Source: a bacterium | Lineage (GTDB): Bacteria; Patescibacteriota; Minisyncoccia; UBA6257; GWB1-50-10 | Assembly (NCBI GenBank): GCA_021801565.1 | Contig: JAJYXV010000003.1 | Coordinates: forward strand, 68,894-132,893 | Direction of reading: 5' to 3' | Length of the DNA stretch: 64,000 nt | Shown: one piece after another, positions 1-64,000 of the stretch | How the letters are laid out: every line of letters begins with the position of its first letter | Position numbering within the stretch: position 1 is the stretch's first letter | Program-made: the position numbers and the translations under genes | The notes under the pieces: model-generated | The model's database searches: none | What the model saw: the letters and a program-made list of their open reading frames with translations, nothing else | Told to the model about the DNA's origin: nothing

Positions 1-31
1 TTCTTCCGAAGAATATCGCCAAACAATAAAT

Positions 32-1237
32 ATGAACAAAGTGATTGAAAATATTGAGGTACGGCAAATATTTGATTCGCGCGGAGAACCGACGATTGAA
101 GTTGAGATTATGGGAAGTGGAGGAAAAAAATTTTTATCACAAATTCCTTCAGGAAAAAGCAGGGGGTCCCGAGAGGCAATGGTCTTTTCTTTTTCTGAGG
201 CATTAATTTCTGCCGCAACAATACGAAGCCTTATTATCGGAAGATCATTCCCGTCTATTCGAGAATTTGATGAATTTCTCCTAGGGGAGGATGAAACAAA
301 AAATAAATCAAAACTTGGGGGGAATGTGCTTCTCGGTGCTTCTATTGCGTTCGGGCGTCTTCTTTCTCATGTTGAAAATAAAGAATTATGGGAAGTTCTT
401 CAGGATGAATTTTTTGGTGAGTATAAAAAAGAGAGCTATCGCCCCACTATTTTTTCAAATGTGATAAATGGAGGGGTACACGCGGAAAATAATTTAGATA
501 TCCAAGAATTCATGGTGGTTGCCCGTCCTAAGAGATCGTATACAGAAACTATCGCACGGTTAGAGAAGTTTTATAGACATCTTGGTATCTTTTTAAAAGA
601 TAAAAATAAGGGCAAACATCCTCCGTTAGGAGATGAGGGTGGATATTCAATGAATTTCAATGATAATTTCGAACCGATACAAATTCTCCAAAGTATGATT
701 ATTGATGAGGGATTATCTGAGGTTTTTTCTGTTGGTCTTGATGTTGCAGCTTCTGGTTTATTCGAGAATCATCTATACCGTTTTGGGGGAAAGACTCTTT
801 CTTCTGAAAAATTACACGATGTATACAAAAAATATTTTGAGACAGCAGAGTTGTTATGTAGTATTGAAGATCCATTTGATGAATCCGACAAACATGGATT
901 TGCTTCTTTGAAAAAAACATTGGGGAATAAATGGGTGGTGGGAGATGATTTTACAGTGACCAGTTCGGAGCTCATACAAGAATATGCCGCAGAGAATTGT
1001 ATGAACGCAGTTATTATAAAACCAAACCAAATTGGAACGATATCGGAGACATGTAGGGCGATAAAAATTGCGCATGATTTGGGAATAAAGACAATTGTAT
1101 CTCATCGGTCGGGGGAAACCGAAGATGTGTTCATTATCCACCTCGCAAAAGCAGGGAATGTGCGAGGGGTGAAAATTGGAGCTCCGGTAAAGGAACGTAT
1201 CGCAAAATTTAACGAACTCATCCGTCTTTTTGATTAA
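32..1237 (+). CDS. eno: Enolase (phosphopyruvate hydratase), divergent N-terminal region
   Basis: N-terminus IFDSRGEPTIEVEI and C-terminal IKPNQIGT...SHRSGETED...IGAP motifs match the enolase family. The central substrate-binding region is divergent. Confidence 0.7.
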   Translation: MNKVIENIEVRQIFDSRGEPTIEVEIMGSGGKKFLSQIPSGKSRGSREAMVFSFSEALISAATIRSLIIGRSFPSIREFDEFLLGEDETKNKSKLGGNVLLGASIAFGRLLSHVENKELWEVLQDEFFGEYKKESYRPTIFSNVINGGVHAENNLDIQEFMVVARPKRSYTETIARLEKFYRHLGIFLKDKNKGKHPPLGDEGGYSMNFNDNFEPIQILQSMIIDEGLSEVFSVGLDVAASGLFENHLYRFGGKTLSSEKLHDVYKKYFETAELLCSIEDPFDESDKHGFASLKKTLGNKWVVGDDFTVTSSELIQEYAAENCMNAVIIKPNQIGTISETCRAIKIAHDLGIKTIVSHRSGETEDVFIIHLAKAGNVRGVKIGAPVKERIAKFNELIRLFD

Positions 1238-1242
1238 TTATA

Positions 1243-1965
1243 ATGACAGAAGAAAAGAGTGTACTATCAATTATTCTTGAAGAACCTGATTTTGTAATCG
1301 TAAACAAACCGATAGGTATACTTGTACATGGCTCTGCTCATCATCCAAGTGATGAAATAACGATGGTGGATTTACTTCGCAAAAAATATCCGGAGATAAA
1401 TACTGTGGGGGACGAACCACAGTTTCGTCCTGGAATTGTACATCGGCTTGATCGAGACACTTCAGGGGTGCTTGTGGTTGCGCGAACACAGAAGTTTTTT
1501 TTGTATATGAAGAAGTTACTTCAAGAAAGAATTGCAAAGAAAACATATATTGCACTTGTTCATGGGGTATTCGAGCGAAAGAACGGAGTGATTGATATGC
1601 CGATTGGATTGAAGCCGGGGACAACAAAACGAAGCACTCGTGCACGAAATATGAAAATGATAAAGCCGGCAATTACTGAATATAAAACGGTTGAGCAATT
1701 TGAATATGAAGGAGAGAAATTTTCTCTCGTTGAATTATTTCCAAAAACAGGACGAACGCATCAGTTGCGGGTTCATCTCGCAAGCGTGAACCACGCGATC
1801 GTAGGGGATCAGATGTATGGGAGAAAAGAAAATCCGTGGAGTCTTTCCCGCCAGTTTCTCCATGCTGATTCGATTGAATTTGAGTTACCTTCAGGGAAGC
1901 GCATACGCGCAAGTGCTGATTTACCCGATGATTTAGCAAATGTGTTGAAAAAATTAAGAAAATGA
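1243..1965 (+). CDS. RluA-family pseudouridine synthase (no S4 domain)
   Basis: HRLDRDTSGVLVVAR catalytic-Asp motif of the RluA/TruC family. Confidence 0.8.
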   Translation: MTEEKSVLSIILEEPDFVIVNKPIGILVHGSAHHPSDEITMVDLLRKKYPEINTVGDEPQFRPGIVHRLDRDTSGVLVVARTQKFFLYMKKLLQERIAKKTYIALVHGVFERKNGVIDMPIGLKPGTTKRSTRARNMKMIKPAITEYKTVEQFEYEGEKFSLVELFPKTGRTHQLRVHLASVNHAIVGDQMYGRKENPWSLSRQFLHADSIEFELPSGKRIRASADLPDDLANVLKKLRK

Positions 1966-2079
1966 AGCTCCACGATTTTATACCTGCGTTTTTCATGTAG
2001 ATCGTTTTTGGTGGAGCGGAATTCCGCATTAAAAGTCACCTTCTCATTTGTATGCACTAATGGCTTTTTAGTGCGCGGA

Positions 2080-2111
2080 TAAAAAATCCCCGGTATTTTG
2101 GGGATTTTTTA
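2080..2111. terminator. Bidirectional rho-independent terminator (A-run, 11-bp stem, T-run)
   Basis: aaaaaatcccc-ggtatttt-ggggatttttt lies between the + strand gene ending at 1965 and the - strand small gene ending at 2123. Confidence 0.5.
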
Positions 2112-2122
2112 ATATTTATATA

Positions 2123-2395
2123 CTAGCAGGAGCAGTGTTTCGCTTTTTTGCGGACAATACTTCCTGAATTATCAAGAAGAAGGAAGCTTCCATTTTTGAA
2201 CTTTTTCAAAACCTTTTTTATTTCTATATTTCTTCCGAATTTGTTTCGGAAGAATTTTTTTCGTTCCTCTCTTATCGGTGGATGAAGGGAGGTTGGGGGG
2301 AATATTGTGTTTTCTTGTGGTATTTCTCTTCTTCGTGTTTTATACAACACGAAGTAAATAAAAACTAGCATACCAATAAGAATTACTGCTATCAT
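2123..2395 (-). CDS. Small hypothetical membrane protein (90 aa)
   Basis: N-terminal hydrophobic helix. Strong RBS aaggagaagg 5 nt upstream of the ATG on the minus strand, and the terminator at 2080-2111 downstream. Confidence 0.4.
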   Translation of the reverse strand: MIAVILIGMLVFIYFVLYKTRRREIPQENTIFPPTSLHPPIREERKKFFRNKFGRNIEIKKVLKKFKNGSFLLLDNSGSIVRKKAKHCSC

Positions 2396-2564
2396 AACCT
2401 TCTCCTTTTTGTTAAGTTTTCAAAAAATAGATCATTATTTTTTTACTGCTTTTGAGTGTAACATATAATAATATATATGTCAATAGCTGTTTTCATTTCG
2501 TTTTTTTATGTAAATAATGTGTGATTCTTGCTTAATTTTTGATTATTTGTATAATAATCAGGCT

Positions 2565-2888
2565 ATGGAAGCTCAAATTATAGAAAAAATAAAGCCTGGG
2601 GCAAAAATACGAGTGTGGGAACGCATAAAAGAAGGCGACAAAGAGCGCCAGAGTGCGTTTGAGGGAATCGTACTTGCAAGGAAACATGGCGTGGAATCGG
2701 GTGCAACATTTACTGTGCGTGCAATATTGCAAGAAGTTGGGGTTGAAAAAGTGTACCCGATTAATTCTCCAAATATTGCAAAAATTGAAATTATTTCTGC
2801 ACCAAAAAAAGTGAGACGATCGAAATTGTATTTCTTGAGGGATCTTTCAAGTAAGAAAGTAAGAGAAAAATTGAGACTTACCACATAA
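2565..2888 (+). CDS. rplS: 50S ribosomal protein L19
   Basis: MEAQIIEKIKPGAKIRVWERIKEG...GIVLARKHG matches L19. The ORF track starts at 2517; the internal Met at 2565 is the likely start. Confidence 0.85.
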   Translation: MEAQIIEKIKPGAKIRVWERIKEGDKERQSAFEGIVLARKHGVESGATFTVRAILQEVGVEKVYPINSPNIAKIEIISAPKKVRRSKLYFLRDLSSKKVREKLRLTT

Positions 2889-2967
2889 TACAAAATCTCC
2901 GTTCGAACACCGGGGATTTTATTTGAAAAAAGTAGTAGGGGTGATTATAATGAAAAACACTCCTTGA

Positions 2968-2980
2968 ATATGCGCGGGTG
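2968..2980 (+). repeat. 13-nt direct repeat ATATGCGCGGGTG copying the 5' end of tRNA-Leu (second copy at 3282-3294)
   Basis: Exact 13-mer repeated 314 nt apart, bracketing the GIY-YIG ORF. A D-arm-like segment gcgaagtggcagat follows the first copy. Confidence 0.5.
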
Positions 2981-3037
2981 CCCGCCCATGGCGGATAAGG
3001 CGAAGTGGCAGATTTAACCGCCTTTGGCGGTCGCACT

Positions 3038-3280
3038 ATGGAAGTAATAGTGTATTCAATAAAAAGTTTGAAAGATGGATATCGGTATGTCGGAATTACG
3101 AAAAATCTAGAAGATAGATTGAAGAGGCATAATGGGGGTCATAATATTAGTACCGCGTCCCACGCCCCATTTCAGTTGATTTATGAAGAAGTGTTTTCAT
3201 CTTATAACGATGCAAGAAAAAAAGAGAAATTTTTAAAAAGTGGAGTTGGACGAAAGTTTTTGGATACTTTAATATCTTAA
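3038..3280 (+). CDS. GIY-YIG nuclease domain protein (~80 aa)
   Basis: VYSIKSLKDGYRYVGITKNLEDRLKRHN is the GIY-(x10)-YVG...R...H signature. The ORF track starts at a GTG at 3005; the ATG at 3038 is more likely. Confidence 0.75.
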   Translation: MEVIVYSIKSLKDGYRYVGITKNLEDRLKRHNGGHNISTASHAPFQLIYEEVFSSYNDARKKEKFLKSGVGRKFLDTLIS

Positions 3281-3285
3281 GATAT

Positions 3286-3372
3286 GCGCGGGTGGCGAAA
3301 CTGGCAGACGCACTACCTTGAGGTGGTAGCGCCCGCAAGGGCTTGGAGGTTCAAATCCTCTCCCGCGCACCA
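3286..3372 (+). tRNA. tRNA-Leu (anticodon GAG), CCA encoded
   Basis: Acceptor GCGCGGG/CCCGCGC, anticodon loop ttGAGgt, long variable arm gcccgcaagggc, T-arm ggagg-ttcaaat-cctct, 3' ACCA. Confidence 0.85.
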
Positions 3373-3376
3373 GAAT

Positions 3377-3415
3377 ACAAAAGGAAAGAATTTTAATTCT
3401 TTCCTTTTGTATTTA
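3377..3415 (+). terminator. Rho-independent terminator after tRNA-Leu
   Basis: Perfect hairpin acaaaaggaaagaatt-ttaa-ttctttccttttgt followed by attta. Confidence 0.6.
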
Positions 3416-3437
3416 TAGATATGTGAAGGATTTGAAT

Positions 3438-3560
3438 GAGAAGGGGGTCGGGGGAACGGAAGTTTCCCCGTGTAAGAAAATACTAAAAACCGAGAGGTTG
3501 TTAGGGAGCGAAGCGACGTTCAAATCCTCCGCCAGAGGCGGACAAGTCTCCCGCGCACCG
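3438..3560 (+). ncRNA. Unclassified structured element A, paralogous to element B at 9283-9438, ending in a tRNA-Leu 3'-end-like sequence
   Basis: Shares AAGGGGGTCGGGG and AAACCG.GGG..T..TA.GGAG.GAAGCGA.G with 9283-9438. Its 3' part gttcaaatcctc...tctcccgcgcacc resembles the T-arm and acceptor 3' strand of the tRNA-Leu just upstream. Confidence 0.3.
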
Positions 3561-3625
3561 GATTATTTGAAGTGATTTGAATAGATGGGAAATTAGAAAG
3601 TTGATGAGTTTGATATAATGAACTC

Positions 3626-4768
3626 ATGAAGAAGAGTCAATTTATTGTTTTTGGTATTGTGCTTATAGTACTCTGTGTTGGAGGATATTTTGTCTTTTCG
3701 TACTTTGAAGAATGGCTCCCGTCTTCACCCACTTTTGATACATATAATCTCCCACCAAATTCCTCTACAACAGGAGATAATATTTCAGATAGTATGGTGA
3801 AAGATCCTTATGCAGGATGGAAAATATACACAAATGAAAAATATGGATACTCGATACATTACCCTGGAAATTGGTATGTCGACACGCGCTTTTCGAATAG
3901 AGATTTCAGCACGCGCGGAAGTGGTGATGTGATGGGCGGGGATACGCTGTTCGCAAATTACGAGAATGGCTATGATTACGACATTACGAATATGCCACGG
4001 GATTTCGATTCAATACAGCTTCTCATTTATAAAACCGATCCAAAGATTGTTTTTCTTGATGATTACGTGAAGACGATCAATTTTGTTGGGTTGTATACAA
4101 AAGAAGATATAATGATCCATGGCGTTCCGGGGCTCAAGCTTACCTTCAGTAAAGACAGAGAGCAGCCATCCGCGGATGCAGTAGTATTTTTAAAGATCAA
4201 TGATAGGGTGTTCAACTTCAGTATACGAGATTCCGCGATAAAAGAACTCATAACCAACTCCTTCCGTCCAAGCGAAAAAAATATGCTTCTTTTAAAACTC
4301 CTTAATCAGCATTTTCCTCCATTTGGAATAGTGGATACACCATTCGCATTTATAAACGGGGGATATAAATATTCATACTGTGGAGGAAAGATGCTTGGTG
4401 AAGAGGACTGCAAGAACAATCCAATATATCAAAATACAACAAGCATATATCTTGACGAAGGTGTGCTCTCGTTTGAAAAAACACAAAATGGGATATATTA
4501 TGTCGCAACGATCGTCACGTTCAATGCCGGAGGAACAGGTCAATATAAATATCTTGTCCTTTTGAACGGAACCCCCGATTCCGATCTTTCGTATGTCGCA
4601 AGTGTAGATCTTGGTGATAGGGTGCAAATACACAGTATCTCATTTTCCGAGGGGAAAATTGTTCTCGATATGAATATACATGGACCAAATGATGGACTAT
4701 GTTGTCCAAGTGTTCGTACAACGAAAATATTCGAATTACAGGGAGGAAATTTAATGGAAGTCCATTAA
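3626..4768 (+). CDS. Hypothetical secreted or membrane-anchored protein (380 aa)
   Basis: N-terminal TM/signal anchor FIVFGIVLIVLCVGGYFVF. No recognisable catalytic motif. A TGnTATAAT element lies 6 nt upstream of the ATG. Confidence 0.6.
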   Translation: MKKSQFIVFGIVLIVLCVGGYFVFSYFEEWLPSSPTFDTYNLPPNSSTTGDNISDSMVKDPYAGWKIYTNEKYGYSIHYPGNWYVDTRFSNRDFSTRGSGDVMGGDTLFANYENGYDYDITNMPRDFDSIQLLIYKTDPKIVFLDDYVKTINFVGLYTKEDIMIHGVPGLKLTFSKDREQPSADAVVFLKINDRVFNFSIRDSAIKELITNSFRPSEKNMLLLKLLNQHFPPFGIVDTPFAFINGGYKYSYCGGKMLGEEDCKNNPIYQNTTSIYLDEGVLSFEKTQNGIYYVATIVTFNAGGTGQYKYLVLLNGTPDSDLSYVASVDLGDRVQIHSISFSEGKIVLDMNIHGPNDGLCCPSVRTTKIFELQGGNLMEVH

Positions 4769-4877
4769 TCGGAGTTGATTTAATAGTAGTTTCTATTCAA
4801 GATAGATTATTGACTAAACGTTATTTTTACTTTATCGTATCTATAGCGATTTTTTAACTATACATGTGGAGGTTATC

Positions 4878-5453
4878 ATGATTCTCGTGGCATTTGAGGG
4901 ACCTTCCGGGAGCGGGAAGAGTACCGCAATTTTGAATGCAAAAAAGTGTTTTGAGACGCACGGATACAGAGTTAGAGTTGTTGATACGGATTCCGGTATG
5001 CGCAGAGACACGTTGAAAAAGATTGCAAAAAAACTTTCCTCGAATAACCCTCTTCGCACGCTTATTTTTTGGATCTTTCGTTTTAGAGAGGCAAAAAAAA
5101 TAAGGAGGATACAAAATAATTATGATCTTATCCTCGCAGACCGATATGTTGGAACTCCATACGTATTTTCGATATGTAGTGGTATTCCAGAAAAGATAGT
5201 TAGGTGGCTCTATTTCGCGATTAATCCAAAGCCAAATCTTACCCTCTTTTTCAATGTATCACTTCCGGAGATAAGGAAACGTAAGCTTTCTGAGACGAAT
5301 GCAAAAAGCAAAGATGGATTTTCAAAACTTCTCTCTTTTCAATATCGACGCGTTGCGAAAAAATTTAATTGGCAATTAATTGATGCGTCGCAAACTGAGA
5401 ATGAGGTGGCGACGGATTGCATCGCATTCATTTTTGAAAAAATGAACAAATAA
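4878..5453 (+). CDS. tmk: Thymidylate kinase family protein
   Basis: P-loop [13 protein letters not shown] and DRY motif ILADRYVGTPYVFS. GGAGG RBS 6 nt upstream of the ATG at 4878 (ORF track starts 4866). Confidence 0.65.
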   Translation: MILVAFEGPSGSGKSTAILNAKKCFETHGYRVRVVDTDSGMRRDTLKKIAKKLSSNNPLRTLIFWIFRFREAKKIRRIQNNYDLILADRYVGTPYVFSICSGIPEKIVRWLYFAINPKPNLTLFFNVSLPEIRKRKLSETNAKSKDGFSKLLSFQYRRVAKKFNWQLIDASQTENEVATDCIAFIFEKMNK

Positions 5454-5458
5454 AAACC

Positions 5459-5488
5459 TAGTATTATAAGTACTAGGTTTTTTGGTAT
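5459..5488 (+). terminator. Rho-independent terminator
   Basis: acctagta-ttataag-tactaggt followed by tttttt. Confidence 0.5.
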
Positions 5489-5521
5489 AATGAATACAGA
5501 TAATTTATATATGGAGGGATA

Positions 5522-5854
5522 GTGGAGAAGAATATAAAATTTCTTTGTGAACACTGTGAAGTGATTGCAGAGCATAAACTTTTTTTTCCAATGCGTGGGA
5601 GGGGAGTAATTCAATACGTTTCTGTGTGCAGTGTATGCATGTCGGTTTCTTTGCATGGTGTAAAAGCAGAAGAAAGTGAAATAAGGGCAATTGAGCACAT
5701 ACATTTTCTTTGTGGTGTATGCAACATGCGGGTACGCGGAAAAATTATTTCAGAAAAGGAAGAGAGTACTGAATATAAGGGCAAAAGAGAAAAATATATC
5801 GAAATTATAGTTCAATGCTTAAGGTGTCACAAAACGAAGAAATTAGCCCTCTAA
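5522..5854 (+). CDS. Zinc-ribbon protein with a duplicated CxxC...CxxC module (110 aa)
   Basis: Four CxxC pairs arranged as two similar halves (FLCEHCEV... and FLCGVCNM...). Confidence 0.45.
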   Translation: MEKNIKFLCEHCEVIAEHKLFFPMRGRGVIQYVSVCSVCMSVSLHGVKAEESEIRAIEHIHFLCGVCNMRVRGKIISEKEESTEYKGKREKYIEIIVQCLRCHKTKKLAL

Positions 5855-5978
5855 AATTAAACAAAATGAGTCTTGAAAATTAAGCTCATTTTTTTATTAT
5901 TATATATCGAAATATTTCAGTAAAAATGAGCCTTTTTTCCTCTTTTGAAGCTTCCATTTTTATGTAAAATTTGATAGA

Positions 5979-7946
5979 ATGAAAAGGTGCCAAGAAGGCA
6001 TTATTTTTATGGCAAAGGAAACGAAAAAAGATGAAAAAAAGATCCAATCTTCCTCATATAGTGCAAAAGATATATATGTTCTTGAGGGACTTGATCCAGT
6101 GAGAAAAAGGCCAGGAATGTATATCGGTTCAACCGGTGTCGACGGACTGCATCATTTAATTTGGGAAATTGTGGACAATTCACTCGACGAGGCAATTGGA
6201 GGATATGCAAAAAAAATTACACTTGAGCTTTTGAAAGATGGGGTTGTATCTGTCACCGATGACGGGCGAGGTATCCCGGTTGATATACATCCGCAAACAA
6301 AAAAATCAGCACTTGAAACGGCATTGTGCACACTTCATGCGGGAGGAAAATTCGGAGGAGATTCATACAAAATTTCTTCAGGACTTCACGGAGTCGGTGT
6401 TTCTGTGGTAAATGCACTTTCCACATGGATGAAAGCAGAAATTCATAAAGACGGAGGAATTTATGTACAAGAATATAAAAAAGGGATTCCGCAATATAGT
6501 GTAAAAAAAATCGGGAAATCGGAGAGAACAGGAACAAAAATAACGTTTCAAGCGGATCCGACGATTTTTCAAAAAATTGAATTTGATACAAAAAAAATTA
6601 CCGACCATCTCCGTCAGCAGGCATATCTGACAAAAGGAATTCATATCGACATTATTGATACGAGAAAAGGACAACCGATATTTTATGGCTTCTATTTTGA
6701 CGGTGGATTAAAATCATTTCTTCATTATTTGGTAAGTGAGACGGAAGAGATTATTCAAGATGAAGCGTTTTATGTGCATAAAGAAATGGAAAAAATCGAT
6801 ATTGAAGCGTCATTTCTTTACACAAGCGATGTAGAAAGCGAAGAGATGAGTTTTGCAAACAATATTTATACCACAGATGGGGGGATGCATCTTACTGGAT
6901 TTCGTTCCGCACTTACTCGATCGTTAAATGATTATGCAAGACAAAACGGCTTTCTCAAAGATGCTGATGAAAATCTTACTGGTGACGATGTTCGTGAGGG
7001 ACTTATTGCACTTGTTTCTGTAAAACTACGCGAACCTCAGTTTGAAGGACAAACAAAAGCGCGACTGGGAAATCCAGAGGCACGTACTGCAGTTGAAACA
7101 GCGGTAAACGAAGCACTTAAAGAATTTCTCGAAAAAAGATCATCTGACGCACGACGTATTATCGAAAAAAATCTTCTTGCCGCGAAAGCGCGAAAAGCGG
7201 CAAAAGCCGCGAAAGATACAGTACTTCGCAAAGGTGCGCTGGAGGGACTCACGCTCCCAGGAAAATTAGCTGATTGTTCATCGCGGAAGGCGGAGGAATC
7301 AGAACTTTTTATTGTTGAAGGAGATTCAGCGGGCGGTTCGTGTAAACAAGGAAGGGACAGAAAAACACAGGCAATTTTGCCTTTGCGAGGAAAAATTTTG
7401 AATGTTGAGAAATCACGCGTGGATAAAATGCTTTTAAACAAAGAAGTGCGTTCGCTTGTTGTTGCGTTAGGGACTGCAATTTCTGATAAATTTGATATTT
7501 CAAAACTTCGGTATCATAAAGTTATTTTAATGGCTGATGCCGATGTTGATGGTGCTCATATTACAACACTTCTTCTCACGCTATTCTATCGTTACTTCAG
7601 ACAGATTATTGAAGGCGGGTATCTTTATATTGCGCAACCACCACTTTTCCGTGTACAAAAAGGAAAGGATATTCGATATGCATATACCGAAGAGGAAAGA
7701 GATAAAACACTGAAATCGTTCGGGGGAGAAGGATCGGTACAGCGATATAAGGGTTTAGGAGAAATGAATCCAGATCAATTATGGGAGACAACAATGAATC
7801 CAGAAAACAGAATGTTGAAACGCGTATCTATTAATGATGTGATACAAGCAGATAAACTTTTTGATATTCTCATGGGAGAAGCAGTTGAACCACGTAAGAA
7901 ATTTATACAGGCCCATGCGAGTACTGTGCAAAATCTTGACATTTAA
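5979..7946 (+). CDS. gyrB: DNA gyrase subunit B (type IIA topoisomerase B subunit)
   Basis: GHKL ATPase motif [21 protein letters not shown] region, C-terminal [21 protein letters not shown]. The start may be the Met at 6009. Confidence 0.85.
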
Positions 7947-7979
7947 CTTTCTAAATCTTAATCTAAGCACACATACACA

Positions 7980-8171
7980 TTGTCTATGTTTGAACGTATT
8001 AACATATTTTTACAGGAATCACGTCAGGAATTAAAACGGGTGAATTGGCCGACACGTGCAGAAACCGTAAGATATACACTTTTTGTTATCGGATTTTCTG
8101 TAGGTATTGCAATTCTTTTAGGGATTGTTGATTTTATTTTTCTTCAGGTACTTGACCGCCTTGTTGTGTAA
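7980..8171 (+). CDS. secE: Preprotein translocase subunit SecE
   Basis: Small protein with a C-terminal TM helix, in the conserved secE-nusG-rplK gene order. Confidence 0.75.
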   Translation: MSMFERINIFLQESRQELKRVNWPTRAETVRYTLFVIGFSVGIAILLGIVDFIFLQVLDRLVV

Positions 8172-8181
8172 TATAACCACT

Positions 8182-8745
8182 ATGAATAAGAATATTTATA
8201 ATCAAAAAGAAGAAAAGGTGGAACGGAAGTGGTATGCAATACATACGTACTCCGGATATGAAGATGCAGTAGCACGTTATTTAAAACAGCGTGTTGAGTC
8301 ATTACTTATGGGAGATAAAATTTTTGATGTTGTTGTTCCAAAAGAAGTAAAAATAAAAGTAAAAAATGGAAAACGACATGCAACAGAAGAAAAAATTTAT
8401 CCCGGATACGTATTGGTAAATATGATTATGGATCATGATTCGTGGTCAGTGGTGCGAAATACTCCTCGTGTGACGGGATTTGTAGGGGCTGATTCAACAA
8501 CACCAACACCACTTTCAAAAGAAGAAATTGATGAACTTATGTCGAAGATGGGCCCGCAAGAGCCGCGTTTTAATGTTGATTTGAAGAAAAATGATTTAGT
8601 TCGTATTAGTGATGGACCATTTCGAGATTATGAAGGAAAAGTTGCAGATATTGATGAAGAGCGCGGGAAGGTAAAAGTGATTGTCTCGATATTTAATCGA
8701 GATACGGTTGTAGAACTTGATTCTCTCCAAGTTGCGAAGATGTAA
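8182..8745 (+). CDS. nusG: Transcription termination/antitermination factor NusG
   Basis: KWYAIHTYSGYEDAV NGN domain and C-terminal KOW. ORF track starts at 8125; the ATG at 8182 is the likely start. Confidence 0.85.
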   Translation: MNKNIYNQKEEKVERKWYAIHTYSGYEDAVARYLKQRVESLLMGDKIFDVVVPKEVKIKVKNGKRHATEEKIYPGYVLVNMIMDHDSWSVVRNTPRVTGFVGADSTTPTPLSKEEIDELMSKMGPQEPRFNVDLKKNDLVRISDGPFRDYEGKVADIDEERGKVKVIVSIFNRDTVVELDSLQVAKM

Positions 8746-8752
8746 AAAAATT

Positions 8753-8781
8753 TTGACTGAGAGAAGAAAATACGCTACTAT
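8753..8781 (+). promoter_or_regulatory. Sigma70-like promoter TTGACT-17-TACTAT upstream of rplK
   Basis: -35 at 8753-8758 and -10 at 8776-8781 with a 17-nt spacer, 25 nt upstream of the rplK ATG. Confidence 0.35.
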
Positions 8782-8805
8782 CTTTGGGCACGTGAGGTAA
8801 TATAT

Positions 8806-9234
8806 ATGGCAACAAAACCAATAAAAACAGTACTAAAACTTCAAATTGAAGCGGGGAAAGCGAATCCGGCACCGCCAATTGGACCGGCACTTGGTCAACA
8901 TGGAGTGAATATCCAGCAATTCTGTCAGCAGTTTAATGAGGCAACAAAGGATATGATGGGCGATATTGTTCCCGCTGAGATTACGATTTATCAAGACAGG
9001 ACATTTGATTTTAAATTAAAAACATCTCCTGCCTCGGCGCTACTTAGAAAGGCAGCAGGAATTCCGAAAGGCTCACCAATTCCTCATAAGCAAAAAGTAG
9101 GAAAAGTGACAAAAACACAACTTCGTGAGATTGCAGAGAAGAAAATGGTTGATTTGAATGCAAATGATGTAGAAGCAGCAATGAAAATTATTGAAGGAAG
9201 TGCCCGCAACATGGGAATTGAAATTATAGATTAG
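8806..9234 (+). CDS. rplK: 50S ribosomal protein L11
   Basis: [24 protein letters not shown] is the L11 signature. Confidence 0.95.
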
Positions 9235-9268
9235 AAAAAATCCTGCTTCTGGCAGGATTTTTTAATAT
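9235..9268 (+). terminator. Rho-independent terminator after rplK
   Basis: aaaaaatcctgc-ttct-ggcaggatttttt. Confidence 0.6.
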
Positions 9269-9282
9269 TTGAATTTTATGTT

Positions 9283-9438
9283 GCGGAAAGGGGGTCGGGG
9301 AAAAACAAATGTGTTTCCTCGTGAAGGAAATAGCCTGCTTTATGCGGGCGTTTAGAAACCGTGGGTTTCTAAGGAGTGAAGCGATGCAACATGGGTGTCA
9401 AAATCATTGATTAAAACCGCCTCTCAGGCGGTTTTTTT
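9283..9438 (+). ncRNA. Unclassified structured element B (paralog of A) with an 8-codon uORF (9384-9410) and an intrinsic terminator (9413-9438)
   Basis: Shares AAGGGGGTCGGGG and AAACCGTGGGTTTCTAAGGAGTGAAGCGATG with element A. It contains AAGGAG-N7-ATG CAA CAT GGG TGT CAA AAT CAT TGA, then aaaaccgcc-tctca-ggcggttttttt. Confidence 0.3.
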
Positions 9439-9509
9439 GTTTGACTTTATTTTTCTCTATGAGAGGATAAATATAGTTTTTATCATTAATATATAATGGA
9501 GGTAACATT

Positions 9510-10331
9510 ATGGAGAAGGGAAAATTTATTCTACTCGAAAGTTTAACGTGTGGCGGTAAGGGGAAGCAAGCGACGAGGTTAAAAAAATTTCTTGAATCGA
9601 AAGGTATCCCCGCACTCATATATGTTGAACCTACTCCGAGTAGTTCTGTTGGGAGGATGATACGAAAAATAATTGAGAAACAGGAAATCGGTGAAGCATT
9701 TGTACAGAATTCATTTATTCCTGAAGTACTCGGATATATTGTCGGCTTAGGTGTTTCGGGAGTTTTTCTGAAGGGACAGGAGTGTAACGACGTAGTGAAA
9801 GAATTTGCCGGATTGTTAAATGATGCGATGGTGAAAATAAAAAATCATAAAAAACTAACAAACCGTGAACTTCAGTCACTTTATGTGATGGATAGACATC
9901 TCGATCTTAGAGAAAATATTATTCCTGCTCTTAAAAAGGGGATATGGGTCATTCAAGATCGGTATGACAGAAGTACAATGGCATTTGGCGAGGCGTTTGG
10001 TGGGGTCACAATTGAGGAAGTTTATAAGTGGCACCTGCACGCGCTTGGGGAAGAATATATTCTTCCTGATTACGATTTTTTCATTCGCATCAAGCCTGAA
10101 ACCGCAATGAAACGTTTAGAGAAAGATGGAAAAATGAAAGATCAATTTGAGCAGAAACTCGACGGATTAAAGAAAACGGCGATGGCGTACGAAAAAGCGA
10201 CGTTGTTTGTGTGTAAGCAATACGCACTTCAAGATCCGCCAAGGGAATTCGTTATTGTTATAGATGGCGAACAGAGCGAACAGAAGGTGTTTGACGACAT
10301 AACAGAAAAAATGACTGAGGCTTTTTTATAA
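9510..10331 (+). CDS. Thymidylate/nucleoside-monophosphate kinase-like P-loop protein (273 aa)
   Basis: Degenerate P-loop LESLTCGGKGKQA and DRY-like VIQDRYDRSTMAFG. Longer than canonical Tmk. Confidence 0.5.
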   Translation: MEKGKFILLESLTCGGKGKQATRLKKFLESKGIPALIYVEPTPSSSVGRMIRKIIEKQEIGEAFVQNSFIPEVLGYIVGLGVSGVFLKGQECNDVVKEFAGLLNDAMVKIKNHKKLTNRELQSLYVMDRHLDLRENIIPALKKGIWVIQDRYDRSTMAFGEAFGGVTIEEVYKWHLHALGEEYILPDYDFFIRIKPETAMKRLEKDGKMKDQFEQKLDGLKKTAMAYEKATLFVCKQYALQDPPREFVIVIDGEQSEQKVFDDITEKMTEAFL

Positions 10332-10334
10332 AAT

Positions 10335-10370
10335 TATCCCCGATGAATATCGGGGATTTTTGATTTTTTC
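10335..10370 (+). terminator. Rho-independent terminator
   Basis: atccccgat-gaat-atcggggat followed by ttttgatttttt. Confidence 0.55.
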
Positions 10371-10382
10371 AACAGAGGAAGT

Positions 10383-11834
10383 ATGATGAGAATATACATG
10401 AAATATATTCCAGTGATAGGACTCGAGATTCACACGGAGCTTAAAACAGAAAGTAAGATGTTTTGTGCATGTGCGAATAATCCTGATGAAAAATCCCCAA
10501 ATACGAATATATGCCCGATATGTATGGGTCACCCGGGTACACTCCCAACGATAAACAAAAAAGCGGTAGAAGCTGTTTTACGGCTTGGAATTGCTATTGG
10601 AGGGGCCATATCGAGAAAATCTCATTTTGATAGAAAAAGCTATTTCTACCCAGATCTCCCGAAGGGATACCAGATTTCCCAATATGATGCTCCATTTGTG
10701 GAGGGTGGCGTTTTAGAGGGTGTAAAAATAAAAAGGATTCACCTTGAAGAAGATGTTGCGTCATCAAAACACTCTGATGGAAAAGAGGAAAACTATACGT
10801 TTGTCGATTTTAATCGTGCAGGTGTACCCCTTATGGAGCTGGTCACCGAGCCAGATATAAAAGATGGGGAGCAGGCACTTCGTTTTGGAAAAGAGCTTCA
10901 GAGAATTATGAGATGTCTGAATATTTCTGATGCCGATATGGAAAAAGGGCAAATGCGTGTTGAAGTGAATATTTCTCTTATGAAGGAAAAAGATAAAGAA
11001 TGGGGGACGAAGGTGGAAATAAAAAATTTAAACTCGTTTCGTGCAGTTGCGGGATCCATTGATTATGAAATAAAACGCCAAAGTGAATTATTGGATTCAG
11101 GAGAGAAAGTGATTCAAGAAACACGTGGATGGAACGACCAAAAAGGTACTACAGTAAGTCAGAGAACAAAAGAATCCGCTCATGACTATCGTTATTTTCC
11201 GGAACCCGATTTACCCGAACTTACATTTACTGAGGAATATTTAAAATCGCTGAAGGCTTCGCTTCCTGAATTACCAGAAGAAAAAAGAAAGCGTTTTTCC
11301 GAGGAATTTAATCTTTCGCAACATCAGATTGATGATTTACTTGATGATCAACATGGTGCAATATATTTTGAGGAAGCGGTTTCGGAATTAAAAGAAAAAA
11401 TTGAATCTGCAAATATTCAATTGTTGTTTAATTATCTCACAAGTGATTTGCGCGGAATAGCAAAAACAAGAGGAAAAGATATGCGGGAAATAAATATTCC
11501 TCCTGAACATTTTGCCCATCTCATTTTTCTTATTCAAAATGGAACACTTTCAAGTAGAATTGCAAAAGATTTGTTGCTAAAAATGGAGGAAACCGGATCC
11601 GATCCGGAAACACTTATCAAAGAGGGAGGAATACAGTTTATGGGAGATGAGGAATCTCTCATACCGATTGTTCAGGAAATCATAGAAAAGAATGAAAAGG
11701 CAGTTGCCGACTACAAAAAAGGTAAGGGGAGTTCAATCGCTTTTTTAGTTGGACAGGCAATGGGGAAAACAAAAGGACAAGCAGACCCTGAAAAACTAAG
11801 GGAGCTTTTTAAACAAGAACTTGGAAAAATCTAA
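10383..11834 (+). CDS. gatB: Asp-tRNA(Asn)/Glu-tRNA(Gln) amidotransferase subunit B
   Basis: VIGLEIHTELKTESKMFCAC...NICPICMGHPGTLP matches the GatB N-terminus. Confidence 0.9.
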   Translation: MMRIYMKYIPVIGLEIHTELKTESKMFCACANNPDEKSPNTNICPICMGHPGTLPTINKKAVEAVLRLGIAIGGAISRKSHFDRKSYFYPDLPKGYQISQYDAPFVEGGVLEGVKIKRIHLEEDVASSKHSDGKEENYTFVDFNRAGVPLMELVTEPDIKDGEQALRFGKELQRIMRCLNISDADMEKGQMRVEVNISLMKEKDKEWGTKVEIKNLNSFRAVAGSIDYEIKRQSELLDSGEKVIQETRGWNDQKGTTVSQRTKESAHDYRYFPEPDLPELTFTEEYLKSLKASLPELPEEKRKRFSEEFNLSQHQIDDLLDDQHGAIYFEEAVSELKEKIESANIQLLFNYLTSDLRGIAKTRGKDMREINIPPEHFAHLIFLIQNGTLSSRIAKDLLLKMEETGSDPETLIKEGGIQFMGDEESLIPIVQEIIEKNEKAVADYKKGKGSSIAFLVGQAMGKTKGQADPEKLRELFKQELGKI

Positions 11835-12769
11835 CGTGAGATAAGAAAAGATTTTATTAGGCTGATGGCCTCTTTTTTATTTTTTATCCAATAAATTCTT
11901 TTATTTTTCTTAAACCATGTCATTTGGCGTTTTGCATATTTTTTAATCTCACTTAGGAGCTGTGTTTCCATTTCTTTTCTGGTTATCTTTCCGGTGAGAA
12001 ACCTCGAAATATATCGATATTCAAGCCCGAAACGTTCCATCTTTTTCCATGATAATCCTTTCTCATGAAGTTTTTTTATTTCTTCTATCATTCCGGTTTT
12101 TAAACGTTTTTTAAGACGATCTTCTATTCTTTTTGAAAGTATGTGTTGAGGTAATGAAATTCCAAGAAATAGAACATCAACTTTTAGCGGATTTTTTTTA
12201 AACCTAGGAACTCTCCCAAGTGCTTCTGTAATTTCAATTGCGCGGATAAGCCGAACTGGATTTTTTCTGTCTATTGTATTTGCCCGCACAGGATCTTTTT
12301 TAAGGAGAATGGTAAATAATTCTTCAGTAGTTTTCCTTGAAAGAACATCACGTAGTTTTTTGTTTGGTTTTACATCGGGAATGACGGTTCCATCAATGAG
12401 CGCATCAATATAAAATCCTGTACCTCCGCACACAATTGGGATCTTATTTTTCTTTATAATTTGGTTTATTATTTTCTTTCCTTTCTTTTGATAGTGTGAG
12501 ACGGTAAATGTAGAAGTGGGGGAGCTTACATCAATCATATGGTGTGGTATTCCCCCCATCTCTTTTTTAGTTATTTTTCCAGTTCCAATATCCATCCCTT
12601 CGTACACTTGTCTTGAGTCAGCCGAGATAATTTCTGTGCCATCGATATTTATGGTTTTTCTTTGTTTGTTAATAAAACTTGCCACTTGTACGGCAAGATC
12701 AGATTTTCCACTTGCTGTGGGACCAACAACGACTATTATCTTATTTCTATTGACGCCGATTATTTTCAT
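11831..12769 (-). CDS. miaA: tRNA dimethylallyltransferase
   Basis: P-loop VVVGPTASGKSDLAV plus an IPT-family core. Overlaps the gatB stop by 4 nt (convergent). Confidence 0.9.
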   Translation of the reverse strand: MKIIGVNRNKIIVVVGPTASGKSDLAVQVASFINKQRKTINIDGTEIISADSRQVYEGMDIGTGKITKKEMGGIPHHMIDVSSPTSTFTVSHYQKKGKKIINQIIKKNKIPIVCGGTGFYIDALIDGTVIPDVKPNKKLRDVLSRKTTEELFTILLKKDPVRANTIDRKNPVRLIRAIEITEALGRVPRFKKNPLKVDVLFLGISLPQHILSKRIEDRLKKRLKTGMIEEIKKLHEKGLSWKKMERFGLEYRYISRFLTGKITRKEMETQLLSEIKKYAKRQMTWFKKNKRIYWIKNKKEAISLIKSFLISR

Positions 12770-13031
12770 ATATACACTGTATAACAGATTTATTCACAAA
12801 TTAAGCGGAGCGAAGGATGGGAATAATATCCCCATGTGTCTTCCAGGTAAAAAGGAAGAAGAGTCGCGTACCGCACGGAAAGAAAAGCTGCCAATGCCTA
12901 AATTGTTTTTATGTCGGTTTTACTTAACGCGCGCATTATATTTATTTTGACAAAGGAAGATAAAAAGACGGCTTAATTTTATTCTATTTATCCCAACGTG
13001 AAAGCGTTGGGATTTTTTTGTTCAAAATAAC

Positions 13032-13226
13032 TTGACTGGCGCTAATTTTAATTTTATACTTGTCTATAGTACAAAAACAAATTATGGAGTGGTTATGAAA
13101 CGTCCAGTAAAATTTTTTTTTGGAATTTTTGCTATGGTTGCAGTTATAGGTGGTGTTTTGAAATCTCTAAGTAAAAATTTTGACAAAGATATTGATTGGC
13201 AAAGCGGTGATGCGGCGAGAAATTGA
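13032..13226 (+). CDS. Small hypothetical membrane protein
   Basis: One TM helix FFFGIFAMVAVIGGVL, followed by the terminator at 13228-13258. The start may be the internal Met at 13095. Confidence 0.35.
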   Translation: MTGANFNFILVYSTKTNYGVVMKRPVKFFFGIFAMVAVIGGVLKSLSKNFDKDIDWQSGDAARN

Positions 13227-13227
13227 A

Positions 13228-13258
13228 CAAAAGCCCGGATAATTTTCCGGGTTTTTTT
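13228..13258 (+). terminator. Rho-independent terminator
   Basis: aaagcccgga-taatt-ttccgggttttttt. Confidence 0.55.
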
Positions 13259-13302
13259 CTATGCATAAAAGGAATAATAAATGGATTATATGGGCAGTTA
13301 TA

Positions 13303-13338
13303 AACTGTCTAGTATGGAGCGATCGCTCCATACTAGAC
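13303..13338. repeat. Perfect 36-nt palindrome (18-bp arms) centred on GCGATCGC, downstream of thrS
   Basis: ctgtctagtatggagcga|tcgctccatactagacag equals its own reverse complement, followed by agttcttttta. Probable bidirectional terminator. Confidence 0.5.
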
Positions 13339-13348
13339 AGAGTTCTTT

Positions 13349-15097
13349 TTATTTCTTTTCCTGAATTTCTTTTGTTATTTCGTCTATGAATTGTGAAAGA
13401 GAAATTGTGGATGTTTCTTTTTGATGTCGTTTTCTCATGTTTACCATTTTTTCATTTTCTTCTTTTTCTCCAACAACAAGAATGTATGGTGTTTTTTTTA
13501 TTTCAGCTTCGCGGATTCTTTTTCCGAGCGTTTCATTTGCTTCACTCATTTCAACGCGGATATTTTTTTCTTTTAATGTTTTTTGTATTTCTTCTCCATA
13601 GGACATAAATTTCTCGCTGATAGGAAGAATAGTCACTTGGTTAGGCGAAAGCCACACAGGAAATGCACCTGCGTAGTGTTCAATTAAAATCATCATAAAG
13701 CGTTCCGGGGAGCCAATGATTGCGCGGTGAAGCATTACGGGATGCTTTTCCTTTCCGTCACTGTCAATATAAGTAAGATTGAAACGTTCCGGCATTACAA
13801 AATCAATCTGCACGGTGGAAAGTTGCCATTCGCGTCCGAGCGCATCAGTTGCCATAAGATCCATTTTTGGTGCATAGAATGCCGCCTCACCAGGGCCATC
13901 GTAATAATCAATCTCATTTCGTTTCATGATTTCTTCCGCCCATTTCTCAACCCTGTCCCACGTTTCCGGATTTCCGAGATATTTTTCCGGGTGCGCCTTA
14001 TCTCGAGTGGAAAGCCGATACCGATATTTGAATCCGAATGTTTTCATCACTTCTTTCGTCATTTGGAGTGCCACATCAATTTCTTTATCAACCTGATCCT
14101 CTCTACAGAAAATATGGCAGTCATCCTGTGAAAACGAGCGTACGCGGGCAAGTCCGCTTAATTCTCCTGGTTTTTCGTCTCTATAGAGCATTGCGAAGTC
14201 AGTATAACGAAGCGGAAGATCACGGTAGCTTCTCGGTTGGCTTGCATACACCTGTGTGTGCTGGGGACAGTTCATTGGTTTCAAATAAAATTCTTCTTCC
14301 GAATAATTTGAGACGACGCGAAACATTCCATCGCGATATTTATCATAGTGCCCTGAAATTTTGAACAATTCCGCTTTTGCAATTTGCGGAGTCCAGATTT
14401 GCGTATATCCCTCTTTTACCTGAAGCGACTCGATATAGTCGTTCAACGTTCGGCGGATAAAAGATCCTTTTGGGGTGTAGAGAGGGAGACCACTGCCGAT
14501 ATATTCGGAGAAGGTGAAGAGATCAAGTTGTTTTCCGAGTTTCCGGTGATCTCTTTTTTTTGCTTCTTCCAAAAATGCAAGATACTCATTAAGTTCTTTT
14601 TTTGTTTCAAATGCGAGGCCGTAAATACGAGTAAGCATTTTATTTTTTTCATCTCCTCGCCAATATGCTCCCGCAATTTTCAAAAGCGCGAATGTGTCGG
14701 GATTTATTTCTTTTGTGTTTTCTACATGTCCTCCGCGGCAGAGATCTAAAAACACATCACCTGTTTTATAAATTGAAACTTCTTTATCAACTTTCGAAAA
14801 TTCTTCAATAAGATCAAGTTTGAATGGTTGGTCTTTGAAAACCTTTTTCGCCTCGGCAATTGTTACAACTTCACGCATGAAGGGGAGTCCAGCCTTCACA
14901 AGTTTTTTCATCTCTTTTTCCAGATCTTTTAAATCTTCATCGGTTATCTGTTCTGGAAGGTCAAAATCGTAATAGAATCCGTTTTCAATGACGGGACCGA
15001 TGCCAAATTTTGTTTCAGGGAATCTCTTAAGTACCACCGCAGCAAGAAGGTGAGAGAGTGAGTGACGAATATGGTCTAGTTTCTCATTTTGTTCCAT
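13349..15097 (-). CDS. thrS: Threonyl-tRNA synthetase
   Basis: HRKLGKQLDLF class II motif and C-terminal anticodon-binding domain. Confidence 0.9.
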   Translation of the reverse strand: MEQNEKLDHIRHSLSHLLAAVVLKRFPETKFGIGPVIENGFYYDFDLPEQITDEDLKDLEKEMKKLVKAGLPFMREVVTIAEAKKVFKDQPFKLDLIEEFSKVDKEVSIYKTGDVFLDLCRGGHVENTKEINPDTFALLKIAGAYWRGDEKNKMLTRIYGLAFETKKELNEYLAFLEEAKKRDHRKLGKQLDLFTFSEYIGSGLPLYTPKGSFIRRTLNDYIESLQVKEGYTQIWTPQIAKAELFKISGHYDKYRDGMFRVVSNYSEEEFYLKPMNCPQHTQVYASQPRSYRDLPLRYTDFAMLYRDEKPGELSGLARVRSFSQDDCHIFCREDQVDKEIDVALQMTKEVMKTFGFKYRYRLSTRDKAHPEKYLGNPETWDRVEKWAEEIMKRNEIDYYDGPGEAAFYAPKMDLMATDALGREWQLSTVQIDFVMPERFNLTYIDSDGKEKHPVMLHRAIIGSPERFMMILIEHYAGAFPVWLSPNQVTILPISEKFMSYGEEIQKTLKEKNIRVEMSEANETLGKRIREAEIKKTPYILVVGEKEENEKMVNMRKRHQKETSTISLSQFIDEITKEIQEKK

Positions 15098-15154
15098 AGG
15101 GAAATTATAAATAATATCAAGGAATTATGCACGTTTTATTGAGAAAAAGAGATA

Positions 15155-15183
15155 TTGACTTTTGTATAAATATATGCTAGAAT
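15155..15183 (+). promoter_or_regulatory. Near-consensus sigma70 promoter TTGACT-17-TAGAAT
   Basis: -35 at 15155-15160 and -10 at 15178-15183, ~75 nt upstream of the 15257 gene, which has an AAGGAGGA RBS. Confidence 0.45.
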
Positions 15184-15256
15184 GTAAGCACAAAATGAGA
15201 TTTATATTCATTTTGTGTAAATTAAAATATTTTCAATAAATAAGGAGGAAATTGCC

Positions 15257-15994
15257 ATGGCAATTCCAACATTAGGACAAGGGAATCAGGTTACTAATCT
15301 GATCTTGCAGTCCGGGATAACTTCTGAAAATCTTCAAGTAATTCTTCAGAATGGTTCATTATCAGATTTATTAAAATCAAATCCAAAATCAATTGATCGA
15401 ATTCAGCTCAGAAAAATTTTACATCTTGATGGTTACCCAATTACCATGGATAGAACAAAGAGTCCATTAGAGATGTGGAGAGCAACTGGAACAAAAGATT
15501 ATTCTGTAGTCGATGCAATTCCGGGTAAAACTTACGAGGAATCTTATGGAAAATTTATTTGCGAACCTGATCGAACAAACTTTTTCTATAAAGACTCAGA
15601 AAATTGTGTTGAAGGATGCGTTTTTAATAAACATTCTAAAGTTGAGAAACTTGGAAGCGCAAAAAACGAAACCATTTTTTTATTAAGCTTTGATCATTCT
15701 ATTCAAGAATATAAAGCAAAAATAAAAAAGATGGGATTCCGTACAGCTGATTTTTGGGAATTTTGTTCTTTTCTGGAACAGTATCCAGATATTATGAACG
15801 AACTTCCAGATAATAGTCATATTTCGACGTTGGATATTATGGATATTGATAATCAAAGATACTATCTTGAGTCCAGAATAGACAAGTCTGCGAATCATCT
15901 TCCAGGTTCTCGAAGATTGTTTTGTACCCTAGAGTATCTAAGAAATCGATGTATAAGAAATAGACATTTTTTTGTAGTGGTGAAAGAAAGTTAA
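15257..15994 (+). CDS. Hypothetical protein (245 aa), no recognisable domain
   Basis: Long ORF with a strong RBS AAGGAGGA, an upstream promoter, and a downstream terminator at 16000-16029. Confidence 0.6.
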   Translation: MAIPTLGQGNQVTNLILQSGITSENLQVILQNGSLSDLLKSNPKSIDRIQLRKILHLDGYPITMDRTKSPLEMWRATGTKDYSVVDAIPGKTYEESYGKFICEPDRTNFFYKDSENCVEGCVFNKHSKVEKLGSAKNETIFLLSFDHSIQEYKAKIKKMGFRTADFWEFCSFLEQYPDIMNELPDNSHISTLDIMDIDNQRYYLESRIDKSANHLPGSRRLFCTLEYLRNRCIRNRHFFVVVKES

Positions 15995-15999
15995 TTATA

Positions 16000-16029
16000 G
16001 GGACCGAAATATTCGGTCCCGATTTTTAT
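16000..16029 (+). terminator. Rho-independent terminator
   Basis: gggaccgaa-tatt-cggtccc followed by gatttttat. Confidence 0.55.
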
Positions 16030-16064
16030 TACAATCATAACAAAATAGAGGATTTTGATATGTG

Positions 16065-19000
16065 TTAGAGCTCCTTTACCCCATTACAAATCAGCTTCGG
16101 TTCTCCATTTCTCCACGAAAGTGTGCTATCAACAAGTATCGCTCTATTTACTTCCCATATTTTTGTATTTTTTGCGAGCGTTCCAGAAAAGACGAGCATC
16201 TCAATGTGATTTGTAAGATCTTCAATGGTAACAAAGAGCATTGGATCTCCTTTTTTTGTAATCATTTTTTGGATATTAGAAATTATTCCCGCTGTTTTTA
16301 CCCGCGGTCCCCGGATTCCATCTTTTTCATGGGGGATTGTTTCTATGTCTTTTATCGCTTTTATGGAACCTCCGAGCATTCGTGAATATGTTGCAAACGG
16401 ATGATCGGTAAGATATAACCCAAGCAACTCTTTTTCCCATGCGAGCCTCGTGTTTTTATGCACCGGTTTTACCGGTGTAAGACGTAACGATACCAGCGAT
16501 GCAGTTCCTCCGCCAAATAAACTTGTTTGATTGCTGAGTGCTGCTCGTTTTACCGCTTGGTTAAACTTAATAAGTTCTTCAATGTTATGTAACGCTTCTG
16601 TTCGTTCAATTCCCAACGAATCGAATACCCCAGCCTTAATGAGGCTCTCAAGTGATTTTTTGTTGAGATCTCGATGGTGAATACGCGATAAAAAGTTTTT
16701 TAAATCTTCGTATGTTCCGCCTCTTCCGCGTTCTTCTATGATTGCATGAACAATATTTTCACCGACATTTTTTATCGCTGAAAGTCCAAAACGAATGTTC
16801 TCACCCTCTACTCCAAATTCTTCAAAACTTGCGTTGATATCTGGGGGAAGTACTTTAATACCAAGTCGTCTCACCTCATTTACAAGGAAATTGATGCGTT
16901 CAACTTCCGTTCCTGAAATATTAAGCAAACTTGTCATAAATTCAACACAATAGTTTGCTTTCAAATATGCAGTTTGATAACTCACCAGTGCATAACATGC
17001 GGCATGACTCCGGTTGAATCCATATCGTGCGAACGGGGGAAAAAGGTCCCAGATTTCCTCAGCGCTTTTCTTATCAATTCCATTTTGTATCATTCCTTTG
17101 ATGATTTTTTCCTGTTGCTCGGCGAGAAGACTCTTTATTTTCTTTCCAATTGCTTTTCGTAATGTGTCTGCTTCTGCGAGCGTAAATCCCGCAAGATCCC
17201 GGGCGATACGCATCATTTGTTCCTGATAGATTCCCACTCCGTATGTTTTTTTAAGAATTGGTTCTAGTTTTGGATGAATGTAAGTTATTGTTTCCTTTCC
17301 AAATTTTCTATTAATATAACTTGGAATAAGTTCAATGGGTCCAGGACGATATAATGCGACCATCGCAATAATATCTTCGAGTTCGGTTGGTTTTAAATCT
17401 TTGAGATAATGTCTCATTCCTGATGATTCAAGTTGAAAAATTCCAGTCGTTTCTCCGCGTTGAAGTATTTCAAATGCTTTTGCATTATTAAGTGGAATAG
17501 TGTCGATGTTAATGTTAATTCCTTTATTCTCTTTTATGAGTCGAAGTGTTTTTTCAATGATGGTAAGATTTTTGAGTCCGAGGAAGTCCATTTTTAAAAG
17601 TCCGAGGTCTTCGATACTATGCATTTCAAATTGTGTGATTACCGTATCTTCTCCCTGTGGCGCTTTCTGTAGCGGAACAAAATCAGTGAGCGATGTCGGT
17701 GAAATTACCACCCCGCATGCATGTACTGACGCGTGCCGCACCGTTCCTTCAAGCTTTCGCGCCGAATCGATTAATTTTTTTGATTGTTCATCTTTTTCAT
17801 ATAGATCTTTCAACTCTTGAACATCACGCAAACATTCATCGAGCCATCCTTCTTTCATTCCCTGTGTTGGATTGAATGGAATCAGTTTTGCGATTTTATC
17901 GCAGAAATCGTATGAATACCCAAGCGCACGCCCCGTGTCACGTATTGCTGCGCGTGCTGCCATTGTCCCAAACGTGATAATTTGTGCGACACGATCGTGC
18001 CCATAACGCTCGCGCACATAGGAAAGCACTTCATCGCGTCGTGTATCAGTAAAGTCGATGTCGATATCTGGAACTTGAATACGATCTGGGTTTAAAAATC
18101 GTTCAAAAAGCAAGTCATAATCAAGCGGGTTTATGTTTGTAATGCCGAGGATATATGACACAAGACTTCCTGCGGCAGACCCTCTTCCGGGACCAACCAC
18201 AATGCCGTGATCTTTCGCCCAAAGGACAAAATCCTGGACAATCAAAAAATAGTCAGAAAATCCTGTTTTTTCAATAACCGCGAGTTCTACATTAATTCGT
18301 TCTTTTATTTCTTCAGTGATTTCTGGAAGGCGGTATTCGAATCGCTCATATACGAGTTTTTTCAGATATTCGAATGGAGAATGTTCTCCTTCGGGAAGAA
18401 TGAATTGTGGAATTTTTGTCTTTCCTAGTTCGATTTCAACATTGCATTTTTCTGCGATGCGAATTGTTTCTTCGAGTGCTTCCGGAACGTCACTAAAAAG
18501 TTCTTGCATTTCTTCTTGTGAGGTGAGAGAAATATCGTAATTTTTTAGTGTGAGTCGATCTTCATCGTCGAGTTTGCTGTTTGTTTGCACTGCAAGAAGA
18601 ATTTCATGTGCGGTAAGATCATCTTTTCGTGCGTAATGAACATCATTGGTGGCGACGAGCGGAATTCCGAATTTTTTTGATAATGCAGCGAACGCATCCT
18701 TTAATTTTGGAGTATGTGCTTGTATCTCGAGATAAAAATCTTTTCCAAAAAGTGAATGATACCATTTTACTACTTCTTCAGCTTCCTCTTTTTTTCCTTT
18801 TGAAAGAAGTTTTGAGATTTCTCCAGTAAAACATCCAGAAAGACAGATAAGTCCTTCGTGGTGTTTCTCAAGAAGTTCCTTGTCAATGCGTGGTTTATAA
18901 TAAAATCCTTCGAGATGTGATTTGGTAACAAGTTGAATCAGATTTTTCCATCCAATTTGGTTCTTTGCAAGAAGCGTGAGATGAAATCGTGTTTCATCTA

Positions 19001-19313
19001 CCTTCGGGCGTTTATTCATTCTTCCATTTGGAGCAATATACACTTCTACGCCGAGGATAGGTTTTATTCCTGCCTTTTTTGCTTTTTCGTAAAATTCAAT
19101 TGCACCATACAAGTTGCCGTGATCGGTAAGTGCAATCGCATCCATTTTTAATTCTTTTGCACGGTTTACAATATCATCAATTTTTGCGAGACCATCAAGA
19201 AGAGAATAATGGGAGTGGACATGGAGATGAGTGAATTGTGATTTTTTTGTGTCCATAATATTCTCAATCTTTGTGTACGCTATCAGTGTAGAAACTTTTT
19301 TGACCGAAAACAA
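16065..19313 (-). CDS. dnaE: DNA polymerase III alpha subunit
   Basis: PHP domain HLHVHSHYSLLDG and a 1082-aa PolIIIA core. Confidence 0.95.
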   Translation of the reverse strand: MFSVKKVSTLIAYTKIENIMDTKKSQFTHLHVHSHYSLLDGLAKIDDIVNRAKELKMDAIALTDHGNLYGAIEFYEKAKKAGIKPILGVEVYIAPNGRMNKRPKVDETRFHLTLLAKNQIGWKNLIQLVTKSHLEGFYYKPRIDKELLEKHHEGLICLSGCFTGEISKLLSKGKKEEAEEVVKWYHSLFGKDFYLEIQAHTPKLKDAFAALSKKFGIPLVATNDVHYARKDDLTAHEILLAVQTNSKLDDEDRLTLKNYDISLTSQEEMQELFSDVPEALEETIRIAEKCNVEIELGKTKIPQFILPEGEHSPFEYLKKLVYERFEYRLPEITEEIKERINVELAVIEKTGFSDYFLIVQDFVLWAKDHGIVVGPGRGSAAGSLVSYILGITNINPLDYDLLFERFLNPDRIQVPDIDIDFTDTRRDEVLSYVRERYGHDRVAQIITFGTMAARAAIRDTGRALGYSYDFCDKIAKLIPFNPTQGMKEGWLDECLRDVQELKDLYEKDEQSKKLIDSARKLEGTVRHASVHACGVVISPTSLTDFVPLQKAPQGEDTVITQFEMHSIEDLGLLKMDFLGLKNLTIIEKTLRLIKENKGININIDTIPLNNAKAFEILQRGETTGIFQLESSGMRHYLKDLKPTELEDIIAMVALYRPGPIELIPSYINRKFGKETITYIHPKLEPILKKTYGVGIYQEQMMRIARDLAGFTLAEADTLRKAIGKKIKSLLAEQQEKIIKGMIQNGIDKKSAEEIWDLFPPFARYGFNRSHAACYALVSYQTAYLKANYCVEFMTSLLNISGTEVERINFLVNEVRRLGIKVLPPDINASFEEFGVEGENIRFGLSAIKNVGENIVHAIIEERGRGGTYEDLKNFLSRIHHRDLNKKSLESLIKAGVFDSLGIERTEALHNIEELIKFNQAVKRAALSNQTSLFGGGTASLVSLRLTPVKPVHKNTRLAWEKELLGLYLTDHPFATYSRMLGGSIKAIKDIETIPHEKDGIRGPRVKTAGIISNIQKMITKKGDPMLFVTIEDLTNHIEMLVFSGTLAKNTKIWEVNRAILVDSTLSWRNGEPKLICNGVKEL

Positions 19314-19379
19314 TATTGCTTTTTTTCACTTTCTGTTTTTCAATTTGTATTTTTTGGTTTCGTGATACAATAAACACCG

Positions 19380-20024
19380 ATGATGCAAAAAAGATCGTTC
19401 ATTATAGGTATTGATGAGGTGGGAAGAGGACCACTTGCCGGTCCAGTGACCGTTTGCGGGGTCATTATCCCGTTAAAATTTGATGTGAAAAAAATGAACG
19501 AGAAAATTCCTCTGAAAGACTCTAAAAAACTTAGTCCGCTACAACGAGAAAGGTGGTTTTCTCTCATAAAAAAAGAAGTAAACATCTCTTATTCATTAAA
19601 AAGCGTATCACCATTGCTTATAGACAAGATGAATATCACTCGATCGGCAAATCACGCGGCAGCATGCGTGCTCAAAAATCTGGAGAGGAAGATAAAATTT
19701 AACCGTCTTCACACATATATATATCTTGATGGCGGATTATATATAGAAAAGGATGTATTAAAAGATCTTGGTATTCCTTTTAGGCACGTGAAAACCGTGA
19801 TAAGGGGAGATGAAAAAATTCCTGCAATAAGTCTTGCTTCTATCGTCGCAAAAGTGAGAAGGGATGCCTATATGGAACGACTACACCTAAAACATCCAAA
19901 TTATGGTTTTAGTGCACATAAGGGATATGGGACCGAAATGCATAGGAAAGCAATAAAGCAACATGGACCATCAAAAGCCCATCGTTTGACGTTTATTCGC
20001 AATTTTTATACAATAAAAAGGTAA
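19380..20024 (+). CDS. rnhB: Ribonuclease HII
   Basis: IIGIDEVGRGPLAGPV is the RNase HII active-site motif. Confidence 0.9.
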   Translation: MMQKRSFIIGIDEVGRGPLAGPVTVCGVIIPLKFDVKKMNEKIPLKDSKKLSPLQRERWFSLIKKEVNISYSLKSVSPLLIDKMNITRSANHAAACVLKNLERKIKFNRLHTYIYLDGGLYIEKDVLKDLGIPFRHVKTVIRGDEKIPAISLASIVAKVRRDAYMERLHLKHPNYGFSAHKGYGTEMHRKAIKQHGPSKAHRLTFIRNFYTIKR

Positions 20025-20091
20025 ATTAAATTTATTGATAGAGATGGTATAATTTTGGTTTTATAGTCGTTTTTATTAATTTTATAACAAT

Positions 20092-20271
20092 ATGGGTGGA
20101 GTACCTCCGTTTCGCCATTCCCGGTCAAAAGTAAGGAGAAGGCGGTCTCAATTAGGATTAGAGAAAAAAAATATAACCGTATGTCCAAATTGTAAGGGTC
20201 CGGTGTTGTCTCATCGCACGTGTCCGACATGCAAGACATTGGTGAAAAAAATGCGGACAAAAAAATCGTAA
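20092..20271 (+). CDS. rpmF: 50S ribosomal protein L32 (59 aa; absent from the supplied ORF track)
   Basis: Translation MGGVPPFRHSRSKVRRRRSQ...CPNCKGPVLSHRTCPTCKT matches the L32 pattern (basic N-terminus, CxxC...HRxC zinc ribbon). Confidence 0.7.
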   Translation: MGGVPPFRHSRSKVRRRRSQLGLEKKNITVCPNCKGPVLSHRTCPTCKTLVKKMRTKKS

Positions 20272-20317
20272 ATTTTCCTGTTTTAAAACGTTCGTTTAAA
20301 TTTCCAGATTTATTTCT

Positions 20318-20755
20318 ATGGCTACACGACATCTTGCGAGAACTATTGTGCTTCAGTCGTTTTATGAGTGGGATTTTTATAAGCAGAAAACAGATCTTAT
20401 TAAAATTGTTGAACGTAATCTCGCGGAGTTTGGGCCCGGTATAGATGAACCAGATTTTGTATGGCGAATAGTAAAGGGGATTATTGAGCATTTAGAGGAG
20501 TTAAATGGGATTATCACAAAATTTGCTCCTGAGTGGCCACTTGAACAAATTGCAATTATTGATCGCAATATTCTTCGTATTGGATTATTTGAATTGTTAT
20601 ACGCGGACAAAAATGAAGTACCACCAAAAGTGGCAATCAACGAAGCAATTGAACTTGCAAAAAATTATGGGGGACAAAATTCATCTCGTTTTGCAAACGG
20701 AGTGTTGGGAGCGGTGTTTAAACAAATGGTCACTACGGAAACCGTGCAACAGTAA
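20318..20755 (+). CDS. nusB: Transcription antitermination factor NusB
   Basis: [14 protein letters not shown]...[15 protein letters not shown] is NusB-family. Confidence 0.85.
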
Positions 20756-20769
20756 AAACTATTTATATC

Positions 20770-21474
20770 GTGGCGAAAGATTTTTCCGATTTTGAAAAAA
20801 ATATTGGCGTAGCCTTCAAAAATAGAAATTTATTAAAAGAAGCGCTTACCCATCGATCATATTTGAACGAACATCCGGAATGGCCGGTGTTTCACAATGA
20901 ACGTCTCGAATATTTAGGGGATGCCGTTCTTGAACTAGCAACCACAGAATATTTATTTCATTTTTTTCCGAATTATCAGGAAGGAGAACTTACAAGTTTA
21001 CGGGCGGCTCTTGTAAACTATCAAATGATGGCGAAAGTAGCTCGTGAAACTTCTCTTGAACAATTTTTATTTTTGTCAAAAGGCGAGGCAAAAGATTCTG
21101 GAAAGGCGAGAGAAGTGATTCTTGCAAATGCGCTTGAATCATTAATTGGCGCTATTTATCTTGATCATGGATATGATATTACAAAAACTTTTATTGAAAG
21201 GTTCATTGTTTCACACCTACGCGAAGTGGTTGATCAGAAACTCTATAGAGATTCAAAGAGTCTTTTTCAGGAAATGATGCAAGAAAAGAAAAAAATTACC
21301 CCGACATATAAGGTATTGAGAGAGAGCGGTCCGGATCATCAAAAACAGTTTTTAGTTGGTGTATTTCTTGACGAAGAATTAGTTGCGCAAGGACAGGGAA
21401 CCTCAAAACAGGAGGCTGAAAGCAGTGCTGCAAAAGCAGCATTAGAATTATTCGGATTAGAACATAAAATATAA
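20770..21474 (+). CDS. rnc: Ribonuclease III
   Basis: ERLEYLGDAVLEL RNase III signature plus a C-terminal dsRBD. Starts with GTG. Confidence 0.9.
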   Translation: MAKDFSDFEKNIGVAFKNRNLLKEALTHRSYLNEHPEWPVFHNERLEYLGDAVLELATTEYLFHFFPNYQEGELTSLRAALVNYQMMAKVARETSLEQFLFLSKGEAKDSGKAREVILANALESLIGAIYLDHGYDITKTFIERFIVSHLREVVDQKLYRDSKSLFQEMMQEKKKITPTYKVLRESGPDHQKQFLVGVFLDEELVAQGQGTSKQEAESSAAKAALELFGLEHKI

Positions 21475-21482
21475 AAGGAAAT

Positions 21483-23663
21483 ATGATTTTTTTGAAACGT
21501 CTCGAATTACAGGGGTTTAAATCTTTTGCTGGAAAAATAGCTCTTGATTTTACGGCGCGTGTCACAGGAATTGTCGGTCCAAATGGTTCCGGGAAGTCAA
21601 ATGTTATTGATGCATTGAAATGGGTATTAGGGGAACGTGAAGCAAAACAACTTCGCGGAGATGTGTTGGAAAATCTTATTTTTGCCGGTACTCCAAAGCG
21701 TTCTGCGGTAGGACTTGCGAAGGTAACGCTTTATTTTGATAATGCGCATGGACAATTTCCCTTTGATGCTCCGGAAGTTGCATTACAACGCCGCGTTGAT
21801 CGCTCCGGTACATCCGAATTCTTTATAAATGATGAGGAGGTAAAACTTCGTGATCTTGCATCGATGCTTGCGCGTGCGAAACTTGGTACGCGCGGACTTA
21901 CCATGATTGGACAAGGACAGAGCGATATGTTTGTGAAAAGTTCTCCAGAAGAAAGACGATTGATGATTGAAGAGGTGCTAGGGCTCAAAGAATTTCGCAT
22001 TAAAAAAAATCAGGCGGAGCGAAGGCTTGTGACAAGTGAAATCAATATGGATAAAACACGCGCGATGCTTGAGGAATTACTTCCCCATCTGCGTTTTTTA
22101 CGGAGACAGAAGCATAGATGGGATAAACGAAGCGAAGTAGAACGTGAATTAAATGAACTTGAAAATACTTATTATGCATTTCAATATCACAAACTTCTTC
22201 ACGCGTTTGAAATGCAGGGAAATCCTCCAGAAGAGTTGGAAAAAGTAAAAAACGAAAAAGAAAAAGAAGTGCAGGATCTTGAAGGACACATGCAAGAGAT
22301 GGAACAGAAAATATCAGCACAAGAAAAAATGCGTGCAATCCGCGATGAACTCTCGAAATTAAACACACAACAATTAACACTTGAACGATCACTCGCACGT
22401 ATTGAAGTGAGGATAGAATTTGAATCGAAAGAAAAAAATATTCCTTCCAAAACATCCGAAGAATTATCGGGAGTCATAAAATCGACATCGAAAGATATTG
22501 AACATGCACTGTTGTTAAATGATATCGAAGAAATAAAAATAGTACTTCGAAAAGTATTAAGTGTATTTTCTAGTGTATTTAAAGATGGAGAAGTGAAAGA
22601 AAAAACAGAGAATTTGGAAGATGAAAAAAATAAAATAAAAACCGAACTAGCAAAAATAAATGAGGAAATTATAAAATTGCAGAAATCAGAAGACACACTT
22701 TCCCATGAACGCGAGGAGGCTAATAAGCAATTCAGAAAACAAGTTGAAATACTTGAATTAAAGAAAAACGAGATACGGAAACTTGAACAGCAGATGCAAA
22801 CACAATTTTTTGAAAAGGAAAAAATAAATATTCGAATGGGAGAGATTGAAAGAGAGTGGCACACTCTCGGGCGTGAGATTTCCGAATTGAGATTACTTCC
22901 AGTACCGACGGAGACGGCAATTCAGACCGAAGAAATGGAAAGAAGAATGTTTAAATTGCGCGGAGAACTTGCTGCGATAGGAGAGATTGATCAAAATCTT
23001 GTGAGTGAAGCTGACGAAAGCGAAAAGCGGTATGAATTTTTAAGCGCCGAGCTAGGAGATCTTGAGCATGCGATTACAGATCTCAGAAAATTAATTAAGG
23101 ATTTAGATGGAAAAATAATTGAAGATTTTAAAATTGCATTCAAACAAATTAACGAAGAATTTAATACATATTTTCGCCTTATGTTCGGCGGGGGAAAAGC
23201 GCGTATGTTTATTGAGAAAAAGAAAAAAATAGAGTCTCAGGATGGAGAACAGAAGGTAGAAGGGGAGGAAACCAGTGCGGTTTCAAAAGAGGAAGGAGAA
23301 TCTGATTCAACTTCAGGGGTCGAAATTGAATTAAACCTTCCTAAGAAAAAAATAACAAATCTTGATATGCTTTCAGGTGGAGAGAAAAGCCTTGTTTCAG
23401 TTGCCGCTCTTTTTGCGCTTATTGCAGTGAGTCCGCCCCCATTTCTTGTATTAGATGAGGTTGACGCTCCACTTGATGAATCAAATGCACGCCGTTTTGC
23501 GGATCTTGTCCAAAATTTTTCAAAAAAAACACAATTTATTATTGTGACACATAACCGAGCTACTATGGAAGCCGCTGATGTGCTTTATGGAGTAACAATG
23601 GCAGATGATGGTGTTTCAAAGGTGCTTTCTTTGAAGTTTGAAGAAACTCCAAAAGCACGGTGA
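21483..23663 (+). CDS. smc: SMC-family chromosome segregation ATPase, short form (726 aa)
   Basis: N-terminal Walker A GPNGSGKSNVIDA, C-terminal LSGGEKSLVSVAALFAL...LVLDEVDAPLD signature and D-loop. The coiled-coil region is much shorter than canonical Smc. Confidence 0.8.
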   Translation: MIFLKRLELQGFKSFAGKIALDFTARVTGIVGPNGSGKSNVIDALKWVLGEREAKQLRGDVLENLIFAGTPKRSAVGLAKVTLYFDNAHGQFPFDAPEVALQRRVDRSGTSEFFINDEEVKLRDLASMLARAKLGTRGLTMIGQGQSDMFVKSSPEERRLMIEEVLGLKEFRIKKNQAERRLVTSEINMDKTRAMLEELLPHLRFLRRQKHRWDKRSEVERELNELENTYYAFQYHKLLHAFEMQGNPPEELEKVKNEKEKEVQDLEGHMQEMEQKISAQEKMRAIRDELSKLNTQQLTLERSLARIEVRIEFESKEKNIPSKTSEELSGVIKSTSKDIEHALLLNDIEEIKIVLRKVLSVFSSVFKDGEVKEKTENLEDEKNKIKTELAKINEEIIKLQKSEDTLSHEREEANKQFRKQVEILELKKNEIRKLEQQMQTQFFEKEKINIRMGEIEREWHTLGREISELRLLPVPTETAIQTEEMERRMFKLRGELAAIGEIDQNLVSEADESEKRYEFLSAELGDLEHAITDLRKLIKDLDGKIIEDFKIAFKQINEEFNTYFRLMFGGGKARMFIEKKKKIESQDGEQKVEGEETSAVSKEEGESDSTSGVEIELNLPKKKITNLDMLSGGEKSLVSVAALFALIAVSPPPFLVLDEVDAPLDESNARRFADLVQNFSKKTQFIIVTHNRATMEAADVLYGVTMADDGVSKVLSLKFEETPKAR

Positions 23664-23712
23664 TTGACTATAAAGAATAGATACGGTAATATACTATCGA
23701 AAAAATAAAGAT

Positions 23713-24012
23713 ATGCTAGCGATAAAGTTAAAGCGAGTGGGAAAGAAACATCAGGCAACATTTCGCATGATTGTTATAGAAAAGCGTTTAAAAATAAATG
23801 GCCGGTTTGTTGAAGATCTTGGATGGGTAAATCCTCACACTGATACATTTGAGATAAAAAAGGAACTTGCAAAAAAGTGGATTTCACAAGGTGCTCAGCC
23901 AACCGCGACCGTACATAACCTTCTTGTAAGAGCGGGGATGACAGAAGAAAAGAAAATCTCAGTGCATAAGAAATCAAAAAAACAGGAGAAAACCGGAGAA
24001 GCAAAAGCGTAA
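23713..24012 (+). CDS. rpsP: 30S ribosomal protein S16
   Basis: MLAIKLKRVGKKHQATFRMIV matches the S16 N-terminus. Confidence 0.9.
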   Translation: MLAIKLKRVGKKHQATFRMIVIEKRLKINGRFVEDLGWVNPHTDTFEIKKELAKKWISQGAQPTATVHNLLVRAGMTEEKKISVHKKSKKQEKTGEAKA

Positions 24013-24089
24013 CCGTGTTATATTTTACAGTGTAAAATGAAATCTGAAAGCAAAGGTCGAATGTGCTGCAAAGCAACTCAAGAAACGTT

Positions 24090-24365
24090 ATGACACAATC
24101 AGTTGACAAAGATTTTCTCGAAGCACTCGTTAAGGCGATCGTTGATCACCCGGACGATGTGGTGGTAGAAAGAAAAGTTGATGAGATGGGAGTATTGCTT
24201 TCGCTTCGAGTAAATCCTCAGGATATGGGACAAGTTGTCGGCCGTGAGGGTTCTACCGCGAAAGCGATCCGATCTCTCTTGCGTATTGTTGGTATTAAAA
24301 ACAATGCGCGAGTAAACCTCAAAATTGAGGAACCAGAAGGATCGACGCGACAGGCTCGCTCATAA
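24090..24365 (+). CDS. KH-domain RNA-binding protein (YlqC/UPF0109 family)
   Basis: GQVVGREGSTAKAIRSL KH GxxG motif, in the conserved position between rpsP and trmD. ORF track starts at 24063. Confidence 0.75.
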   Translation: MTQSVDKDFLEALVKAIVDHPDDVVVERKVDEMGVLLSLRVNPQDMGQVVGREGSTAKAIRSLLRIVGIKNNARVNLKIEEPEGSTRQARS

Positions 24366-24398
24366 AAACCACAAAGCACACATTTCGTTTGCTTTAGA

Positions 24399-24427
24399 AT
24401 CCCTCATTCGTGAGGGGTTCTTTTTCG
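24399..24427 (+). terminator. Rho-independent terminator
   Basis: aatccctca-ttcg-tgaggggtt followed by cttttt. Confidence 0.5.
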
Positions 24428-24503
24428 TTTGATTTTTAGATATACCTTTCGGGATCTTTTGTTATTCGCAAATTTTTATAATTTACGATATGATAATTTT
24501 ATT

Positions 24504-25175
24504 ATGCGTTTTGATATTATTTCAATTTTTCCCGAATCATTTTCTTCGTATATTGATAGCTCAATTTTGAAGAAAGCGAGAGAAAAAAAACTTGTACAAA
24601 TTTCGATCACAAATCCACGCGATTTTACAAGTGATAAACATCACACGGTTGATGAGTCGCCGTATGGGGGTGGGCCGGGAATGGTGTTAAAAGCAGAGCC
24701 GATATGGAGGGCGGTATTGTCGGTGTTAAAAAAGAAAAAAAATGATTCAAAAAAAAGGAGGATCGTTCTTTTTTCCACACGGGGAAAAAAATTTGATCAA
24801 AAAGTTGCGAGGAGATTTTCAAAATATGAACAGGTGATTTTGATTTGCGGAAGGTATGAGGGGATTGACGAACGTGTTGCAGAATATCTTGCTGATGAAG
24901 AAATTTCAATTGGTGACTTTGTGTTATCAGGAGGTGAGCTTCCCGCGCTTGTATTTTTAGAGGCGGTGAGCCGTCATATTCCCGGTGTACTTGGAAAATA
25001 TGAGTCTCTCGAAGAAAAAAAAGGATCATACCCCGTATATACAAGACCAGAAATATTTGAGGGGCTAGTAGAGGGAAAAAAGAAAAAAATGAAGGTTCCT
25101 GAGGCACTTTTGAAGGGAAATCATAGATTGATAGATGAGTGGAGAAAGAAATATGGAACTTTTGCCGAAAAATAG
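24504..25175 (+). CDS. trmD: tRNA (guanine37-N1)-methyltransferase
   Basis: MRFDIISIFPESF N-terminus and SPOUT fold, with a lysine-rich insertion. ORF track starts at 24429. Confidence 0.9.
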   Translation: MRFDIISIFPESFSSYIDSSILKKAREKKLVQISITNPRDFTSDKHHTVDESPYGGGPGMVLKAEPIWRAVLSVLKKKKNDSKKRRIVLFSTRGKKFDQKVARRFSKYEQVILICGRYEGIDERVAEYLADEEISIGDFVLSGGELPALVFLEAVSRHIPGVLGKYESLEEKKGSYPVYTRPEIFEGLVEGKKKKMKVPEALLKGNHRLIDEWRKKYGTFAEK

Positions 25176-25184
25176 GGAAAAAAA

Positions 25185-25326
25185 GTTGACCCCGTAGTGA
25201 AAACTCGATTGTATATATACCAGTGGATAATAAAAAGGAAATTAAGTTAACCAAAGAAATATCTCAATGCTTACAAAAACCAAATTGTCGTAAGACGACA
25301 TATCGAGTTTCTACTACGGGGTTGAC
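25185..25326. mobile_element. MITE-like element: 130-bp body with 19-bp terminal inverted repeats, flanked by a 6-bp direct repeat GTTGAC
   Basis: Left TIR CCCGTAGTGAAAACTCGAT (25191-25209) and right TIR ATCGAGTTTCTACTACGGG (25302-25320) match at 17 of 19 positions as reverse complements. GTTGAC occurs at 25185-25190 and 25321-25326. Confidence 0.4.
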
Positions 25327-25350
25327 TTCATCTTGTGTTTTCTTTAAGAT
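25322..25350 (+). promoter_or_regulatory. Sigma70-like promoter TTGACT-17-TAAGAT for rpsB; its -35 is contributed by the downstream direct-repeat copy
   Basis: -35 at 25322-25327, 17-nt spacer, -10 at 25345-25350, 18 nt before the rpsB ATG. Confidence 0.4.
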
Positions 25351-25368
25351 GAATTACGCGTATTTTTT

Positions 25369-26073
25369 ATGGCAAAAATAATGACACAAGAAGAAATGGT
25401 GAAAGAGATGATCCGAAATGGAGTTGTTTTGGGTCACAAAAGATCGAAAACTCATCCAAAGATGAGGCAATTTATTGCGGGAAATAAAAATGAACTCGAA
25501 CTTTTGAATCCATTGACGAGTTGGGAAACAATTGAGAAAGCAATTGAAATATTGAAAGAAAAACTTTCGGGGGGTGGATTTATGCTTGTTGTTGGTACTC
25601 AACCCGCCGCGAAAGCGACAGTGAAGCAATTTGCTGATGAAATGGGATATCCATTTGTAGTGAGTCGTTGGCTTGGAGGAACACTCACAAATTTTTCCGT
25701 GATTAAAGGAAGGATTGTGCATTATGAAACATTGAAGGAAAATCAAGTGAAGGGGGCATTTGCAAAATATACCAAAAAAGAACAATTAAACTTCACAAAG
25801 GAAATTGCAAAGATGTCAAAAACATTTGAGGGACTTTTAAAACTAAAAAAATTACCGGAGATATTATTTGTAGTTGATGGAGAAGCACATATCACCGCAA
25901 TTCGCGAGGCGCGACGTCTTGGAATTCCAGTGGTCGCTATAATTGATACAAATGACGATCCATCATCTGTTGATTATCCAATTATTGCAAACGACCATAG
26001 CAGAAAGAGCATCGAATGGATAATCGGGCTGATAAAAGAAGCAATTACTATTCTCCCGAAAAAAGCAGAATAA
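25369..26073 (+). CDS. rpsB: 30S ribosomal protein S2
   Basis: VLGHKRSKTHPKMRQFI and the S2 family core. Confidence 0.95.
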   Translation: MAKIMTQEEMVKEMIRNGVVLGHKRSKTHPKMRQFIAGNKNELELLNPLTSWETIEKAIEILKEKLSGGGFMLVVGTQPAAKATVKQFADEMGYPFVVSRWLGGTLTNFSVIKGRIVHYETLKENQVKGAFAKYTKKEQLNFTKEIAKMSKTFEGLLKLKKLPEILFVVDGEAHITAIREARRLGIPVVAIIDTNDDPSSVDYPIIANDHSRKSIEWIIGLIKEAITILPKKAE

Positions 26074-26092
26074 TAGGGTATAATAAAAAAAT

Positions 26093-26533
26093 ATGAAAGA
26101 AGATGTAATTAAATTAAGGGAACTCACAGGAGCAGGCGTGATGGAATGCAAGCATGCACTTGAAGAAGCGAAGGGAGATTTTAAGAAGGCAGAAGAATTA
26201 ATTCGTGCATCAAATGTTGCTCGTGCAGAAACAAAAAAAGAAAGAAAAACAGGTGCTGGGTTTTTGTATTCATATATCCACAATAAGCGCGTCGGAGTTT
26301 TGCTTGAAATACGCTGCGAAACAGATTTTGTAGTACAATCAGATCCATTTCAAAAACTCACTCATGATATTGCGATGCATATTGCAGCGATGGATCCAAA
26401 GACGGTTGATGAGTTACTTGCACAGCCATTCGTGAAAGATGAGTCAATAACGGTTTCTGACCTTATAAAACAAGTAATTGGGAAAGTGGGAGAAAATTCA
26501 AAAGTAGAACGTTTCTGCCGCTTTGAGGTATAA
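26093..26533 (+). CDS. tsf: Elongation factor Ts, short form (146 aa)
   Basis: LRELTGAGVMECKHALEEAKGD matches the EF-Ts N-terminal UBA-like domain. Confidence 0.85.
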   Translation: MKEDVIKLRELTGAGVMECKHALEEAKGDFKKAEELIRASNVARAETKKERKTGAGFLYSYIHNKRVGVLLEIRCETDFVVQSDPFQKLTHDIAMHIAAMDPKTVDELLAQPFVKDESITVSDLIKQVIGKVGENSKVERFCRFEV

Positions 26534-26544
26534 TCCTCATATCC

Positions 26545-26916
26545 ATGTTTTCATTTATTCTTGAAATAATTATTTTTGTAAGCCTCTCGGTGATGGTATA
26601 TCTTCTCGCGCGCACATTGCCGCGTATTGATGATTCAGTAACCGCAAAAGAGTTATCGATATTGAAGACACATTGGCTTATGGCATACTTGGAGAAATTT
26701 GATGAATGGCTTAAAATATTTTTTGAAAAGTTTTTGAGACGAGTGAAAGTATGGATTTTGAAGTTTGATAATGTGGTAAGTGAGCGATTGAATCGATTTA
26801 AAAAAGAGATACCTAAAGATTTAAAACTGCGGGTGGACGAAAAGGATGTGTTGGAGGGGACGAAGGAAAAAATTGAAGAGGAAACTGAGGAAAAATTTGA
26901 TGAGGAGAAAAAATAA
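26545..26916 (+). CDS. Hypothetical membrane protein with a Lys/Glu-rich tail
   Basis: N-terminal TM IIIFVSLSVMVYLLA and a charged C-terminus. Confidence 0.45.
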   Translation: MFSFILEIIIFVSLSVMVYLLARTLPRIDDSVTAKELSILKTHWLMAYLEKFDEWLKIFFEKFLRRVKVWILKFDNVVSERLNRFKKEIPKDLKLRVDEKDVLEGTKEKIEEETEEKFDEEKK

Positions 26917-26940
26917 AAAGAAGATTGAAAAATAAAAAAT

Positions 26941-27023
26941 GCGCAGGTGGCAGAGCGGTCAATTGCACGAGACTGTAAATCTCGCGCCTTCGGGCTACGA
27001 AGGTTCAAATCCTTCCCTGCGCA
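26941..27023 (+). tRNA. tRNA-Tyr (anticodon GTA), CCA not encoded
   Basis: Acceptor GCGCAGG/CCTGCGC, anticodon loop ctGTAaa, long variable arm, T-arm gaagg-ttcaaat-ccttc. Confidence 0.85.
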
Positions 27024-27030
27024 CATAAAT

Positions 27031-27063
27031 AAAAAAGAACGGTTTTATCCCGTTCCTTTTTGT
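27031..27063 (+). terminator. Rho-independent terminator after tRNA-Tyr
   Basis: aaaaaagaacgg-tttatc-ccgttccttttt. Confidence 0.6.
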
Positions 27064-27104
27064 ATTTCCTTGCATAGTGTTTTTCTTGGTCTACAATAAA
27101 AACT

Positions 27105-27533
27105 ATGGATGATAAAAAGTTTGAGATATTAAAAACCGAGTTTTTACTTACCCAACAGCAGATGGATAAATATGATCAGTTTTCGATTACTACCAAGACA
27201 TGGGCGGTGACACTATGGGTGGCTAGTTCTGGATGGGCATTCCAGTCTGGGAAGAAGGAGGTGTTATTTTTAAGTATTGCGCTCATACTTGCATTTTGGT
27301 TTTTTGATGGGATAAGTAAGACATTTCGTACAAATTATAAAAAACGCCGTGATGAAATTGCGATTTTATTAAGAAAAGTGTTTCATGGGGAAGCGCTTTC
27401 AGGAGAAGAATCTGCACCAAAACTTCCATCATATAGTTTGAAGGGGATTTTTACTAACTCGTTTTTACTCCATCTTTCTCTCCCATATATAGTGTTTCTT
27501 TTATTGTCCCTTGCGTTTTTCTTTATGAAGTGA
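27105..27533 (+). CDS. Hypothetical membrane protein (142 aa)
   Basis: Several hydrophobic helices. No known motif. Confidence 0.5.
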   Translation: MDDKKFEILKTEFLLTQQQMDKYDQFSITTKTWAVTLWVASSGWAFQSGKKEVLFLSIALILAFWFFDGISKTFRTNYKKRRDEIAILLRKVFHGEALSGEESAPKLPSYSLKGIFTNSFLLHLSLPYIVFLLLSLAFFFMK

Positions 27534-27540
27534 AAACAAT

Positions 27541-28194
27541 ATGGAAAAATCGTTGGAACAAAATCTAGAAAAACAAAAGAAACCTTGGGAGAAACTTCGT
27601 GATCTTACCTCTCTCGTTTCACAAGAGGTAAACAGTTTTGCAAAAGAGGAGTATGGCGTTCGCGGATTGGTAGATGAACACGGATTAATTGATATTGATA
27701 GATTTATTGGTGCTCCGGGGTATTCAGATGAGCAACTTATAAAAGATAAAGAAGAAATATATAAACGCGAAGTGGAATGGAGTGGCGCACGGGATGAAAA
27801 CACTCGCAAATTTTATGCATCAGAATATGGTGTAGAAACAGAGAGGGATATCGTACGTCTCTATTTACAGAAAAAAGAAAGAGAAAAAAACGGGCAGATG
27901 GAAATGTTTGTTGCCGCATTATTTCATAAGATCTTAAAAGATGATTTTCTTATTATGCGAGCGAGTGCATATGATGATTATATAAATGGGATTGACACAG
28001 TGATGGTAAATAAGAAAACCGGAGATATCATCTGTGCGTTTGATGAAGTACATAATCATGAAGAAAGCGATCGGGCAGATAAAAAAGTTGAAAAGATAAA
28101 AAAGAAAGCAAAAAAAGGAGGGTCAACGCTTTCAATTGAGTCAATTTATTTTATATATAGGAGACGTTGTAGGAATGATTTAGAGGAGAGATAA
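27541..28194 (+). CDS. Hypothetical protein (217 aa)
   Basis: Long ORF with no recognisable motif. Confidence 0.5.
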   Translation: MEKSLEQNLEKQKKPWEKLRDLTSLVSQEVNSFAKEEYGVRGLVDEHGLIDIDRFIGAPGYSDEQLIKDKEEIYKREVEWSGARDENTRKFYASEYGVETERDIVRLYLQKKEREKNGQMEMFVAALFHKILKDDFLIMRASAYDDYINGIDTVMVNKKTGDIICAFDEVHNHEESDRADKKVEKIKKKAKKGGSTLSIESIYFIYRRRCRNDLEER

Positions 28195-28201
28195 TTAATG
28201 C

Positions 28202-28459
28202 ATGAAATCATTTACAGAAAATGTGTATAAAATTGTTTGGAAAATTCCAAAGGGAAAAGTATTGACGTATAAACAGATTGCCGAAAAAGCAGGTAGTCCA
28301 TTAGCGAGCCGCGCGGTGGGGAATATCTTAAATAAAAACCACAATCCGCATATTCCCTGTCATCGAGTGATTCGATCGGATGGAAAGCTTGGAGGGTACA
28401 ATAGGGGTCAAAAAGCGAAAAGAGAAATTTTAAGAAAAGAGGGATTTTTATTAAAATGA
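28202..28459 (+). CDS. Standalone methylated-DNA-protein-cysteine methyltransferase (MGMT) C-terminal DNA-binding domain protein (85 aa)
   Basis: HIPCHRVIRSDGKLGGY contains the PCHRV active-site signature of the Ogt/Ada C-terminal domain. Confidence 0.7.
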   Translation: MKSFTENVYKIVWKIPKGKVLTYKQIAEKAGSPLASRAVGNILNKNHNPHIPCHRVIRSDGKLGGYNRGQKAKREILRKEGFLLK

Positions 28460-28463
28460 ATTT

Positions 28464-28925
28464 ATGAACAAGACATCGCTCAAAAATTTTCTTCTCAAGG
28501 CTCGGACAAAAACGTACGCAGGAAATGAAGGAAGGGTAAAACCTATTTTGAATGGTTCTAAACAGTTGGAATACAAAGAGGGGGAATGGATTTACCGTGA
28601 TGTGTATTATGGCGGAAATAAAATATTCGTAGGAATTGAGACGGTTTATTTTAAAAATAAAGCGGTGTGGAGTATGTCATATTATGGCAATTTCAAAAAG
28701 ATGACGGAAAAAGAAATAGATTTAGTATTACGCGTAGCACTTTTGGAAAATTGGAAAACAGCGCGAACATGGAAACGAGTGGTATGGGAAAAAGGAAAAT
28801 ATACATATATGTGTGAACCAGATTTTGGAAAGTCAGTGGAAGAAATTGGCGGAACAGAGAAGATTTTGAAAAATAGAAAGGGGGTATACAACTTTTTTTA
28901 TTTTGGTGGATTGTTGGTGAGGTAA
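28464..28925 (+). CDS. Hypothetical protein (153 aa)
   Basis: ORF with no recognisable motif. Confidence 0.5.
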   Translation: MNKTSLKNFLLKARTKTYAGNEGRVKPILNGSKQLEYKEGEWIYRDVYYGGNKIFVGIETVYFKNKAVWSMSYYGNFKKMTEKEIDLVLRVALLENWKTARTWKRVVWEKGKYTYMCEPDFGKSVEEIGGTEKILKNRKGVYNFFYFGGLLVR

Positions 28926-28954
28926 GAATCATCTCTGATTTTTTATCTATCTTT

Positions 28955-28992
28955 CCCTCATTCTAATGTTCTCAAGAACATTAGAATGAGGG
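28955..28992. promoter_or_regulatory. 38-nt palindrome (18-bp arms, core AATGTTCTCAAGAACATT) overlapping the start region of the ArsR-like gene
   Basis: ccctcattctaatgttct-ca-agaacattagaatgaggg. Related copies at 29274-29299, 51964-52003 and 30513-30534. Confidence 0.45.
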
Positions 28993-29306
28993 GGGAGGAA
29001 AGTGATATAATAAAGAATATGAAAGGGGATGGGGGAAGGTCAAAGTTTTATACACTAGAAAAGATAATAAAAGGAGCAAGCAATCATCGAAGGGTTGAAA
29101 TTTTATACCTCTTAAAAGAAAAGCCAAATCTTTCGGTTTTCGATATATCGGAAAAATTAAAGTGTAATTTCAAGACTATTTCCGAACATACGCGTCGGTT
29201 GGTGCAATCTGGGTTGATTTCGAAATATTCTGATGGAAGCTCGGTTCGTCACGAAATTACTTTATTGGGGGAAAATGTTCTCAAGTTCTTGAGAACATTG
29301 GAATAA
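28986..29306 (+). CDS. ArsR/SmtB-family winged-helix transcriptional regulator
   Basis: HRRVEILYLLKEKPNLSVFDISEKL...TISEHTRRLVQSGLI is a helix-turn-helix of the ArsR type. The likely start is the Met at 29019, after a GGGGGAGGAAAG RBS. Confidence 0.6.
   Translation: MRGEESDIIKNMKGDGGRSKFYTLEKIIKGASNHRRVEILYLLKEKPNLSVFDISEKLKCNFKTISEHTRRLVQSGLISKYSDGSSVRHEITLLGENVLKFLRTLE
29274..29299. promoter_or_regulatory. Palindrome AATGTTCTCAAG-TT-CTTGAGAACATT at the 3' end of the ArsR-like gene, upstream of the methyltransferase gene
   Basis: 12-bp arms. Shares the half-site with 28955-28992 and 51964-52003. Confidence 0.4.
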
Positions 29307-29341
29307 ATATTTGTATAAATGTATAGGATATATACACATAT

Positions 29342-30463
29342 ATGGGTATATTGGCTATAAAAAAGTTACTTTTATCTGCTGGAGTGGAGGTGAACGGAAG
29401 AAATCCGTGGGATATACAGATTAAAGATGAGCGAACATATGCACGCGTGCTTCGTGGTGGATCGTTGGGGCTTGGAGAGGCATATATGGATGGCTGGTGG
29501 AATGCTGAAAAACTTGACGAGTTTTTTGATCGCATACTTCGTTTTCAGATTGAGAGAAGCGTTACTCTTACACTCCCTCTTATTTGGCAGGCACTTGTTG
29601 CGCGCGTAGTAAATCGTCAGGCGCGACAAAAAGCGTTTCATATTGGTGAACGACACTACGATACGGGAAATGATATTTTTGAACTAATGCTTGGAAAAAC
29701 GATGGCATATTCATGCGGATATTGGAACTTGCCAGCCGGTGGAGTAAAAAATCTCGATGAAGCACAAGAGGCAAAGTTTGATCTTGTCTGCAGAAAAATG
29801 GAATTAAAATCAGGAATGCATATTCTTGATATCGGATGCGGGTGGGGAACATTTATGAAATATGCCGTCGAGCATTATGGAGTGAGTGCTGTTGGATTCA
29901 CTGTTTCAAAAGAACAGGCAGAGTGGGGAAAAAATGTATGTCGAGGATTACCGATTGAAATTCGTCTTGAAGATTATCGAAATATTTCAGAATCTTTTGA
30001 TCGTATTATTTCCATTGGAATGTTTGAACATGTCGGATACAAAAACTATCGGTCATTCATGCGCGTAGTTGCACGATGTCTTAAAGATAATGGATTGTTT
30101 TTACTCCACACAATTGGAAATAGCCGTTCTACAAGAACGGGGGATGCGTGGATGGAACGATATATTTTTCCTGGGGGACAACTTCCTTCAATTCGACAAA
30201 TTGGGGCTGCGATAGAAGATGTATTTGTTATGGAAGATTGGCACAATTTTGGGACTGACTATGATAAGACACTTATGGCGTGGTATGTAAATTTTGAAAA
30301 AAACTGGCCGAGTTTAAAAGAAAAATATGGCGATCGTTTTTACCGAATGTGGACATATTATCTTCTTTCATGTGCGGGAGCGTTTCGCTCGAGAAAAATG
30401 CAACTTTGGCAAATTATCCTTTCAAAAAAAGGTGTTTTAGGTGGGTGGAGGGCGGTGCGATAG
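29342..30463 (+). CDS. Cyclopropane-fatty-acyl-phospholipid synthase family SAM-dependent methyltransferase
   Basis: ILDIGCGWGTFMKYAVEHYGVSAVGFTVSKEQ SAM-binding motif and overall CFA-synthase-like architecture. Confidence 0.8.
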   Translation: MGILAIKKLLLSAGVEVNGRNPWDIQIKDERTYARVLRGGSLGLGEAYMDGWWNAEKLDEFFDRILRFQIERSVTLTLPLIWQALVARVVNRQARQKAFHIGERHYDTGNDIFELMLGKTMAYSCGYWNLPAGGVKNLDEAQEAKFDLVCRKMELKSGMHILDIGCGWGTFMKYAVEHYGVSAVGFTVSKEQAEWGKNVCRGLPIEIRLEDYRNISESFDRIISIGMFEHVGYKNYRSFMRVVARCLKDNGLFLLHTIGNSRSTRTGDAWMERYIFPGGQLPSIRQIGAAIEDVFVMEDWHNFGTDYDKTLMAWYVNFEKNWPSLKEKYGDRFYRMWTYYLLSCAGAFRSRKMQLWQIILSKKGVLGGWRAVR

Positions 30464-30512
30464 CGGCCAATAAAAAAAACTTCAATCAATTTGAGGTTTT
30501 TAATTCAACACC

Positions 30513-30534
30513 CTAATATTCTGCAGAATATTAG
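30513..30534. repeat. Perfect 22-nt palindrome CTAATATTCTGCAGAATATTAG between convergent genes
   Basis: Self-complementary. Shares the CTAAT...TTCT..AGAA...ATTAG architecture with the palindromes around the ArsR-like gene. Confidence 0.4.
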
Positions 30535-30544
30535 AATATTATCT

Positions 30545-31705
30545 CTACTTTATTTTTTCTTTGAGCACTCTAATTTTTTCCGCAGAGGTGTAAATATTTG
30601 AAATAGAAACATCTCCGGTTTGTATCGCATTCCAGATTGCATCAATAGCGCGTTTCGGTGAAGATTCGTCATAGACATTTCCATTATTTGAAATAATGAG
30701 CATATTAGTTCCTGCTTTTACAGCTTTTACCACAGCATCTTCAAATCCATAATTATTTCGTATTGCTCCCATATCCATATCATCAGATATAACAACTCCA
30801 TCAAATCCAAGTTCTTCACGGAGTATATTTTGTATGAATTTTTCTGAAAGTGATGCGGGATAATCTTGGTCAATATTTTTATTGAACACATGTGCCACCA
30901 TAACAGTGTCCACAAGTTTCTTTTCAATGAGAGTTCTGAATGGTTCAAGTTCTTTGTTTTTATATGTCTTTGTGATGTCAACTATTCCAAGATGGCTATC
31001 TGTATTTGAACTTCCGTGCCCGGGGAAGTGTTTTATTGAGGTAAGTATATTGAAGTCGTGGAGACCCGAAATGAATTCTGAGGCATGTATAACAACAAGA
31101 TTTGGATTATCACTAAATGAGCGCTCAAGCTTTCCAATAATGGGATTTTGTGGGTTTGTATTCAAGTCAACTACTGGTGCAAAATTAAGATTAATTCCGA
31201 GTTCCGAAAGTTCTTTTCCTAGTATTTCGGCAGTACGGTGAGTTTTCTTTTTTTGTTCCTTTCCGAGCATCTCATGTGAGGGAATGTCAGAAAATCCGTA
31301 TGCGGGTTTAAGTCTATTCACCATTCCACCTTCCGCGTCAATTGAGATAAGGAGGGGGGTTTCAGAATATGAAACAATATCAGAAACTAGTTTTTTTGTT
31401 TGTGTGGGATTTATTATATTTCGTTCTTTTATGCCGCTTGGAATGTCATAGTCAAAAAGAATAATCCCCCCAATATTGAGATCTTTTATTGTTCTAATAA
31501 TATATGAGTTTTCATTCACAGAAGTTCCACGGAATCCAATAATGAACATTTGTCCGATAAGTTTTCGTGTTTTAATTTCACTAAGATCAGCTTTTTCTGT
31601 GTTAACCTTGCCGTTTTTAAGAATAACTGAAGACGGAATGAAATAGAGCCATATTACCGTGACTATAATTACCACAATAAGAAAAATAGAAATATTTTTT
31701 TTCAT
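30545..31705 (-). CDS. Glycoside hydrolase family 3 beta-N-acetylhexosaminidase (NagZ-like), membrane-anchored
   Basis: KHFPGHGSSNTDSHLG motif with an N-terminal TM. The ORF track extends to 31870, but the start is probably MKKNISIFL at 31705. Confidence 0.8.
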   Translation of the reverse strand: MKKNISIFLIVVIIVTVIWLYFIPSSVILKNGKVNTEKADLSEIKTRKLIGQMFIIGFRGTSVNENSYIIRTIKDLNIGGIILFDYDIPSGIKERNIINPTQTKKLVSDIVSYSETPLLISIDAEGGMVNRLKPAYGFSDIPSHEMLGKEQKKKTHRTAEILGKELSELGINLNFAPVVDLNTNPQNPIIGKLERSFSDNPNLVVIHASEFISGLHDFNILTSIKHFPGHGSSNTDSHLGIVDITKTYKNKELEPFRTLIEKKLVDTVMVAHVFNKNIDQDYPASLSEKFIQNILREELGFDGVVISDDMDMGAIRNNYGFEDAVVKAVKAGTNMLIISNNGNVYDESSPKRAIDAIWNAIQTGDVSISNIYTSAEKIRVLKEKIK

Positions 31706-31847
31706 TTTGATATATAGATTATATCGTATATAGATTATATTTTGTATTTTCTTCCTTATTTCAATATTCTTAAAGGTATTAGAATAAGTAATTCTTGGTT
31801 TTTTTATATTATTTACTCCGTTCGCTTTTTCTTTTATTATTAATAGG

Positions 31848-33248
31848 ATGAGGATACTCACAAAGGACATTGGGAAATATGAGGGGAAGGAGATAGAACT
31901 CTTGGGATGGGTGGACGTGCGGCGTGATCATGGAAAACTTATTTTTATTGATCTTCGCGATCGGACAGGAATCGCTCAGGTGGTGTTTCTTCCGAACAAT
32001 AAAGAGCTCCATGAGGTTGCTGATACACTCCGGTCGGAATGGGTGGTTTCCATTAAAGGAACTGTTGCAAAGCGCCCCAAAGGGATGATAAATGAGAAGA
32101 TTTTAAGTGGGCAGTACGAAATTGCGGCGACCGGGCTGGAAGTAATTACACAGGCAAAAACACCCCCATTTGACCTCCAAAACGATGGAAAAGATATTGG
32201 TGAGGATGTGCGGTTAAAATATCGATATCTCGACCTTCGACGTCCACGTCTCCAAAAAAATATACGGATGCGCGCGAAAGTAAATCAGTTTATTCGCGAG
32301 TTTCTCTCAGCACAGGATTTTGTGGAAGTAGAAACCCCAATTATCAGCAAATCAACACCGGAAGGTGCGCGTGATTATCTTGTACCCAGCAGAGTGCATA
32401 GCGGAAAATTTTATGCGCTTCCACAGTCACCACAACAATATAAGCAGTTGCTTATGGTTGCAGGAATGGAGCGATATTTCCAAATTGCCCGATGTTTCCG
32501 TGATGAAGATACGCGCGGTGATCGCCAGCCGGAATTTACGCAACTTGATATTGAATTAAGTTTTCCGACTCAGGAAGAAATTCTTTCACTCATTGAATCA
32601 CTTTTTATAAATCTTGTGAAAGTGTTGTATCCAGAGAAGCGTATTACCCAAACTCCATTTCCACGTCTCTCATATAAGGAAGCAATGGAAAAATATAATT
32701 CGGATAAACCTGATTTAAGAAAAGATAAGAATGATCCAAATGAACTTGCATTTGTGTTTGTTGTCGATTTTCCTGCGTTTGAATGGAAGGAATCCGAAAA
32801 GCGATGGGATGCAACACATCATCCGTTTACAAAACCAAATGTGTTGAATGCAGAAGATTTTAAAAAGAAATTTAAAGAAGATGCGGGTGCAATTTTTGCC
32901 GAGCAATACGACTTAGCATTGAACGGTTTTGAAATTGCAGGAGGGTCGATTCGTATACACGATTCAGCATTATTACAGTCGGTGTTTGAAGCGATGGGAA
33001 ATAAGACAGAAGATGTAATCGCAAAATTTGGGCATATGCTTGAGGCATTTCAGTATGGAGTTCCACCGCATGGGGGAATTGCCTCTGGACTTGATCGCGT
33101 GATGGCAATTTTAGAAAATGAACCCAATATTCGCGAAGTCATCGCATTTCCAAAGACAGGAGACGGACGCGATCTTATGATGGATGCACCGTCGGATGTC
33201 ACCGACGATCAATTGAGGGAATTACACATAAAAGTCAGAGAAAAATAA
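31848..33248 (+). CDS. aspS: Aspartyl-tRNA synthetase, short form (466 aa)
   Basis: N-terminal OB fold LLGWVDVRRDHGKLIFIDLRDRTG and class II motifs FRDEDTRGDRQPEFTQLD and GGSIRIHD. Appears to lack a GAD insertion. Confidence 0.9.
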   Translation: MRILTKDIGKYEGKEIELLGWVDVRRDHGKLIFIDLRDRTGIAQVVFLPNNKELHEVADTLRSEWVVSIKGTVAKRPKGMINEKILSGQYEIAATGLEVITQAKTPPFDLQNDGKDIGEDVRLKYRYLDLRRPRLQKNIRMRAKVNQFIREFLSAQDFVEVETPIISKSTPEGARDYLVPSRVHSGKFYALPQSPQQYKQLLMVAGMERYFQIARCFRDEDTRGDRQPEFTQLDIELSFPTQEEILSLIESLFINLVKVLYPEKRITQTPFPRLSYKEAMEKYNSDKPDLRKDKNDPNELAFVFVVDFPAFEWKESEKRWDATHHPFTKPNVLNAEDFKKKFKEDAGAIFAEQYDLALNGFEIAGGSIRIHDSALLQSVFEAMGNKTEDVIAKFGHMLEAFQYGVPPHGGIASGLDRVMAILENEPNIREVIAFPKTGDGRDLMMDAPSDVTDDQLRELHIKVREK

Positions 33249-33273
33249 AAAATAAATAAAATATAACAATATT

Positions 33274-34344
33274 ATGAAGAGTTTTAATTTTCCGGTTTTT
33301 AAGACAAAAATTGAGGGAGAGAAACGAGTGTTTAATCTCGAAGATCCAGTCGGACGAAGGGAGTATTTTACCGCAAAGGCAACTCCCGAAATAGAAAAAA
33401 TAAAAGAATATTTGGAAAGGGGAAGTTTTCTTGCTTTCTTACTTGGTCCAAAAAATTCAGGGAAGGGGACATATTCAAAACTTTTTGCCGAAGCGGTGGG
33501 AAGTGATCGTATTAAACATATTTCTGTTGGAGATGTAGTGAGAAGTGTTCATAAAAGTTTTTCTGATGAAGCAAAAAAGAAAGAACTTATTGAGTATTTG
33601 GAAAAGAACTATCGCGGATTTCTTCCTATTGAAAAAGCGATTGAAGTATTTCTCGGAAGGGATACCTCGAATCTTCTTCCAACGGAATTTATTCTTGCGC
33701 TTCTAAAACGCGAGATAGATCTTGCGGGGAAAAAAGCAGTGTTTGTTGATGGATTTCCAAGGAGTTTAGATCAGATTTCCTATTCTCTCTTTTTCCGTGA
33801 GTTGATGGGGTACCAAGACAATCCGGACATTTTCATTTTTATCGATGTTCCAGAAACAATTATTGATGAGCGTATGAAAACACGTGTGATTTGTCCGAAG
33901 TGTCAGACACCACGAAATCCAAAACTTTTAAAAACAAAAGAAGTTGGGTTCGATAAAGAAAAAAATGTGTTCTACCTTATGTGTGATAATCCGGCGTGTG
34001 ATAATGCGCGTATGGGTCCAAAAGAAGGAGACGAACTTGGAATTGAAGCAGTACGGAATAGAATTGAGATCGATAAAAAAGTAATGACTACACTTCTCGA
34101 ATTACAGGGAGTTCCAAAAATATATTTGAGAAATGATGTTCCGGTTTCCGAAGCTTCGGAATATCTTGATGAATACGAAATTACTCCTGCATATCGTTAT
34201 GAATTTGATGAAAAAACAGGAACAGTGAATACGTTTACAGAACCTTGGGTTATTAATGACGAAGAAGGAGTTCCTTCTCACAGTCTTCTCCCAGCGGCAA
34301 TTGTATTGTCTCTCATAAAACAATTTTCGAAGATTCTTGGATAA
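33274..34344 (+). CDS. Adenylate-kinase-family protein with N- and C-terminal extensions and a zinc-ribbon lid (356 aa)
   Basis: LLGPKNSGKGTYSKLF P-loop, HISVGDVVRS NMP-binding, and a lid with CPKC...C..C. Confidence 0.55.
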   Translation: MKSFNFPVFKTKIEGEKRVFNLEDPVGRREYFTAKATPEIEKIKEYLERGSFLAFLLGPKNSGKGTYSKLFAEAVGSDRIKHISVGDVVRSVHKSFSDEAKKKELIEYLEKNYRGFLPIEKAIEVFLGRDTSNLLPTEFILALLKREIDLAGKKAVFVDGFPRSLDQISYSLFFRELMGYQDNPDIFIFIDVPETIIDERMKTRVICPKCQTPRNPKLLKTKEVGFDKEKNVFYLMCDNPACDNARMGPKEGDELGIEAVRNRIEIDKKVMTTLLELQGVPKIYLRNDVPVSEASEYLDEYEITPAYRYEFDEKTGTVNTFTEPWVINDEEGVPSHSLLPAAIVLSLIKQFSKILG

Positions 34345-34792
34345 TTTTATGCCTCAAGAAGCAAAAAAAATAGGCGTTGGATTTGGAATTATGCTTTTTA
34401 GAGATGGGAAAATTCTTCTTGGGAGGAGAAATAAGGATGCAGAAAAGGCATCAAGTGCACTTCATGGAGAAGGAACATGGACAATGCCTGGAGGAAAACT
34501 TCATTTCTTTGAGACATTTGAAGATGGGGCAAAAAGAGAAGTAGCCGAAGAGACGGGAATTAAGGTAAAATCAATAGATTTTATCAGTATTACAAATAAC
34601 ATAGTTTCTGACGCACATTTTGTCACACTTGGGTTCTTTTGTACTGATTTTGATGGGGAAGCAGAAGTATTAGAACCAGATGAAATAGAAGAATGGCAAT
34701 GGTTTCCTTTAAATAAACTTCCAACCCCCATATACAAGCCATCAGAAGAAGTGATAAGAAACTATCTAGAGAAAGTTATTTATAGAGGATAA
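34337..34792 (+). CDS. NUDIX hydrolase
   Basis: Nudix box GGKLHFFETFEDGAKREVAEETGI. Confidence 0.8.
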   Translation: MDNFMPQEAKKIGVGFGIMLFRDGKILLGRRNKDAEKASSALHGEGTWTMPGGKLHFFETFEDGAKREVAEETGIKVKSIDFISITNNIVSDAHFVTLGFFCTDFDGEAEVLEPDEIEEWQWFPLNKLPTPIYKPSEEVIRNYLEKVIYRG

Positions 34793-34799
34793 TTCTTCA

Positions 34800-35095
34800 G
34801 ATATAACTTATGCACAGGAGCCTCTCGACAAGCGAGGCTTCGTGCTATAATAAAGAAGTCCCGTAATTTAGGTTTCGGATCAAATAATTTTTCAAAGGGA
34901 TTCCTTTATATCGTGATACAATTGAGGATCACAAACGCTATATCTTCTTGAGTATCTGATGCGGAAACCCACTTGGCATTTAATGCCGGAAACCCTAATG
35001 CGGGATTTTTGTTTTTCTAGTGGTAGCACCTCTTTACTTGTTGAGCAGGAAAACTCGATTTGCAGATGCATGCGAGTTTTTTTTTATAATATGAT
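34800..35095 (+). other. Gene-free structured region between convergent genes; candidate ncRNA ending in a hairpin and T-run
   Basis: No long ORF. Hairpins cctCTCGAcaaGCGAGgct and aaCTCGA...GCGAGttttttttt, and a repeated cggaaaccc. About 420 nt without annotation in an otherwise compact region. Confidence 0.2.
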
Positions 35096-35213
35096 TTATT
35101 CAGATCCTTTTTTTGTTGTAACCGTCTTATTCTAAAAATTCTCATGGTTTGCGCAGTCAAGTTTCTATATGAATATAACCGCAAGCGAGATGATGGAAAA
35201 AATATATACTTGC

Positions 35214-35924
35214 TTAATATATTCCGTACGTAAGTTTTCTTATGAGTATTTTGACGATTGCTATATTATGTGAAAATGTCATTTTTTTTCCTTCTTTGTA
35301 CCATCGAGGGTTGTAAGAAATTGGCACTTCTTTTATAGATAATTTTTCCCTCGCAATTTCTTCACTCAACCGAATTACGTCAAACACAAAATCGTTGTCC
35401 TCTATAGGAAGTAGGTTGGGGATTATTTTTTGGGGAAATATCTTATAACAGGTTGTGATATCAGTAAGATGAGTATGGTAAATTCGGTTAAACATAAATG
35501 TAGCGACAATATCTTCAATGGTATAAAGAATGCTGTTTCTCTTATTCTTTTTAAGAAATCGTGATCCAAACACCACATCAGCTTCGCCTTTTTCGATTGG
35601 GGATAAAAGTGCTTGGTAATCATTAGGGTTATATTCAAGGTCGGCATCTTGTATGAGTATCCAATCTCCATTTGCGAATGAAAGGCCGTGTTTTAGAGCT
35701 CCTCCTTTCCCGAGGTTTTCTTTTCCATAAATAACAGTTACATCAGACGTTTTTTCAATTTCATTCAGTATTTTTGGTGTGTTATCGGTTGATCCATCAT
35801 CTATGACTATGATTTCCGTCTCCCAGTGGGGGAGAACCACTCCAGAAACTTTTTTAATTGTTTCCAGTATTGTTTTTTCCTCGTTATATACAGGGATGAG
35901 GATTGAGAGTTTGTTTTTTTCCAT
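35214..35924 (-). CDS. Family 2 glycosyltransferase (dolichyl/polyprenyl-phosphate sugar transferase-like)
   Basis: LSILIPVYNEE and IIVIDDGSTDNT GT-A motifs. Confidence 0.85.
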   Translation of the reverse strand: MEKNKLSILIPVYNEEKTILETIKKVSGVVLPHWETEIIVIDDGSTDNTPKILNEIEKTSDVTVIYGKENLGKGGALKHGLSFANGDWILIQDADLEYNPNDYQALLSPIEKGEADVVFGSRFLKKNKRNSILYTIEDIVATFMFNRIYHTHLTDITTCYKIFPQKIIPNLLPIEDNDFVFDVIRLSEEIAREKLSIKEVPISYNPRWYKEGKKMTFSHNIAIVKILIRKLTYGIY

Positions 35925-36027
35925 GTCTATTTATCGATTATACCATACTATTCTTCATAATAATTTTCCCATCTTGTCAAATTTGACTAACCAGTTTCAG
36001 AAGTTAGAATGAAAGCCACTCTAATAT

Positions 36028-37002
36028 ATGGATATTATAAAACCAAGAAAATTGAAGACTGGAGATGTCGTCGGTGTAATTTCTCCTTCAAGTCCTGTTA
36101 TTTCGAAGCGAGATCTTTCACGTGGGATGAAAGTATTGGAATCTCTTGGATTTAAGCCGAAACTGGCTCCTCGAGCACTTGAAGTACACGCGAACTATCA
36201 AGCGGGAACTCGCGAAGAACGTCTCACTGATCTTCACTCAATGTTTGCCGATGATGAAGTAAGGGGAATATTTTGCACGAGCGGTGGATATGCGTCTATA
36301 CAACTTCTTCAGGACATTGACTGGGATATTGTAAGAAAAAACCCGAAAGTATTCGTCGGATATTCTGATATTACTACGTTGTTAAATTCAATGTATGAAA
36401 AATCCGGTCTTATCACATTTCATGGTCCGATGATTGAGGGACTTATGGGTGAAACAAAGGGGGGAAAATATACGGTGAAAAATTTGAAAGAGACAGTGAT
36501 GAAGGGGGAGGCAAGAAAACTAACCACATTTACTGAATGGAAAACGTTAAAACCTGGAAAAGTAGAGGGACATCTCGTCGGCGGCAATCTCAATGTACTC
36601 ACGGCACTTCTTGGAACTCCATATGAACCAAAATGGGATGGAAAAATTCTTTTCTGGGAAGAAGTGAATGAGACGATTGAAGGACTCGATAATTATTTGT
36701 GGCGTCTCAGAATTTCAAAAATCTTTAAGAAGATTGAGGGGATGATCATTGGGAAGGTAACGGATATCCAGTCCATTGATGATGATGACAATGATAAATG
36801 GGCAACACTCGAAAAACCGCCCGTACTTGAAGATGTCATTCTCCGTGCAACAGAAGGGTTTAACTTTCCTATTCTCTACGGTGTTGATTTTGGCCACGAT
36901 GTGCCAAGCCTCACGCTTCCCGTGGGAGCCCGTGTAAATCTCAATTGTCCTGCTCCCGGAAGAATTGGATCTATATCGATACTTGAAAAATATCTTGACT
37001 GA
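36028..37002 (+). CDS. LD-carboxypeptidase (peptidase S66, LdcA/MccF family), copy 1
   Basis: GVISPSSPV and FVGYSDITTLL (catalytic Ser) S66 motifs. Confidence 0.8.
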   Translation: MDIIKPRKLKTGDVVGVISPSSPVISKRDLSRGMKVLESLGFKPKLAPRALEVHANYQAGTREERLTDLHSMFADDEVRGIFCTSGGYASIQLLQDIDWDIVRKNPKVFVGYSDITTLLNSMYEKSGLITFHGPMIEGLMGETKGGKYTVKNLKETVMKGEARKLTTFTEWKTLKPGKVEGHLVGGNLNVLTALLGTPYEPKWDGKILFWEEVNETIEGLDNYLWRLRISKIFKKIEGMIIGKVTDIQSIDDDDNDKWATLEKPPVLEDVILRATEGFNFPILYGVDFGHDVPSLTLPVGARVNLNCPAPGRIGSISILEKYLD

Positions 37003-37110
37003 TTTTTTATGGAAAATATACGAACCCTGCTATTCTTAAAATAGCAGGGTTTTGCTATTGACGGAGAATGTAGAAAAATTTATTCTGTAGTTAGTATTTT
37101 TAACTTTTAA

Positions 37111-38106
37111 TTGGAGGAAAGAATGAAAGGAGTAGTGCGACCGCAAAAACTAAGACCCGGAGACAAGGTTGGAATTATTTCTCCCTCAAGCCCCGTAAGT
37201 TCAAACAGGAGAATAAAACGTGGGATGAATATCTTACGATCGCTTGGGCTTGACCCCGTGCTTTCCAAAAGTGCGCTTACAATATCAAGTCCTCATGAAG
37301 CAGGGAGTCTTAAAGAACGTCTTTCTGATCTCCACGAGATGTTTCTCGATAAGAGTATAAAAGCGATTTTTTGTACGACCGGGGGATATATCTCATTACA
37401 ACTCCTCGAATTTATCAACTGGAATATTATCCGAGAGAATCCGAAGATATTTATTGGCTACTCTGATATAACAATGCTTTTGAATGCAATTTATTCAAAA
37501 ACAAATCTCATTACGTTTCATGGTCCGATGATTGAATGGTTGGACAGACCCGAAATGAGAGGAGGGAGATATACTATAAGGGGATTCAAAAATATCCTTA
37601 TGAAGGGAACGATTGGTAAACTTCAATCATTTACTGAATGGAAAACATTGAAACCAGGAAGGGCCGTCGGAAGTCTTGTTGGTGGAAATTTTAACACTCT
37701 CACTGGTCTTTTTGGGACACCTTATGCTCCAAATTGGAATGGAAAGATACTTTTTATCGAAGAAGTTGATGAAACGATTGAGGGATTTGATAATTATTTA
37801 TGGCGTCTTAGAATTTCTCGGATATTTGAAAAGATTCAAGGATTGGTAATTGGAAAAATTACCAATATCCAGTCTATTGATGATGAGTATGATGGGGTGA
37901 ATAGAAAACGTGAAAAATTTGGAGTGTCTCCAACAACAGAAGAAATAATTCTTCGGGCAACTGATAAGTTTAATTTTCCGATTCTTTATGGTGTTGACTT
38001 TGGTCATGATGTGGCGAGTCTTACGCTCCCCATTGGGGGAAAAGCGAGAATGGATTGTCCCTCTAAAGAAAAAATTGGATCGTTGTCTATTGTGAAAAAT
38101 TATTAA
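37111..38106 (+). CDS. LD-carboxypeptidase (peptidase S66, LdcA/MccF family), copy 2 (tandem paralog)
   Basis: GIISPSSPV and FIGYSDITMLL. Collinear similarity to the upstream gene across its length. Confidence 0.8.
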   Translation: MEERMKGVVRPQKLRPGDKVGIISPSSPVSSNRRIKRGMNILRSLGLDPVLSKSALTISSPHEAGSLKERLSDLHEMFLDKSIKAIFCTTGGYISLQLLEFINWNIIRENPKIFIGYSDITMLLNAIYSKTNLITFHGPMIEWLDRPEMRGGRYTIRGFKNILMKGTIGKLQSFTEWKTLKPGRAVGSLVGGNFNTLTGLFGTPYAPNWNGKILFIEEVDETIEGFDNYLWRLRISRIFEKIQGLVIGKITNIQSIDDEYDGVNRKREKFGVSPTTEEIILRATDKFNFPILYGVDFGHDVASLTLPIGGKARMDCPSKEKIGSLSIVKNY

Positions 38107-38107
38107 T

Positions 38108-38136
38108 AAAAAATCCCGTGTAAAGCGGGATTTTTT
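38108..38136 (+). terminator. Rho-independent terminator
   Basis: aaaaatcccg-tgtaaag-cgggatttttt. Confidence 0.55.
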
Positions 38137-38197
38137 GTATATTGACTTTATATAACAAATATGGTAATATTAAAATGATATAATAGAATAGAAAGAT

Positions 38198-39118
38198 ATG
38201 ATTCGTTGGATCAAGAAATATTTTATTCCCAATGAAGGAAACGACCATCAGCCGTATGTATTACGTGCACAGTCGATGGTACGGATTCTCTCGGTGGTAT
38301 TATTTTTAGAAATTGTTTTTCTTGTGCAGATTCTTTTTGTATTTCCGAAGACAAATTATTTTGCGAGCATTCTCCCTTCCGTGGTTGTTGATTTAACAAA
38401 CAGAGAACGTGAAGATATTCATGAACGTGCTCTTACCGCGAACACATTACTTGAGGAAGCAGCAAAAATGAAGGCGGAAGATATGGCTGCACGCGGATAT
38501 TTTTCGCACGAGTCGCCCGAAGGAAACGCTCCATGGGAATGGATCAAAAAAACAGGTTATCGATTTGCGTACGCTGGAGAAAATCTTGCAATAAACTTTT
38601 TTGATTCGAAAGATGTGGTAAATGCATGGATGAATTCTGAGAGTCATAAAGAAAATATACTTGATACACATTTTACTGAAATCGGTATAGGAACTGCGCA
38701 CGGCATTTACAAAGGAAAAGAAGCGCTTTTTGTCGTTCAATTTTTTGCGACACCATCAATATCTTCAAATGGAGAGGAAATAGTATCTCGACCCATGGAA
38801 CGTGCTGAAGCATCCATTACACCAAAAACATCACAGGGAGTTGCCGGAACCGCGGTTTCTGTTGCCCAAACTTCCACAAATGTCGAATCTCATTCTTCTT
38901 TGTTTCAACAAATATTTTCGACTCCACGAGGGATGAATACATATGTTTTGCTTGTGTTGCTTACCATCATTGCACTTGGATTTGTTTTGAATATATTCGT
39001 CAAAATAAAAATACAACACCCGCCGATTATTGTGCATGGTGCGATAATGCTCATGGTGATTGGTTCTTTGCTTGTTATAAACCAATATCTCGCATTTCTT
39101 CCGACGGGAGTGCTTTAA
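38198..39118 (+). CDS. CAP/SCP/PR-1 (YkwD-like) domain protein with a C-terminal membrane anchor
   Basis: GYFSHESPEG...GENLA...WMNSESHKENIL CAP-domain motifs. N- and C-terminal TM segments. Confidence 0.65.
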   Translation: MIRWIKKYFIPNEGNDHQPYVLRAQSMVRILSVVLFLEIVFLVQILFVFPKTNYFASILPSVVVDLTNREREDIHERALTANTLLEEAAKMKAEDMAARGYFSHESPEGNAPWEWIKKTGYRFAYAGENLAINFFDSKDVVNAWMNSESHKENILDTHFTEIGIGTAHGIYKGKEALFVVQFFATPSISSNGEEIVSRPMERAEASITPKTSQGVAGTAVSVAQTSTNVESHSSLFQQIFSTPRGMNTYVLLVLLTIIALGFVLNIFVKIKIQHPPIIVHGAIMLMVIGSLLVINQYLAFLPTGVL

Positions 39119-39124
39119 ATAACA

Positions 39125-39565
39125 CTATTTGTTTTTTGTGAGAGCATCTAACATCTTTTCAAGAGCTTCATTTTGGTTTTCCAGATGTTCAAGAACCGTT
39201 TCCACTTCGCGTTCTGCTTTTCTATTTATCTCGAAATCCTGTTCTGCTCGCATTTCTGAATATCTGTTTTGTAGATTTTGTCCAATGAGAAGGAGCGGGA
39301 GAAGAAAAAGTTGGATCATATTTGAAATGAAAAGCCACAATTCAAATGCGGGAACCTTATCAAACCGTAATTCCGCTGGTGCAAGTATATTCCAAAACAT
39401 CCACAAAACAGTCCAAAGAAAAATAATAAAGAAGAAACCCATAGTCCCGATTTTTTCAGTAACAAACAAAGCCAGTTTTTCCGTGCTTTTTAGTTCTCGC
39501 GATGGCGGGGTAACTGATTTGTGAAGAGATTTTATTTTTTCTAGTGGAAGAGGAGAATGTTTCAT
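39125..39565 (-). CDS. Hypothetical membrane protein (possibly DUF1003-like)
   Basis: Two TM helices followed by a C-terminal coiled-coil-like region. The family assignment is from memory only. Confidence 0.45.
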   Translation of the reverse strand: MKHSPLPLEKIKSLHKSVTPPSRELKSTEKLALFVTEKIGTMGFFFIIFLWTVLWMFWNILAPAELRFDKVPAFELWLFISNMIQLFLLPLLLIGQNLQNRYSEMRAEQDFEINRKAEREVETVLEHLENQNEALEKMLDALTKNK

Positions 39566-39621
39566 TTCATAAAAATTATTAATAACGGGATTTATGTGTT
39601 TTTATTATACAACAAATGTTT

Positions 39622-40326
39622 TTATGCTCCCAATCGGTGACCACGCTTAGTGAATTCATGCAGTGCTTTTTCAAATTCTTTTTTTCCAAATGCTGGCCAG
39701 AATGTTTCGGTAAAATAAAACTGACTGTCTGTTGTGTGCCACATCATAAATCCTGATGACCAATGAGGTTCCCCGCCGGTACGAATGACAAAATCAACCG
39801 AGGGGAGGTCTTTTGTCCATAAAAGTTCTTTTATTGATTCATAGTTAGGCTTTGATATATGAGACGTTATTCCCTTCTGAAACGCTTCAATCATCTCCTC
39901 TCTTCCGTCATATCCGAATAATATAGTAAGATTTCCTTTGTGAAAATGTGCTGTGTCGTGTTCTGCATCGTCAATTAATTTTGAAAGTATCTTACTCTTT
40001 GCAATTTCTTTTCCTTTTCCCAGAACTCTCATTCGTATCTCGTTTTTCCTCAGTGTCTCAGAATTTAGGATTTCTTTTAATTCTTTTTCGAACAACTTTA
40101 TAAGAAATGACACCTCTGTTTTTGATCTTTTCTTTAAATTATCCGCTGATGCTCCCCACACTGTTATATATTGAACTCCGCGTTCAAATCCCATTTCCGC
40201 AATTTCATGAACTCGTTTTGCCCCTTCGCGGTGACCTTCGTAGGGTGGTAATCCTTTTGATCTCGCCCATCTCCTGTTTCCATCAGGGATGATAGCAATA
40301 TGGTACGGAATTTTTTCCATGTTCAC
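39622..40326 (-). CDS. uppS: Undecaprenyl pyrophosphate synthase
   Basis: HIAIIPDGNRRWA cis-prenyltransferase signature. Confidence 0.9.
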   Translation of the reverse strand: MNMEKIPYHIAIIPDGNRRWARSKGLPPYEGHREGAKRVHEIAEMGFERGVQYITVWGASADNLKKRSKTEVSFLIKLFEKELKEILNSETLRKNEIRMRVLGKGKEIAKSKILSKLIDDAEHDTAHFHKGNLTILFGYDGREEMIEAFQKGITSHISKPNYESIKELLWTKDLPSVDFVIRTGGEPHWSSGFMMWHTTDSQFYFTETFWPAFGKKEFEKALHEFTKRGHRLGA

Positions 40327-40418
40327 TCATTATACTAATTTCTTTTTCTCATGTGTATTGACCATGATTTTTTTATATGGTTTAATTCATCCCAGTATTT
40401 TTTGAAAAAAGGAGACAC

Positions 40419-40640
40419 ATGATAGATATCACCCTTTTGGTAATAGAGAAGACATTCAATGAATTGAAAAAAAATAAAAAGGTGCAAATCCGATCGAAGT
40501 CTAATTATAATCTAGACGAAGAAATATATATTTCAAATAGAGAAGTAACCTCCGATGTCATTGTTGGAAAAATTAGCGGAAAGGAGAAAATAAAATCTAC
40601 ACATGAATACACGTTTCTTTATACCATTGAATGTAAATAA
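40419..40640 (+). CDS. Small hypothetical protein (73 aa)
   Basis: ORF followed by a terminator hairpin acccgga-tacaatt-ccgggcttttc at 40648-40680. Confidence 0.35.
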   Translation: MIDITLLVIEKTFNELKKNKKVQIRSKSNYNLDEEIYISNREVTSDVIVGKISGKEKIKSTHEYTFLYTIECK

Positions 40641-40715
40641 TTAATACCCGGATACAATTCCGGGCTTTTCTTTTTGGTGAAATAAATTCCCGATTTTGTT
40701 GTATTATAGAGAGAT

Positions 40716-41276
40716 ATGGATCCAGACTATAGAGATGAGGAGCTAGTGGAAAAGGTGCGGGGAGGTGATACGGAGGCATTCGGAAGTATTGTTGATCGAT
40801 ATGAAGAAAAGCTACTTCGTTATGGAAGGCGATTTTTTTCTGACTGGGACGATATCGCAGATCTTGTACAGGATGTCTTTTTGAAAGCGTATATTAATAT
40901 AAAAAGTTTTGACATTACATTGCGTTTTTCCCCATGGATATATCGAATTGCTCACAACGAATTTGTAAATGCCCTAAAGAAAAAAGCGAAAAATCCTGTT
41001 TCTTTTCTCGATGTTGACGTGCTTTTTCCACACCCAATTTCGGATGAAAACGAAGGAGATCGAATTGATAGGGAGACCTTAAAACAGATTTTCGAGAAAT
41101 CTTTAAATGCACTTGATTTAAAATATCGTGAACCAATTATTCTTTATTATTTTGAAGATCTTGGATATCAGGAAATTGCCGATATTCTCCGCATTCCTAT
41201 TTCGACCGTGGGGGTGCGCATCGCCCGAGGAAAAAAAATACTCAAAAAATCGTATGATTGTTTTGAAAAAAAATAG
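40716..41276 (+). CDS. ECF-type RNA polymerase sigma-70 factor
   Basis: Region 2 DLVQDVFLKAY...WIYRIAHNEF and region 4 HTH LGYQEIADILRIPISTVGVRIARGKK. Confidence 0.85.
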   Translation: MDPDYRDEELVEKVRGGDTEAFGSIVDRYEEKLLRYGRRFFSDWDDIADLVQDVFLKAYINIKSFDITLRFSPWIYRIAHNEFVNALKKKAKNPVSFLDVDVLFPHPISDENEGDRIDRETLKQIFEKSLNALDLKYREPIILYYFEDLGYQEIADILRIPISTVGVRIARGKKILKKSYDCFEKK

Positions 41277-41297
41277 CCGTAGACATCAAATATTTTT

Positions 41298-42041
41298 ATG
41301 GAAGAAAAAAAATCGATAAAAAATTCAGTGTTAGAAAAAATAAAAAGCGGACAGGCTGCAATGAAACCGAAATGGCACTTTGTGTTGAAAGCGGTTCTTG
41401 TGGGTATCGGGATTATTATATTTATACTTCTTACGCTTTTTGTGATAAGTCTCATTATTTTTATACTTCATGATAATGGTACATGGTTTGTTCCCGCATT
41501 CGGTATGCGTGGAATAGGGAGGTTTATCGTTTCTGTTCCCTGGCTTCTTGTACTTGCGTGCGTCGCGTTTATCGGGCTACTCGAGATATTAGTAAGAAAA
41601 TATTCATTTGCTTATCGAAAACCGTTTTTATATTCAATTATCGGGATTATTTTATTTGTTAGTGTGGGAGGAATTGGGGTTTTTGCAACACATATGCATG
41701 ATCGTTTTTCACGTCTTGCAATGGAAAGGCGGCTTCCATTTGCAGGTCCTATGTATCAGAGATTTCGCGCACAACGCCCAATTGATGTATATCCGGGAAC
41801 AGTGAGGGAAACAACAGAAAATGGATTTTTAATTGAAAATGAATCAAATGAAACATTCAGAGTTGTAGTAACACATGCTACACGTTTTCCTTTTGGTTCG
41901 GAAATTGTTGTAGGAGACGATATTGTTGTTATGGGAGATTTGAAGGATGGAGTAATTTATGCATTCGGAATAAGAAAAATAGACGATAAACTTCCATTTC
42001 TCCCAAGTCCAGGGCAAGTTGAAATGAGAAGAATAAATTAA
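41298..42041 (+). CDS. Putative anti-sigma factor / membrane protein
   Basis: Immediately downstream of the ECF sigma gene. Multiple TM helices. Confidence 0.45.
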   Translation: MEEKKSIKNSVLEKIKSGQAAMKPKWHFVLKAVLVGIGIIIFILLTLFVISLIIFILHDNGTWFVPAFGMRGIGRFIVSVPWLLVLACVAFIGLLEILVRKYSFAYRKPFLYSIIGIILFVSVGGIGVFATHMHDRFSRLAMERRLPFAGPMYQRFRAQRPIDVYPGTVRETTENGFLIENESNETFRVVVTHATRFPFGSEIVVGDDIVVMGDLKDGVIYAFGIRKIDDKLPFLPSPGQVEMRRIN

Positions 42042-42052
42042 ATAAATAATAT

Positions 42053-43825
42053 ATGAAAAATCTTTTTATTACATCAAAAAAATTTATTGTTGGCCATAAA
42101 AAACTTTCGTTGTTTCTTCTCATTCTTGTGGTGGGCGGAGGATATTATGCGTATGGAAAATTAAAAGGAACAACCCTCGAAACTCGTTATGTCCTTGCAA
42201 AAGTTGAAAAAGGAACACTTATTACTTCTGTTTCTGGAAGCGGACAAGTTTCTGCGTTAAACCAGGTTGATATAAAACCGAAAATTTCCGGAGATATTAC
42301 ATGGGTGGGTGTAAAAAACGGACAGGAGGTTCGTGCCGGACAAGCACTTTTTGGTTTTGATGATACCACTGCGAAAAAAGACGTTGCGAATGCCGAACTC
42401 GATCTTGAGGCAGCACAACTCCAGTTTGAAAAAGACAGTGCTCAGGCTCCAATTGATTATCAAAGAAAACTAGAAACTCTTACCACCCAAAAAAGTGACT
42501 TAGAAAAAGAATATGATAATGCATTTAATGTAGTATCCGATGCATTTCTTAATCTTCCTTCTACCGTGACGGGGGCGGAAAATGTGTTGTATGGAACAAA
42601 TCTCAGTAAAAATTCCAGTCAGTGGAACGTTAGTATGTATAGAGATATATTCACGGCGGAACATGATCGAGATGCGGTAAAACAATTTGCGGATATTGCA
42701 GAGCGTGATTATAAGGATGCGCGAAATAAATACGATTCGGTTTTTCTTAAGTTCAAATCAGTGACAAGAAATTCTGATCCGGCAATTATCGAAAGCATGC
42801 TTTCTGAAACATACGATGCCGCTGCTTCTGTGGCACAGGCACTAAAAAGCGAAAAGAATCTTATTGATACCGTGATTGATATTGCACAAACAAACAAACA
42901 GACATTAGATTCATTTATTACTGCGACGCAATCAAATCTCACCGGCTATCTAAATACTGCGAACAGCAAAGTGGGAGCACTATTAAGTGAAGAACGTTCA
43001 TTAAGTGATGCAAAACAGATAATTGTGGATACTGAACGTGACATTAATATTTTAAAAATCAATAATCCGACCGGATCAAATCCAATTAGTTTACAAAGCG
43101 AACAAAATTCAATAAAGAAACAAGAGAAAACACTTGCAGATCTTCGCGATGAACTTGCAAAATATACAGTATATGCTCCGTTTGCCGGTATAATTTCATC
43201 GGTAAATGTTGAAAAGGGTGATTCTGCGTCAAGCGGAACAGCACTTGCGACGATTCTTACCAAAAAAAAGCTTGCAGAAATTACGTTAAATGAAGTAGAT
43301 GTTGCAAAAATACAGATAGGACAGAAAGCTACAGTAACATTTGATGCAATTGATGGATTAAGTATTACGGGGGAGGTAAGTGAAATTGATTCAGCGGGAA
43401 CGGTAACGCAGGGAGTGGTGAATTATAAGGTGAAAATAGGTTTTGATACTCAAGACGATCGAGTAAAAGCAGGAATGAGTATTTCGGCATCAATTATTAC
43501 AAACAGTAAAGCGGACGTGCTTATGATTTCAAATTCAGCGGTGAAATCACAAAATGGGGTACGTTATGTTGAAACGGTTGATGCTACTTCTTTTGGAAAT
43601 CAAGTAAGTCAAGGTTCTCAAGGAGTAATACTTCCTGCGGCGCCGAAACAAAAAACAGTTGAGGTGGGAATGTTGAATGATACTTCAACAGAGATTATAA
43701 GTGGTCTTGAAGAGGGAGAAGTTGTAGTTGTTCGAACTATTTCTCAGTCTTCTACTCAACAGACCCAAACTACACAGCAGGGGAATGGAGTAAGAATCCC
43801 TGGTCTTGGTGGATTAGGCCGCTGA
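42053..43825 (+). CDS. HlyD-family periplasmic adaptor (MacA-like) with a long coiled coil
   Basis: N-terminal TM, a biotinyl-lipoyl-like strand YTVYAPFAGIISSVNVEKGD, and a long helical insert. Confidence 0.8.
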   Translation: MKNLFITSKKFIVGHKKLSLFLLILVVGGGYYAYGKLKGTTLETRYVLAKVEKGTLITSVSGSGQVSALNQVDIKPKISGDITWVGVKNGQEVRAGQALFGFDDTTAKKDVANAELDLEAAQLQFEKDSAQAPIDYQRKLETLTTQKSDLEKEYDNAFNVVSDAFLNLPSTVTGAENVLYGTNLSKNSSQWNVSMYRDIFTAEHDRDAVKQFADIAERDYKDARNKYDSVFLKFKSVTRNSDPAIIESMLSETYDAAASVAQALKSEKNLIDTVIDIAQTNKQTLDSFITATQSNLTGYLNTANSKVGALLSEERSLSDAKQIIVDTERDINILKINNPTGSNPISLQSEQNSIKKQEKTLADLRDELAKYTVYAPFAGIISSVNVEKGDSASSGTALATILTKKKLAEITLNEVDVAKIQIGQKATVTFDAIDGLSITGEVSEIDSAGTVTQGVVNYKVKIGFDTQDDRVKAGMSISASIITNSKADVLMISNSAVKSQNGVRYVETVDATSFGNQVSQGSQGVILPAAPKQKTVEVGMLNDTSTEIISGLEEGEVVVVRTISQSSTQQTQTTQQGNGVRIPGLGGLGR

Positions 43826-43833
43826 TAGTAAAT

Positions 43834-44553
43834 ATGATTACGTGTGCAAATATTACAAAGACATATATAAATGGGGATGTGGAAACGCCGGTGTTGAAGG
43901 GAATATCTTTTAAGGTGGAAAGTGGCGAATTTGTTGCAATCATGGGACCGTCTGGTTCTGGAAAATCTACGCTTATGCATATTCTTGGCGCGCTTGATAC
44001 GGTAACCTCGGGCACATATATACTTGATGGACGCGATGTGTCAAAGCTTTCTGATGATGAACTAGCCGATGTGCGGAGGGAAAAAATCGGATTTGTGTTT
44101 CAATCATTTAATCTTCTTTCGCGCGCGACAGTGTTGCGAAATGTGATGCTTCCCCTTATCTACGCAGAGGTTCCAAAATTAAAACGAGTGGAGCAAGCAC
44201 ATCGTGCCTTAAATGCGGCAGGACTTGATAGCGATCGGTGGCACCACCTTTCGAATCAACTTTCTGGTGGACAAATGCAGCGTGTCGCGATTGCAAGGGC
44301 GCTTGTAAATAACCCGAGTATTATTTTTGCCGATGAACCTACAGGAAATCTTGATTCAAAAACTGGCGAAATCGTTCTTGGCACATTTCAGGAATTAAAC
44401 CGGAAACATCATCACACTATCATTCTCATCACCCACGAACCGTATGTTGCTGAACACGCGGATAGAATTATTCATATAGTTGATGGACTTATACTCGAAG
44501 ATAAAAAAAATATTCATAAACGGATAGTGCACACGCATAACGCAATATCATGA
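43834..44553 (+). CDS. ABC transporter ATP-binding protein (MacB/LolD/FtsE family)
   Basis: Walker [10 protein letters not shown], signature [15 protein letters not shown], Walker [13 protein letters not shown]. Confidence 0.9.
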
Positions 44554-45773
44554 AAATATCAGATTTAGTAGAGGAAACATATTTTTCACTTACGGTGAAT
44601 AAAGTACGAACAGGGCTTACCATGCTCGGTATCGTGATTGGTATTGGCTCAGTGATTGGAATGGTTTCAATTGGACAGGGAGCACAGGGTTCGATTGAAT
44701 CAAGAATCAAATCAATTGGTTCGAACTTAATTATTGTGTCACCGGGGGCTCAACGTGGCCCTGGAGTACAAGTAAGTTCTGGACGTGGATCGGCACAGAC
44801 GCTCACACAAGAAGATGCTGATGCGATTATAAAAGAAGTTACATCTGTAAAAGCGATTGCGCCTGAAATTTCCCGGCGATATCAAATTACTGCAAAGGGA
44901 ACAAATACAAACACACAGGTGGTGGGAACCGTATCAGCATACCCAGCTGTACGTAATATTGAGATAGATACAGGGTCGTTTATTACTGATCAGCAAGTAA
45001 GTAGCCTTGCACGTGTTGCGGTGCTTGGTCCTACAACTCGTGATGATTTATTTGGAGTTGGCGCCGAAGCAATTGGGCAGTCAGTGAGAATTAATAAGGT
45101 TGATTTCAAAATTATTGGGATTACAAAATCAAAGGGAGGAAGCGGATTTGGAAATCAAGATGATATGATATTTGTTCCGCTTTCGACTGCGCAGCGATTT
45201 CTTGCGGGGGACACATATGTGACTTCAATAAGTATTGCAGCTCAAGACCAAAATTCTATGAGTGATGTGCAACAGCAGGTAAGTGAATTATTACTTCAAC
45301 GCCATAAAATTTCAGATCCGCAACTCGCTGATTTTAGTGTATTAAATCAGGCAGATATTGTTGCTACCGCATCATCGGTGACTGGGATATTTACTATTCT
45401 ACTTGGAGCGATTGCTGGAATTTCTCTTTTGGTAGGAGGAATTGGAATCATGAATATGATGCTTACCACCGTCACAGAACGGACACGTGAAATAGGACTC
45501 CGAAAAGCAATTGGTGCGAAAAAAGCGGACATTACCATTCAATTTATTACTGAGTCTGTTGCACTTACGTTTCTTGGGGGGGTTGTCGGAGTATTATTCG
45601 GATGGTTACTTGCATTTTTTACCACACAATTTGCAGGAATCGCTACAAGTATTTCTTCTGGGTCAGTTATGCTTGCGTTCGGTGTTTCGGCAGGAATTGG
45701 GATTCTTTTTGGATATTATCCGGCTCGTCGTGCGGCATCGCTAAATCCGATTGAAGCATTGAGATATGAATAA
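44550..45773 (+). CDS. ABC transporter permease (MacB-like periplasmic domain plus FtsX domain)
   Basis: N-terminal TM, large periplasmic domain, C-terminal FtsX-like 3-TM bundle. Start overlaps the upstream stop by 4 nt. Confidence 0.85.
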   Translation: MKISDLVEETYFSLTVNKVRTGLTMLGIVIGIGSVIGMVSIGQGAQGSIESRIKSIGSNLIIVSPGAQRGPGVQVSSGRGSAQTLTQEDADAIIKEVTSVKAIAPEISRRYQITAKGTNTNTQVVGTVSAYPAVRNIEIDTGSFITDQQVSSLARVAVLGPTTRDDLFGVGAEAIGQSVRINKVDFKIIGITKSKGGSGFGNQDDMIFVPLSTAQRFLAGDTYVTSISIAAQDQNSMSDVQQQVSELLLQRHKISDPQLADFSVLNQADIVATASSVTGIFTILLGAIAGISLLVGGIGIMNMMLTTVTERTREIGLRKAIGAKKADITIQFITESVALTFLGGVVGVLFGWLLAFFTTQFAGIATSISSGSVMLAFGVSAGIGILFGYYPARRAASLNPIEALRYE

Positions 45774-45810
45774 GAGCCATTCGTCCGTGGTTCTCAAAGA
45801 AATATAAAAA

Positions 45811-46218
45811 ATGAAAAAAATAACACCAATAATCATTGTTGCAGTTATCGTGGGATTGATATGTTTTTATGTCGGTGTGCAATATGGAAAAAATACAACA
45901 AATACAAAAGCACAATTTAACGGGCAGAATTTTATACCAAGAGGAAACAATAGAGTAGGACAAAGGGGTCAGGGAGGAGGTTTTATGAATGGAGATATTA
46001 TCTCAAAAGATACATCTACTATCACATTAAAGTTGGGAGATGGAGGATCAAAAATTGTCTTTATTTCAACATCAACCTCAGTTATGAAATCGACTGAAGG
46101 ATCTCTCAATGATCTATCTATCGGAGAGAATGTATTAGTAATGGGAACGACAAACTCTGATGGAAGTATAACTGCAAAGTCTATTCAGTTGAGAAATCCG
46201 TTATCAACAAGCAGATAG
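45811..46218 (+). CDS. Hypothetical secreted protein (135 aa)
   Basis: N-terminal signal/TM. Gly/Thr/Ser-rich. Confidence 0.5.
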   Translation: MKKITPIIIVAVIVGLICFYVGVQYGKNTTNTKAQFNGQNFIPRGNNRVGQRGQGGGFMNGDIISKDTSTITLKLGDGGSKIVFISTSTSVMKSTEGSLNDLSIGENVLVMGTTNSDGSITAKSIQLRNPLSTSR

Positions 46219-46380
46219 TATTGATTTTTATTCTCATTTTCTGCAATAATAACATAGATATGAAATCTATTTCCGTGCAATATCGAATACCGATAATCGC
46301 GACGCAACTCGTGCTTATTATTGTACTTATTCTCTTCGATGCGAATCGGAGGTTTGTGATTTCTTAAAAAACGAATGTAG

Positions 46381-46420
46381 AAATCCCCTCCGATGTATAT
46401 CGGAGGGGATTTTGTTTTTG
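46381..46420 (+). terminator. Rho-independent terminator
   Basis: aaatcccctccgat-gtatat-atcggaggggatttt followed by gttttt. Confidence 0.5.
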
Positions 46421-46428
46421 TCTGAGAA

Positions 46429-46707
46429 ATGGAAGGAATATATTCTTTGTATCTCTCAGGGAAAAATAAACCTGAAGATCTTTTACAATCACAAAATGAA
46501 AGGATATATATCATGTCTGAGGAGAACAAAGATCGCAGTAATCTTCTGCCAGAAGATGGCACAACCGTACCTTCTGAGAGAGAAAAAATGAAAAATTCGG
46601 AAGAACAAACTTCGCTTTTTTCAAATTTCATTCAACGTTCTATACAAGGATCGTTTGGAGAAGAATACTACACAATCGACGAACACTATATGAGAATACA
46701 AGGATAG
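46429..46707 (+). CDS. Small acidic hypothetical protein (probable start at the Met at 46513, 64 aa)
   Basis: AAGGA RBS 8 nt before the ATG at 46513, with a terminator hairpin aacccctt-tttataa-ggggtt and T-run immediately after the stop. Confidence 0.3.
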   Translation: MEGIYSLYLSGKNKPEDLLQSQNERIYIMSEENKDRSNLLPEDGTTVPSEREKMKNSEEQTSLFSNFIQRSIQGSFGEEYYTIDEHYMRIQG

Positions 46708-46773
46708 TGTTCGTGCAACAACCCCTTTTTATAAGGGGTTTTCTTTTGGCTCAATTTTTATTGTATAAGAAAG

Positions 46774-47715
46774 ATGATAATATATGCGTATACAATGATG
46801 AACAAAAAACGCATTTTTATTGTAGCCGGAGTGCTTGTAATACTTTCAGCAATAGGAAGCGGGGGATATCTTTTTTGGAATGTACATGAGGAAAACCTAA
46901 TTCTTAGGAGTGAATTATCGGGAATGAATGAATCATTAAAACTAACGAAGGAGAATTTTTTTCGTTCAAGAATTGAAAATGCCGATTTGAGTGATAGAAA
47001 TAAAAATCTTTCACAAACTGTTCGTGAACAACTTGATAAAAATACAGCTCTTGAAACACAAGTCATGGATATTTCTGGGGTGGTGCAGAATATATCCGGA
47101 ACGGTGGGAACACTTCAAAAATTGAGTCAGACCGATAAAGAGCTTCTCAAAAAATATTCAAAAGTATATTTTCTGAGTGAAAACTATATTCCATCGAGAC
47201 TTGTGGATATAAAGAGTGAATTCCTCTTGGATAAAAGTGCACCGAAACAAATTCATGCGGGTGTTGATGTATTTCTTACTGATATGCTGCAGGAAGCAAG
47301 CAGTACGGGAATTAGCTTAAAAATCGTTTCTGCATATCGATCGTTTTACGATCAAATATCGGTGAAAACCGGGTATAAGATGATTTATGGGTCCGGGGCA
47401 AACCAATTTTCGGCAGATCAGGGATATTCGGAACATCAGTTAGGGACAACGGTTGATATTACCACTTCAAAATTAAAAACACTCACAACGCAATTTGATA
47501 GAGATATTGCATATAAATGGCTTACGGAGAATGCATATCGATTTGGGTTTGTGCTCTCATATCCAAAAGGGAATTCATATTATCAATATGAACCGTGGCA
47601 TTGGCGATTTGTTGGTGTTGGACTTGCAACGAGATTACATGAAGAGGGGAAATATTTTTATGATCTTACTCAACGCGAAATTGATGACTATCTTGTCTCT
47701 ATTTTTGACAGGTAA
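46774..47715 (+). CDS. D-alanyl-D-alanine carboxypeptidase, VanY / peptidase M15B family
   Basis: SAYRSFYDQ, SEHQLGTTVDI and EPWHWRFVG zinc-peptidase motifs. N-terminal TM plus coiled coil. Confidence 0.8.
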   Translation: MIIYAYTMMNKKRIFIVAGVLVILSAIGSGGYLFWNVHEENLILRSELSGMNESLKLTKENFFRSRIENADLSDRNKNLSQTVREQLDKNTALETQVMDISGVVQNISGTVGTLQKLSQTDKELLKKYSKVYFLSENYIPSRLVDIKSEFLLDKSAPKQIHAGVDVFLTDMLQEASSTGISLKIVSAYRSFYDQISVKTGYKMIYGSGANQFSADQGYSEHQLGTTVDITTSKLKTLTTQFDRDIAYKWLTENAYRFGFVLSYPKGNSYYQYEPWHWRFVGVGLATRLHEEGKYFYDLTQREIDDYLVSIFDR

Positions 47716-47727
47716 GGAATATTAAAA

Positions 47728-48645
47728 ATGAAATATATCACAAAATTTTTAGAATCCTATATTACCGTTCTTTTCGTTTCTTTGTTGGCGGGGATTGGGT
47801 TATATAAATATACAATTTATATTGCTCCATATAGCACCATATTTCTCGGTATTATCTTCTTTTTCAGTGCATTGAAAATTGATCTCAAGGAAGCGTTCGT
47901 ATATTTTTCTGATTTTAAAATGGTGATTATTTCGAATGTATTTATGTTGATTGCACTTCCCACAGTTACATATATAGTAATGCAATTTATTTATCCTCCA
48001 CTTGCCGTTGCATTTTTGATACTTGCTTCTATGCCATCGGGGATGACCTCGCCGTTTCTTTCTGAAATCGTCGGAGGAACCGAAAGTTTGGCGCTTGTGC
48101 TTGCTATCTCTACTTCATTTTTTGCACCTCTTACCATTCCACTTATGATTCAATTGTTTGCGGGAACCGAAGTGAGTGTCGGATTTATGACAATGTTTTT
48201 GTCGCTCGCGAAAGTGATTTTTATTCCGTTTATTCTCGCTAATATCGTAAAATATTTCTGGAATAATGAAGTCCAAAAATTAAATACAAAAACAAAACCA
48301 ATTTCTATGATATGTTTAGGACTTTTGATTATTGGTATTGTTTCGAAACAGGCAGAAGTGATTCTCTCAAGTATTCAGGGAGGGCATTCATTAATATATC
48401 TCATTGCGCTATTTCTGCTCTTTATTGCATTTCATTTTCTGGGTTATTTCGTTGTATTTTGGAAAGACAAAAAAGAACGCATAACTATTGCGGTTTGCCT
48501 CACATATCTCAATTTTACGCTTGCAGTATATCTGGTAGATCAATTTTTCCATGCGCCGAATATTCTTATTCCGATCATTCTTTCGGTTCTCCCGTGGTCA
48601 ATTCTTATAGTTCCATTTAAATACTTTGCTCGGAAGATTGTATAG
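47728..48645 (+). CDS. Bile acid:sodium symporter (BASS/SBF-like) family transporter
   Basis: Polytopic membrane protein with BASS-like helices. The family call is from overall pattern only. Confidence 0.6.
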   Translation: MKYITKFLESYITVLFVSLLAGIGLYKYTIYIAPYSTIFLGIIFFFSALKIDLKEAFVYFSDFKMVIISNVFMLIALPTVTYIVMQFIYPPLAVAFLILASMPSGMTSPFLSEIVGGTESLALVLAISTSFFAPLTIPLMIQLFAGTEVSVGFMTMFLSLAKVIFIPFILANIVKYFWNNEVQKLNTKTKPISMICLGLLIIGIVSKQAEVILSSIQGGHSLIYLIALFLLFIAFHFLGYFVVFWKDKKERITIAVCLTYLNFTLAVYLVDQFFHAPNILIPIILSVLPWSILIVPFKYFARKIV

Positions 48646-48648
48646 GTG

Positions 48649-49554
48649 TTAAAGGAGAAAATATACTCCGGCGAAAATGAGGGCAATTGAAAACACTCGT
48701 TGGATGATGGTTGTTCTATCGAGTGTTTCTTTTCCGATTTGTGGAAAGAAAAGGGTGAGAATAATACCATAAATAAAAACAACAAGCGGTTGTACTCCAT
48801 TGATCACCCAGACAAGCGCAAGTGGGGCTAACAAACTCGCAAAGTTCGCAAGAAGTTTTGCAATAATATTCAAAAGTTCTGCGATTGAATTTAATCCAAG
48901 CACCATAAGTCTGCTTTTTGCAATAGTTGCAAAAAACTGTTTTCGATAGAGAGGAATACAGACAAGGAGAAATATTCCAAAAATTGTTCCGCCAATATAC
49001 TCCCAAAATGCCGTACCCCAAAAATTTTCTTCAAGTGCAATCATTTTAAAAATAAGTCCATTTATAGCAAGCATGAACGTGGAAAGTAGCATCCATAAAA
49101 ATGGTTTTAATTTGAATTGAATGTGTACTGAAAGATCAAGTGAAATAATAACGCCGCCCGCAATAACAAGAAGGGAAGAAAATATCTGTTGTGTGGTGAG
49201 ATGTTCATTAAGAAATACGAGAGCAAGAAAATAGCCGAATACAGGGATGATTTGAAAGAGTGCGGTGATCATTGATGGTTCTTCACGTTCTAGTGCATGA
49301 AGATAGGGAATAAACGAAGCGACAAGTAGTGCTCCATTTATTGCAATAATTATTGCATTGAAAACGCTCACTGAAAGAGCGCTTGAATAAAACAAAGCAA
49401 TAAAAATTGAGAATATAAATCCGCTCAAACTTGTAAATATCACAAGTGAGCCGACACCCTTCCCGCTAAAATATTTTGAGATAATGAACTTGTCAACATG
49501 ATTCACTATCCCCCAAAGCATTGGCGCTGCAAGCGCGATCCAAAACCATCGCAT
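48649..49554 (-). CDS. EamA-like drug/metabolite transporter (DMT superfamily)
   Basis: 10-TM protein with duplicated EamA-type halves. Confidence 0.7.
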   Translation of the reverse strand: MRWFWIALAAPMLWGIVNHVDKFIISKYFSGKGVGSLVIFTSLSGFIFSIFIALFYSSALSVSVFNAIIIAINGALLVASFIPYLHALEREEPSMITALFQIIPVFGYFLALVFLNEHLTTQQIFSSLLVIAGGVIISLDLSVHIQFKLKPFLWMLLSTFMLAINGLIFKMIALEENFWGTAFWEYIGGTIFGIFLLVCIPLYRKQFFATIAKSRLMVLGLNSIAELLNIIAKLLANFASLLAPLALVWVINGVQPLVVFIYGIILTLFFPQIGKETLDRTTIIQRVFSIALIFAGVYFLL

Positions 49555-49795
49555 AATATGAATATACTATAAGTTACTCATATATCATATATATCTATAC
49601 TTTATTTTCTCCATTGGACATTTTGGTGGTATAAATTTTATCGCCTACTATTTAACAGGTGAAAAAGACAGAAGAAAAATTTATAACGGAGAAATAGATA
49701 ATGAACATTTAGTTTTAGCAAAAAATATAGAAGAATTTCTAGAAAAATCGTTACCATCTGAAATTACTGAAATGAAGATTCCTAAAATACCAATT

Positions 49796-49836
49796 AAATA
49801 AACCACTCCGCACTGAAAGTGCGGAGTGGTTTATTT
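49796..49836. terminator. Bidirectional terminator, perfect 18-bp stem with A-run and T-run
   Basis: aaataaaccactccgcac-tgaaa-gtgcggagtggtttattt. Confidence 0.6.
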
Positions 49837-49837
49837 G

Positions 49838-49899
49838 CTGCGGGACTAGGAGTCGGACCTAGATACCGGGATTCAAAGTCCCGTGTCCTACCATTAGAC
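49838..49899 (-). pseudogene. Partial tRNA-Gln copy (62 nt, D-arm to 3' end, no 5' acceptor strand), abutted by the palindrome CCTGCCTGCGCAGGCAGG
   Basis: Identical to nt 49951-50012 of the intact tRNA-Gln, but the 5' side reads gcaggcag instead of TGCGGGATC and cannot pair with the 3' acceptor strand. Confidence 0.5.
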
Positions 49900-49950
49900 C
49901 TGCCTGCGCAGGCAGGCGATCCTCAAATGAATATAAACTCTCGATCACAG

Positions 49951-50021
49951 CTGCGGGACTAGGAGTCGGACCTAGATACCGGGATTCAAAGTCCCGTGTC
50001 CTACCATTAGACGATCCCGCA
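49951..50021 (-). tRNA. tRNA-Gln (anticodon TTG), CCA not encoded, atypical T-loop TCCGACT
   Basis: Minus-strand reading: TGCGGGA-TC-GTCT-AATGGTA-GGAC-A-CGGGA-CTTTGAA-TCCCG-GTAT-CTAGG-TCCGACT-CCTAG-TCCCGCA-G. All stems pair. Position 55 is C rather than U. Confidence 0.7.
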
Positions 50022-50028
50022 GCCGTGA

Positions 50029-50298
50029 TCACGAATTTTTTTTATATTGTTTTATTAATTTTTCTTTTTCAATTCTTTTATCTTTGAGTCTTCGTTCATA
50101 GTTTCTCGCTTCATATTCACTCAAAAATTCTCTAATAAAAACAAGTTCAAAAGGTCGATATGATCTTGTTGATCGTGTTTTTCCTAGATTACGCTCTTCG
50201 ATACGCCTACCGATATTGTCGGTGCTTCCAATATAATACCAGTTCCTTTCGCAACTTTTTAACATGTAGACAAACCACATGTAAGGTAAAAATACCAA
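50029..50298 (-). CDS. GIY-YIG nuclease domain protein (89 aa), second paralog
   Basis: VYMLKSCERNWYYIGSTDNIGRRIEERN GIY-YIG signature. Immediately 5' of tRNA-Gln on the same strand. Confidence 0.75.
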   Translation of the reverse strand: MVFLPYMWFVYMLKSCERNWYYIGSTDNIGRRIEERNLGKTRSTRSYRPFELVFIREFLSEYEARNYERRLKDKRIEKEKLIKQYKKNS

Positions 50299-50302
50299 TA
50301 AA

Positions 50303-51412
50303 TTAGACTATTTTCAACTGCTCTATAATCGCTGTCTCAAGCGGAATGATAGGGAATTGGCTGTAGCGCATCTGGCCATAGGCGGTGATAAGCGATTGGA
50401 TGAGTCCGGTGTGTGCATCGGTGAAAAGTTTTGAGTGTGCAAGAAGTATTTTCAGATGATCTTCCGAAAGTTCTTTCGTCATAAGTTCTGCCATACTTGG
50501 TGCGTATTTTAAGACTGCAACACGACGAAGATATTGGAGAAGATCTTTGGTGAATTGCGGAAGGTTGTATCCGCCATTTTCGATGTGGGAAAGCGCGACA
50601 AGTGATTTATCGAGATTTTTTTTGAGTAATAATTCTGCGAACTCGGAAAGTTTTCCGAATCCTACCTTCCCAATTGTTTTTTCCACATCTTCAAGAGATA
50701 TCTCTCCTTTTCCGAATGAAATGAGTTGATCAAGAAGCGATTCAGCATCGCGGAAACTTCCTTCGGCCGATGTGGCAATAAGATCAAGCGCGTCGGGAGA
50801 AATTTCTATTTTTTCATTTTTGATTATTTTTGTAAGTTTCTCGATGATCCGTTTTACCGTGACTCGCTCAAAGAAAAACTGCTGTGTGCGTGAACTGATT
50901 GTTGAGGGGACGCGATCCACCTCGGTGGTTGCGAGTATAATAACAATGTATTCCGGCGGTTCTTCAAGTGTTTTCAAAAGTGCATTCCATGCATCTTTTG
51001 TGAGCATGTGGGCTTCATCAATGATGAACACTTTATATCGTCCTATATTTGGCCCAACACGAATTCCTTCTTTTAAATTTCTAATTTCATCAATTCCACG
51101 GTTTGATGCGCCATCAATTTCTATCGTGTCCAAACTTCGTCCTTCGTCGATTTCTTTGCATGTTTTACATTCATTGCACGGTTCTCCTTTTTTCCTGAAT
51201 ATTGCGTCTTTCATACGTGTTTCGCAGTTTGCAATTTTTGCGATAAGACGCGCGGTTGTTGTTTTTCCCGTGCCACGCGGTCCCGCAAAAAGGTATGCGT
51301 GCGAAAGTTTATCGCGTTTTGCCGCTTCTTTTAAAATACGAACAATTATTTCTTGTCCTAGAAGATCATTGAATGTTGCGGGACGATATTTTCGATATAT
51401 AGCGATGGGCAT
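50303..51412 (-). CDS. dnaX: DNA polymerase III subunit gamma/tau, short form
   Basis: YRPATFNDLLGQE...YLFAGPRGTGKTT AAA+ clamp-loader motifs and a zinc module CNECKTC. Confidence 0.9.
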   Translation of the reverse strand: MPIAIYRKYRPATFNDLLGQEIIVRILKEAAKRDKLSHAYLFAGPRGTGKTTTARLIAKIANCETRMKDAIFRKKGEPCNECKTCKEIDEGRSLDTIEIDGASNRGIDEIRNLKEGIRVGPNIGRYKVFIIDEAHMLTKDAWNALLKTLEEPPEYIVIILATTEVDRVPSTISSRTQQFFFERVTVKRIIEKLTKIIKNEKIEISPDALDLIATSAEGSFRDAESLLDQLISFGKGEISLEDVEKTIGKVGFGKLSEFAELLLKKNLDKSLVALSHIENGGYNLPQFTKDLLQYLRRVAVLKYAPSMAELMTKELSEDHLKILLAHSKLFTDAHTGLIQSLITAYGQMRYSQFPIIPLETAIIEQLKIV

Positions 51413-51508
51413 ATGAAATTATTATAACTAATAACCGACAACCTACAACTCACAATAAAATAAGGAATAAGTTCGTACTTATCAAAAAATACTATATACT
51501 TACTATAT

Positions 51509-51964
51509 ATGGCAGATTTTATACTCAAATGTTCATTATTTAAGGAAGATGGAATAATTCCTGCACGCTACACGTGCGATGGAGAAAATATAAATCCGCT
51601 TTTGGAAATTAGAGGAGTGCCCAAAGAAGCAAAAAGTTTGGTGCTTATTATGGACGATCCTGACGCGACGAATGGAAAGGTATGGGATCACTGGATTCTA
51701 TGGAATATTAATCCAAAGACACAATACATTTCGGAAGATTCTCTTCCACTTGATGTGGTGGTTGGAATGAACAGCTGGGGAAGTGCCCGGTATGGAGGTC
51801 CATGTCCACCACATGGCACTGTACCACATCGGTATATGTTTAAATTATATGCACTTGATGTTGTTCTTGATTTTCCTTCTGATACAAAAAAGCAGGAACT
51901 AGAACGAGCGATTGAAAGTCATGTGATTGCACGGACAGATCTCATGGGAAAATATGGAAGGTAA
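51509..51964 (+). CDS. PEBP-family protein (YbhB/YbcL-like)
   Basis: DPDAT...HW...GGPCPPHGTVPHRYMFKLYALD PEBP signature. Confidence 0.8.
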   Translation: MADFILKCSLFKEDGIIPARYTCDGENINPLLEIRGVPKEAKSLVLIMDDPDATNGKVWDHWILWNINPKTQYISEDSLPLDVVVGMNSWGSARYGGPCPPHGTVPHRYMFKLYALDVVLDFPSDTKKQELERAIESHVIARTDLMGKYGR

Positions 51965-52003
51965 ATAACATTCCAATGTTCTTGAGAACATTGGAATGTT
52001 ATT
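51964..52003. promoter_or_regulatory. 40-nt palindrome (core AATGTTCTTGAGAACATT, the reverse complement of the 28964 core) at the start of the 51976 gene
   Basis: aataacattccaatgttc-ttga-gaacattggaatgttatt, with 18-bp arms. Confidence 0.4.
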
Positions 52004-52410
52004 ATATAAATATGAAACAGCCACAAAATGATTCAAAATATGAGTGGACTGGGCACGCATGGGAAAAGATGCAATATTATGGAATCTCCGAAGGGAGAAT
52101 AAAACGCATTATCCGTTTTCCTTCGCGCATTGAAGAAGGAATTGCTGAAAATACAGTTGCGGTGATGCAGCCCGCAGGCACAAAAAACTATCAGGAGATA
52201 TGGGTGATGTACACGCTCGCGCAAGCACGAGCAAATCTCAAATCTCAAAAATCAAATCTCAAAGGTAAGATAGAAAATAATCTAAAACAATTTTTAGGGA
52301 ATTCTGGGAAAAAATTTCGAATTATCACCGCGTGGCGATATCCTGGAAAAAGTTCAGAAAGAGATCCTATTCCTGAAGACATTATGATAGAAATCAAAAG
52401 TTTGCTTTGA
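51976..52410 (+). CDS. Hypothetical protein (likely start at the Met at 52012)
   Basis: ORF with no known motif. The first 12 codons lie inside the palindrome. Confidence 0.45.
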   Translation: MFLRTLECYYINMKQPQNDSKYEWTGHAWEKMQYYGISEGRIKRIIRFPSRIEEGIAENTVAVMQPAGTKNYQEIWVMYTLAQARANLKSQKSNLKGKIENNLKQFLGNSGKKFRIITAWRYPGKSSERDPIPEDIMIEIKSLL

Positions 52411-52961
52411 ATAGTAATATGTCAGGAAGATCAATAAAAAGAATATTAGATCAGAAATTTTTCAATCGTGATACAATCTTGGTGGCAAAAGAACTTCTTG
52501 GAAAAACACTTGTAAGAAAAATAAGGGGGAAAGAAATGAAATGCATAATTACAGAAACGGAAGTATATGATGGATTTTATGACAAAGCATCTCATGCTTC
52601 GCGCGGAAAAACAAAACGAAACATAATTATGTTTGGTCCCGCAGGATATTGGTACATATATTTTACCTACGGAATGCATTGGATGCTTAATATTGTTACG
52701 CGTGAAAAAGAATATCCTGCTGCGATACTAATTCGCGGTGCAGTTACAGAAGACGGAAGGATACTTAATGGTCCAGCGAAGCTTACAAAATTTTTGCATA
52801 TCGATAGGAAGTTGAATGGAAAAAAAGCTGAGAAAAAAAATAACTTGTGGTTTGAGAAAGGAGGAGAGGTGCCAAGGTTAAATATAAAAATGTCTGCACG
52901 TATAGGCATTAACTATGCCGGAATGTATTGGTCAAAACGTAAATTGAGATTTTATTATTAA
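52407..52961 (+). CDS. mpg: DNA-3-methyladenine glycosylase (Mpg/AAG family)
   Basis: LLGKTLVRK...ITETEVYDG...DKASHASRGKTKRN...MFGPAGYWYIYFTYGMHWMLNIV matches the Mpg fold. Confidence 0.8.
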   Translation: MNSNMSGRSIKRILDQKFFNRDTILVAKELLGKTLVRKIRGKEMKCIITETEVYDGFYDKASHASRGKTKRNIIMFGPAGYWYIYFTYGMHWMLNIVTREKEYPAAILIRGAVTEDGRILNGPAKLTKFLHIDRKLNGKKAEKKNNLWFEKGGEVPRLNIKMSARIGINYAGMYWSKRKLRFYY

Positions 52962-52996
52962 AAAAGACGTCTTAAATAGAAACGTCTTTTTTATAC
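52962..52996. terminator. Bidirectional terminator
   Basis: aaaaaagacgtct-taaatagaa-acgtctttttt between convergent genes. Confidence 0.55.
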
Positions 52997-53632
52997 ATAT
53001 CGTTTTATAATATGATGTATGCGGACAAAAAATTCTCTCAATAACCAAAAAAATATATTTCGCGTCCACCATTGCAACGAATTTCTATCAAAACTCTTTG
53101 GTTGGACTTCTGAAACAAATGGAAATTTCCCAGAAAGTTTTTTTACCATGCATGCCACTCTTACAATTTGCATTTTATGTGCGGCAACAATCGGATGAGA
53201 TAATTTTTTTTCTTCCATTGCCTTGAGTGATGCAATAACAACCGATCGTGTATCAAAATATTTACTTTCTTCAGGCGGCCAAATACAGGTGATGTACTTT
53301 TTGTTTCTCTCATACCAATCACTTGGAAATGCAACGGCAATTTCCCATTGCACTATCGCTGGAATATAGCGCCTTTGCATGTAATCCATTATTCCATTAG
53401 CAATTTCTTTATTCGGTTTTCCGGGGTCAAAATTTTTTGTGCGTATCCACTCAAGTATTTTTTCATCTGATTCAAATTCATTGAATTTTTCATTAAGTAT
53501 TTTCAGATCTGTTTCAGTGAAAGAATTTCTTCCGAATGCCTGGGCGAGCATTACGTCTCCCTCATATATTTTCTTGCTTTCAGGCATGCCGCACCAGAAA
53601 AAGGTGTATCGGATGAGGTTTTTGAGTTTCAT
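52991..53632 (-). CDS. Hypothetical protein (213 aa)
   Basis: ORF with no motif I can confidently assign. Confidence 0.45.
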   Translation of the reverse strand: MKLKNLIRYTFFWCGMPESKKIYEGDVMLAQAFGRNSFTETDLKILNEKFNEFESDEKILEWIRTKNFDPGKPNKEIANGIMDYMQRRYIPAIVQWEIAVAFPSDWYERNKKYITCIWPPEESKYFDTRSVVIASLKAMEEKKLSHPIVAAHKMQIVRVACMVKKLSGKFPFVSEVQPKSFDRNSLQWWTRNIFFWLLREFFVRIHHIIKRYV

Positions 53633-53830
53633 GTTTTTCCCCTTATATAATTGATAAATTCTATGTTTATCATAGTATTAAGTTATATAAGTTCAAGGAT
53701 TCTATTTATCCCGTTAAAAACAATAAAAACATAGAAACAAAGATGAATACCATAATTATGCAAATATATGTATCCAAAAAGGTCTTATTTAGAACATACG
53801 GAAGTGTAGACATTTCCTGTTTCTAACGGG

Positions 53831-54847
53831 ATGAAATTATCAATTGGCATTGTAGGTCTTCCTAATGTGGGGAAATCAACGCTTTTTAAGGCTCTGACCG
53901 CACAGGAAGTGCATATCGCAAATTATCCGTTTGCGACGATTGATCCAAATGTAGGAGTAGTGCCAGTTCCTGATGAGCGGGTTGATGCACTTGCAAAATT
54001 AAGTAATTCAAAAAAGAAAGTTCCTGCAGTTGTCGAGTTTTACGATATTGCGGGACTTGTGAAAGGAGCAAATCAGGGTGAGGGATTGGGAAATCAATTT
54101 CTTTCGCACATTCGTGAATGCAAAGCGGTGGTGCAAGTGGTTCGCTGTTTTTCTTCGGGAGAAATTATTCATGTCGAAGGTAACACAAATCCAGAAAGAG
54201 ACATTGATATCATCAACACCGAGTTATTATTAAAAGATCTTGATACGATTGAGAAACGATATCACAAAGCAGAGTCGGAAGCGCGAAGCGGAAAAAAAGA
54301 AATGGTGGTGGTGCGGGATGCACTTAAAAAAATAAAAGATGAAATTGAAAAAGGGGTTCCTCTTTTCACGCTCCCAAATCATTCTGAAATTCTTGAAAGT
54401 ATTAAAATGATTGGAGATTTAGGATTATTAACTGCAAAGGCACAAATTTTTCTTTTAAACGGAAATGAAAGCGATGTAAGCGACGCACTCAAAGAAAAAA
54501 TAAAAAAGATGAACGCGGAGTATGTAATTGCCGATTTGAGTTCGGGAAATGCCATTCCGGAACTTATTAAGAGTGCATATAAAATTTTGGATCTTATGAG
54601 TTTTCTTACTACCGGAGAAGATGAAACACGTGCATGGACAATTGAGAGAGGATCAAAAGCACCACAAGCGGCAGGTACCATTCACACTGATTTTGAGCAG
54701 AAATTTATACGGGCTGAAGTTATTTCGTACGAAAAACTTGTGCAGGCGGGCGGATGGGTGCAGGCAAAACAAAAGGGCTGGTTACGCCTTGAGGGAAAAG
54801 ATTATATTGTACAGGACGGAGATGTAATGGTAATAAGACATGGATAA
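53831..54847 (+). CDS. ychF: Ribosome-binding ATPase YchF (Obg-like)
   Basis: GIVGLPNVGKSTLFKALT G1 motif, NYPFATIDPNVG, and a C-terminal TGS domain. Confidence 0.9.
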   Translation: MKLSIGIVGLPNVGKSTLFKALTAQEVHIANYPFATIDPNVGVVPVPDERVDALAKLSNSKKKVPAVVEFYDIAGLVKGANQGEGLGNQFLSHIRECKAVVQVVRCFSSGEIIHVEGNTNPERDIDIINTELLLKDLDTIEKRYHKAESEARSGKKEMVVVRDALKKIKDEIEKGVPLFTLPNHSEILESIKMIGDLGLLTAKAQIFLLNGNESDVSDALKEKIKKMNAEYVIADLSSGNAIPELIKSAYKILDLMSFLTTGEDETRAWTIERGSKAPQAAGTIHTDFEQKFIRAEVISYEKLVQAGGWVQAKQKGWLRLEGKDYIVQDGDVMVIRHG

Positions 54848-54920
54848 TCTGAAAAATTATCTTTCACCAGAACAAATATTGAAGTAGGGACGTATTGTCG
54901 TAGGAAACGAAGATTTATGA

Positions 54921-55367
54921 CTAAATTTTAATTGAAGATGTTTTTTTTGATGAAAGAACGAAAAGCGCAAGTGCCGATGTTATAAGCCCAAAGTCTTTAT
55001 ATGTTGATAAATCAACTCCGTTTATTATAAGTGCAAGAAGAAATTGCCAAAATAAAATGAATGAGAAAAATCTTACAAAGATGCCGGCGAGCAAGCATAT
55101 TCCGGCGATAATTTGAAATGCTGAAAATATTTTTACAAAAAGAGCTAAATTTGGGAGGAATAAAAAAAAGTTTGTAAGAAATGGAAATAATTCTCCTTGG
55201 TCTGAAAATATGGAGAGACCTATGTAGATAAGCACAAATCCGAGACCAAGTCGTAATATATGATCAGGATGTATCTCTAATTTCTTTAACATATTCTTCA
55301 TTTCATTATACAATAAGAAGCATGGATGCTGTGTATGAGTTAAAATTAGAGTCATATAAAGGACCAC
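54921..55367 (-). CDS. DoxX-like small membrane protein
   Basis: Four hydrophobic helices. The start may be an internal Met. Confidence 0.5.
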   Translation of the reverse strand: MVLYMTLILTHTQHPCFLLYNEMKNMLKKLEIHPDHILRLGLGFVLIYIGLSIFSDQGELFPFLTNFFLFLPNLALFVKIFSAFQIIAGICLLAGIFVRFFSFILFWQFLLALIINGVDLSTYKDFGLITSALALFVLSSKKTSSIKI

Positions 55368-56041
55368 TTGAAAAACTTCTTGAACTTATTGAAGAAAAAA
55401 AGATGGAAATCACTTCCGTAAACATTGCTGAGGTAACGGGAGATTTTTTGCAGTATATTGAGACATTTGGGACGGATGAAAAAACACGGGAGTATATTGC
55501 CGACTTCCTTGTTGTGGCATCAAAGCTTATTCTTATTAAATCAAAAGTGCTTCTTCCTTCCCTTCCTCTTACTGAAGAGGAGGAGTCTGAGATATCAAAT
55601 TTTGAAGCCCGCCTGAAACTTTACCAGGAATTAAAACATATGCAGCCATACATAAAGAATAATTGGAAAGAATTTCCACAGATGATGCATCGTGAATTCC
55701 TTATGACCATGGGTCCTCTTTTTTATCCACCAAAGCATCTTACTTCAGAAGATTTATATAATTCCATTCAAAAAGCATTTGGAGAATTACAAAAAATATT
55801 ACGTCCGGTAGAAATCATAAAAGCTGAAATAATCAATCTCAAAGAAAAAATAAATGAAGTATTTTCACGCCTTACCGATTCGCCAATGCTCTTCAAAAAC
55901 TTAAGGGAGGGAAAAACAAAGGGGGAGGTAGTGGTGCTTTTTCTCGCAATTTTACATCTTATTAAGGACCAACTTATTCACGTTGAGCAAGAGAAACATT
56001 TTGCCGATATGACTGTTGCAAAAACACAAAAAAGTCAATAA
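55322..56041 (+). CDS. scpA: Segregation and condensation protein A
   Basis: YELKLESYKGPLEKLLELIEEKKMEI matches the ScpA N-terminus. Confidence 0.8.
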   Translation: MDAVYELKLESYKGPLEKLLELIEEKKMEITSVNIAEVTGDFLQYIETFGTDEKTREYIADFLVVASKLILIKSKVLLPSLPLTEEEESEISNFEARLKLYQELKHMQPYIKNNWKEFPQMMHREFLMTMGPLFYPPKHLTSEDLYNSIQKAFGELQKILRPVEIIKAEIINLKEKINEVFSRLTDSPMLFKNLREGKTKGEVVVLFLAILHLIKDQLIHVEQEKHFADMTVAKTQKSQ

Positions 56042-56059
56042 CATACAATAAGTTTTTAT

Positions 56060-56704
56060 ATGAACGAAGAAATACAAAAAAAAATTCCGGAACTTGAGTC
56101 GCTTTTATTTCATTTTGGAAATCCACTTTCAACAAAACGCATTGCGTCCATATTAAAAATGAAAGAAAATGAATGTAAAGAACTCATTTCTTTGTTTGAA
56201 AACAGAATGCGTGAAGACATATTCCGTGGACTTATGCTTGTAAAAAATGGAGATGAAGTGCAGTTAGCAACAAAACCGGAATATCAACATATAAGCGGAA
56301 AAATTGTTGAAGAGGAATTTAAGGAACAACTCACTCCCGCTGCGCTTGAAACATTATCACTTATTGCTTACCTTGGTCCTATATCGCGCCCGACAATTGA
56401 TTATATCCGGGGGGTAAACTCAAGTTTCATCGTACGTAATCTTTTAATGAGGGGTTTGATTGGAAGAGAGCAGGGGATCGAAAGAAAAAATACATATGAA
56501 TATTCAGTAACATTTGATTTTTTGAAACATATGGGAATTGGAAATATTTCAGAACTTCCCGAATATGAGAAATATAAGAAAATATTTGAAGATTACGAAC
56601 AACAGGAATTTCAGCATAAAGAAGAAGAAAAACAATCTTTTTTATCTCCACAACTGGCTGAAACAAGAGAGGAACAGCAACAAAATGGCATATCACATCA
56701 ATGA
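56060..56704 (+). CDS. scpB: Segregation and condensation protein B
   Basis: Winged-helix ScpB motifs LESLLFHFGNPLS and PISRPTIDYIRGV. Confidence 0.8.
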   Translation: MNEEIQKKIPELESLLFHFGNPLSTKRIASILKMKENECKELISLFENRMREDIFRGLMLVKNGDEVQLATKPEYQHISGKIVEEEFKEQLTPAALETLSLIAYLGPISRPTIDYIRGVNSSFIVRNLLMRGLIGREQGIERKNTYEYSVTFDFLKHMGIGNISELPEYEKYKKIFEDYEQQEFQHKEEEKQSFLSPQLAETREEQQQNGISHQ

Positions 56705-57657
56705 ATATACGTTGGCAATCACTCATTCTTATATTGATTATTTTAATTTCAGTAACGCTTACAAAGATTGATTTTGGAAATGCGGGTATTTTTCCTTCTG
56801 AAAAGAATACAGAACCGAAGTCATCCACAAACCAAAACTCTGCTCTTACTGAAGAAGGGGGAATTCGTCCTGGGGTTGAAACAAATAATCAGAAATTTCC
56901 GACACGCATCTGGAGTGTACTGGATCCGGAAATAAAAGCACAAGCTGTGCTTATTCAATCTCTTGATGGTGGTTTTCCATTTCTCCATTACAACACATAC
57001 AAACAGTGGCCAATTGCATCAATATCAAAACTTATGACTGCAGTAGTGGTATTGGAAAATATTGGAGAAAATAAAAAAATTCCAATAAGTGAAAATGCAG
57101 TACTTACAGAAGGAGTTGCGGGAGATTTGAAGAGTGGAGAAGTATATTCGGCAACCGATCTTATAAAAATTATGCTTCTTACTTCCTCTAATGATGCCGC
57201 TGTTGCATTTGAAGAATACAGTGGTGGACCGGATGAGTTTGTGCGTTTGTTGAATAAAAAGGCGAGAGAATTGGGGATGAGCGATACGATATTTTATGAT
57301 GGGTCTGGACTTTCTGATTTAAATGTTTCTACTGCGAATGATCTTTTAATTTTAGTGAAATATATTATTGAGAAACATCCCGAAATTTTTTCATGGACCC
57401 GCACCAGCAGTTTTCTTGTAGAGCCACTCAATGATACGAAGACCCGGACCGTTACGAGCATCATTCCGTTTCTTGATAACAGAAATTTTCTTGGAGGAAA
57501 GACGGGTACTATTGAATCTTCACATGAGAACTTTTTAGGAATATTCTTATTAAAGAACTATCGAGTGGCAACGATTGTGTTGGGAAGTCCGAATAGGGTA
57601 GAAGAAGTTCCGGCATTGTTACAATGGGTCGAACAAGCATATACATTTCCTCAATAA
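56701..57657 (+). CDS. Serine-type D-Ala-D-Ala carboxypeptidase (peptidase S11, PBP5-like)
   Basis: SxxK (ASISKL), SxN (TSSND) and KTG (GGKTGT) motifs, with an N-terminal signal/TM. Confidence 0.8.
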   Translation: MNIRWQSLILILIILISVTLTKIDFGNAGIFPSEKNTEPKSSTNQNSALTEEGGIRPGVETNNQKFPTRIWSVLDPEIKAQAVLIQSLDGGFPFLHYNTYKQWPIASISKLMTAVVVLENIGENKKIPISENAVLTEGVAGDLKSGEVYSATDLIKIMLLTSSNDAAVAFEEYSGGPDEFVRLLNKKARELGMSDTIFYDGSGLSDLNVSTANDLLILVKYIIEKHPEIFSWTRTSSFLVEPLNDTKTRTVTSIIPFLDNRNFLGGKTGTIESSHENFLGIFLLKNYRVATIVLGSPNRVEEVPALLQWVEQAYTFPQ

Positions 57658-57660
57658 AAC

Positions 57661-58707
57661 ATGGTGTTATTTGAAGCAATACGGGCACTTATCATGTTTG
57701 CGATGGCCTTTGTCATCGCTCTTTTGATTACCCCATTTGTATTTCATCTTTTAAGAAAATTTGACTTCAATAAGAAAAACATTCGAGATGAAAAAAGTGC
57801 CCCAATTTTTTACCAGCATCATAAAGACAAATCTTCTACGCCGACAATGGGCGGAGTGATCATTTGGGGAACGGTGGTAGGTATTGCATTTGTGTTCTTT
57901 ATTGCAAGTGCTATCTTTGGGGGATTTGCAAACTATTTCAATTTTGTGAACCGCGCGGAAACGTATGTTCCGCTTGCCGCACTTCTTTTTGCGGCACTTG
58001 TGGGTCTCGCCGATGATTTATTTGGTATTTTAGGAATTGGTCCGCATGGAGGGGGATTAAAGATAAAGCATAAACTTTTTCTTTATACAATTGTTTCACT
58101 TGTGGGAGCGTGGTGGTTTTATTTTCGACTTGGATGGAGCACAGTCTATGTCCCTTTTTTGGGAAATATAGAACTCGGGTGGTGGTATATTCCGTTTTTT
58201 GTTTTCATTATCGTGGCCACAGCATTTTCTTCAAATGAAACCGATGGATTGGATGGACTTGCGGCAGGAGTAATGTTTTTTGCATTTGGTGCGTTTGCAA
58301 TTGTCTCATTTGTAATGCATCGCTATGATCTTTCAGTGATGAATGCAGCGCTTTTAGGTGCGCTTCTTGCATTTCTTTGGTTTAACATCCATCCCGCGAA
58401 ATTTTTTATGGGAGATACCGGATCAATGTCTTTAGGAATCACGCTTGGGGTGATGGCAATGGTAACAAACACCGCATTTTTTCTTCCGTTTTTTGGACTC
58501 ATTCTGGTTGTTGAATCACTTTCTGTAATTGTTCAGACAATAAGCAAAAAAATATTTAAAAGAAAAATATTTCTTTCAACGCCGATTCATCATCATTTTC
58601 AGGGGATTGGATGGCCGGAAAGTCAAATTACCATGCGATTTTGGATTATTTCTGCAGTGATGACCATATTTGGTCTTGTGTTGTTCTTCCTTGCCCGCTT
58701 TGTTTAG
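57661..58707 (+). CDS. mraY: Phospho-N-acetylmuramoyl-pentapeptide transferase
   Basis: TPTMGG, GLADDL and GDTGSMSLG motifs of the MraY/WecA family. Confidence 0.85.
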   Translation: MVLFEAIRALIMFAMAFVIALLITPFVFHLLRKFDFNKKNIRDEKSAPIFYQHHKDKSSTPTMGGVIIWGTVVGIAFVFFIASAIFGGFANYFNFVNRAETYVPLAALLFAALVGLADDLFGILGIGPHGGGLKIKHKLFLYTIVSLVGAWWFYFRLGWSTVYVPFLGNIELGWWYIPFFVFIIVATAFSSNETDGLDGLAAGVMFFAFGAFAIVSFVMHRYDLSVMNAALLGALLAFLWFNIHPAKFFMGDTGSMSLGITLGVMAMVTNTAFFLPFFGLILVVESLSVIVQTISKKIFKRKIFLSTPIHHHFQGIGWPESQITMRFWIISAVMTIFGLVLFFLARFV

Positions 58708-58756
58708 ACGCGGATTTATACTGATTTAGCTGATTAATACTGATAATATATAAAAC

Positions 58757-58785
58757 TTGATAAAATTGCATTTTAGTGATATAAT
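58757..58785 (+). promoter_or_regulatory. Sigma70 promoter TTGATA-17-TATAAT, only 6 nt upstream of the ATG (probable leaderless mRNA)
   Basis: -35 at 58757-58762 and -10 at 58780-58785. The ATG is at 58792. Confidence 0.4.
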
Positions 58786-58791
58786 CAAAAT

Positions 58792-59664
58792 ATGAATGAA
58801 ATCTTTCCAAAAGTTAATCCCACACCAGGGGATGAAAAGAAAATGGAACAGGTTCTTTATAAAGCAAAAGAGATTTTGGCAGATGCTGTGGCGGATGATA
58901 GAGAAAAAAGGGTTAATATAGAAAAAGGGAACAAAAATTTTCCCAAACTTGATTCCACACCAGAAGATGAGGAAAAGATGGAAAGTATTCTCAATGAAGC
59001 GAGGGAAATTTTGGCGTGTGCTGAAGAAGATGACGAAAAAAGAAAAAGAGAACAAGCACTCGAAGAGTTTAATTTTATAGATGGTAAATATGCCGAGGAT
59101 TTTTGGGAAGATAATAAACCATCCAAAGAGGAATTACAGGAAATAGGGAATACTATAAAGAGAATCGAGAAAGAATTAAAAGATGAAAGCAGCGATTTTT
59201 ATACAAATACGGAAAAAGGTTCTGTCAGTGAATTATTTTTTAAAACCCTAGCCGAAGAGATACCGAGTTTGGATATTTCGATAGACGAGAATGCTGTCGA
59301 TATGAATGGTGTCTTACTTAGTAATTACGTTGCCGTGAGAACGGTCCCTTATAAAACGGATAGAGAATTTATTTGGGATTTATATCATAATGAGACTATA
59401 CATACGTTAGTTAGTCCAGAGTATTCTTCTCAAGAAGATATAAAAGAATTAGAAAAATCAGGAGTAATACCAAAAGATTTTCATCATCGCGCCTTGGTGA
59501 AACAGTATGAGTTTTATGCAAAAAAATGGCCTGATAGTGCAGATTTTTGGAAAGGAGAAATAGCAGAGCTTGGAGATGTGATTCCATTTTCCAATGAAGA
59601 AATACAGGAAATAATGAGGAAAATTATATTAGACGAATTTAAAAAGAGACTCAACGGGGATTAA
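58792..59664 (+). CDS. Hypothetical acidic protein with a tandem ~40-aa repeat
   Basis: FPKVNPTPGDEKKMEQVLYKAKEILADAVADD and FPKLDSTPEDEEKMESILNEAREILACAEEDD repeats. Confidence 0.55.
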   Translation: MNEIFPKVNPTPGDEKKMEQVLYKAKEILADAVADDREKRVNIEKGNKNFPKLDSTPEDEEKMESILNEAREILACAEEDDEKRKREQALEEFNFIDGKYAEDFWEDNKPSKEELQEIGNTIKRIEKELKDESSDFYTNTEKGSVSELFFKTLAEEIPSLDISIDENAVDMNGVLLSNYVAVRTVPYKTDREFIWDLYHNETIHTLVSPEYSSQEDIKELEKSGVIPKDFHHRALVKQYEFYAKKWPDSADFWKGEIAELGDVIPFSNEEIQEIMRKIILDEFKKRLNGD

Positions 59665-59802
59665 GAGAGGTTTTTAAAAGCCTCTTTTTTGTTTTATAAT
59701 AAGCAAATGAAAATTCTTTTTGGCAACTGCCCCGCCTTCGTTAAAACTCCGGCGGGATTGCGATTTATTTCCGATTCTTATCGGAAATAAATCGGGAAGA
59801 AA

Positions 59803-60507
59803 ATGAATTTTAATTTTATGAAAAAAATACTATTTGCAAATTGGAAGATGAATCCAATGACGGAAAATGAGGCGGTGAAGCTTGCTCGAGCGAGTGATGT
59901 TAAAGATGCGGTACTTATACCGCCGTTTCCTTTTTTGAAAGCGGTAAAAAATGTTTTGAAGAATGCGTCACTTGGTGCACAAGATGTTTTCTATGAAGAA
60001 GAGGGAGCGTATACGGGTGAAGTGTCTCCTCAGATGTTAAAAAAACTTGAGGTGAAATATGTAGTTGTCGGGCATTCGGAACGCCGGCGCCTTGGAGAAA
60101 GTGATGAAATGATTGCAAAAAAGATGAAAGCGGGGACTGATGTGGGGCTAAAAGTTATTTTATGCGTTGGGGAACCTCTTTCTGTTTATAAAAAAGGAAA
60201 GAAGGTAACAGAAGAGTTTATAAAAAAACAGTTCAGATTTATTAAAGATAAAAAGAATCTTATTATTGCGTATGAACCGATTTGGGCAGTCGGCACGGGG
60301 AAAAATGCTGATCCGGAAGATGCAGCACGCGTTGCACGATTTATAAAAAGCATTGTTTCAGTGCCTGTATTGTATGGTGGTTCAACAAATTCAAAAAATG
60401 CGGAAGATTTTTTGAAGAAAAAAGAAATTGCAGGACTGTTGATTGGCGGAGCGAGTATTGATGCGAAGGAATTTCAAAAGATGATCAAAATCGCAAAGCG
60501 ATTTTAG
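59803..60507 (+). CDS. tpiA: Triosephosphate isomerase
   Basis: ANWKMN, VVGHSERR and YEPIWAVGTG motifs. Confidence 0.9.
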   Translation: MNFNFMKKILFANWKMNPMTENEAVKLARASDVKDAVLIPPFPFLKAVKNVLKNASLGAQDVFYEEEGAYTGEVSPQMLKKLEVKYVVVGHSERRRLGESDEMIAKKMKAGTDVGLKVILCVGEPLSVYKKGKKVTEEFIKKQFRFIKDKKNLIIAYEPIWAVGTGKNADPEDAARVARFIKSIVSVPVLYGGSTNSKNAEDFLKKKEIAGLLIGGASIDAKEFQKMIKIAKRF

Positions 60508-60613
60508 TTTATAAAGTCCGTAAAGTTTAGAGTTTTTAAAGTATGAAAGAAGAACGAATATGCCACAACTGTCCGCCCAAGGCGGATCAGCCTCGGGCTG
60601 ATAAATATTAACT

Positions 60614-62425
60614 ATGGATAGCCAAACTAAAGTTTGTCAAAACTGTCATCAAAGATTCTGGATTGAATCCGAAGATTTTGATTTCTACAAAAAAATAGAT
60701 GTGCCCATGCCGACATGGTGTCCGGAATGTCGGAACTTAAGACGGATGATGTGGCGGGAAGAACGAACTCTCTATAAGAATACATGCGGACTATGTGGGA
60801 AGCAGATCATCACGATTCATGCTCCTGGGACTCCCTTTACTGTGTACTGTCGAGAATGTTGGTGGTCGGATAAGTGGGACCCGATGGATTACGGTCGCGA
60901 GTATGATTTCTCGCAGCCGTTTTTTATACAATACCGGAAACTTCTCGAGGTGGTTCCTCGACCAGCATTCACCGGCACTAATCTCGTTGAAAGCGACTAT
61001 TCGCACGCGTGCCAAAATCTTAAAAATTGTTACTATGTGTTTTGGAGTTATTTTTCGGAAAATTCCCAATTTGATTATGGACTTTTATTTTCAAAGGATA
61101 CCTATGACTCCTATGTCGTTGATAATTCAGATCATGTTTATTCTTCACTCCATTCGAATCGCCTCTATCGGACGCAGTTCGGATATTTTTCTGATGAATG
61201 TCTTGATTCCGCGCTTCTTTTTAATTGCGTTGGGTGTTCGAATTGTTTTGGATGTGTGAATCTGAGAAAGCAAAAATACTGTATATTCAATCAAAAATTT
61301 TCCAAGGACGAATATGCAAAAGAAATTGCAACGTGGGATTTGGGAAGCTATAAAAAACTTGAGGAAGCAAGACAAAAATTCAGAGAATTTTATTTTTCTC
61401 TTCCGCGCCGATATGCTCATATTTTAAACAGTCAGAATGTTACTGGAGACATCATTCGAGATACAAAAAATTGCAAAACGTGCTTTTCCGCGCTTGATAA
61501 TGTAGAAGATTGTAAATATATCTATTTTGGCGGATTGAATCTCAAGGACAGCTATGATGTAAGTGGAGGAGGAATAAATTCCCAGCTTCTTTATGAAATT
61601 TATGCCATGACAGGAAACGTTGAGCGATGTTTCTTTTCGGCGGGAGGAAATGATTCTATTGACACGATGTATTGTGATTGGGCAAGAAATTCATCTGATT
61701 CTTTTGGGTGTGTGTCGGTCCAGAATAAAAAATATTGTATATTGAACCGGCAATATACAAAAGAAGAATATGAAGCGCTCCTTAAGACGATACGAAAGCA
61801 CATGGATGACATGCCATATGTGGACAAAAAAGGAAGGGTGTATAAATTTGGAGAATTCTTTCCGCCGGAATTTTCCGCGTACGCATATAATGAATCTGCC
61901 GCATTTCCTTGGTATTCAAGAACCAAAGAGGAAATTCTCGAGGAAGGGTGGCAATGGCGGGACGAAGCAGAACGGAATTATAAAGTCACATTGAGACAGG
62001 AAAACATTCCAGATCACATAAAAGATGTTTCTGATTCAATTTTGAATGAAATTATCGAGTGCAGACATTCTACAAGTTTATGGCAGACAGAACATAAAGC
62101 ATGTCTTGATGGATGCACGAAAGCATTCCGGCTTACTAGGGAAGAATTGGCGTTTCATCGAGAAATGAATATCGCTTTACCCCGCCTTTGCCCCAATTGT
62201 CGGACGGCTGAGATACTCTCATGGAGGAATGGATTTCATCTCTATAAAAGGAAATGTCAATGTAACCAATTAAAGACTAAAGACCAAAAACTGATAACAT
62301 ATGCAAATACTGCAGAACATTTTCATGGAAATGGGCCATGTCCAAATGAGTTTGAAACGACTTTTTCTCCAGAGTCAAAAGAAATTGTGTACTGTGATGA
62401 ATGTTATAAACCTGAATTTTTATGA
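60614..62425 (+). CDS. Large Cys-rich hypothetical protein (603 aa): terminal zinc-ribbon clusters flanking an internally repeated core
   Basis: About 15 CxxC/CxC pairs (CQNC, CPEC, CGLC, CREC ... CPNC, CDEC) and two related ~90-aa repeats, each ending in a C-rich motif and K(D/E)EY. Confidence 0.55.
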   Translation: MDSQTKVCQNCHQRFWIESEDFDFYKKIDVPMPTWCPECRNLRRMMWREERTLYKNTCGLCGKQIITIHAPGTPFTVYCRECWWSDKWDPMDYGREYDFSQPFFIQYRKLLEVVPRPAFTGTNLVESDYSHACQNLKNCYYVFWSYFSENSQFDYGLLFSKDTYDSYVVDNSDHVYSSLHSNRLYRTQFGYFSDECLDSALLFNCVGCSNCFGCVNLRKQKYCIFNQKFSKDEYAKEIATWDLGSYKKLEEARQKFREFYFSLPRRYAHILNSQNVTGDIIRDTKNCKTCFSALDNVEDCKYIYFGGLNLKDSYDVSGGGINSQLLYEIYAMTGNVERCFFSAGGNDSIDTMYCDWARNSSDSFGCVSVQNKKYCILNRQYTKEEYEALLKTIRKHMDDMPYVDKKGRVYKFGEFFPPEFSAYAYNESAAFPWYSRTKEEILEEGWQWRDEAERNYKVTLRQENIPDHIKDVSDSILNEIIECRHSTSLWQTEHKACLDGCTKAFRLTREELAFHREMNIALPRLCPNCRTAEILSWRNGFHLYKRKCQCNQLKTKDQKLITYANTAEHFHGNGPCPNEFETTFSPESKEIVYCDECYKPEFL

Positions 62426-62589
62426 ACTTATTTTGGCGTTTTAAAAAATATAAGATTCTTTTTCATATACTTTCTCAATTGGGCATGTTTCGATTGAAGA
62501 TATTTTTCCATAGGCTAGTGAGAAAATAAAAATAATCCTTGTAGATTTAGGTATTTATGAATATATGAATTTTAGGGTATTATAAAAGT

Positions 62590-63357
62590 ATGACGCGCGG
62601 GACAAAAAAAATTATATATGGAGTTTTTTATCTTTTTATCTTTGGGTTAATTTTTTATTGGCTATTTGGCGGTTTATTTATAAAGGCGCCGACATGTTCT
62701 GATGGTATTCAAAACCAAAATGAAACGGGAATTGATTGTGGTGGAGTATGTACAAAGTGTGAAATTACAGAACTTTCTCCATTGAGGCAGGTGGGGGATG
62801 TCCGTGTATTTTCTCTTGAAGGAGGAAAAGTAATTTTACTTGCGGAAATATTAAATCCAAATCAATTCTTTTCTTCGGATAGATTTTCGTATACGTTTAC
62901 CGCGTATAATGCGCGGAATCAAGAAATTGAAAGAATACCAGGGAATGACGCAATTTTTGCACTTGAGAAAAAGTTTATATTTGAACCGAGAATTTCTTCT
63001 TCTGCAAAAGATATAAGTAAAGTCGAGCTCACATTGTCCGATACATCATGGAAAAAAGCGTATGAAATGCTTCGTCCCGACGTGGTTATATCATCAGCGG
63101 TTGAAACAAAAAACACGGATCAGGGAATACGCGTATCCGGAAGTGTAAAGAATCAAGGTTCTGTGCTCGCTTCCGAAGTGAGAATTACTGCAATTTTATA
63201 TGACAAATATGACACGGAAATTTTTCCAGGACAGACAATATTATCAGATCTCAGTGGATTAGAAGAGAAACCGTTTGTCGTTTCATTTCCGGAAAACAAA
63301 CAGATTACGGACGAGGTTGATTTTTCCCGTACGAAGGTATTTTTAAGTACACAGTAA
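62590..63357 (+). CDS. Hypothetical secreted or membrane-anchored protein (255 aa)
   Basis: N-terminal TM IIYGVFYLFIFGLIFYWLFGGLF. No catalytic motif. Confidence 0.5.
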   Translation: MTRGTKKIIYGVFYLFIFGLIFYWLFGGLFIKAPTCSDGIQNQNETGIDCGGVCTKCEITELSPLRQVGDVRVFSLEGGKVILLAEILNPNQFFSSDRFSYTFTAYNARNQEIERIPGNDAIFALEKKFIFEPRISSSAKDISKVELTLSDTSWKKAYEMLRPDVVISSAVETKNTDQGIRVSGSVKNQGSVLASEVRITAILYDKYDTEIFPGQTILSDLSGLEEKPFVVSFPENKQITDEVDFSRTKVFLSTQ

Positions 63358-63368
63358 TTTTATAAGTC

Positions 63369-64000
63369 ATGACTACAGTACACGGGAAACGCTTTGATTG
63401 GGGGATTTTCTTCTCTATTTTCATTCTTGCGGTGGGAAGCTTGTTATCTCTTGCGAGCACAAATCCGACGTTTTTTCATCGGCAAATACTCTGGTATGTT
63501 GTAGTGTTTCTTCTTATTTTTTTTGGAAGGAAAATAGATTGGCAGTGGTTGGGAAGTCAGGGATGGTTTCGTCACGGACTCTATTGGGGGGGCATTGGGT
63601 TTCTGGTTTTGTCTCATCTTCAACATTCCACTATTCGCGGTACGAAGAGCTGGTTAGTGATTGGAGGATTTCAGTTTGAACCAGTAGAGATTGTAAAAAT
63701 CGGACTATTATTTATCCTGGCGCATTTTTTTTCTCGGCGTCATATTTCAGCATCGCAGACAAAAAATATTTTTCTTTCCCTTTTCTATACTGCGGTTCCT
63801 GCCGGACTTGTTATTACACATCCCGATTTTGGTTCAACACTCATTATCGTCGGAATATGGATCGGATTTCTCTTTGTGAGCGGAATACAAAAAAAAAGAT
63901 TGTTGTTGGGTATTGTTGTGACAATCCTTCTTTTTGTTGTGTTATGGACTTCGTTTTTGAAACCATATCAAAAAGACCGGCTTACTGCGTTTGTATTTCC
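63369..64000 (+). CDS. ftsW: SEDS-family peptidoglycan glycosyltransferase FtsW/RodA, 5' partial (runs off the window; not in the ORF track)
   Basis: Manual translation from the ATG at 63369 gives a polytopic membrane protein containing GFQFEPVEIVKIGLLFILAHFF, matching the SEDS QPSE.KL motif region. Confidence 0.7.
   Translation, partial: MTTVHGKRFDWGIFFSIFILAVGSLLSLASTNPTFFHRQILWYVVVFLLIFFGRKIDWQWLGSQGWFRHGLYWGGIGFLVLSHLQHSTIRGTKSWLVIGGFQFEPVEIVKIGLLFILAHFFSRRHISASQTKNIFLSLFYTAVPAGLVITHPDFGSTLIIVGIWIGFLFVSGIQKKRLLLGIVVTILLFVVLWTSFLKPYQKDRLTAFVF

What the first reader, a model, noticed from the sequence alone, without database searches (positions are those of the whole stretch)
28955..29312. 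ArsR-type regulator gene bracketed by related TTCT-N-AGAA palindromes, with a reverse-orientation copy 23 kb away
A 38-nt palindrome at 28955-28992 (core AATGTTCTCAAGAACATT, flanked by ATTCTAAT/ATTAGAAT) overlaps the RBS and start region of an ArsR/SmtB-like winged-helix gene. A second palindrome at 29274-29299 (AATGTTCTCAAG-TT-CTTGAGAACATT) sits at its 3' end, just upstream of a CFA-synthase-like methyltransferase gene. A 40-nt palindrome at 51964-52003 carries the exact reverse-complement core, AATGTTCTTGAGAACATT, at the start of another hypothetical gene. A related perfect palindrome CTAATATTCTGCAGAATATTAG at 30513-30534 lies between the convergent methyltransferase and nagZ-like genes, where it could equally be a bidirectional terminator. 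A weaker ATTCT-N10-AGAAT site at 31763-31796 lies in the divergent nagZ-like/aspS promoter region. The pattern fits an autoregulated ArsR-family repressor with a small dispersed regulon. Alternatively these are a family of miniature palindromic repeats.
Basis: partly seen in the sequence, partly recalled or inferred. Interest (0 to 1): 0.6.

Follow-up and report, generated by a model that had tools for sequence, protein, structure and literature searches.

The report
Conserved palindromic element bracketing its ArsR-type gene
The palindromes are real and belong to a widespread, apparently undescribed family of about 30-bp palindromic DNA elements that always bracket a small ArsR-type DNA-binding gene, and that also sit as conserved solo copies between genes and in frame inside housekeeping genes, so this is more than a simple repressor with a small regulon.

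Summary
Perfect palindromes lie at 28955-28992, 29274-29299, 30513-30534 and 51964-52003. Weaker copies lie at 31758-31785 and inside ychF at 54381-54408; chance predicts about 0.4 such sites.

The gene 29019-29306 encodes an ArsR/SmtB-type winged-helix protein. In 77 of 78 distant homologues, one palindrome sits just upstream of an extended -10 promoter. A second palindrome forms the last nine codons plus the stop codon (ILKFLRTLE*). This supports autoregulation.

The same 28-bp core, ATTCY-AATGTTCT-NN-AGAACATT-RGAAT, occurs in at least 119 stretches of Patescibacteria and Phycisphaerae genomes. About a quarter of these copies lie in frame deep inside conserved genes: YchF, TsaD, MnmA, MnmE, TrmD, Tgt, Dus, TruA, AlaRS and LeuRS. 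Those copies are 90-100% identical while the host genes are only 46-61% identical.

Solo copies lack the promoter signature. The arms covary: the TTC/GAA boxes are invariant and the linkers change symmetrically.

Best reading: a conserved palindromic element together with its cognate ArsR-like binding protein. The operator idea holds for the regulator's own gene. The "small regulon" idea does not hold in general. Binding has not been tested.

The parts
28955..28992 (.). Upstream copy of the palindromic element (18+2+18; 28-bp core 28960-28987). Putative autoregulatory operator covering the -35 region and upstream DNA of the regulator's promoter.
   Evidence: 0 mismatches. Conserved with compensatory arm changes in L001 and L002 and in 77 of 78 homologues.
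29003..29011 (+). Extended -10 promoter element TGATATAAT, 7 nt before ATG 29019 (leaderless transcript inferred).
   Evidence: Sequence. The same TGnTATAAT-N6-8-ATG arrangement is seen in L001, L002 and many homologues. 15 of 18 gene-proximal flanks carry it against 0 of 18 distal flanks.
29019..29306 (+). ArsR/SmtB-type winged-helix gene (95 aa). Recognition helix NFKTISEHTRRL; C-terminal alpha5 helix ENVLKFLRTLE.
   Evidence: Pfam HTH_5 6e-10. Homologues are 88-95 aa. PDB profile hits HlyU, CadC, CzrA and AspA.
29274..29304 (.). 3' copy of the element embedded in the last codons of the regulator gene (perfect 12+2+12 at 29274-29299; 28-bp site 29277-29304). It is translated as VLKFLRTLE, and the stop codon follows directly.
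   Evidence: 0 box mismatches. In every homologue that could be scored (77 loci), the best-matching 28-mer window ends exactly 2 nt before the end of the stop codon; all but one have 6 or fewer mismatches to the consensus.
30510..30537 (.). Variant copy (AATATTCT GC AGAATATT subfamily; perfect 11+0+11 at 30513-30534) in the gap between the convergent CFA-synthase and GH3 genes.
   Evidence: 4 mismatches. The same variant core flanks the regulator gene in L179.
31758..31785 (.). Degenerate copy (6 mismatches) at the right edge of the window-specific cfa/GH3 segment, about 20 nt upstream of the conserved aspS leader.
   Evidence: Comparison with L001 and L002.
51964..52003 (.). Solo copy (19+2+19), starting at the last base of the PEBP stop codon and abutting a TGn -10-like element (TGTTATTAT, 51997-52005) 6 nt before ATG 52012.
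   Evidence: The site is present at the same place in L204 as a symmetric variant. It is absent in L209 and L207, whose PEBP is 2-6 aa longer.
54381..54408 (+). Decayed copy inside ychF (peptide HSEILESIKM), at the position where relatives carry the perfect element (YSNVL[KE]NI[RG]I).

Best explanation
The four palindromes are copies of one conserved DNA element. It is a 13-2-13 palindrome with two invariant TTC boxes per arm ([A/G]TTC[T/C]-NNN-[G/A]TTCT-YR-AGAA[C/T]-NNN-[A/G]GAA[T/C]), and it often extends to 36-50 bp.

I infer that the element is the cognate binding site of the small ArsR/SmtB-type protein encoded at 29019-29306.

The gene is built into a fixed module. One copy lies immediately upstream of its TGn-extended -10 promoter; a bound dimer or tetramer would occupy the -35 region and repress or tune transcription (autoregulation, inferred). 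A second copy forms the last nine codons and leads into the stop codon, so the alpha5 helix of the protein is the frame-1 translation of the element.

Further solo copies (51964-52003, 30510, 31758 and the ychF relic) are dispersed members of the same family. They are not ordinary promoter operators. They occur in every kind of intergenic gap and in frame inside conserved genes, where they are kept almost unchanged over long evolutionary times. They probably serve as additional binding sites for the protein, as roadblocks, terminator-like hairpins or structural sites; which of these is unknown.

The arms stay symmetric because the palindrome forms hairpins or a cruciform in vivo. Either selection for pairing or hairpin-templated copying of one arm onto the other would give this result. 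New copies seem to arise by templated insertion that adds an inverted copy of the neighbouring host sequence, not by a transposase.

Shown here: the anatomy, the conservation, the covariation and the link to the gene. Inferred: protein binding, the direction of regulation, the hairpin-templated mechanism and the role of solo copies.
For: Module conserved:
- 77 of 78 protein-retrieved homologues have an upstream palindrome. All 77 that could be scored have a best-matching site window ending 2 nt before the end of the stop codon, and all but one have 6 or fewer mismatches.
- The palindrome follows the gene when the neighbours change.
- The promoter signature occurs only on the gene-proximal side.
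- The family fits ArsR/SmtB, whose known operators are 12-2-12 inverted repeats (my knowledge; Pfam and PDB results).

Protein and site change together:
- In L202 the recognition helix is GYEN instead of NFKT, and all four sites in that locus carry TTTTGCAAAA instead of TTCTnnAGAA.
- Across the family, deviant recognition helices go with deviant C-terminal codons (68, 10, 4 and 15 in the two-by-two table).
- The upstream and 3' sites of one genome are more alike than shuffled pairs (12.18 against 11.45 +/- 0.095 of 13 positions; 0 of 500 shuffles).

Constraint on solo copies:
- Orthologous intragenic sites are 90-100% identical (third codon positions 80-100%). The host genes are 46-61% identical (third positions 34-37%).
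- The same AT-rich core sits in genomes ranging from below 30% to 68% GC.

Symmetry:
- 16 of 21 arm pairs show changes on both sides. The covariation score is 0.361 against 0.172 in shuffles (0 of 500).
- Watson-Crick symmetry decays gradually from 0.93 at arm position 14 to the baseline of 0.25 at position 22.
- The centre dinucleotide is a pyrimidine-purine step in 70 of 75 sites.

Insertion anatomy:
- The group II intron reverse transcriptase of L030 carries a clean +39 nt relative to L079. This is a 30-nt core plus 9 nt that mirror the host flank.
- The same X-core-X' pattern appears in TrmD (L074) and UvrC (L068).
Against: - No binding data exist.
- Symmetric covariation of linker bases among sites of one genome is not needed for a duplex-binding dimer. 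It points to a hairpin or cruciform state, which ArsR proteins are not known to need.
- The spacing of the TTC boxes (8 bp within an arm; 7, 15 and 23 bp across the centre) does not match the roughly 10-bp spacing of classical ArsR half-sites.
- No homologue of the regulator was found in the 14 high-GC loci, about 8 kb each and mostly labelled Phycisphaerae, that carry the element.
- The distance between the two flanking sites shows no helical phasing.
- The protein-site covariation rests on one clear lineage plus a table confounded by phylogeny.
- The striking excess of tRNA-modification and aminoacyl-tRNA synthetase host genes is not explained.
Confidence: 0.55

Rival explanations
1. One reading: an autoregulated ArsR-family repressor whose palindromic operators define a small dispersed regulon of promoters (its own gene, cfa, the gene at 52012, aspS/nagZ).
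For: The upstream site overlaps the regulator's own promoter in nearly all homologues. The 29274-29299 copy lies 43 nt before cfa. The 51964-52003 copy abuts a TGn -10-like element 6 nt before ATG 52012.
Against: - cfa and the GH3 gene are absent from close relatives that keep the 3' site, so that copy is not a cfa operator.
- The PEBP-side copy stays with the PEBP 3' end in L204, where a different gene follows.
- Solo copies elsewhere lack the promoter signature.
- 29 of 130 sites lie deep inside open reading frames, and 14 lie in convergent gaps.
Confidence: 0.12
2. The elements act as RNA hairpins (terminators, mRNA 3' stabilisers or RNase III targets), in the manner of REP sequences. The link to the ArsR-type gene is secondary.
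For: - The stems are strong and perfect: -30.3 and -23.8 kcal/mol, z about -6.7.
- The arms covary.
- Many copies follow stop codons.
- Some copies in other genomes are flanked by A and T runs, like bidirectional terminators (L011, L059, L113, L118).
Against: - The invariant boxes and the centre pyrimidine-purine preference are not needed for a hairpin.
- The copy upstream of the regulator lies before its -10 element, outside its transcript.
- Copies occur in divergent gaps.
- The window's copies have no T run, and the terminator scan does not call them.
- There is no strand asymmetry of G-U-compatible mismatches within the core (27 against 21).
- No Rfam family matches.
Confidence: 0.15
3. 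A selfish miniature mobile element (MITE/REP/RPE-like) moved by an unidentified enzyme. The ArsR-type gene is its passenger or a domesticated silencer.
For: - In-frame insertions occur in many unrelated genes.
- The site is present or absent among close relatives.
- The element occurs in two phyla and across a wide GC range.
- The regulator module lies between ComEC and a separate MBL gene in L059.
- In the window, gene cassettes (cfa, GH3) are bounded by copies.
Against: - No terminal inverted repeats distinct from the palindrome were seen.
- No direct target-site duplication was seen at three junctions.
- No transposase-like neighbour was found.
- Copy number is low: 2 perfect copies in 64 kb, and one to a few per long contig.
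- Orthologous copies are conserved far beyond neutral expectation.
Confidence: 0.2
4. The copies are chromosome-organising or centromere-like sites (in the manner of parS/ParB, NBS/Noc, matS/MatP or pNOB8 AspA) bound by the wHTH as a nucleoid protein.
For: - Conserved palindromes inside genes are typical of such systems (my knowledge).
- The protein profile hits the ArsR-like centromere binder AspA (2.7e-5).
- A site lies next to and inside the protein's own gene, as with parS in spo0J (my knowledge).
- Six copies cluster within 26 kb of the window.
Against: No ParA/ParB-like or other conserved partner lies next to the gene. The position relative to the origin is unknown. Insertion events and arm covariation are not features of those systems.
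Confidence: 0.12

Closest known systems
ArsR/SmtB-family autoregulated repressors with 12-2-12 inverted-repeat operators (SmtB, CzrA, CadC; closest solved relative HlyU)
   Same: The winged-helix fold, including the alpha5 dimerisation helix. A long palindrome with a 2-bp centre overlaps the regulator's own promoter.
   Different: - No canonical alpha3N CXC or alpha5 DxH...H/E sensing motif is evident by inspection.
- A second site is embedded in the last codons of the gene.
- Many further copies lie inside unrelated ORFs.
- The arms covary.
- The site is conserved across phylum-level lineages.
REP elements and their RAYT genes
   Same: Short (20-40 bp) palindromes dispersed in the chromosome. 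Some lie inside genes. The gene of the associated protein is flanked by two copies (PMC3733652).
   Different: - The flanked gene encodes an 88-95 aa DNA-binding domain, not a HUH/Y1 transposase.
- There is no GTAG/CGTC tag.
- There are few copies per genome rather than hundreds.
- The core is nearly identical across distant lineages rather than species-specific.
Rickettsia palindromic elements (RPE)
   Same: Palindromic elements inserted in frame into housekeeping ORFs and translated as part of the protein (PMC10969869).
   Different: RPEs are about 150 bp, restricted to Rickettsia, and have no known cognate binding protein. Here the core is 28-30 bp and orthologous copies are under strong constraint.
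parS/ParB and the ArsR-like centromere binder AspA of pNOB8
   Same: Conserved palindromic binding sites, often intragenic, with one at the binding protein's own gene. AspA is a remote sequence relative.
   Different: No partition ATPase or adaptor gene lies nearby. The sites show insertion anatomy and symmetric drift.
Integron attC sites
   Same: Imperfect palindromes with conserved boxes and structure-conserved variable parts. They bound gene cassettes (my knowledge).
   Different: The boxes do not match RYYYAAC/GTTRRRY. No integrase is nearby. Cassette orientation is mixed. Copies lie inside ORFs.

Membership tests
ArsR/SmtB family | HTH_5-type winged helix-turn-helix domain | tested here: met
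   Pfam PF01022 scores 39.3 bits against a cut-off of 22. PDB profile search gives HlyU at 4.6e-9, plus CadC, CzrA and SmtB.
ArsR/SmtB family | Palindromic operator at its own promoter (autoregulation) | tested here: met
   Met at the sequence level only. 77 of 78 homologues have the palindrome upstream. A -10-like hexamer follows the proximal end in 15 of 18 cases and the distal end in 0 of 18. Binding was not tested.
ArsR/SmtB family | Metal or thiol sensing site (alpha3N CXC or alpha5 DxHx10HxxE/H) | tested here: not met
   By inspection of alignment A1 there is no CXC and no alpha5 His/Asp cluster. Only a family-specific His (H89 of the 106-aa ORF) and the C-terminal Glu are conserved. The effector, if any, is unknown.
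REP/RAYT | High copy number and an unpaired GTAG or CGTC tag (PMC3733652) | tested here: not met
   Only 2 perfect and 4 weaker copies occur in 64 kb. Long contigs carry one to a few copies. No tag is visible in the flanks.
REP/RAYT | Associated tyrosine (HUH) transposase gene flanked by the repeats | tested here: not met
   The flanked gene is a wHTH of 88-95 aa. Its neighbours are diverse housekeeping genes.
MITE | Terminal inverted repeats with direct target-site duplication | tested here: not met
   At three junctions (L030, L074 and L068 compared with orthologues) there is no direct duplication. Instead, one flank is an inverted copy of the other.
RPE-like in-frame palindromic insertions | Translated in-frame insertion in housekeeping ORFs | tested here: met
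   Only stop-free frames were seen: SNVL[KE]NI in most cases and FQCSQEHW in a few. Hosts were confirmed by Pfam.
Intrinsic terminator | G+C-rich stem followed by a T run | tested here: not met
   The window's copies were not called by the terminator scan and have no T run. A minority of copies in other genomes do have A/T runs.
parS/ParB- or AspA-type centromere | Adjacent partition genes and positional clustering near the origin | tested here: inconclusive
   There is no conserved neighbour. The origin position could not be tested with 8-kb loci.
DNA uptake sequences | Very high density (about one per kb) of a short motif | tested here: not met
   Six copies occur in 64 kb, and the motif is 28 bp long.
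Rfam RNA families | Match to a curated covariance model | tested here: not met
   Only sub-threshold miRNA-hairpin hits were found (37 bits against a gathering score of 96).

The most novel reading that the evidence does not exclude
This is a previously unrecognised kind of chromosomal element. It is a transposase-less palindrome that keeps itself symmetric and copies itself by hairpin-templated synthesis. Its binding protein is encoded inside the element: the element supplies both the operator and the protein's last helix and leads into its stop codon. Its conserved solo copies mark tRNA-modification and translation genes across Patescibacteria and Phycisphaerae, forming a site network with a regulatory or structural role rather than a classical regulon or junk repeat.
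Probability: 0.3. Interest if true: 0.85.

Novelty: new variant of a known kind. Interest (0 to 1): 0.72.

Why it matters
Almost nothing is known about gene regulation or chromosome biology in the candidate phyla radiation.

This finding offers a conserved protein-site pair that can be tested with a 95-aa protein and a 38-bp oligonucleotide. At least 290 protein clusters at 50% identity, and at least 500 metagenomic loci, carry the same module.

It is a clear case of dual coding. The alpha5 helix of a DNA-binding protein is the translation of a copy of its presumed binding site, and the two change together.

It also shows a 28-30-bp DNA sequence held nearly invariant inside unrelated essential genes, in genomes from below 30% to 68% GC. 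This needs a functional or mechanistic explanation.

Finally, the anatomy of the copies (symmetric drift, and inverted duplication of the flank) points to palindrome birth and maintenance without a transposase.

Tried and rejected
- **Remnant of a duplicated or inserted gene end.** I considered that the 3' palindrome came from a duplicated gene end or an inserted element supplying a foreign C-terminus. Rejected: ILKFLRTLE is conserved in all homologues and aligns with alpha5 of HlyU.
- **DNA looping between the two flanking sites.** Centre-to-centre distances run from 266 to 458 bp without helical phasing (resultant 0.21-0.24).
- **A conserved partner gene (transposase, recombinase, ParA/B, toxin).** None was found; the neighbours are diverse.
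- **RNA signature through strand-biased G-U mismatches.** None was seen within the core.
- **Known RNA family.** None matched.
- **Phage origin.** The viral collection gave one partial match.
- **Literature.** Searches for the sequence itself and for CPR/ArsR/palindrome terms returned nothing relevant.
- **The regulator in Phycisphaerae.** It was not found in the 14 high-GC loci held.
- **Population variants of the window's own genome.** Six further contigs carry identical sites and were uninformative.
- **Gene-context classification.** It used a crude longest-ORF caller, so the counts are approximate. The intragenic set was re-derived more strictly and checked with Pfam.
Full report
**1. The observation**

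The window is AT-rich (36-39% GC) and densely coding, with small genes. The regulator's close relatives and most loci that carry the motif are titled Patescibacteria or Paceibacterota MAGs.

- 28955-28992: 18+2+18.
- 29274-29299: 12+2+12.
- 30513-30534: 11+0+11.
- 51964-52003: 19+2+19. Its centre, TG, is the reverse complement of the CA centre at 28973-28974.

They share far more sequence than chance allows.

Scored against a 28-mer consensus, ATTCY AATGTTCT NN AGAACATT RGAAT, the window holds a graded series of six copies. Two are perfect (28960, 51970). The others lie at the 3' end of the regulator gene (3 mismatches), in the cfa/GH3 gap (4), upstream of aspS (6) and inside ychF (54381, 7). 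About 0.36 sites with 7 or fewer mismatches are expected by chance.

The window also holds unrelated long palindromes and ordinary A-tract/T-tract terminators. Long hairpins are therefore common in this genome, but only these six form a family.

**2. The gene**

The ORF is an ArsR/SmtB-type winged helix (HTH_5, 6e-10). A profile of the family hits HlyU (4.6e-9), CadC, CzrA, SmtB and, more weakly, the archaeal centromere binder AspA. The alignment to HlyU runs through the C-terminal helix, so ENVLKFLRTLE is the alpha5 helix of the fold.

Homologues are 88-95 aa, so the start is ATG 29019. TGATATAAT at 29003-29011 lies 7 nt before it. Relatives show the same arrangement, a TGn-extended -10 followed by 6-8 nt and then ATG. 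The mRNA is therefore probably leaderless, and the palindrome covers the -35 region and the DNA upstream of it. It does not overlap an RBS.

**3. The palindrome goes with the gene**

In L002 and L003 the upstream gene is the same as in the window. In L001 it is different and is followed by a classical terminator. In all three the palindrome sits in front of the regulator gene, with compensatory changes in both arms.

A protein-based scan of metagenomes, unbiased with respect to DNA, found at least 504 relatives. Of the 78 loci analysed, 77 have a palindrome of this architecture whose centre lies 35-65 nt upstream of the first aligned residue in most loci. In all 77 that could be scored, the best-matching 28-mer window ends exactly 2 nt before the end of the stop codon, and all but one have 6 or fewer mismatches.

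In frame 1 the element reads ILMFLRTLE, or ILKFLRTLE with a two-base compromise. The flank AGAATAR then supplies TAA or TAG. The conserved C-terminus of the protein and the 3' copy of the element are therefore the same DNA.

A -10-like hexamer lies 11-20 nt beyond the gene-proximal end of the upstream copy in 15 of 18 cases (13 with TGn). It never lies beyond the distal end.

The family comprises about 290 clusters at 50% identity with E of 1e-10 or better. There is no conserved neighbour gene.

**4. The element is widespread and not confined to promoters**

Nearly all match on both strands, so they are full palindromes. By record title the hosts are:
- Harrison-, Kaiser-, Wildermuth-, Lloyd-, Zambryski-, Lipton- and Campbellbacteria;
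- other Patescibacteria MAGs;
- several Phycisphaerae and Tepidisphaeraceae MAGs.

Locus GC content ranges from below 30% to 68%.

About 24 of 130 unique sites flank a homologue of the regulator. Twenty-nine lie at least 40 codons from both ends of an open reading frame. Pfam identifies many of the hosts (TruA and a second MnmE in GC-rich genomes):
- YchF (5), MnmA (3), TsaD (2), MnmE (2) and M24 peptidase (2);
- one each of Tgt, Dus, TrmD, TruA, AlaRS, LeuRS, UvrC, MurD, a phosphoglucomutase, a lamin-tail-domain protein and a group II intron reverse transcriptase.

Only stop-free frames occur. Frame 3 gives [YH]SNVL[KE]NI[RG][IM], and frame 2 gives FQCSQEHWN. Frame 1 always runs into a stop, which is how the regulator gene ends.

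By a crude ORF call, intergenic copies fall in tandem, convergent and divergent gaps at 40, 14 and 6. The background of gap types is 599, 164 and 165. Solo copies have only background levels of -10-like hexamers.

**5. The copies are constrained**

Orthologous copies in YchF (five lineages), MnmA (three), TsaD and PepP are 90-100% identical, with third codon positions 80-100% identical. The rest of each gene is 46-61% identical, with third positions saturated at 34-37%. The DNA right next to the core is as diverged as the rest of the gene, so recent transfer with flanking sequence is unlikely.

The window's ychF keeps a decayed version at the same codons.

At other places the element turns over quickly. 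The copy after the PEBP stop codon is present in the window. It is also present, as a symmetric variant with the same outer arms, in L204. It is absent in L209 (88% identical PEBP) and L207, where PEBP is 2-6 residues longer.

**6. The arms are kept symmetric**

In 75 protein-retrieved upstream sites, the TTC (and TTCT) boxes and their GAA (AGAA) mirror images are invariant. Sixteen of 21 arm pairs show changes on both sides. The covariation score is 0.361 against 0.172 in shuffles (0 of 500), and against 0.09-0.14 when the partner columns are slid.

Linker triplets differ between sites of one genome yet remain symmetric, so this is not co-evolution with the protein.

Beyond the core, Watson-Crick symmetry fades gradually (0.80, 0.68, 0.61, 0.54, 0.51, 0.44, 0.36) and reaches the baseline at arm position 22. 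Single copies reach 50-78 nt of perfect symmetry.

The centre is TG, CA or TA in 69 of 75 sites. There is no strand bias of G-U-compatible mismatches within the core, and no Rfam family matches.

Upstream sites are much more symmetric than the coding-constrained 3' sites (38 of 71 perfect against 4 of 71). The two sites of one genome resemble each other more than shuffled pairs do. In some lineages the upstream site is a palindromised copy of the left half of the 3' site (ATTCTCAAATTCT). In others it copies the right half.

At three insertions that could be compared with element-free orthologues, one flank is host sequence and the other is its inverted copy. There is no direct target duplication.

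Together these points indicate that the palindrome forms hairpins in vivo, and that one arm or flank is copied from the other.

**7. Does the protein bind it?**

This is inferred, not shown. The evidence in favour:
- the universal module and the promoter overlap;
- the family's known preference for 12-2-12 repeats (my knowledge);
- the invariant recognition helix N[FLY]KTxSEH alongside invariant boxes;
- L202, where a changed helix (GYENASDH) goes with a changed inner box (TTTTGCAAAA) in all four sites of the locus;
- a family-wide association between deviant helices and deviant C-terminal codons, confounded by phylogeny.

The evidence against or left open:
- the box spacing is unusual;
- the need for arm symmetry is unexplained;
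- no homologue was seen in the high-GC (mostly Phycisphaerae-labelled) loci held.

**8. Comparison with known systems**

The protein is a member of the ArsR/SmtB fold family, but it shows no canonical sensing motif.

The element works partly like an ArsR operator. It is distributed partly like REP or RPE elements (PMC3733652, PMC10969869). It resembles REP/RAYT in that the associated gene is flanked by two copies. It fails the defining tests for REP/RAYT, MITE, terminator, uptake-sequence and Rfam membership.

Neither the sequence nor the system was found in the searchable literature. That library does not cover subscription journals.

**9. Verdict**

The autoregulation idea is well supported by comparative evidence. 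The regulon idea is not supported in general. The repeat-family alternative is right in kind but understates the finding.

The most likely description is a conserved palindromic element with a cognate ArsR-type binding protein whose gene is built into the element. Further copies are conserved inside translation-related genes for reasons not yet known.

Noticed in passing
window 29307-31800: The CFA-synthase and GH3 (nagZ-like) genes are absent between the regulator gene and aspS in close relatives (L001-L003). The window-specific segment is bounded by the 3' copy of the element and the degenerate copy at 31758. It carries a variant copy (30510) of a subfamily seen in other genomes (L179). This looks like cassettes bounded by the element.
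   Followed up: partly
L095, L080, L026, L114, L006, L032, L071, L074, L069, L040, L019, L065 (and window 31758 before aspS): Host or neighbour genes of solo copies are strikingly often tRNA-related: TsaD, MnmA, MnmE (two different positions), TrmD, Tgt, Dus, TruA, AlaRS, LeuRS and a tRNA_bind protein, plus YchF. This holds in both Patescibacteria and Phycisphaerae. No explanation was found, and no formal background test could be run.
   Followed up: partly
L010, L019, L024, L027, L032, L035, L065, L071, L076, L083: The same AT-rich core sits in 59-68% GC Phycisphaerae and Tepidisphaeraceae contigs, in frame in GC-rich native genes. No homologue of the ArsR-type gene lies in these roughly 8-kb loci.
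   Followed up: partly
L207 3900-4300 (also L204, L206, L208): Relatives carry a second, different 88-aa ArsR-type gene (HTH_20/HTH_5) between the DUF4258-like gene and its downstream neighbours (MPG in L204). It is bracketed by its own repeats (CTCTAATTC and GAATAGGCGAAT on both sides). The gene is missing from the window at about 52410.
   Followed up: no
L059 3662-6513: The regulator module (site, gene, site) lies between a ComEC gene with DUF4131 and Competence domains and a separate metallo-beta-lactamase gene. As far as I know, these are usually domains of one ComEC protein. The same arrangement recurs in 3-4 loci.
   Followed up: partly
window 51962-52003 compared with L209 and L207: Where the element follows PEBP, the protein is 151 aa and the stop codon overlaps the start of the palindrome's outer arm. 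Relatives without the element have PEBP of 153-157 aa. The element appears to have replaced the last codons and the intergenic spacer.
   Followed up: yes
L110 4478-4555; L122 about 6035-6112: A roughly 78-nt perfect palindrome built around the core lies at the end of a high-GC contig. A second contig shares its right flank. This may be an assembly artefact or an extreme extension of the arms.
   Followed up: no
window 3374-3413, 13305-13340, 46381-46412, 49796-49836, 59761-59794: Other long perfect palindromes with 0-4 nt centres are unrelated in sequence to this family. Two lie next to tRNA genes (3374 after a tRNA 3' end; 49796 beside tRNAs at 49838-50021). Classical A-tract/stem/T-tract terminators lie at 2080, 5452, 9235 and 38108.
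   Followed up: no
L002 6290-6830: A 547-nt stretch without a called gene lies between the regulator gene and aspS. It contains a partial duplication of the aspS 5' leader and has no Rfam match.
   Followed up: partly
L004 TsaD site (within 2718-3887): An intragenic copy carries a symmetric double change (AACGTTCT..AGAACGTT) that alters the encoded residue (I to V). Arm symmetry is therefore kept even at the cost of an amino-acid change.
   Followed up: partly

Follow-up and report, generated by a model that had tools for sequence, protein, structure and literature searches.

In a 64-kb stretch of CPR genomic DNA (hereafter the window), an intact tRNA-Gln gene on the minus strand is preceded by a small GIY-YIG nuclease gene and followed by a second tRNA-Gln copy that contains an 18-nt palindrome. 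Is this arrangement the remnant of a past integration, or an element in its own right? A preliminary description, made from the sequence of the window, proposed both: an attL/attR scar of site-specific integration or excision, and a family of tRNA-associated GIY-YIG elements. In our analysis, the locus looks like a selfish tRNA-gene element instead of an integration scar. The specific reading that we favor, a small mobile, homing-type selfish nuclease cassette at CPR tRNA genes, stands about evenly poised between right and wrong.

Anatomy of the tRNA-Gln locus and its close relatives

Read along the minus strand, the locus comprises dnaX, an 83-aa GIY-YIG gene, the intact tRNA-Gln, a short spacer, and the second tRNA-Gln copy, with a terminator last. 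The dnaX gene (50303–51412; DNA polymerase III gamma/tau) was identified from the ORF list, the names of its homologs, and its DNA_pol3_gamma3 and related Pfam domains. The GIY-YIG reading frame reported at 50029–50298 proved genuine, matching PF01541 with an E-value of 4.2e-13. Its mechanically assigned start is a TTG codon at 50298; homologs begin at the ATG at 50280 (start MW.VY), which moves the start there and leaves a Gln-type, single-domain nuclease gene of 83 aa at 50029–50280. Because this next start codon lies only 22 nt away, dnaX and the cassette are probably co-transcribed.

The intact, cassette-linked copy (tRNA1; 49950–50021) was called as tRNA-Gln(UUG) by ARAGORN and scored 60.1 bits in Rfam, in agreement with its first assignment. 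Its acceptor stem is extended by a helix of 10 contiguous pairs between a leader half (50022–50035) and a trailer half, GCTGTGATCGAGAG (49938–49951; inverted repeat I1), and the stop codon of the nuclease ORF (TGA, 50029–50031) falls inside the leader half. Equivalent helices of 9–13 bp, with different sequences, occur in L005, L180, L185, L192, and L086; among those examined (the window, L005, and L180), nearly all differences are G.U-compatible. The helix is absent from type-1 and empty loci.

The second copy begins with a leader remnant and a decayed 5′ acceptor strand (49917–49937, by direct reading), which align to the leader and 5′ end of the tRNA-Gln of the related locus L201. In the decayed strand, TTGAGGATCG stands in place of TGCGGGATCG, and GGATCG (positions 5–10) is retained. 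There follow the perfect 18-nt palindrome CCTGCCTGCGCAGGCAGG (hereafter P; 49899–49916), located between tRNA positions 10 and 11, and then positions 11–73 plus one following base (tRNA2; 49837–49898), a pseudogene identical to tRNA1 over this part. The palindrome was rightly described as perfect, and it occurs only once in the 64 kb, against an expectation of 0.00 in shuffled sequences. Since GGATCG lies directly 5′ of the palindrome, the second copy is a complete tRNA-Gln in which positions 2–4 are mutated and 18 nt are inserted at 10/11. The tandem duplication noted earlier is thus an exact repeat, of 63 nt rather than 62 (49837–49899 equals 49950–50012), but it belongs to a full copy interrupted at 10/11 and not to a 3′-partial one. 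The intrinsic terminator (49796–49836; inverted repeat I2) is likewise present, with a 19-bp stem where 18 bp had been counted, a 3-nt loop, and a T-rich tail.

Because its leader matches that of a relative and its terminator has been kept, the interrupted tRNA2 is most likely the resident gene. Both copies carry the T loop TCCGACT, with the previously noticed C at position 55, a lineage trait of a functional tRNA-Gln.

At this same site, the presence or absence of the cassette varies between close relatives. Loci L201 and L200, whose dnaX is 91% and 89% identical to that of the window, lack both the cassette and P; the only tRNA-Gln found at the corresponding locus of L201, the closest relative, is 100% identical to tRNA1, and in L202 a tRNA-Gln directly follows dnaX. 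An exact empty-site allele of the window insertion was not recovered. In the cassette's place, the nearest relatives have another ORF, 227–228 aa long, for which Pfam and PDB sequence searches returned only a weak N-terminal HTH match; its LYWAEG, read by eye, might be a LAGLIDADG-like motif.

The GIY-YIG nuclease and its tRNA-Leu companion

The other GIY-YIG locus that had been pointed out in the window (2968–3372, plus strand) is real and more complex than described. It opens with a tRNA-Leu 5′ half (2968–3037; leader ATAT and positions 1 to ~30; repeats D5, D6, and D10) that holds two 19-nt GC hairpins in opposite orientation, CCCGCCCATGGCGGATAAG at 2981–2999 and TTTAACCGCCTTTGGCGGT at 3013–3031, a layout shared with L153, L156, L157, L163, and L165. 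Next come a Leu-type GIY-YIG nuclease gene of 80 aa (3038–3280; PF01541, E-value 9e-15), an intact tRNA-Leu(GAG) (3286–3372) followed by a terminator hairpin (3374–3413), and, in degenerate form, the 3′ part of a further tRNA-Leu copy (3482–3559, start approximate; direct repeats D2 and D4). The latter harbors a third 19-nt hairpin, TCCGCCAGAGGCGGACAAG (3528–3546), within the 3′ strand of its T stem, and a fourth copy of the family, TCCGCCCAAGGCGGATCAG, is intergenic on the plus strand and lies outside any tRNA (60572–60590). These CCGCC hairpins are the tRNA-Leu counterpart of P. Of ten Leu-type loci, one lies on a contig that ends too early to tell; in each of the other nine, a same-strand tRNA-Leu follows the nuclease gene.

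The two window proteins are, as had been supposed, related yet distinct (38% pairwise identity), and both exceed the gathering score of PF01541. Tyr5, Tyr16, Arg26, and Glu62 are invariant across the Gln-type and Leu-type families, and a conserved His is found in 32 of the 33 readable Gln-type sequences. The Gln-type family is probably active; the window protein, which has Arg in place of this His (RIEERN versus RIxEHN), may be impaired. The nuclease genes are under purifying selection, with dN/dS values of 0.05–0.24 (0.09–0.15 for the Leu-type gene against L153 and L156).

An AlphaFold2 model of the Gln-type protein (pLDDT 82.8) predicts a three-stranded sheet with helices. When it was searched with Foldseek, the matches comprised 1zg2, SLX1 structures, and 1ln0 (I-TevI), the top eight being UPF0213 and SLX1 structures; phmmer recovered 1zg2 with an E-value of 2.4e-6 and SLX1 with one of 0.04. 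Identity to SLX1/UPF0213 proteins (PDB 1zg2, 1ywl, 6seh, and 4xm5) amounts to 30–36% over ~70 residues. By sequence and predicted fold, the nuclease groups with the SLX1/UPF0213 branch and not with I-TevI. At 78–98 aa, the family proteins have space only for the catalytic domain and one C-terminal helix; on the evidence of length and model they lack a separate sequence-specific DNA-binding domain, and the C-terminal RING/zinc-finger domain of SLX1 is also absent, as the protein stops after the catalytic domain. We infer the activity and target of the nuclease.

Distribution of the module and of palindrome P

A search of 185,579 species genomes, with the Gln-type alignment alone as query, returned only 34 matches, yet these are scattered over the CPR classes. 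Gln-type homologs (46–63% identity) have a tRNA-Gln directly 3′ of them, on the same strand, in 31 of the 33 CPR genomes and in ~13 metagenome contigs; all six metagenome loci with enough sequence share this order. The tRNA-Gln starts 5–25 nt past the ORF in 31 of the 33 Gln-type loci, some ORFs even extending into the tRNA to end at a TAA in the D-loop, and the genes flanking the module vary between loci. Together with the nine tRNA-Leu loci, this bears out the proposal of a family of tRNA-associated GIY-YIG elements.

The insertion recurs with the module. P, exact or with up to three mismatches, lies at 10/11 in ~13 metagenome loci and in 31 of the 33 genome loci, a nearby tRNA-Gln copy or 5′ fragment bearing it at the same position, and this position is shared by >45 related loci; substitutions within P amount to ~1.3% in related loci, and its variants preserve the hairpin by compensatory changes. 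Versions with other tRNAs exist at L112 (tRNA-Asn) and L064 (tRNA-Glu), and in tRNA-Glu P again occupies ATCG|TCTAAYGG, an indication that insertion is site-specific. At L086, the D loop of an outer tRNA-Gln contains a split GC hairpin, and a nuclease-plus-tRNA cassette lies within this hairpin.

In ~90% of related loci, what carries the interruption is a 5′ fragment located ahead of the nuclease gene. Its sequence agrees with that of the local tRNA in about 25 of 28 loci, a correspondence that no simple version of our model fully explains. RNA pairing as the cause was not supported, since the few differences, G-to-A, would disrupt pairing. Nor can the faster decay of the fragment's distal D-arm stretch be taken as neutral: GGTAGGAC lies just 5′ of the start codon, at the place expected for a ribosome-binding site.

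To judge by their sequence, the interrupted copies are dead. Their acceptor strands have decayed in the window, L185, and L192, the latter two carry additional hairpins in the anticodon or T loop, and palindromes are nested within P in L179, L182, and L196. Wherever enough sequence is available, an intact tRNA copy accompanies the interrupted one. The two copies in L005, and likewise in L180, differ in their stems, which are fully compensated in each; they are therefore of separate lineages, an incoming copy and a resident one.

P is also found outside the module, in about 100 unrelated contexts with no adjoining GIY-YIG gene. The idea that it is module-specific was abandoned on the strength of 25 contigs in IMG/VR and >120 in a metagenome scan, many of them unrelated in context; a local HMM search detected no GIY-YIG gene beside the non-module sites. 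Contigs with identical P range in GC content from 0.29 to 0.69 and come from many sources. Within ORFs of at least 150 aa lie 94 of 140 P sites, mostly in the frame reading LPAQAG. Many metagenomes have P in frame in IleRS, PNPase, RecG, RecJ, and other housekeeping genes, and IleRS and PNPase homologs show gaps of 6 and 5 residues, respectively, directly opposite P. Around P we found neither a target-site duplication nor an extended flanking palindrome; the only preference in its flanks is for purine at −1 and pyrimidine at +1, and nested insertions flank the central GCGC of the hairpin. In module-bearing genomes, by comparison, ~30 copies of P fall in modules against one in roughly 100 kb of flanks.

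Readings of the locus and comparison with known systems

In the homing-type reading, an ~80-aa nuclease gene and a functional same-strand tRNA form a head-to-tail unit that would be transcribed as one, here probably from dnaX; normal 5′ processing would free the tRNA, aided in the subtype of the window by the leader/trailer RNA helix. A GC-rich hairpin, for tRNA-Gln always CCTGCCTGCGCAGGCAGG at 10/11, would inactivate the second copy of that tRNA, in the window most likely the resident gene. The cassette would spread or persist like a free-standing homing endonuclease gene, its nuclease acting on tRNA-gene DNA and probably seeing the palindrome or hairpin as a dimer or as a structured substrate, with recombinational repair installing the cassette. 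The nuclease-linked tRNA would then take over, and the cell would depend on it once the resident was broken; this order of events and this dependence are what we infer. The intact module tRNA keeps an uninterrupted 10/11, so that junction alone cannot be the cleavage target: a nuclease cutting there alone would hit its own essential tRNA.

The alternative that survives best, though we rate it as rather unlikely, is that a small GIY-YIG gene, selfish or belonging to the host, rides tRNA units, that the hairpins are independent, promiscuous micro-insertions which only a redundant tRNA copy can tolerate, and that the tRNA duplications are by-products, with no functional link between nuclease and hairpin. 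The >100 other contexts of P with no GIY-YIG gene nearby, many in long LPAQAG-reading ORFs, fit such a sink, as do the several and nested hairpins gathered in dead copies and flanks with nothing beyond a purine/pyrimidine preference. Against it stand the near-confinement of P to the module in module-bearing genomes, its identical position at >45 loci with so few substitutions, and the split hairpin of L086. The hairpin family also tracks the nuclease clade, P being paired with the clade ending KDKRIEKEK and the 19-mers with that ending KSGVGRKFL.

An unlikely but more far-reaching possibility is that P and, in parallel, the 19-nt hairpins are minimal non-autonomous elements mobilized in trans by the tRNA-linked, SLX1-like nucleases. 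The nuclease-plus-tRNA cassette would be the autonomous partner and the hairpin the recognition or cleavage site, and cleavage and repair would copy the hairpin into tRNA D arms and, in frame, into essential protein genes, creating new sites in CPR contigs, higher-GC (soil-type) contigs, and viral contigs. A radical variant would have the transcript [tRNA 1–10]-hairpin-[tRNA 11–25] serve as guide and scaffold for the nuclease.

It is very improbable that the P-bearing tRNA-Gln is a functional gene with a non-canonical intron or processed insertion and the GIY-YIG protein its homing endonuclease. The interrupted copy of L180 does have a 7/7 acceptor stem and that of L005 a 6/7 stem, with compensated pairs; P variants keep the hairpin; and the second copy in the window scores 40.1 bits, above the Rfam gathering threshold, although with half of P used as a pseudo-acceptor strand. 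That copy, however, has three of seven acceptor pairs broken (4/7 left) and yields no cloverleaf on folding, and L185 and L192 combine decayed acceptors with extra anticodon- or T-loop insertions. Moreover, mostly just a 5′ fragment is left, with an intact copy alongside wherever the sequence suffices. Rfam detected no intron family in the interrupted copy, and the insertion, in the D stem at 10/11, lies outside the anticodon loop and shows by inspection no bulge-helix-bulge geometry.

The scar first proposed, an attL/attR-type partial duplication left by integrase-mediated integration or excision, is hardly credible. A direct tRNA repeat does adjoin the intact tRNA, and other integrating DNA uses tRNA genes here: in L157, a 53-nt 3′ remnant of an L163-type tRNA-Leu lies ~680 nt downstream, past a 180-aa ORF. 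The gene tables of the window and related loci, however, contain no integrase or other recombinase, only 51 nt separate the two tRNA-Gln copies, and the repeat spans positions 5–73, split at 10/11, and is not a 3′ end. The design is also recurrent, with conserved P and with the fragment on the 5′ side in most related loci. As for an assembly or library artifact, adapter dimers and mis-assembly are well known to yield perfect palindromes and tandem repeats, but the chance of one here is negligible: assemblies from JGI, ENA, NCBI, and Logan, though divergent in sequence, place the same insertion at the same tRNA position, ORFs show a strong one-frame bias, and the variants carry compensatory substitutions.

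If the homing-type reading is true, CPR bacteria, despite being ultra-small and having tiny genomes, host a previously undescribed, widespread class of selfish element, in which a ~250-nt nuclease gene carries a spare tRNA while the neighboring copy is broken at one defined base, so that homing is combined with addiction. The module would also give stand-alone bacterial UPF0213/SLX1-like GIY-YIG proteins a testable context, and the 18-bp P, in frame in housekeeping genes, may be among the smallest mobile DNA units known. For annotation there is a practical problem, as tRNA finders call some interrupted copies genuine tRNAs.

A search of the accessible literature yielded no description of a GIY-YIG/tRNA/palindrome module and no mention of the P sequence; separate features of the module nonetheless have parallels. 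T4-like phages carry free-standing GIY-YIG homing genes encoding the Seg proteins; the gene for SegB is part of the tRNA gene cluster of T4. Like the module, these genes are free-standing, near tRNA genes, and patchy among relatives, and their expected mode of spread is cleavage of alleles without them and then recombinational repair. Seg proteins, however, exceed 200 aa and have DNA-binding domains, whereas those of the module are of 78–98 aa, comprise the catalytic domain only, group with SLX1/UPF0213, and belong to cellular CPR hosts; the Seg cases, moreover, are not known to involve a duplicated or interrupted tRNA copy or a conserved palindrome.

SLX1, a nuclease of branched and hairpin DNA, has a zinc-finger domain at its C terminus and depends on its partner SLX4. 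SLX1 and UPF0213 proteins are the best sequence and structure matches of the module protein, and hairpin cutting would suit its association with hairpins. For the UPF0213 proteins of bacteria, to our knowledge, neither a function nor a connection with tRNA genes has been described.

Some elements restore the small-RNA gene that they enter, among them the integrase islands at the 3′ ends of tRNA genes and, in eukaryotes, the Dada DNA transposons, whose targets are tRNA and snRNA genes. As in the module, a replacement copy keeps tRNA function and a partial or dead copy is left. The module differs in having no integrase or DDE transposase, in duplicating mostly the 5′ half, in the palindrome borne by the dead copy, and in a cargo that is a single ~80-aa nuclease gene.

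For P itself, the closest parallels are other palindromic elements: the RPE of Rickettsia, which occur in frame, the GC clusters of yeast mitochondria, the 18-bp PstI palindromes on either side of tRNA genes in Neurospora mitochondria, and REP/RAYT. No Y1 (RAYT-type) transposase gene was noticed beside the modules. Like P, such GC-rich elements are small hairpins in AT-rich genomes, located in frame in essential genes or at tRNA genes; they form tandem and nested copies and coexist with GIY-YIG genes, as in fungal mitochondria. RPE share with P the preservation of the reading frame inside conserved protein genes, but they measure ~100–150 bp and are confined to a single genus, whereas P is 18 bp long and identical across contigs of 0.29 to 0.69 GC.

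Anatomy of the tRNA-Gln locus and its tRNA-Leu companion

On the minus strand, dnaX (51412-50303) is followed by a GIY-YIG ORF (Pfam GIY-YIG, E 4e-13), an intact tRNA-Gln(UUG) at 50021-49950, the 18-nt palindrome CCTGCCTGCGCAGGCAGG (49916-49899), a tRNA repeat and a terminator (49836-49796). The preliminary description had given this order, and it reads as claimed across 49796-51412; the tRNA is called by ARAGORN and scores 60 bits in Rfam. Alignment with homologues places the ORF start at ATG 50280, yielding a protein of 83 aa. The palindrome occurs once in the window, where shuffles expect 0.00 copies. Repeat comparison confirmed the tRNA repeat as exact, with a length of 63 nt (49837-49899 = 49950-50012) instead of the 62 first reported, and the terminator is likewise present, its stem having 19 bp instead of 18.

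The second copy had been taken for a 3'-partial tRNA. However, GGATCG, corresponding to tRNA positions 5-10, is retained directly against the 5' side of the palindrome, so that the copy spans the entire tRNA-Gln, carries 18 inserted nt between G10 and U11, and is mutated at positions 2-4. It scores 40 bits in Rfam, half of the palindrome serving as acceptor strand and three of the seven pairs being broken, and it does not form the cloverleaf fold. Both window copies carry C55 in the T loop (TCCGACT; 49963-49969 and 49850-49856), a rare state found in 3 of approximately 46 tRNA-Gln genes examined (the window, L201:2393-2464 and L126). Because it is common to the window and the sole tRNA-Gln found in L201, the closest relative, C55 is a trait of the lineage, borne by a working tRNA, and does not signal decay.

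The companion locus (2968-3560, plus strand) has a similar layout: a second GIY-YIG gene (3038-3280, plus strand; Pfam GIY-YIG, E 9e-15) is preceded by a repeat of the tRNA-Leu leader and 5' half, into which two GC hairpins of 19 nt are inserted, CCCGCCCATGGCGGATAAG and the oppositely oriented TTTAACCGCCTTTGGCGGT. The ORF is followed by an intact tRNA-Leu(GAG) and then by a terminator, and the T stem of a degenerate 3' tRNA-Leu piece farther downstream contains a third 19-mer. Another 19-mer, the fourth, is a CCGCC hairpin at 60572 and is intergenic; it is followed at once by a second small hairpin, TCAGCCTCGGGCTGA (60572-60604), with a gene on either side and no tRNA near. Pairwise alignment of the Gln-type and Leu-type proteins gave 38% identity, bearing out the earlier view of the two genes as paralogs that differ in sequence while sharing a similar layout.

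Distribution and architecture of the modules

Ten protein homologues of the Gln type (43-100% identity, nine at at least 54%) were traced to contigs. In every contig with enough sequence, a same-strand tRNA-Gln came next after the ORF, and all homologue loci read had the palindrome, invariably separating positions 10 and 11 in an additional piece of tRNA-Gln. Scanning one genome per species recovered 34 loci, 33 of them from CPR (Patescibacteria), including Saccharibacteria, Levybacteria, Nomura-, Wildermuth-, Staskawicz-, Jorgensen-, Nealson-, Sung- and Brennerbacteria and Paceibacterota; the remaining one, a weak 18-residue match in Reyranella, was left out of the analysis. A tRNA-Gln (UUG or CUG) lies 5-25 nt 3' of the ORF in 31 of the 33 CPR loci, and the palindrome, exact or with up to three mismatches, is likewise present in 31 of 33. 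Assuming approximately 45 tRNAs per megabase, we take the chance of tRNA adjacency to be below 0.1% per gene. Searching metagenome DNA with the palindrome added approximately 13 further modules.

Leu-type homologues, whose source names include Parcubacteria and Patescibacteria, are followed after 2-8 nt by tRNA-Leu (GAG or CAA) in 9/9 fetched loci with enough downstream sequence, and with the Gln-type counts this upholds the proposed family of tRNA-associated GIY-YIG elements. Upstream of the ORF, a tRNA-Leu 5' half carries two 19-mers around the D loop (5/5 loci read). In the L157 group, an outer tRNA-Leu remnant downstream duplicates the D loop and hairpin and contains an additional 19-mer. 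L157 and L163 encode the same Leu-type nuclease (dN = 0) beside differing tRNA-Leu(CAA) bodies. Approximately 680 nt downstream in L157, past an ORF of 180 aa, 53 nt of the L163-type tRNA remain (L157:2451-2558 compared with L163:1372-1424), as if the same tRNA had undergone a separate replacement or integration.

Other tRNAs are also involved. An Asn version (L112) reads tRNA 1-7, GC insertion, tRNA 8-16, ORF and tRNA-Asn, while a Glu version (L064) lacks the ORF and has the palindrome at the identical site, ATCG|TCTAAYGG. In L086, a nuclease-plus-tRNA cassette with a third GIY-YIG subtype sits inside a split GC hairpin, CCCCGCCAAATTT ... AAATTTGGCGGGG, in the D loop of an outer tRNA-Gln that came after a truncated first cassette.

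The Gln-type modules fall into two architectures. Type 1, approximately 90% of loci, consists of leader and tRNA 1-10, the palindrome, tRNA from 11 to between 20 and 41, the ORF and the intact tRNA; its 10-nt acceptor piece agrees with the intact tRNA of its own locus in approximately 25 of 28 cases, yet varies between loci. In type 2 (the window, L005/L006, L180, L185 and L192), the ORF and intact tRNA are followed, after 8-20 nt, by a full palindrome-bearing tRNA copy. In L192 the upstream fragment coexists with a full downstream copy, and it is this copy, not the intact tRNA, that the fragment matches. The acceptor stem of the type 2 intact tRNA is extended by a 9-13 bp leader/trailer helix (window 50022-50035 with 49938-49951), also present in L005, L180, L185, L192 and L086 and absent from the type 1 and empty loci compared. 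Its sequence differs from locus to locus, and in the window, L005 and L180, the three loci examined, nearly every imperfection is G.U-compatible, indicating a helix at the RNA level, probably a clamp for processing or folding of the RNA. Several GIY-YIG ORFs (L178, L189, L193, L196 and P0005, the homologous protein of L001) run into the tRNA, ending ...CGIV or ...CEVV at the D-loop TAA (GTCTAATGG), and the D-arm of the upstream fragment, GGTAGGAC, occupies the expected location of a ribosome-binding site.

Fate of the tRNA copies and turnover among close relatives

Judged by sequence, the interrupted copies are dead. Acceptor strands have decayed in the window, L185 and L192, and an extra palindrome variant lies in the anticodon loop of L185 (L185:1892) and the T loop of L192 (variants at L192:1871 and 1933). 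In L179 (1426-1461), L182 and L196, a palindrome variant is nested inside the palindrome, on either side of its central GCGC, in the latter two just upstream of the ORF. The variants CCTGCCCGCGCAGGCGGG and CATGCCTGCGCATGCAGG, whose paired changes preserve a shifted 5-bp hairpin, were seen nested or in tandem with the palindrome, or in the anticodon or T loop of a dead copy (L179, L182, L196, L185, L192 and the second tRNA copy of L005). The acceptor and T stems of the two copies differ in L005 and L180, each fully compensated, so that the copies belong to separate tRNA-Gln lineages, a resident and an incoming one. In the window and L185, sequence 3' of the palindrome is the same in both copies whereas the 5' part has decayed, a pattern that fits gene conversion halting at the insertion.

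By dnaX, L201 (91% identical at the amino-acid level) and L200 (89%) are nearest and have PBP-dnaX synteny in common with the window; the tRNA-Gln of L201 is identical to the window's. Both are without a GIY-YIG gene 5' of tRNA-Gln, the palindrome and a second tRNA copy, and L202 (72%) has dnaX, 14 nt, tRNA-Gln and nothing else. The window's interrupted copy has a leader that aligns to the L201 tRNA leader, so this copy is probably the resident gene. Genes flanking the modules vary widely from locus to locus.

The GIY-YIG position in the two closest relatives is occupied by an unrelated ORF of 227-228 aa (L201:1721-2407; L200:3161-3844) with a weak N-terminal HTH match and an LYWAEG motif, which runs into tRNA-Gln, ends in ..CGIV and stops at the D-loop TAA. 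Its homologues (L079:661-1278, L108:997-1485, L081:10305-10559 and L068:2559-3212) lie just 5' of tRNA-Gly, tRNA-Ile and tRNA-Gln; this is a second ORF family tied to the 5' side of tRNA genes. A different GIY-YIG-like ORF (MHYVYILWS...FYFGST...QEHNTGKS) lies in L200 at approximately 3950-4060, some 50 nt downstream of tRNA-Gln.

The nuclease, the palindrome and the nature of the element

The nuclease is under constraint in close pairs (dN/dS 0.05-0.24), with Tyr, Tyr, Arg and Glu invariant, and approximately 10% of copies are truncated. The window Gln-type protein has Arg at residue 31, a conserved His in the 32 other readable Gln-type sequences, and RIEERN in place of RIxEHN, and may be catalytically impaired. 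The closest matches, by sequence and by predicted structure (pLDDT 83), are UPF0213 proteins and the nuclease domain of SLX1, I-TevI being weaker; neither sequence nor predicted structure revealed a DNA-binding domain.

Taken together, the data fit a selfish nuclease-plus-tRNA cassette at tRNA genes, gained and lost between close relatives, with a specifically inactivated second tRNA copy. The nuclease would act on the hairpin or the tRNA gene, repair would install the cassette, and, with the resident copy broken, the cell would come to depend on it. One weak point is that the intact tRNA retains the uninterrupted 10/11 sequence, and hence the 10/11 junction cannot be the sole target.

Another is that the palindrome is widespread without a nearby nuclease gene. 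The main rival holds the hairpins to be independent micro-insertions, tolerated in redundant tRNA copies only. The exact palindrome was found in 25 IMG/VR contigs and, among the matches listed, in more than 120 metagenome contigs, identical in sequence across a contig GC content of 0.29-0.69. The palindrome is free of stop codons in every frame. Of 140 sites among the matches listed, 94 fall within ORFs of 150 aa or longer, the great majority in the LPAQAG frame (L096, L129, L067, L061, L130, L062, L060, L086 and approximately 90 others among L008-L152). Hosts assigned by sequence motifs include IleRS, PNPase, RecG, RecJ, PheT and NadB; PDB homologues confirm IleRS and PNPase only, with 6-residue and 5-residue gaps, respectively, exactly facing the palindrome. 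In GC-rich soil contigs it caps a larger recurring hairpin repeat, ..GAGATTCCTCGCTTCG-palindrome-CTCGGAATGAC.. (L041, L045, L047, L071, L078, L085, L088, L093, L105, L106, L109, L131, L142 and others). A purine precedes it and a pyrimidine follows, flank comparison found no target duplication, and the literature searched for the exact palindrome did not contain it. Within modules, the hairpin family tracks the nuclease clade, the palindrome occurring with the C-terminus KDKRIEKEK and the 19-mers with KSGVGRKFL. The readings as a functional intron, as an artefact, or as the attL/attR scar of site-specific integration or excision first proposed for this locus are each contradicted by specific observations.

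In its working, the module is most similar to a free-standing homing endonuclease gene, although the DNA-binding domain of such enzymes is absent from its protein; a further resemblance is to elements restoring the small-RNA gene that they invade. We regard the module as a novel form of an already known type of element; a more radical reading may also hold.

Follow-up and report, generated by a model that had tools for sequence, protein, structure and literature searches.

Tandemly encoded putative multi-zinc proteins of Parcubacteria and the palindromic element in front of one of their genes

The locus described here raises two questions: what kind of protein is encoded by the large cysteine-rich ORF just downstream of tpiA, and whether the 106-nt spacer in front of that ORF is a regulatory leader, as proposed in an initial annotation of the window (the whole stretch of DNA that was analysed, 64,000 nucleotides). 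The 603-aa ORF was recovered exactly as annotated, with an ATG start, and the gene upstream is indeed tpiA. The genes and the parts of the encoded protein are the following.

59803..60507, + strand: tpiA (triose-phosphate isomerase), upstream neighbour (PF00121 on the identical gene in loci L204 and L205)
60614..62425, + strand: gene of the 603-aa putative multi-zinc protein (ORF with ATG start; 71 kDa, pI 6.0)
60620..60877, + strand: putative N-terminal zinc module, aa 3-88 (weak Pfam matches, matches in homologs, Cys conservation)
60974..61369, + strand: central repeat A, aa 121-252 (HHalign against repeat B, conservation profile)
61421..61813, + strand: central repeat B, aa 270-400 (BLASTP, HHalign, conservation profile)
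61814..62044, + strand: acidic alpha/beta domain, aa 401-477 (conserved, no detectable relative)
62045..62422, + strand: putative C-terminal zinc module, aa 478-603 (duplicate of the N-terminal module by HHalign, conservation)
62590..63357, + strand: 255-aa membrane-anchored neighbour (no Pfam match; conserved, also following the ortholog at L080 and at L204)

The gene product is a cytoplasmic 71-kDa protein built by way of two internal duplications. A signal peptide, transmembrane or hydrophobic segment was looked for in the protein and none was seen; tblastn found no second copy of the gene within the 64-kb window. The protein contains 33 Cys residues (5.5% of residues), clustered at both termini as had been claimed: C8/11, C36/39, C58/61 and C79/82 at the N-terminal end, and C497/501, C526/529, C548/550 and C594/597 at the C-terminal end. 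The number of motifs is smaller than the 'about 15' pairs first reported, since we counted 11 non-overlapping CxxC, CxC or CxxxC pairs (12 when an overlapping CSNC is included). The N-terminal module is composed of a treble-clef finger resembling PF13451 (C8, C11, C36, C39), then a basic helix, and finally another ribbon, which resembles PF23477 and contains C58, C61, C79 and C82. In the C-terminal module the conserved putative ligands are C483, C497/C501, C526, C529, C548, C550, H569, H571, C576, C594 and C597, and a variable loop sits between the CxC and the HxH. Comparison of the two modules (aa 3-88 against aa 478-603) by HHalign gave a probability of 99.6% (E=4e-23), a duplication that had been missed.

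Within the family C8, C11, C36, C39, C483, C548, C576, C594 and C597 are 98-99% conserved. The conservation of these Cys sets, together with their resemblance to treble-clef families, makes the protein a putative zinc binder through its conserved Cys/His sets. Both terminal fingers are trailed by a conserved Arg-rich helix (CRxxRRxxWRNER and CRxxxRxxxRN), and the C-terminus of the family is conserved as well (...YCExCYxxEF[ILV]). The protein as a whole is acidic, and the finger modules carry a net charge of about +2 to +3. Cys, Asn, Asp and aromatic residues predominate among the conserved positions of the family, where no classical catalytic or nucleotide-binding motif was seen.

The second duplication lies in the centre of the protein. 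An internal repeat of ~90 aa had been noted at first; the repeat is real but longer (~120 aa). BLASTP aligned aa 132-240 with aa 293-392 (E=3e-9), and HHalign of the family profiles of aa 121-252 and aa 270-400 gave a probability of 99.9% (E=2.5e-36). Repeat A consists of short Cys/Ser-containing units closing in CFGCVNLRKQKYCIFNQKFSKDEY, followed by a helix; repeat B closes in FGCVSVQNKKYCILNRQYTKEEY, again followed by a helix. The Cys run of repeat A (C205-x2-C208-x2-C211-x2-C214) is matched by Ser in repeat B of the window protein, so that these central Cys may serve the structure instead of acting as ligands; across the family a conservation of at least 90% is reached by C211 and C366 alone. 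In some paralogs the central Cys could bind another metal. The acidic domain that follows has the family consensus GRxYxYGEFFPxExSPFAYNET...

At E<=1e-3 the protein has over 5,900 homologs, and the 120 top-ranking ones show identities of 50% or more along most or all of its length. The family comprises 3,511 clusters at 50% identity (1,356 of these at E<=1e-30), and its named genome matches are nearly all Patescibacteria/Parcubacteria, which are ultra-small bacteria. Orthologs are 60-67% identical across lineages, and the family is under strong purifying selection. A viral origin was rejected, as there was just one marginal match, at a contig end. The very large family to which the window protein belongs is uncharacterised; literature searches on zinc ribbons, cysteine-rich paralogs and tandem genes in Parcubacteria, Patescibacteria or Paceibacteria found nothing on it. 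One source names a family member 'Zn ribbon nucleic-acid-binding protein'.

The initial annotation had placed the protein in no family, and profile searches agree: over its whole length no Pfam, NCBIfam or PDB family was matched, and the description of a large, conserved zinc-finger-type protein of uncharacterised kind stands. Below the cut-offs, the terminal modules do resemble known fingers. PF13451 (zf_Tbcl) scored 10.3 bits on the window protein (E=0.74; gathering cut-off 24 bits) and was found at E<=0.01 in 27 of 73 homologs (best 5e-7). PF13451 is described as a 'probable treble clef domain', and typical PF13451 proteins are small. What these proteins have in common with the window protein is the pattern CxxC-x3-F-x-I-x3-D/E-x2-FY-x2-K-x3-P-x2-CxxCR, which occurs at aa 8-44 and a second time at aa 497-534; the difference is that here two copies are set within a 603-aa architecture. 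A literature search found no paper mentioning PF13451. On aa 51-84, PF23477 (zf_Tbcl_2) and NCBIfam TIGR04272 scored 14.1 and 13.7 bits (cut-offs 27 and 36 bits), with matches at E<=0.01 in 17/73 and 9/73 homologs, respectively. Both models (CxxC-x17-CxxC) align to the second ribbon (C58..C82, LYxxxCxxCGK...VYCxxC); unlike in PF23477, the ribbon ligands are missing in some paralogs, for example in the paralog at L080.

An AF2 model of the protein, built on a 73-sequence alignment, reached a pLDDT of 86.2 and a pTM of 0.87; this alignment was used instead of one of only 31 close homologs, which gave a pLDDT of 65. Foldseek found no fold in the PDB for this model at E<=0.001 (best E=3.3), and against BFVD the zinc ribbons alone matched, superimposing on 'putative zinc-ribbon domain' models with an rmsd of 0.7 Å over ~40 residues. 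For aa 120-480 no characterised family was found in Pfam, NCBIfam, PADLOC or PHROGs, nor any significant match in sequence and profile searches of the PDB. The only PDB sequence match of the family profile was the Tenebrio antifreeze beta-helix (PDB 1ezg), covering the units of repeat A. With this Cys-ladder beta-solenoid repeat A shares short periodic Cys/Ser units; unlike in 1ezg, the stretch shows few regular strands in the AF2 model, where its pLDDT is 62-73. Composition and periodicity account for this match, which at E=3.2 is not significant and was rejected.

Analysis of orthologs and neighbours revealed what the initial annotation had missed, a tandem multi-paralog family with ATPase neighbours. 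In 81 of 82 loci (~13 kb each) 201 family ORFs were found, 1-8 per locus, and in the listed arrays of at least three all copies share a strand. Grouped at 50% identity, the ORFs fall into 65 subfamilies, and a subfamily is repeated within a locus for only 4 of 187 members. The arrays are same-strand tandem sets of anciently diverged paralogs. At least 12 copies are present in a single MAG, JBFLWN01 (loci L069, L074 and L080). The arrays sit among core genes, and the short spacers at L080 (14-24 nt) indicate that they are probably co-transcribed with them. In the window, tpiA is part of the housekeeping block scpA-scpB-S11 peptidase-mraY-(290 aa ORF)-tpiA, which is also present at L080. Next to some arrays lie CutA1-like genes (7/82 loci) or ArsR-type genes (4/82 loci); as a functional clue these metal-homeostasis neighbours were set aside as too infrequent.

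The commonest neighbour is an ATPase resembling type IV coupling proteins (T4CP), directly adjacent 21 times in 16 of the 82 loci; the next commonest neighbour family was seen 7 times in 4 loci. Overall the association covers 16-23 of 82 loci, which are phylogenetically non-independent. Orthologs of the window gene at L007 and L075 have such an ATPase directly downstream; within the 64-kb window there is no T4CP-like gene. The neighbour ATPases share the TrwB_AAD_bind, T4SS-DNA_transf and TraG-D_C domains with VirD4/TrwB coupling proteins, a likeness that concerns a candidate partner of the family and not a homolog. They start ~30-40 residues before Walker A, with no hydrophobic stretch in the first 50, and so appear to be without an N-terminal membrane anchor. 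Apart from being apparently unanchored, they differ from VirD4/TrwB in carrying an extra zinc ribbon and in not lying beside virB4, and no relaxase or channel genes were found in the ATPase loci examined. The long form carries PF23477 well above threshold (46-56 bits, cut-off 27), and an HMM of the family's N-terminal module aligns to this same ribbon. Orphan T4CPs are abundant in Patescibacteria (PMC12102498): among 5,713 VirD4-like T4CPs in 2,918 genomes, 148 were near virB4, and exaptation of these proteins 'cannot be ruled out' (PMC12102498).

From architecture and neighbourhood we tentatively propose, as a reading that may well prove wrong, that the family proteins are non-enzymatic multi-zinc adaptors or cargo working with orphan coupling-type ATPases of Parcubacteria. 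Such a protein would be rigid and pseudo-symmetric, its terminal finger pairs would grip a macromolecule (DNA, RNA or the ATPase itself), and the variable faces of the central modules would give each paralog its own specificity.

The strongest alternative is that these are stand-alone housekeeping factors binding nucleic acids, each paralog recognising its own RNA or DNA targets through the central surfaces, with the ATPase merely syntenic. The treble-clef and zinc-ribbon fingers with their Arg-rich helices, the location of the probably co-transcribed arrays among core genes, the conservation of orthologs across lineages and the nucleic-acid-binding label that one member bears all agree with it. 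However, a charge of only about +2 to +3 on the fingers of an otherwise acidic protein is less than would be expected of a protein that binds nucleic acids, profiles detected no known domain for binding RNA or DNA, and both the enrichment of the ATPase and the ribbon common to the two proteins would be left unexplained; we consider this alternative unlikely.

Less probable still is a repertoire exported to a host cell through type IV machinery, with the VirD4-like ATPases as coupling proteins. Tightly zinc-folded proteins are poor T4SS substrates, which speaks against export of a protein of this kind, as do the strong purifying selection and the 60-67% identity of orthologs, unlike typical fast-evolving effectors. 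The many paralogs, the conserved C-terminus, the lack of a Sec signal and the T4CP-like genes alongside would suit export, and the T4SS of Patescibacteria is thought to serve functions beyond conjugation (PMC12102498), but the neighbour ATPases apparently lack the membrane anchor of true coupling proteins and such ATPases are almost never near virB4 (PMC12102498).

A role in metal or redox metabolism, as a zinc or cysteine store or as an Fe-S protein through the CxxCxxCxxC of repeat A, is very unlikely: the Cys content, the C205-C214 run and the CutA1-like and ArsR-type genes beside some arrays suggested it, but about 5 sites per 603 aa would be inefficient for storage, repeat B has Ser in place of the run, good conservation is confined to C211 and C366, ferredoxin or SPASM profiles do not match, and the association with metal genes is weak. 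That the protein belongs to a known class of enzymes or enzyme partners (RiPP machinery, for instance, or the partner of a radical-SAM maturase) has nothing but Cys richness in its favour and is extremely improbable, given that no radical-SAM, SPASM or ferredoxin Fe-S profile and no known scaffold matched, that the CxxCxxCxxC run is not kept in repeat B or in the family, that no radical-SAM or peptide-precursor genes were among the neighbours in the examined loci, and that no defence system was matched.

The second question concerns the spacer between tpiA and the gene, in which the following features lie.

60508..60613, + strand: 106-nt spacer, the proposed 'leader' (unchanged only in two other assemblies, both from this organism)
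60543..60611, + strand: 22-codon ORF, MKEERICHNCPPKADQPRADKY and stop (first 10 codons, stub; rest, palindromic element)
60560..60601, + strand: 13-codon uORF, MPQLSAQGGSASG and stop (palindromic element in the 'SAxGGSAxG' frame, as in in-gene copies)
60570..60603, + strand: palindromic double-hairpin copy, TGT-CCGCC-caa-GGCGG-AT-CAGCC-tcg-GGCTG-ATA (one copy of a dispersed element, whose consensus and flanks come from 127 metagenome copies)

The two adjacent hairpins reported at first are present, CCGCC-caa-GGCGG at 60573-60585 and (at)CAGCC-tcg-GGCTG(at) at 60586-60602. The 13-codon uORF also exists; nothing supports its being functional, and its frame is that of the element. The first 10 codons of the longer ORF, the stub, are a relic of the family's N-terminus up to the first zinc knuckle: with a PSSM score of 17.3 bits the stub ranked second of the 83,215 10-mers of the window, after the real gene (28.1 bits) and before the next best (5.1). 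It resembles an ortholog-type N-terminus as much as that of the paralog, and may derive either from the lost paralog or from the 5' end of the gene itself; a DNA alignment to L080 was ambiguous on this point. In the slot of the spacer the closest relatives, L080 and L081, have an intact tandem paralog. The layout of stub, hairpins and gene recurs at 12 other sites (11 with the gene start visible, one cut by the locus end), and at L044 both N-terminal and C-terminal relics are kept around the hairpins. Every junction of stub and hairpin falls at the CQN(C) codons, a regularity for which simple decay gives no reason. The spacer probably consists of the remains of an upstream tandem paralog, its first 10 codons, joined to one copy of a palindromic element, and is probably no dedicated regulator.

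A functional leader controlling the Cys-rich protein, either by attenuation in response to Cys supply or by translational coupling, is improbable by comparison. The hairpins end 10 nt ahead of the start codon, the stub ORF includes a pair of Cys codons and has its stop 2 nt short of the ATG, the stems vary between loci yet stay complementary, and the layout recurs in several genomes, all of which would favour a leader. Folding of the spacer was somewhat better than that of shuffled sequences (z=-2.0; 6 of 200 shuffles fold as well). However, the Rfam scan of the spacer gave no match better than E=2.5, and the terminator scan found none, the hairpins being followed by ATAAATATTAACT without a T run. 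The closest ortholog, at L080, has a spacer of 24 nt and other orthologs have 4-150 nt, with the hairpins absent in all, so that their conservation does not extend to orthologs; the arrangement is lacking in ~93% of family genes, the same element occurs in unrelated genes and intergenic DNA, and the stub ORF stops early in several cases (L013, L054 4732). Of 11 stub ORFs, 8 end at most 12 nt from the true start codon, compared with 7 of 22 among the other frames, a difference that is weak and partly automatic, because a GC-rich insert precedes AT-rich sequence; the stub ORF may nevertheless have a role in translational coupling.

The hairpins themselves belong to a dispersed repeat. CCGCCnnnGGCGG occurs four times in the window, at 2982, 3018, 3529 and 60573, where none is expected (100 shuffles); the further copy that had been placed at 3019-3031 is real and lies at 3018-3030. 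Rfam found no intron or other family apart from tRNA in window positions 2850-3700. The element was detected in at least 120 metagenome stretches, and the 127 metagenome copies among the matches listed gave the 34-nt consensus TTTCCGCC-RRA-GGCGGATCCGCC-TYY-GGCGGAAA; 39 of 125 aligned copies among these matches have the CAGCC/GGCTG variant. Open frames of at least 150 codons contain 72 of the 127 copies listed, and 57 of these 72 read as SAxGGSAxGG. Copies are also present at L018, L039 and L050. In the L050 paralogs the element forms a 14-aa in-frame insertion relative to the nearest homologs, in the variable loop of the C-terminal module. A direct repeat, GGAAATCCCAA, flanks the L050 insertions, an indirect hint of mobility. 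The arm TGTCCCGAYT, considered as a pure terminus of the element, matches exactly the C-P-D codons that family genes have at the second knuckle, so that the palindrome may also have formed in situ.

From its distribution we infer a selfish palindromic insertion element, putatively mobile and comparable to the palindromic elements of Rickettsia, which are reportedly selfish repeats inserting in frame into genes. As in Rickettsia, the copies are dispersed, palindromic, found both between and inside genes, and read as a tolerated peptide (SAxGGSAxGG); they differ in length (~34 nt against 100-150 nt), are unrelated in sequence and occur in another phylum. GC clusters of yeast mitochondria are related analogues. 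Like REP/BIME sequences, the element consists of short hairpins rich in GC that often come as inverted pairs; REPs are by definition extragenic and associated with RAYT transposases, whereas more than half of the listed copies of the present element lie in open frames. Coding palindromes in mitochondrial genes of Nematomorpha (PMC6649704) form a further analogue. No work on palindromic elements of Patescibacteria came up in a literature search.

Much of bacterial diversity belongs to the Patescibacteria, whose conserved genes mostly lack a known function. In the sampled loci the size of the family, the conservation of its orthologs and the MAG with 12 copies indicate that it behaves as an important part of Parcubacterial cell biology, and it offers a concrete candidate partner for the orphan VirD4-like ATPases that were left unplaced by a 2025 census. 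A few strains related to Parcubacteria are now in co-culture. The in-gene palindromic element can mislead gene callers and searches for regulatory RNAs, and it misled the reading of the spacer as a leader here. It is possible, though as a whole doubtful, that all of this belongs to one undescribed machinery of Parcubacteria, in which arrays of multi-zinc proteins work with soluble ATPases and are remodelled by elements of ~34 nt. If so, ~2-3% of these tiny genomes would be spent on a cytoplasmic multi-zinc machinery, with up to a dozen diverged proteins of a new central fold per array set, and the partner ATPases would be soluble, bear a zinc ribbon and descend from type IV coupling ATPases. 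Previously undescribed palindromes would then spread in CPR genomes, enter genes in frame and mark the sites of deleted paralogs, and thousands of orphan VirD4 homologs would gain partners and a new function, for example in handling imported DNA or host-directed cargo.

The ORF at 60614-62425 is real, as the initial annotation had claimed, and encodes a protein of 603 aa (71 kDa, pI 6.0, 33 Cys), in which no signal peptide and no hydrophobic segment were found. Its CxxC-type motifs are indeed concentrated at both ends; they number 11-12 and not about 15. The gene lies downstream of tpiA as annotated, at a distance of 106 nt, in a housekeeping block with the order scpA, scpB, S11 peptidase, mraY, a 290-aa ORF, tpiA, the window gene, a 255-aa membrane protein, ftsW and yceG. 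In seven public contigs of the same organism both the protein and the 106-nt spacer are identical. The acidic 290-aa ORF between mraY and tpiA (58792-59664) has no Pfam match and contains an internal repeat (..PTPGDEKKMEQVLYKAKEILA.. / ..STPEDEEKMESILNEAREILA..); it is missing from L080, the locus of the closest relative, which is otherwise syntenic.

No family in Pfam, NCBIfam or PDB covers the window protein. The sole signals were sub-threshold matches to zinc fingers, PF13451 for aa 5-44 and PF23477/TIGR04272 for aa 51-84; PF13451 and PF23477 are described as 'probable treble clef' fingers. The window protein scores below the cut-offs of these families and many homologs pass at E<=0.01 (among diverse homologs, PF13451 in 27 of 73 and PF23477 in 17 of 73). 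At the level of domains the ends of the protein probably belong to these families, which have not themselves been characterised; the central 360 residues match nothing known. More than 5,900 homologs were found at E<=1e-3. The best 120 of these show 50-86% identity to the query across most or all of its length, and of those with a name three bear generic labels of the zinc-ribbon type, the rest being called 'hypothetical protein'. When 1.84 billion cluster representatives were searched exhaustively, 3,511 clusters (50% identity) were found, of which 1,356 matched at E<=1e-30. In a scan of one genome per species at least 436 family loci were present, and all informatively named ones belong to the Parcubacteria group of the Patescibacteria (Lipton-, Wolfe-, Nomura-, Giovannoni-, Jorgensen-, Brenner-, Harrison-, Staskawicz- and Niyogibacteria, Minisyncoccia). 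A few automatic labels ('Saccharibacteria' binchicken bins, one 'Gammaproteobacteria' contig of 1.8 kb, one 'Burkholderiales') appear to stem from binning and are not taken as a sign that the family reaches further. The family is essentially absent from viral contigs, defence and phage profile libraries gave no match to it, and a literature search found no paper on it or on PF13451. The initial observation was borne out and its interpretation supported in part, and we regard the family as undescribed, important-looking and outside any described kind, on an inferred function and a partial comparison of folds.

Profile-profile comparison identified the N module (aa 3-88) and the C module (aa 478-603) as duplicates (probability 99.6%, E=4e-23) and matched repeat A (aa 121-252) to repeat B (aa 270-400; probability 99.9%, E=2.5e-36), the latter confirming the internal duplication noted at first annotation. 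The end modules run from a treble-clef finger (CxxC...F.I...D..FY.K..P..CxxCR) through an Arg-rich helix to a second ribbon (LYxxxCxxCGK...VYCxxC); the second N-terminal ribbon is dispensable in some paralogs. Ligands C8, C11, C36, C39, C483, C548, C576, C594 and C597 are 98-99% conserved in 188 family sequences, and conservation predicts four to five zinc sites per window protein. Short units containing Cys or Ser follow one another in each central repeat, which ends in FGCxNLRNKxYCIxNKQYSKEEY, the most conserved motif of the family, followed by a helix. Because repeat B of the window protein has Ser at two of the Cys positions, these Cys seem to play a structural part and not to be obligate ligands. 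Residues 401-477 form a conserved acidic alpha/beta domain without detectable relative, and entropy peaks at aa 140-200, 240-270 and 300-350.

In total 201 family ORFs were found in 82 loci of ~13 kb (numbered with the prefix L); the window has a single copy.

Family copies per locus
1 copy: 32 loci
2 copies: 16 loci
3 copies: 13 loci
4 copies: 10 loci
5 copies: 5 loci
6 copies: 3 loci
7 copies: 1 locus
8 copies: 1 locus

In the listed arrays of at least 3 copies, every copy is on the same strand. The 187 full-length members fall into 65 subfamilies (50%-identity cut), and only 4 of the 187 share a subfamily with another member of their own locus; judged from this divergence, array members are old paralogs and not recent duplicates. 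The closest relative, MAG JBFLWN01, carries 10 copies in 23 kb of one contig and 2 on another, summing to about 22 kb; given that Parcubacteria genomes measure roughly 1 Mb, this is about 2-3% of its DNA. L080, with the same synteny, and L081, the two nearest relatives, contain genes 86% and 78% identical to the window gene. Directly upstream, in the exact place of the window's 106-nt spacer, both have a second intact paralog (43% and 35% identity, respectively).

Inside or beside arrays in five loci a small conserved protein of ~98-121 aa (..GELNCVRPL..YPRFHAY..LHLDQKRPSY..TAHSGDY..) is encoded, for which no Pfam match was found; in L007 and L075 it lies directly upstream of the orthologs of the window gene.
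L007 5616-5981
L041 3993-4286
L058 3275-3568
L064 881-1243
L075 5686-5982

The spacer upstream of the window gene had been annotated as a candidate regulatory leader, and comprises the following features.
60508-60613, 106-nt spacer between tpiA and the family gene
60543-60611, stub ORF (MKEERICHNC-PPKADQPRADKY*) inside the spacer
60570-60603, palindromic double-hairpin element of ~34 nt
60614-62425, forward strand, family gene

The annotated hairpins are present, and shuffled sequences fold slightly less well than the spacer (z=-2.0). An Rfam scan of the leader gave no match, a terminator scan detected no terminator-like T run, and the spacers of orthologs (4-150 nt; 24 nt in L080) lack the hairpin structure. 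Missing upstream of orthologs and without Rfam match, the leader is probably not a dedicated regulator; a truly regulatory role, an explanation for the leader part only, is improbable. When a position-specific matrix from 175 family N-termini was run over the 83,215 stop-free 10-mers of the window, the first ten residues of the stub ranked second with 17.3 bits, the real start scoring 28.1 and the third best 5.1. Evidently the spacer holds the relic of a family gene. The same layout, a stub of about 10 codons ending in C-Q-N(-C), a double hairpin, a short A-rich stretch and the ATG of a full-length family gene, is seen 12 more times, spread over seven other loci (L006, L013, L025, L044, L052, L054, L058). 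A downstream family start is in view in 11 of the 12, one such gene being interrupted, and the remaining site is cut by the locus end. The hairpin stems differ among sites yet stay complementary. The stub, the palindrome and the recurring layout, taken with the intact L080 and L081 paralogs, are most simply read as the remains of a tandem paralog that once lay upstream. This does not account for the constant position of the stub junction at the CQN(C) codons. TGTCCCGAYT, the arm of the long-type hairpins, is identical to the second-knuckle codons of the family itself (C-P-D); the palindromes may thus home in on this motif or be generated from it in situ. In 8 of 11 cases the stub ORF stops no more than 12 nt from the real ATG; for the other frames the figure is 7 of 22. 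We take this as a weak hint of translational coupling and do not regard coupling as established.

In L044, two consecutive family-gene relics (5659-5900 and 5943-6010) precede an intact family gene. The first, a site additional to the 12 above, has kept the first 10 and about the last 13 codons (..KEIIYCEQCYQSEVT*), which flank a hairpin cluster; the body of the gene looks excised.

By their sequence, the leader hairpins are one copy of a dispersed palindrome, of which further copies were located.
L018 1431-1459
L039 8940-8969
L050 3440-3469 and 7107-7136
L084-L203, metagenome stretches matching the element

The pattern CCGCCnnnGGCGGATC[C/A]GCCnnnGGC[G/T]G occurs in at least 120 metagenome stretches, those listed having a median GC of 0.42. 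From the matches listed, the consensus is a perfect 34-nt palindrome, TTTCCGCC-RRA-GGCGG-AT-CCGCC-TYY-GGCGGAAA (otherwise rendered TTTCCGCC-RRA-GGCGGATCCGCC-TYY-GGCGGAAA); the CAGCC/GGCTG form of the window is a common variant (39 of 125 aligned copies among these matches). Of 127 copies among the matches listed, 72 fall within an open frame of 150 codons or more; of these 72, 57 read SAxGGSAxGG on whichever strand codes, 9 PPxADxPxA and 6 the third frame. The window stub uses the PPxADxPxA frame, and the uORF (MPQLSAQGGSASG) annotated as a distinct feature is simply the element in its commonest reading frame. Compared with their nearest homologs, two family paralogs in L050 have 14 extra residues, encoded by the element, in the variable loop of the C-terminal zinc module. 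Rickettsia palindromic elements and mitochondrial GC clusters are selfish palindromes tolerated inside genes. The element is likewise tolerated inside genes and putatively mobile; it differs from both in its much smaller length and its unrelated sequence. It resembles an RPE-like selfish element, so far undescribed, of CPR-type genomes.

Although only ~43% identical overall, the two L050 paralogs are nearly identical over ~70 nt around the insertions (3400-3480 and 7070-7150), where a direct repeat (GGAAATCCCAA / GAAAATCCCAA) occurs at each side. The repeat is a target-site duplication, or else the segment underwent gene conversion between the paralogs.

Several other features were observed in the window.
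2971-3560, two fragments matching the 5' and 3' parts of tRNA-Leu
2982, 3018 and 3529, single CCGCCnnnGGCGG hairpins, ~18-nt insertions in the two fragments
3005-3280, GIY-YIG ORF (PF01541, E=1.4e-14) between the fragments
3286-3372, intact tRNA-Leu(GAG) between the fragments
28961-28987, 29278-29304, 51971-51997 and 54382-54408, 27-nt palindromic repeat (TTCYNATGTTCTYGAGAACATTRGAAT)
about 29007-29303, small ArsR-type HTH gene bracketed by two of these repeats
49837-49899 and 49950-50012, minus strand, 63-nt perfect direct repeat formed by two adjacent tRNA-like genes

No intron family was detected in the region 2971-3560. It would appear that a unit bringing a replacement tRNA inserted into a tRNA-Leu gene, and that hairpins later colonised the two old halves. 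Both tRNA-like copies are called by Rfam (60 and 40 bits) and only tRNA-Gln(TTG), 49950-50021, by ARAGORN; one end of the second copy may be missing or changed. The ArsR-type gene has a tblastn match to neighbours of family arrays, and the 27-nt repeats are possibly the operator set of this regulator.

The genes flanking family loci are mostly unrelated housekeeping genes. The standout neighbour is a VirD4/TrwB-like ATPase (PF10412, PF02534, PF12696, DUF87), which is the direct neighbour of a family gene in 21 instances spread over 16 loci; the runner-up reaches 7 instances in 4 loci. It adjoins many different subfamilies, sometimes twice in one array, and in L007 and L075 the orthologs of the window gene lie immediately 5' of such an ATPase. 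Since these ATPases start about 30-40 residues before the Walker A motif and no obvious membrane anchor was found in their first 50 residues, they look soluble. A long subclass (13 of 29) carries a full-score PF23477 ribbon after the ATPase domains (46-56 bits, cut-off 27), among others in the following genes.
L007 7917-9839
L059 5788-7686
L043 560-2746
L075 7959-9941

An HMM built on the N module of the family aligns to precisely that ribbon and to the 'LY' before it, and the adjacent genes therefore share a domain. To our knowledge, this architecture has not been described for the 'orphan T4CPs' (type IV coupling proteins) of Patescibacteria. The long ATPases have a KIKxGE motif after the ribbon; a shorter subclass (480-512 aa) has an N-terminal PPPPELP motif and no ribbon. 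Because of the arrays and the ATPase link, the family is more remarkable than the initial annotation had recognised.

From the observed architecture, conservation, arrays, enriched neighbour and shared ribbon we tentatively propose, as a quite possible reading, that the window protein would be a pseudo-symmetric adaptor or cargo with several zinc sites and no enzymatic activity. The finger pairs at its ends would hold a macromolecule (DNA/RNA or protein), its variable central surfaces would differ among paralogs, and it would act with the soluble VirD4/TrwB-like ATPases. The acidic net charge of the protein, the absence of such an ATPase from the 64-kb window and the non-independence of the loci weigh against this. 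A stand-alone nucleic-acid-binding factor is unlikely and would leave the ribbon shared with the ATPase unaccounted for. That the divergent paralogs are an exported effector repertoire is hardly probable. A metal-storage or Fe-S role, to which the many Cys might point, is very improbable in view of the Ser replacements in repeat B, and membership of a known enzyme class can practically be dismissed, given the database searches.

A 2025 census of 2,918 Patescibacteria genomes counted 5,713 VirD4-like coupling proteins; no more than 148 lie near virB4, and its authors leave exaptation possible (PMC12102498). The family arrays are a candidate context for these orphan VirD4-like coupling proteins of Patescibacteria.
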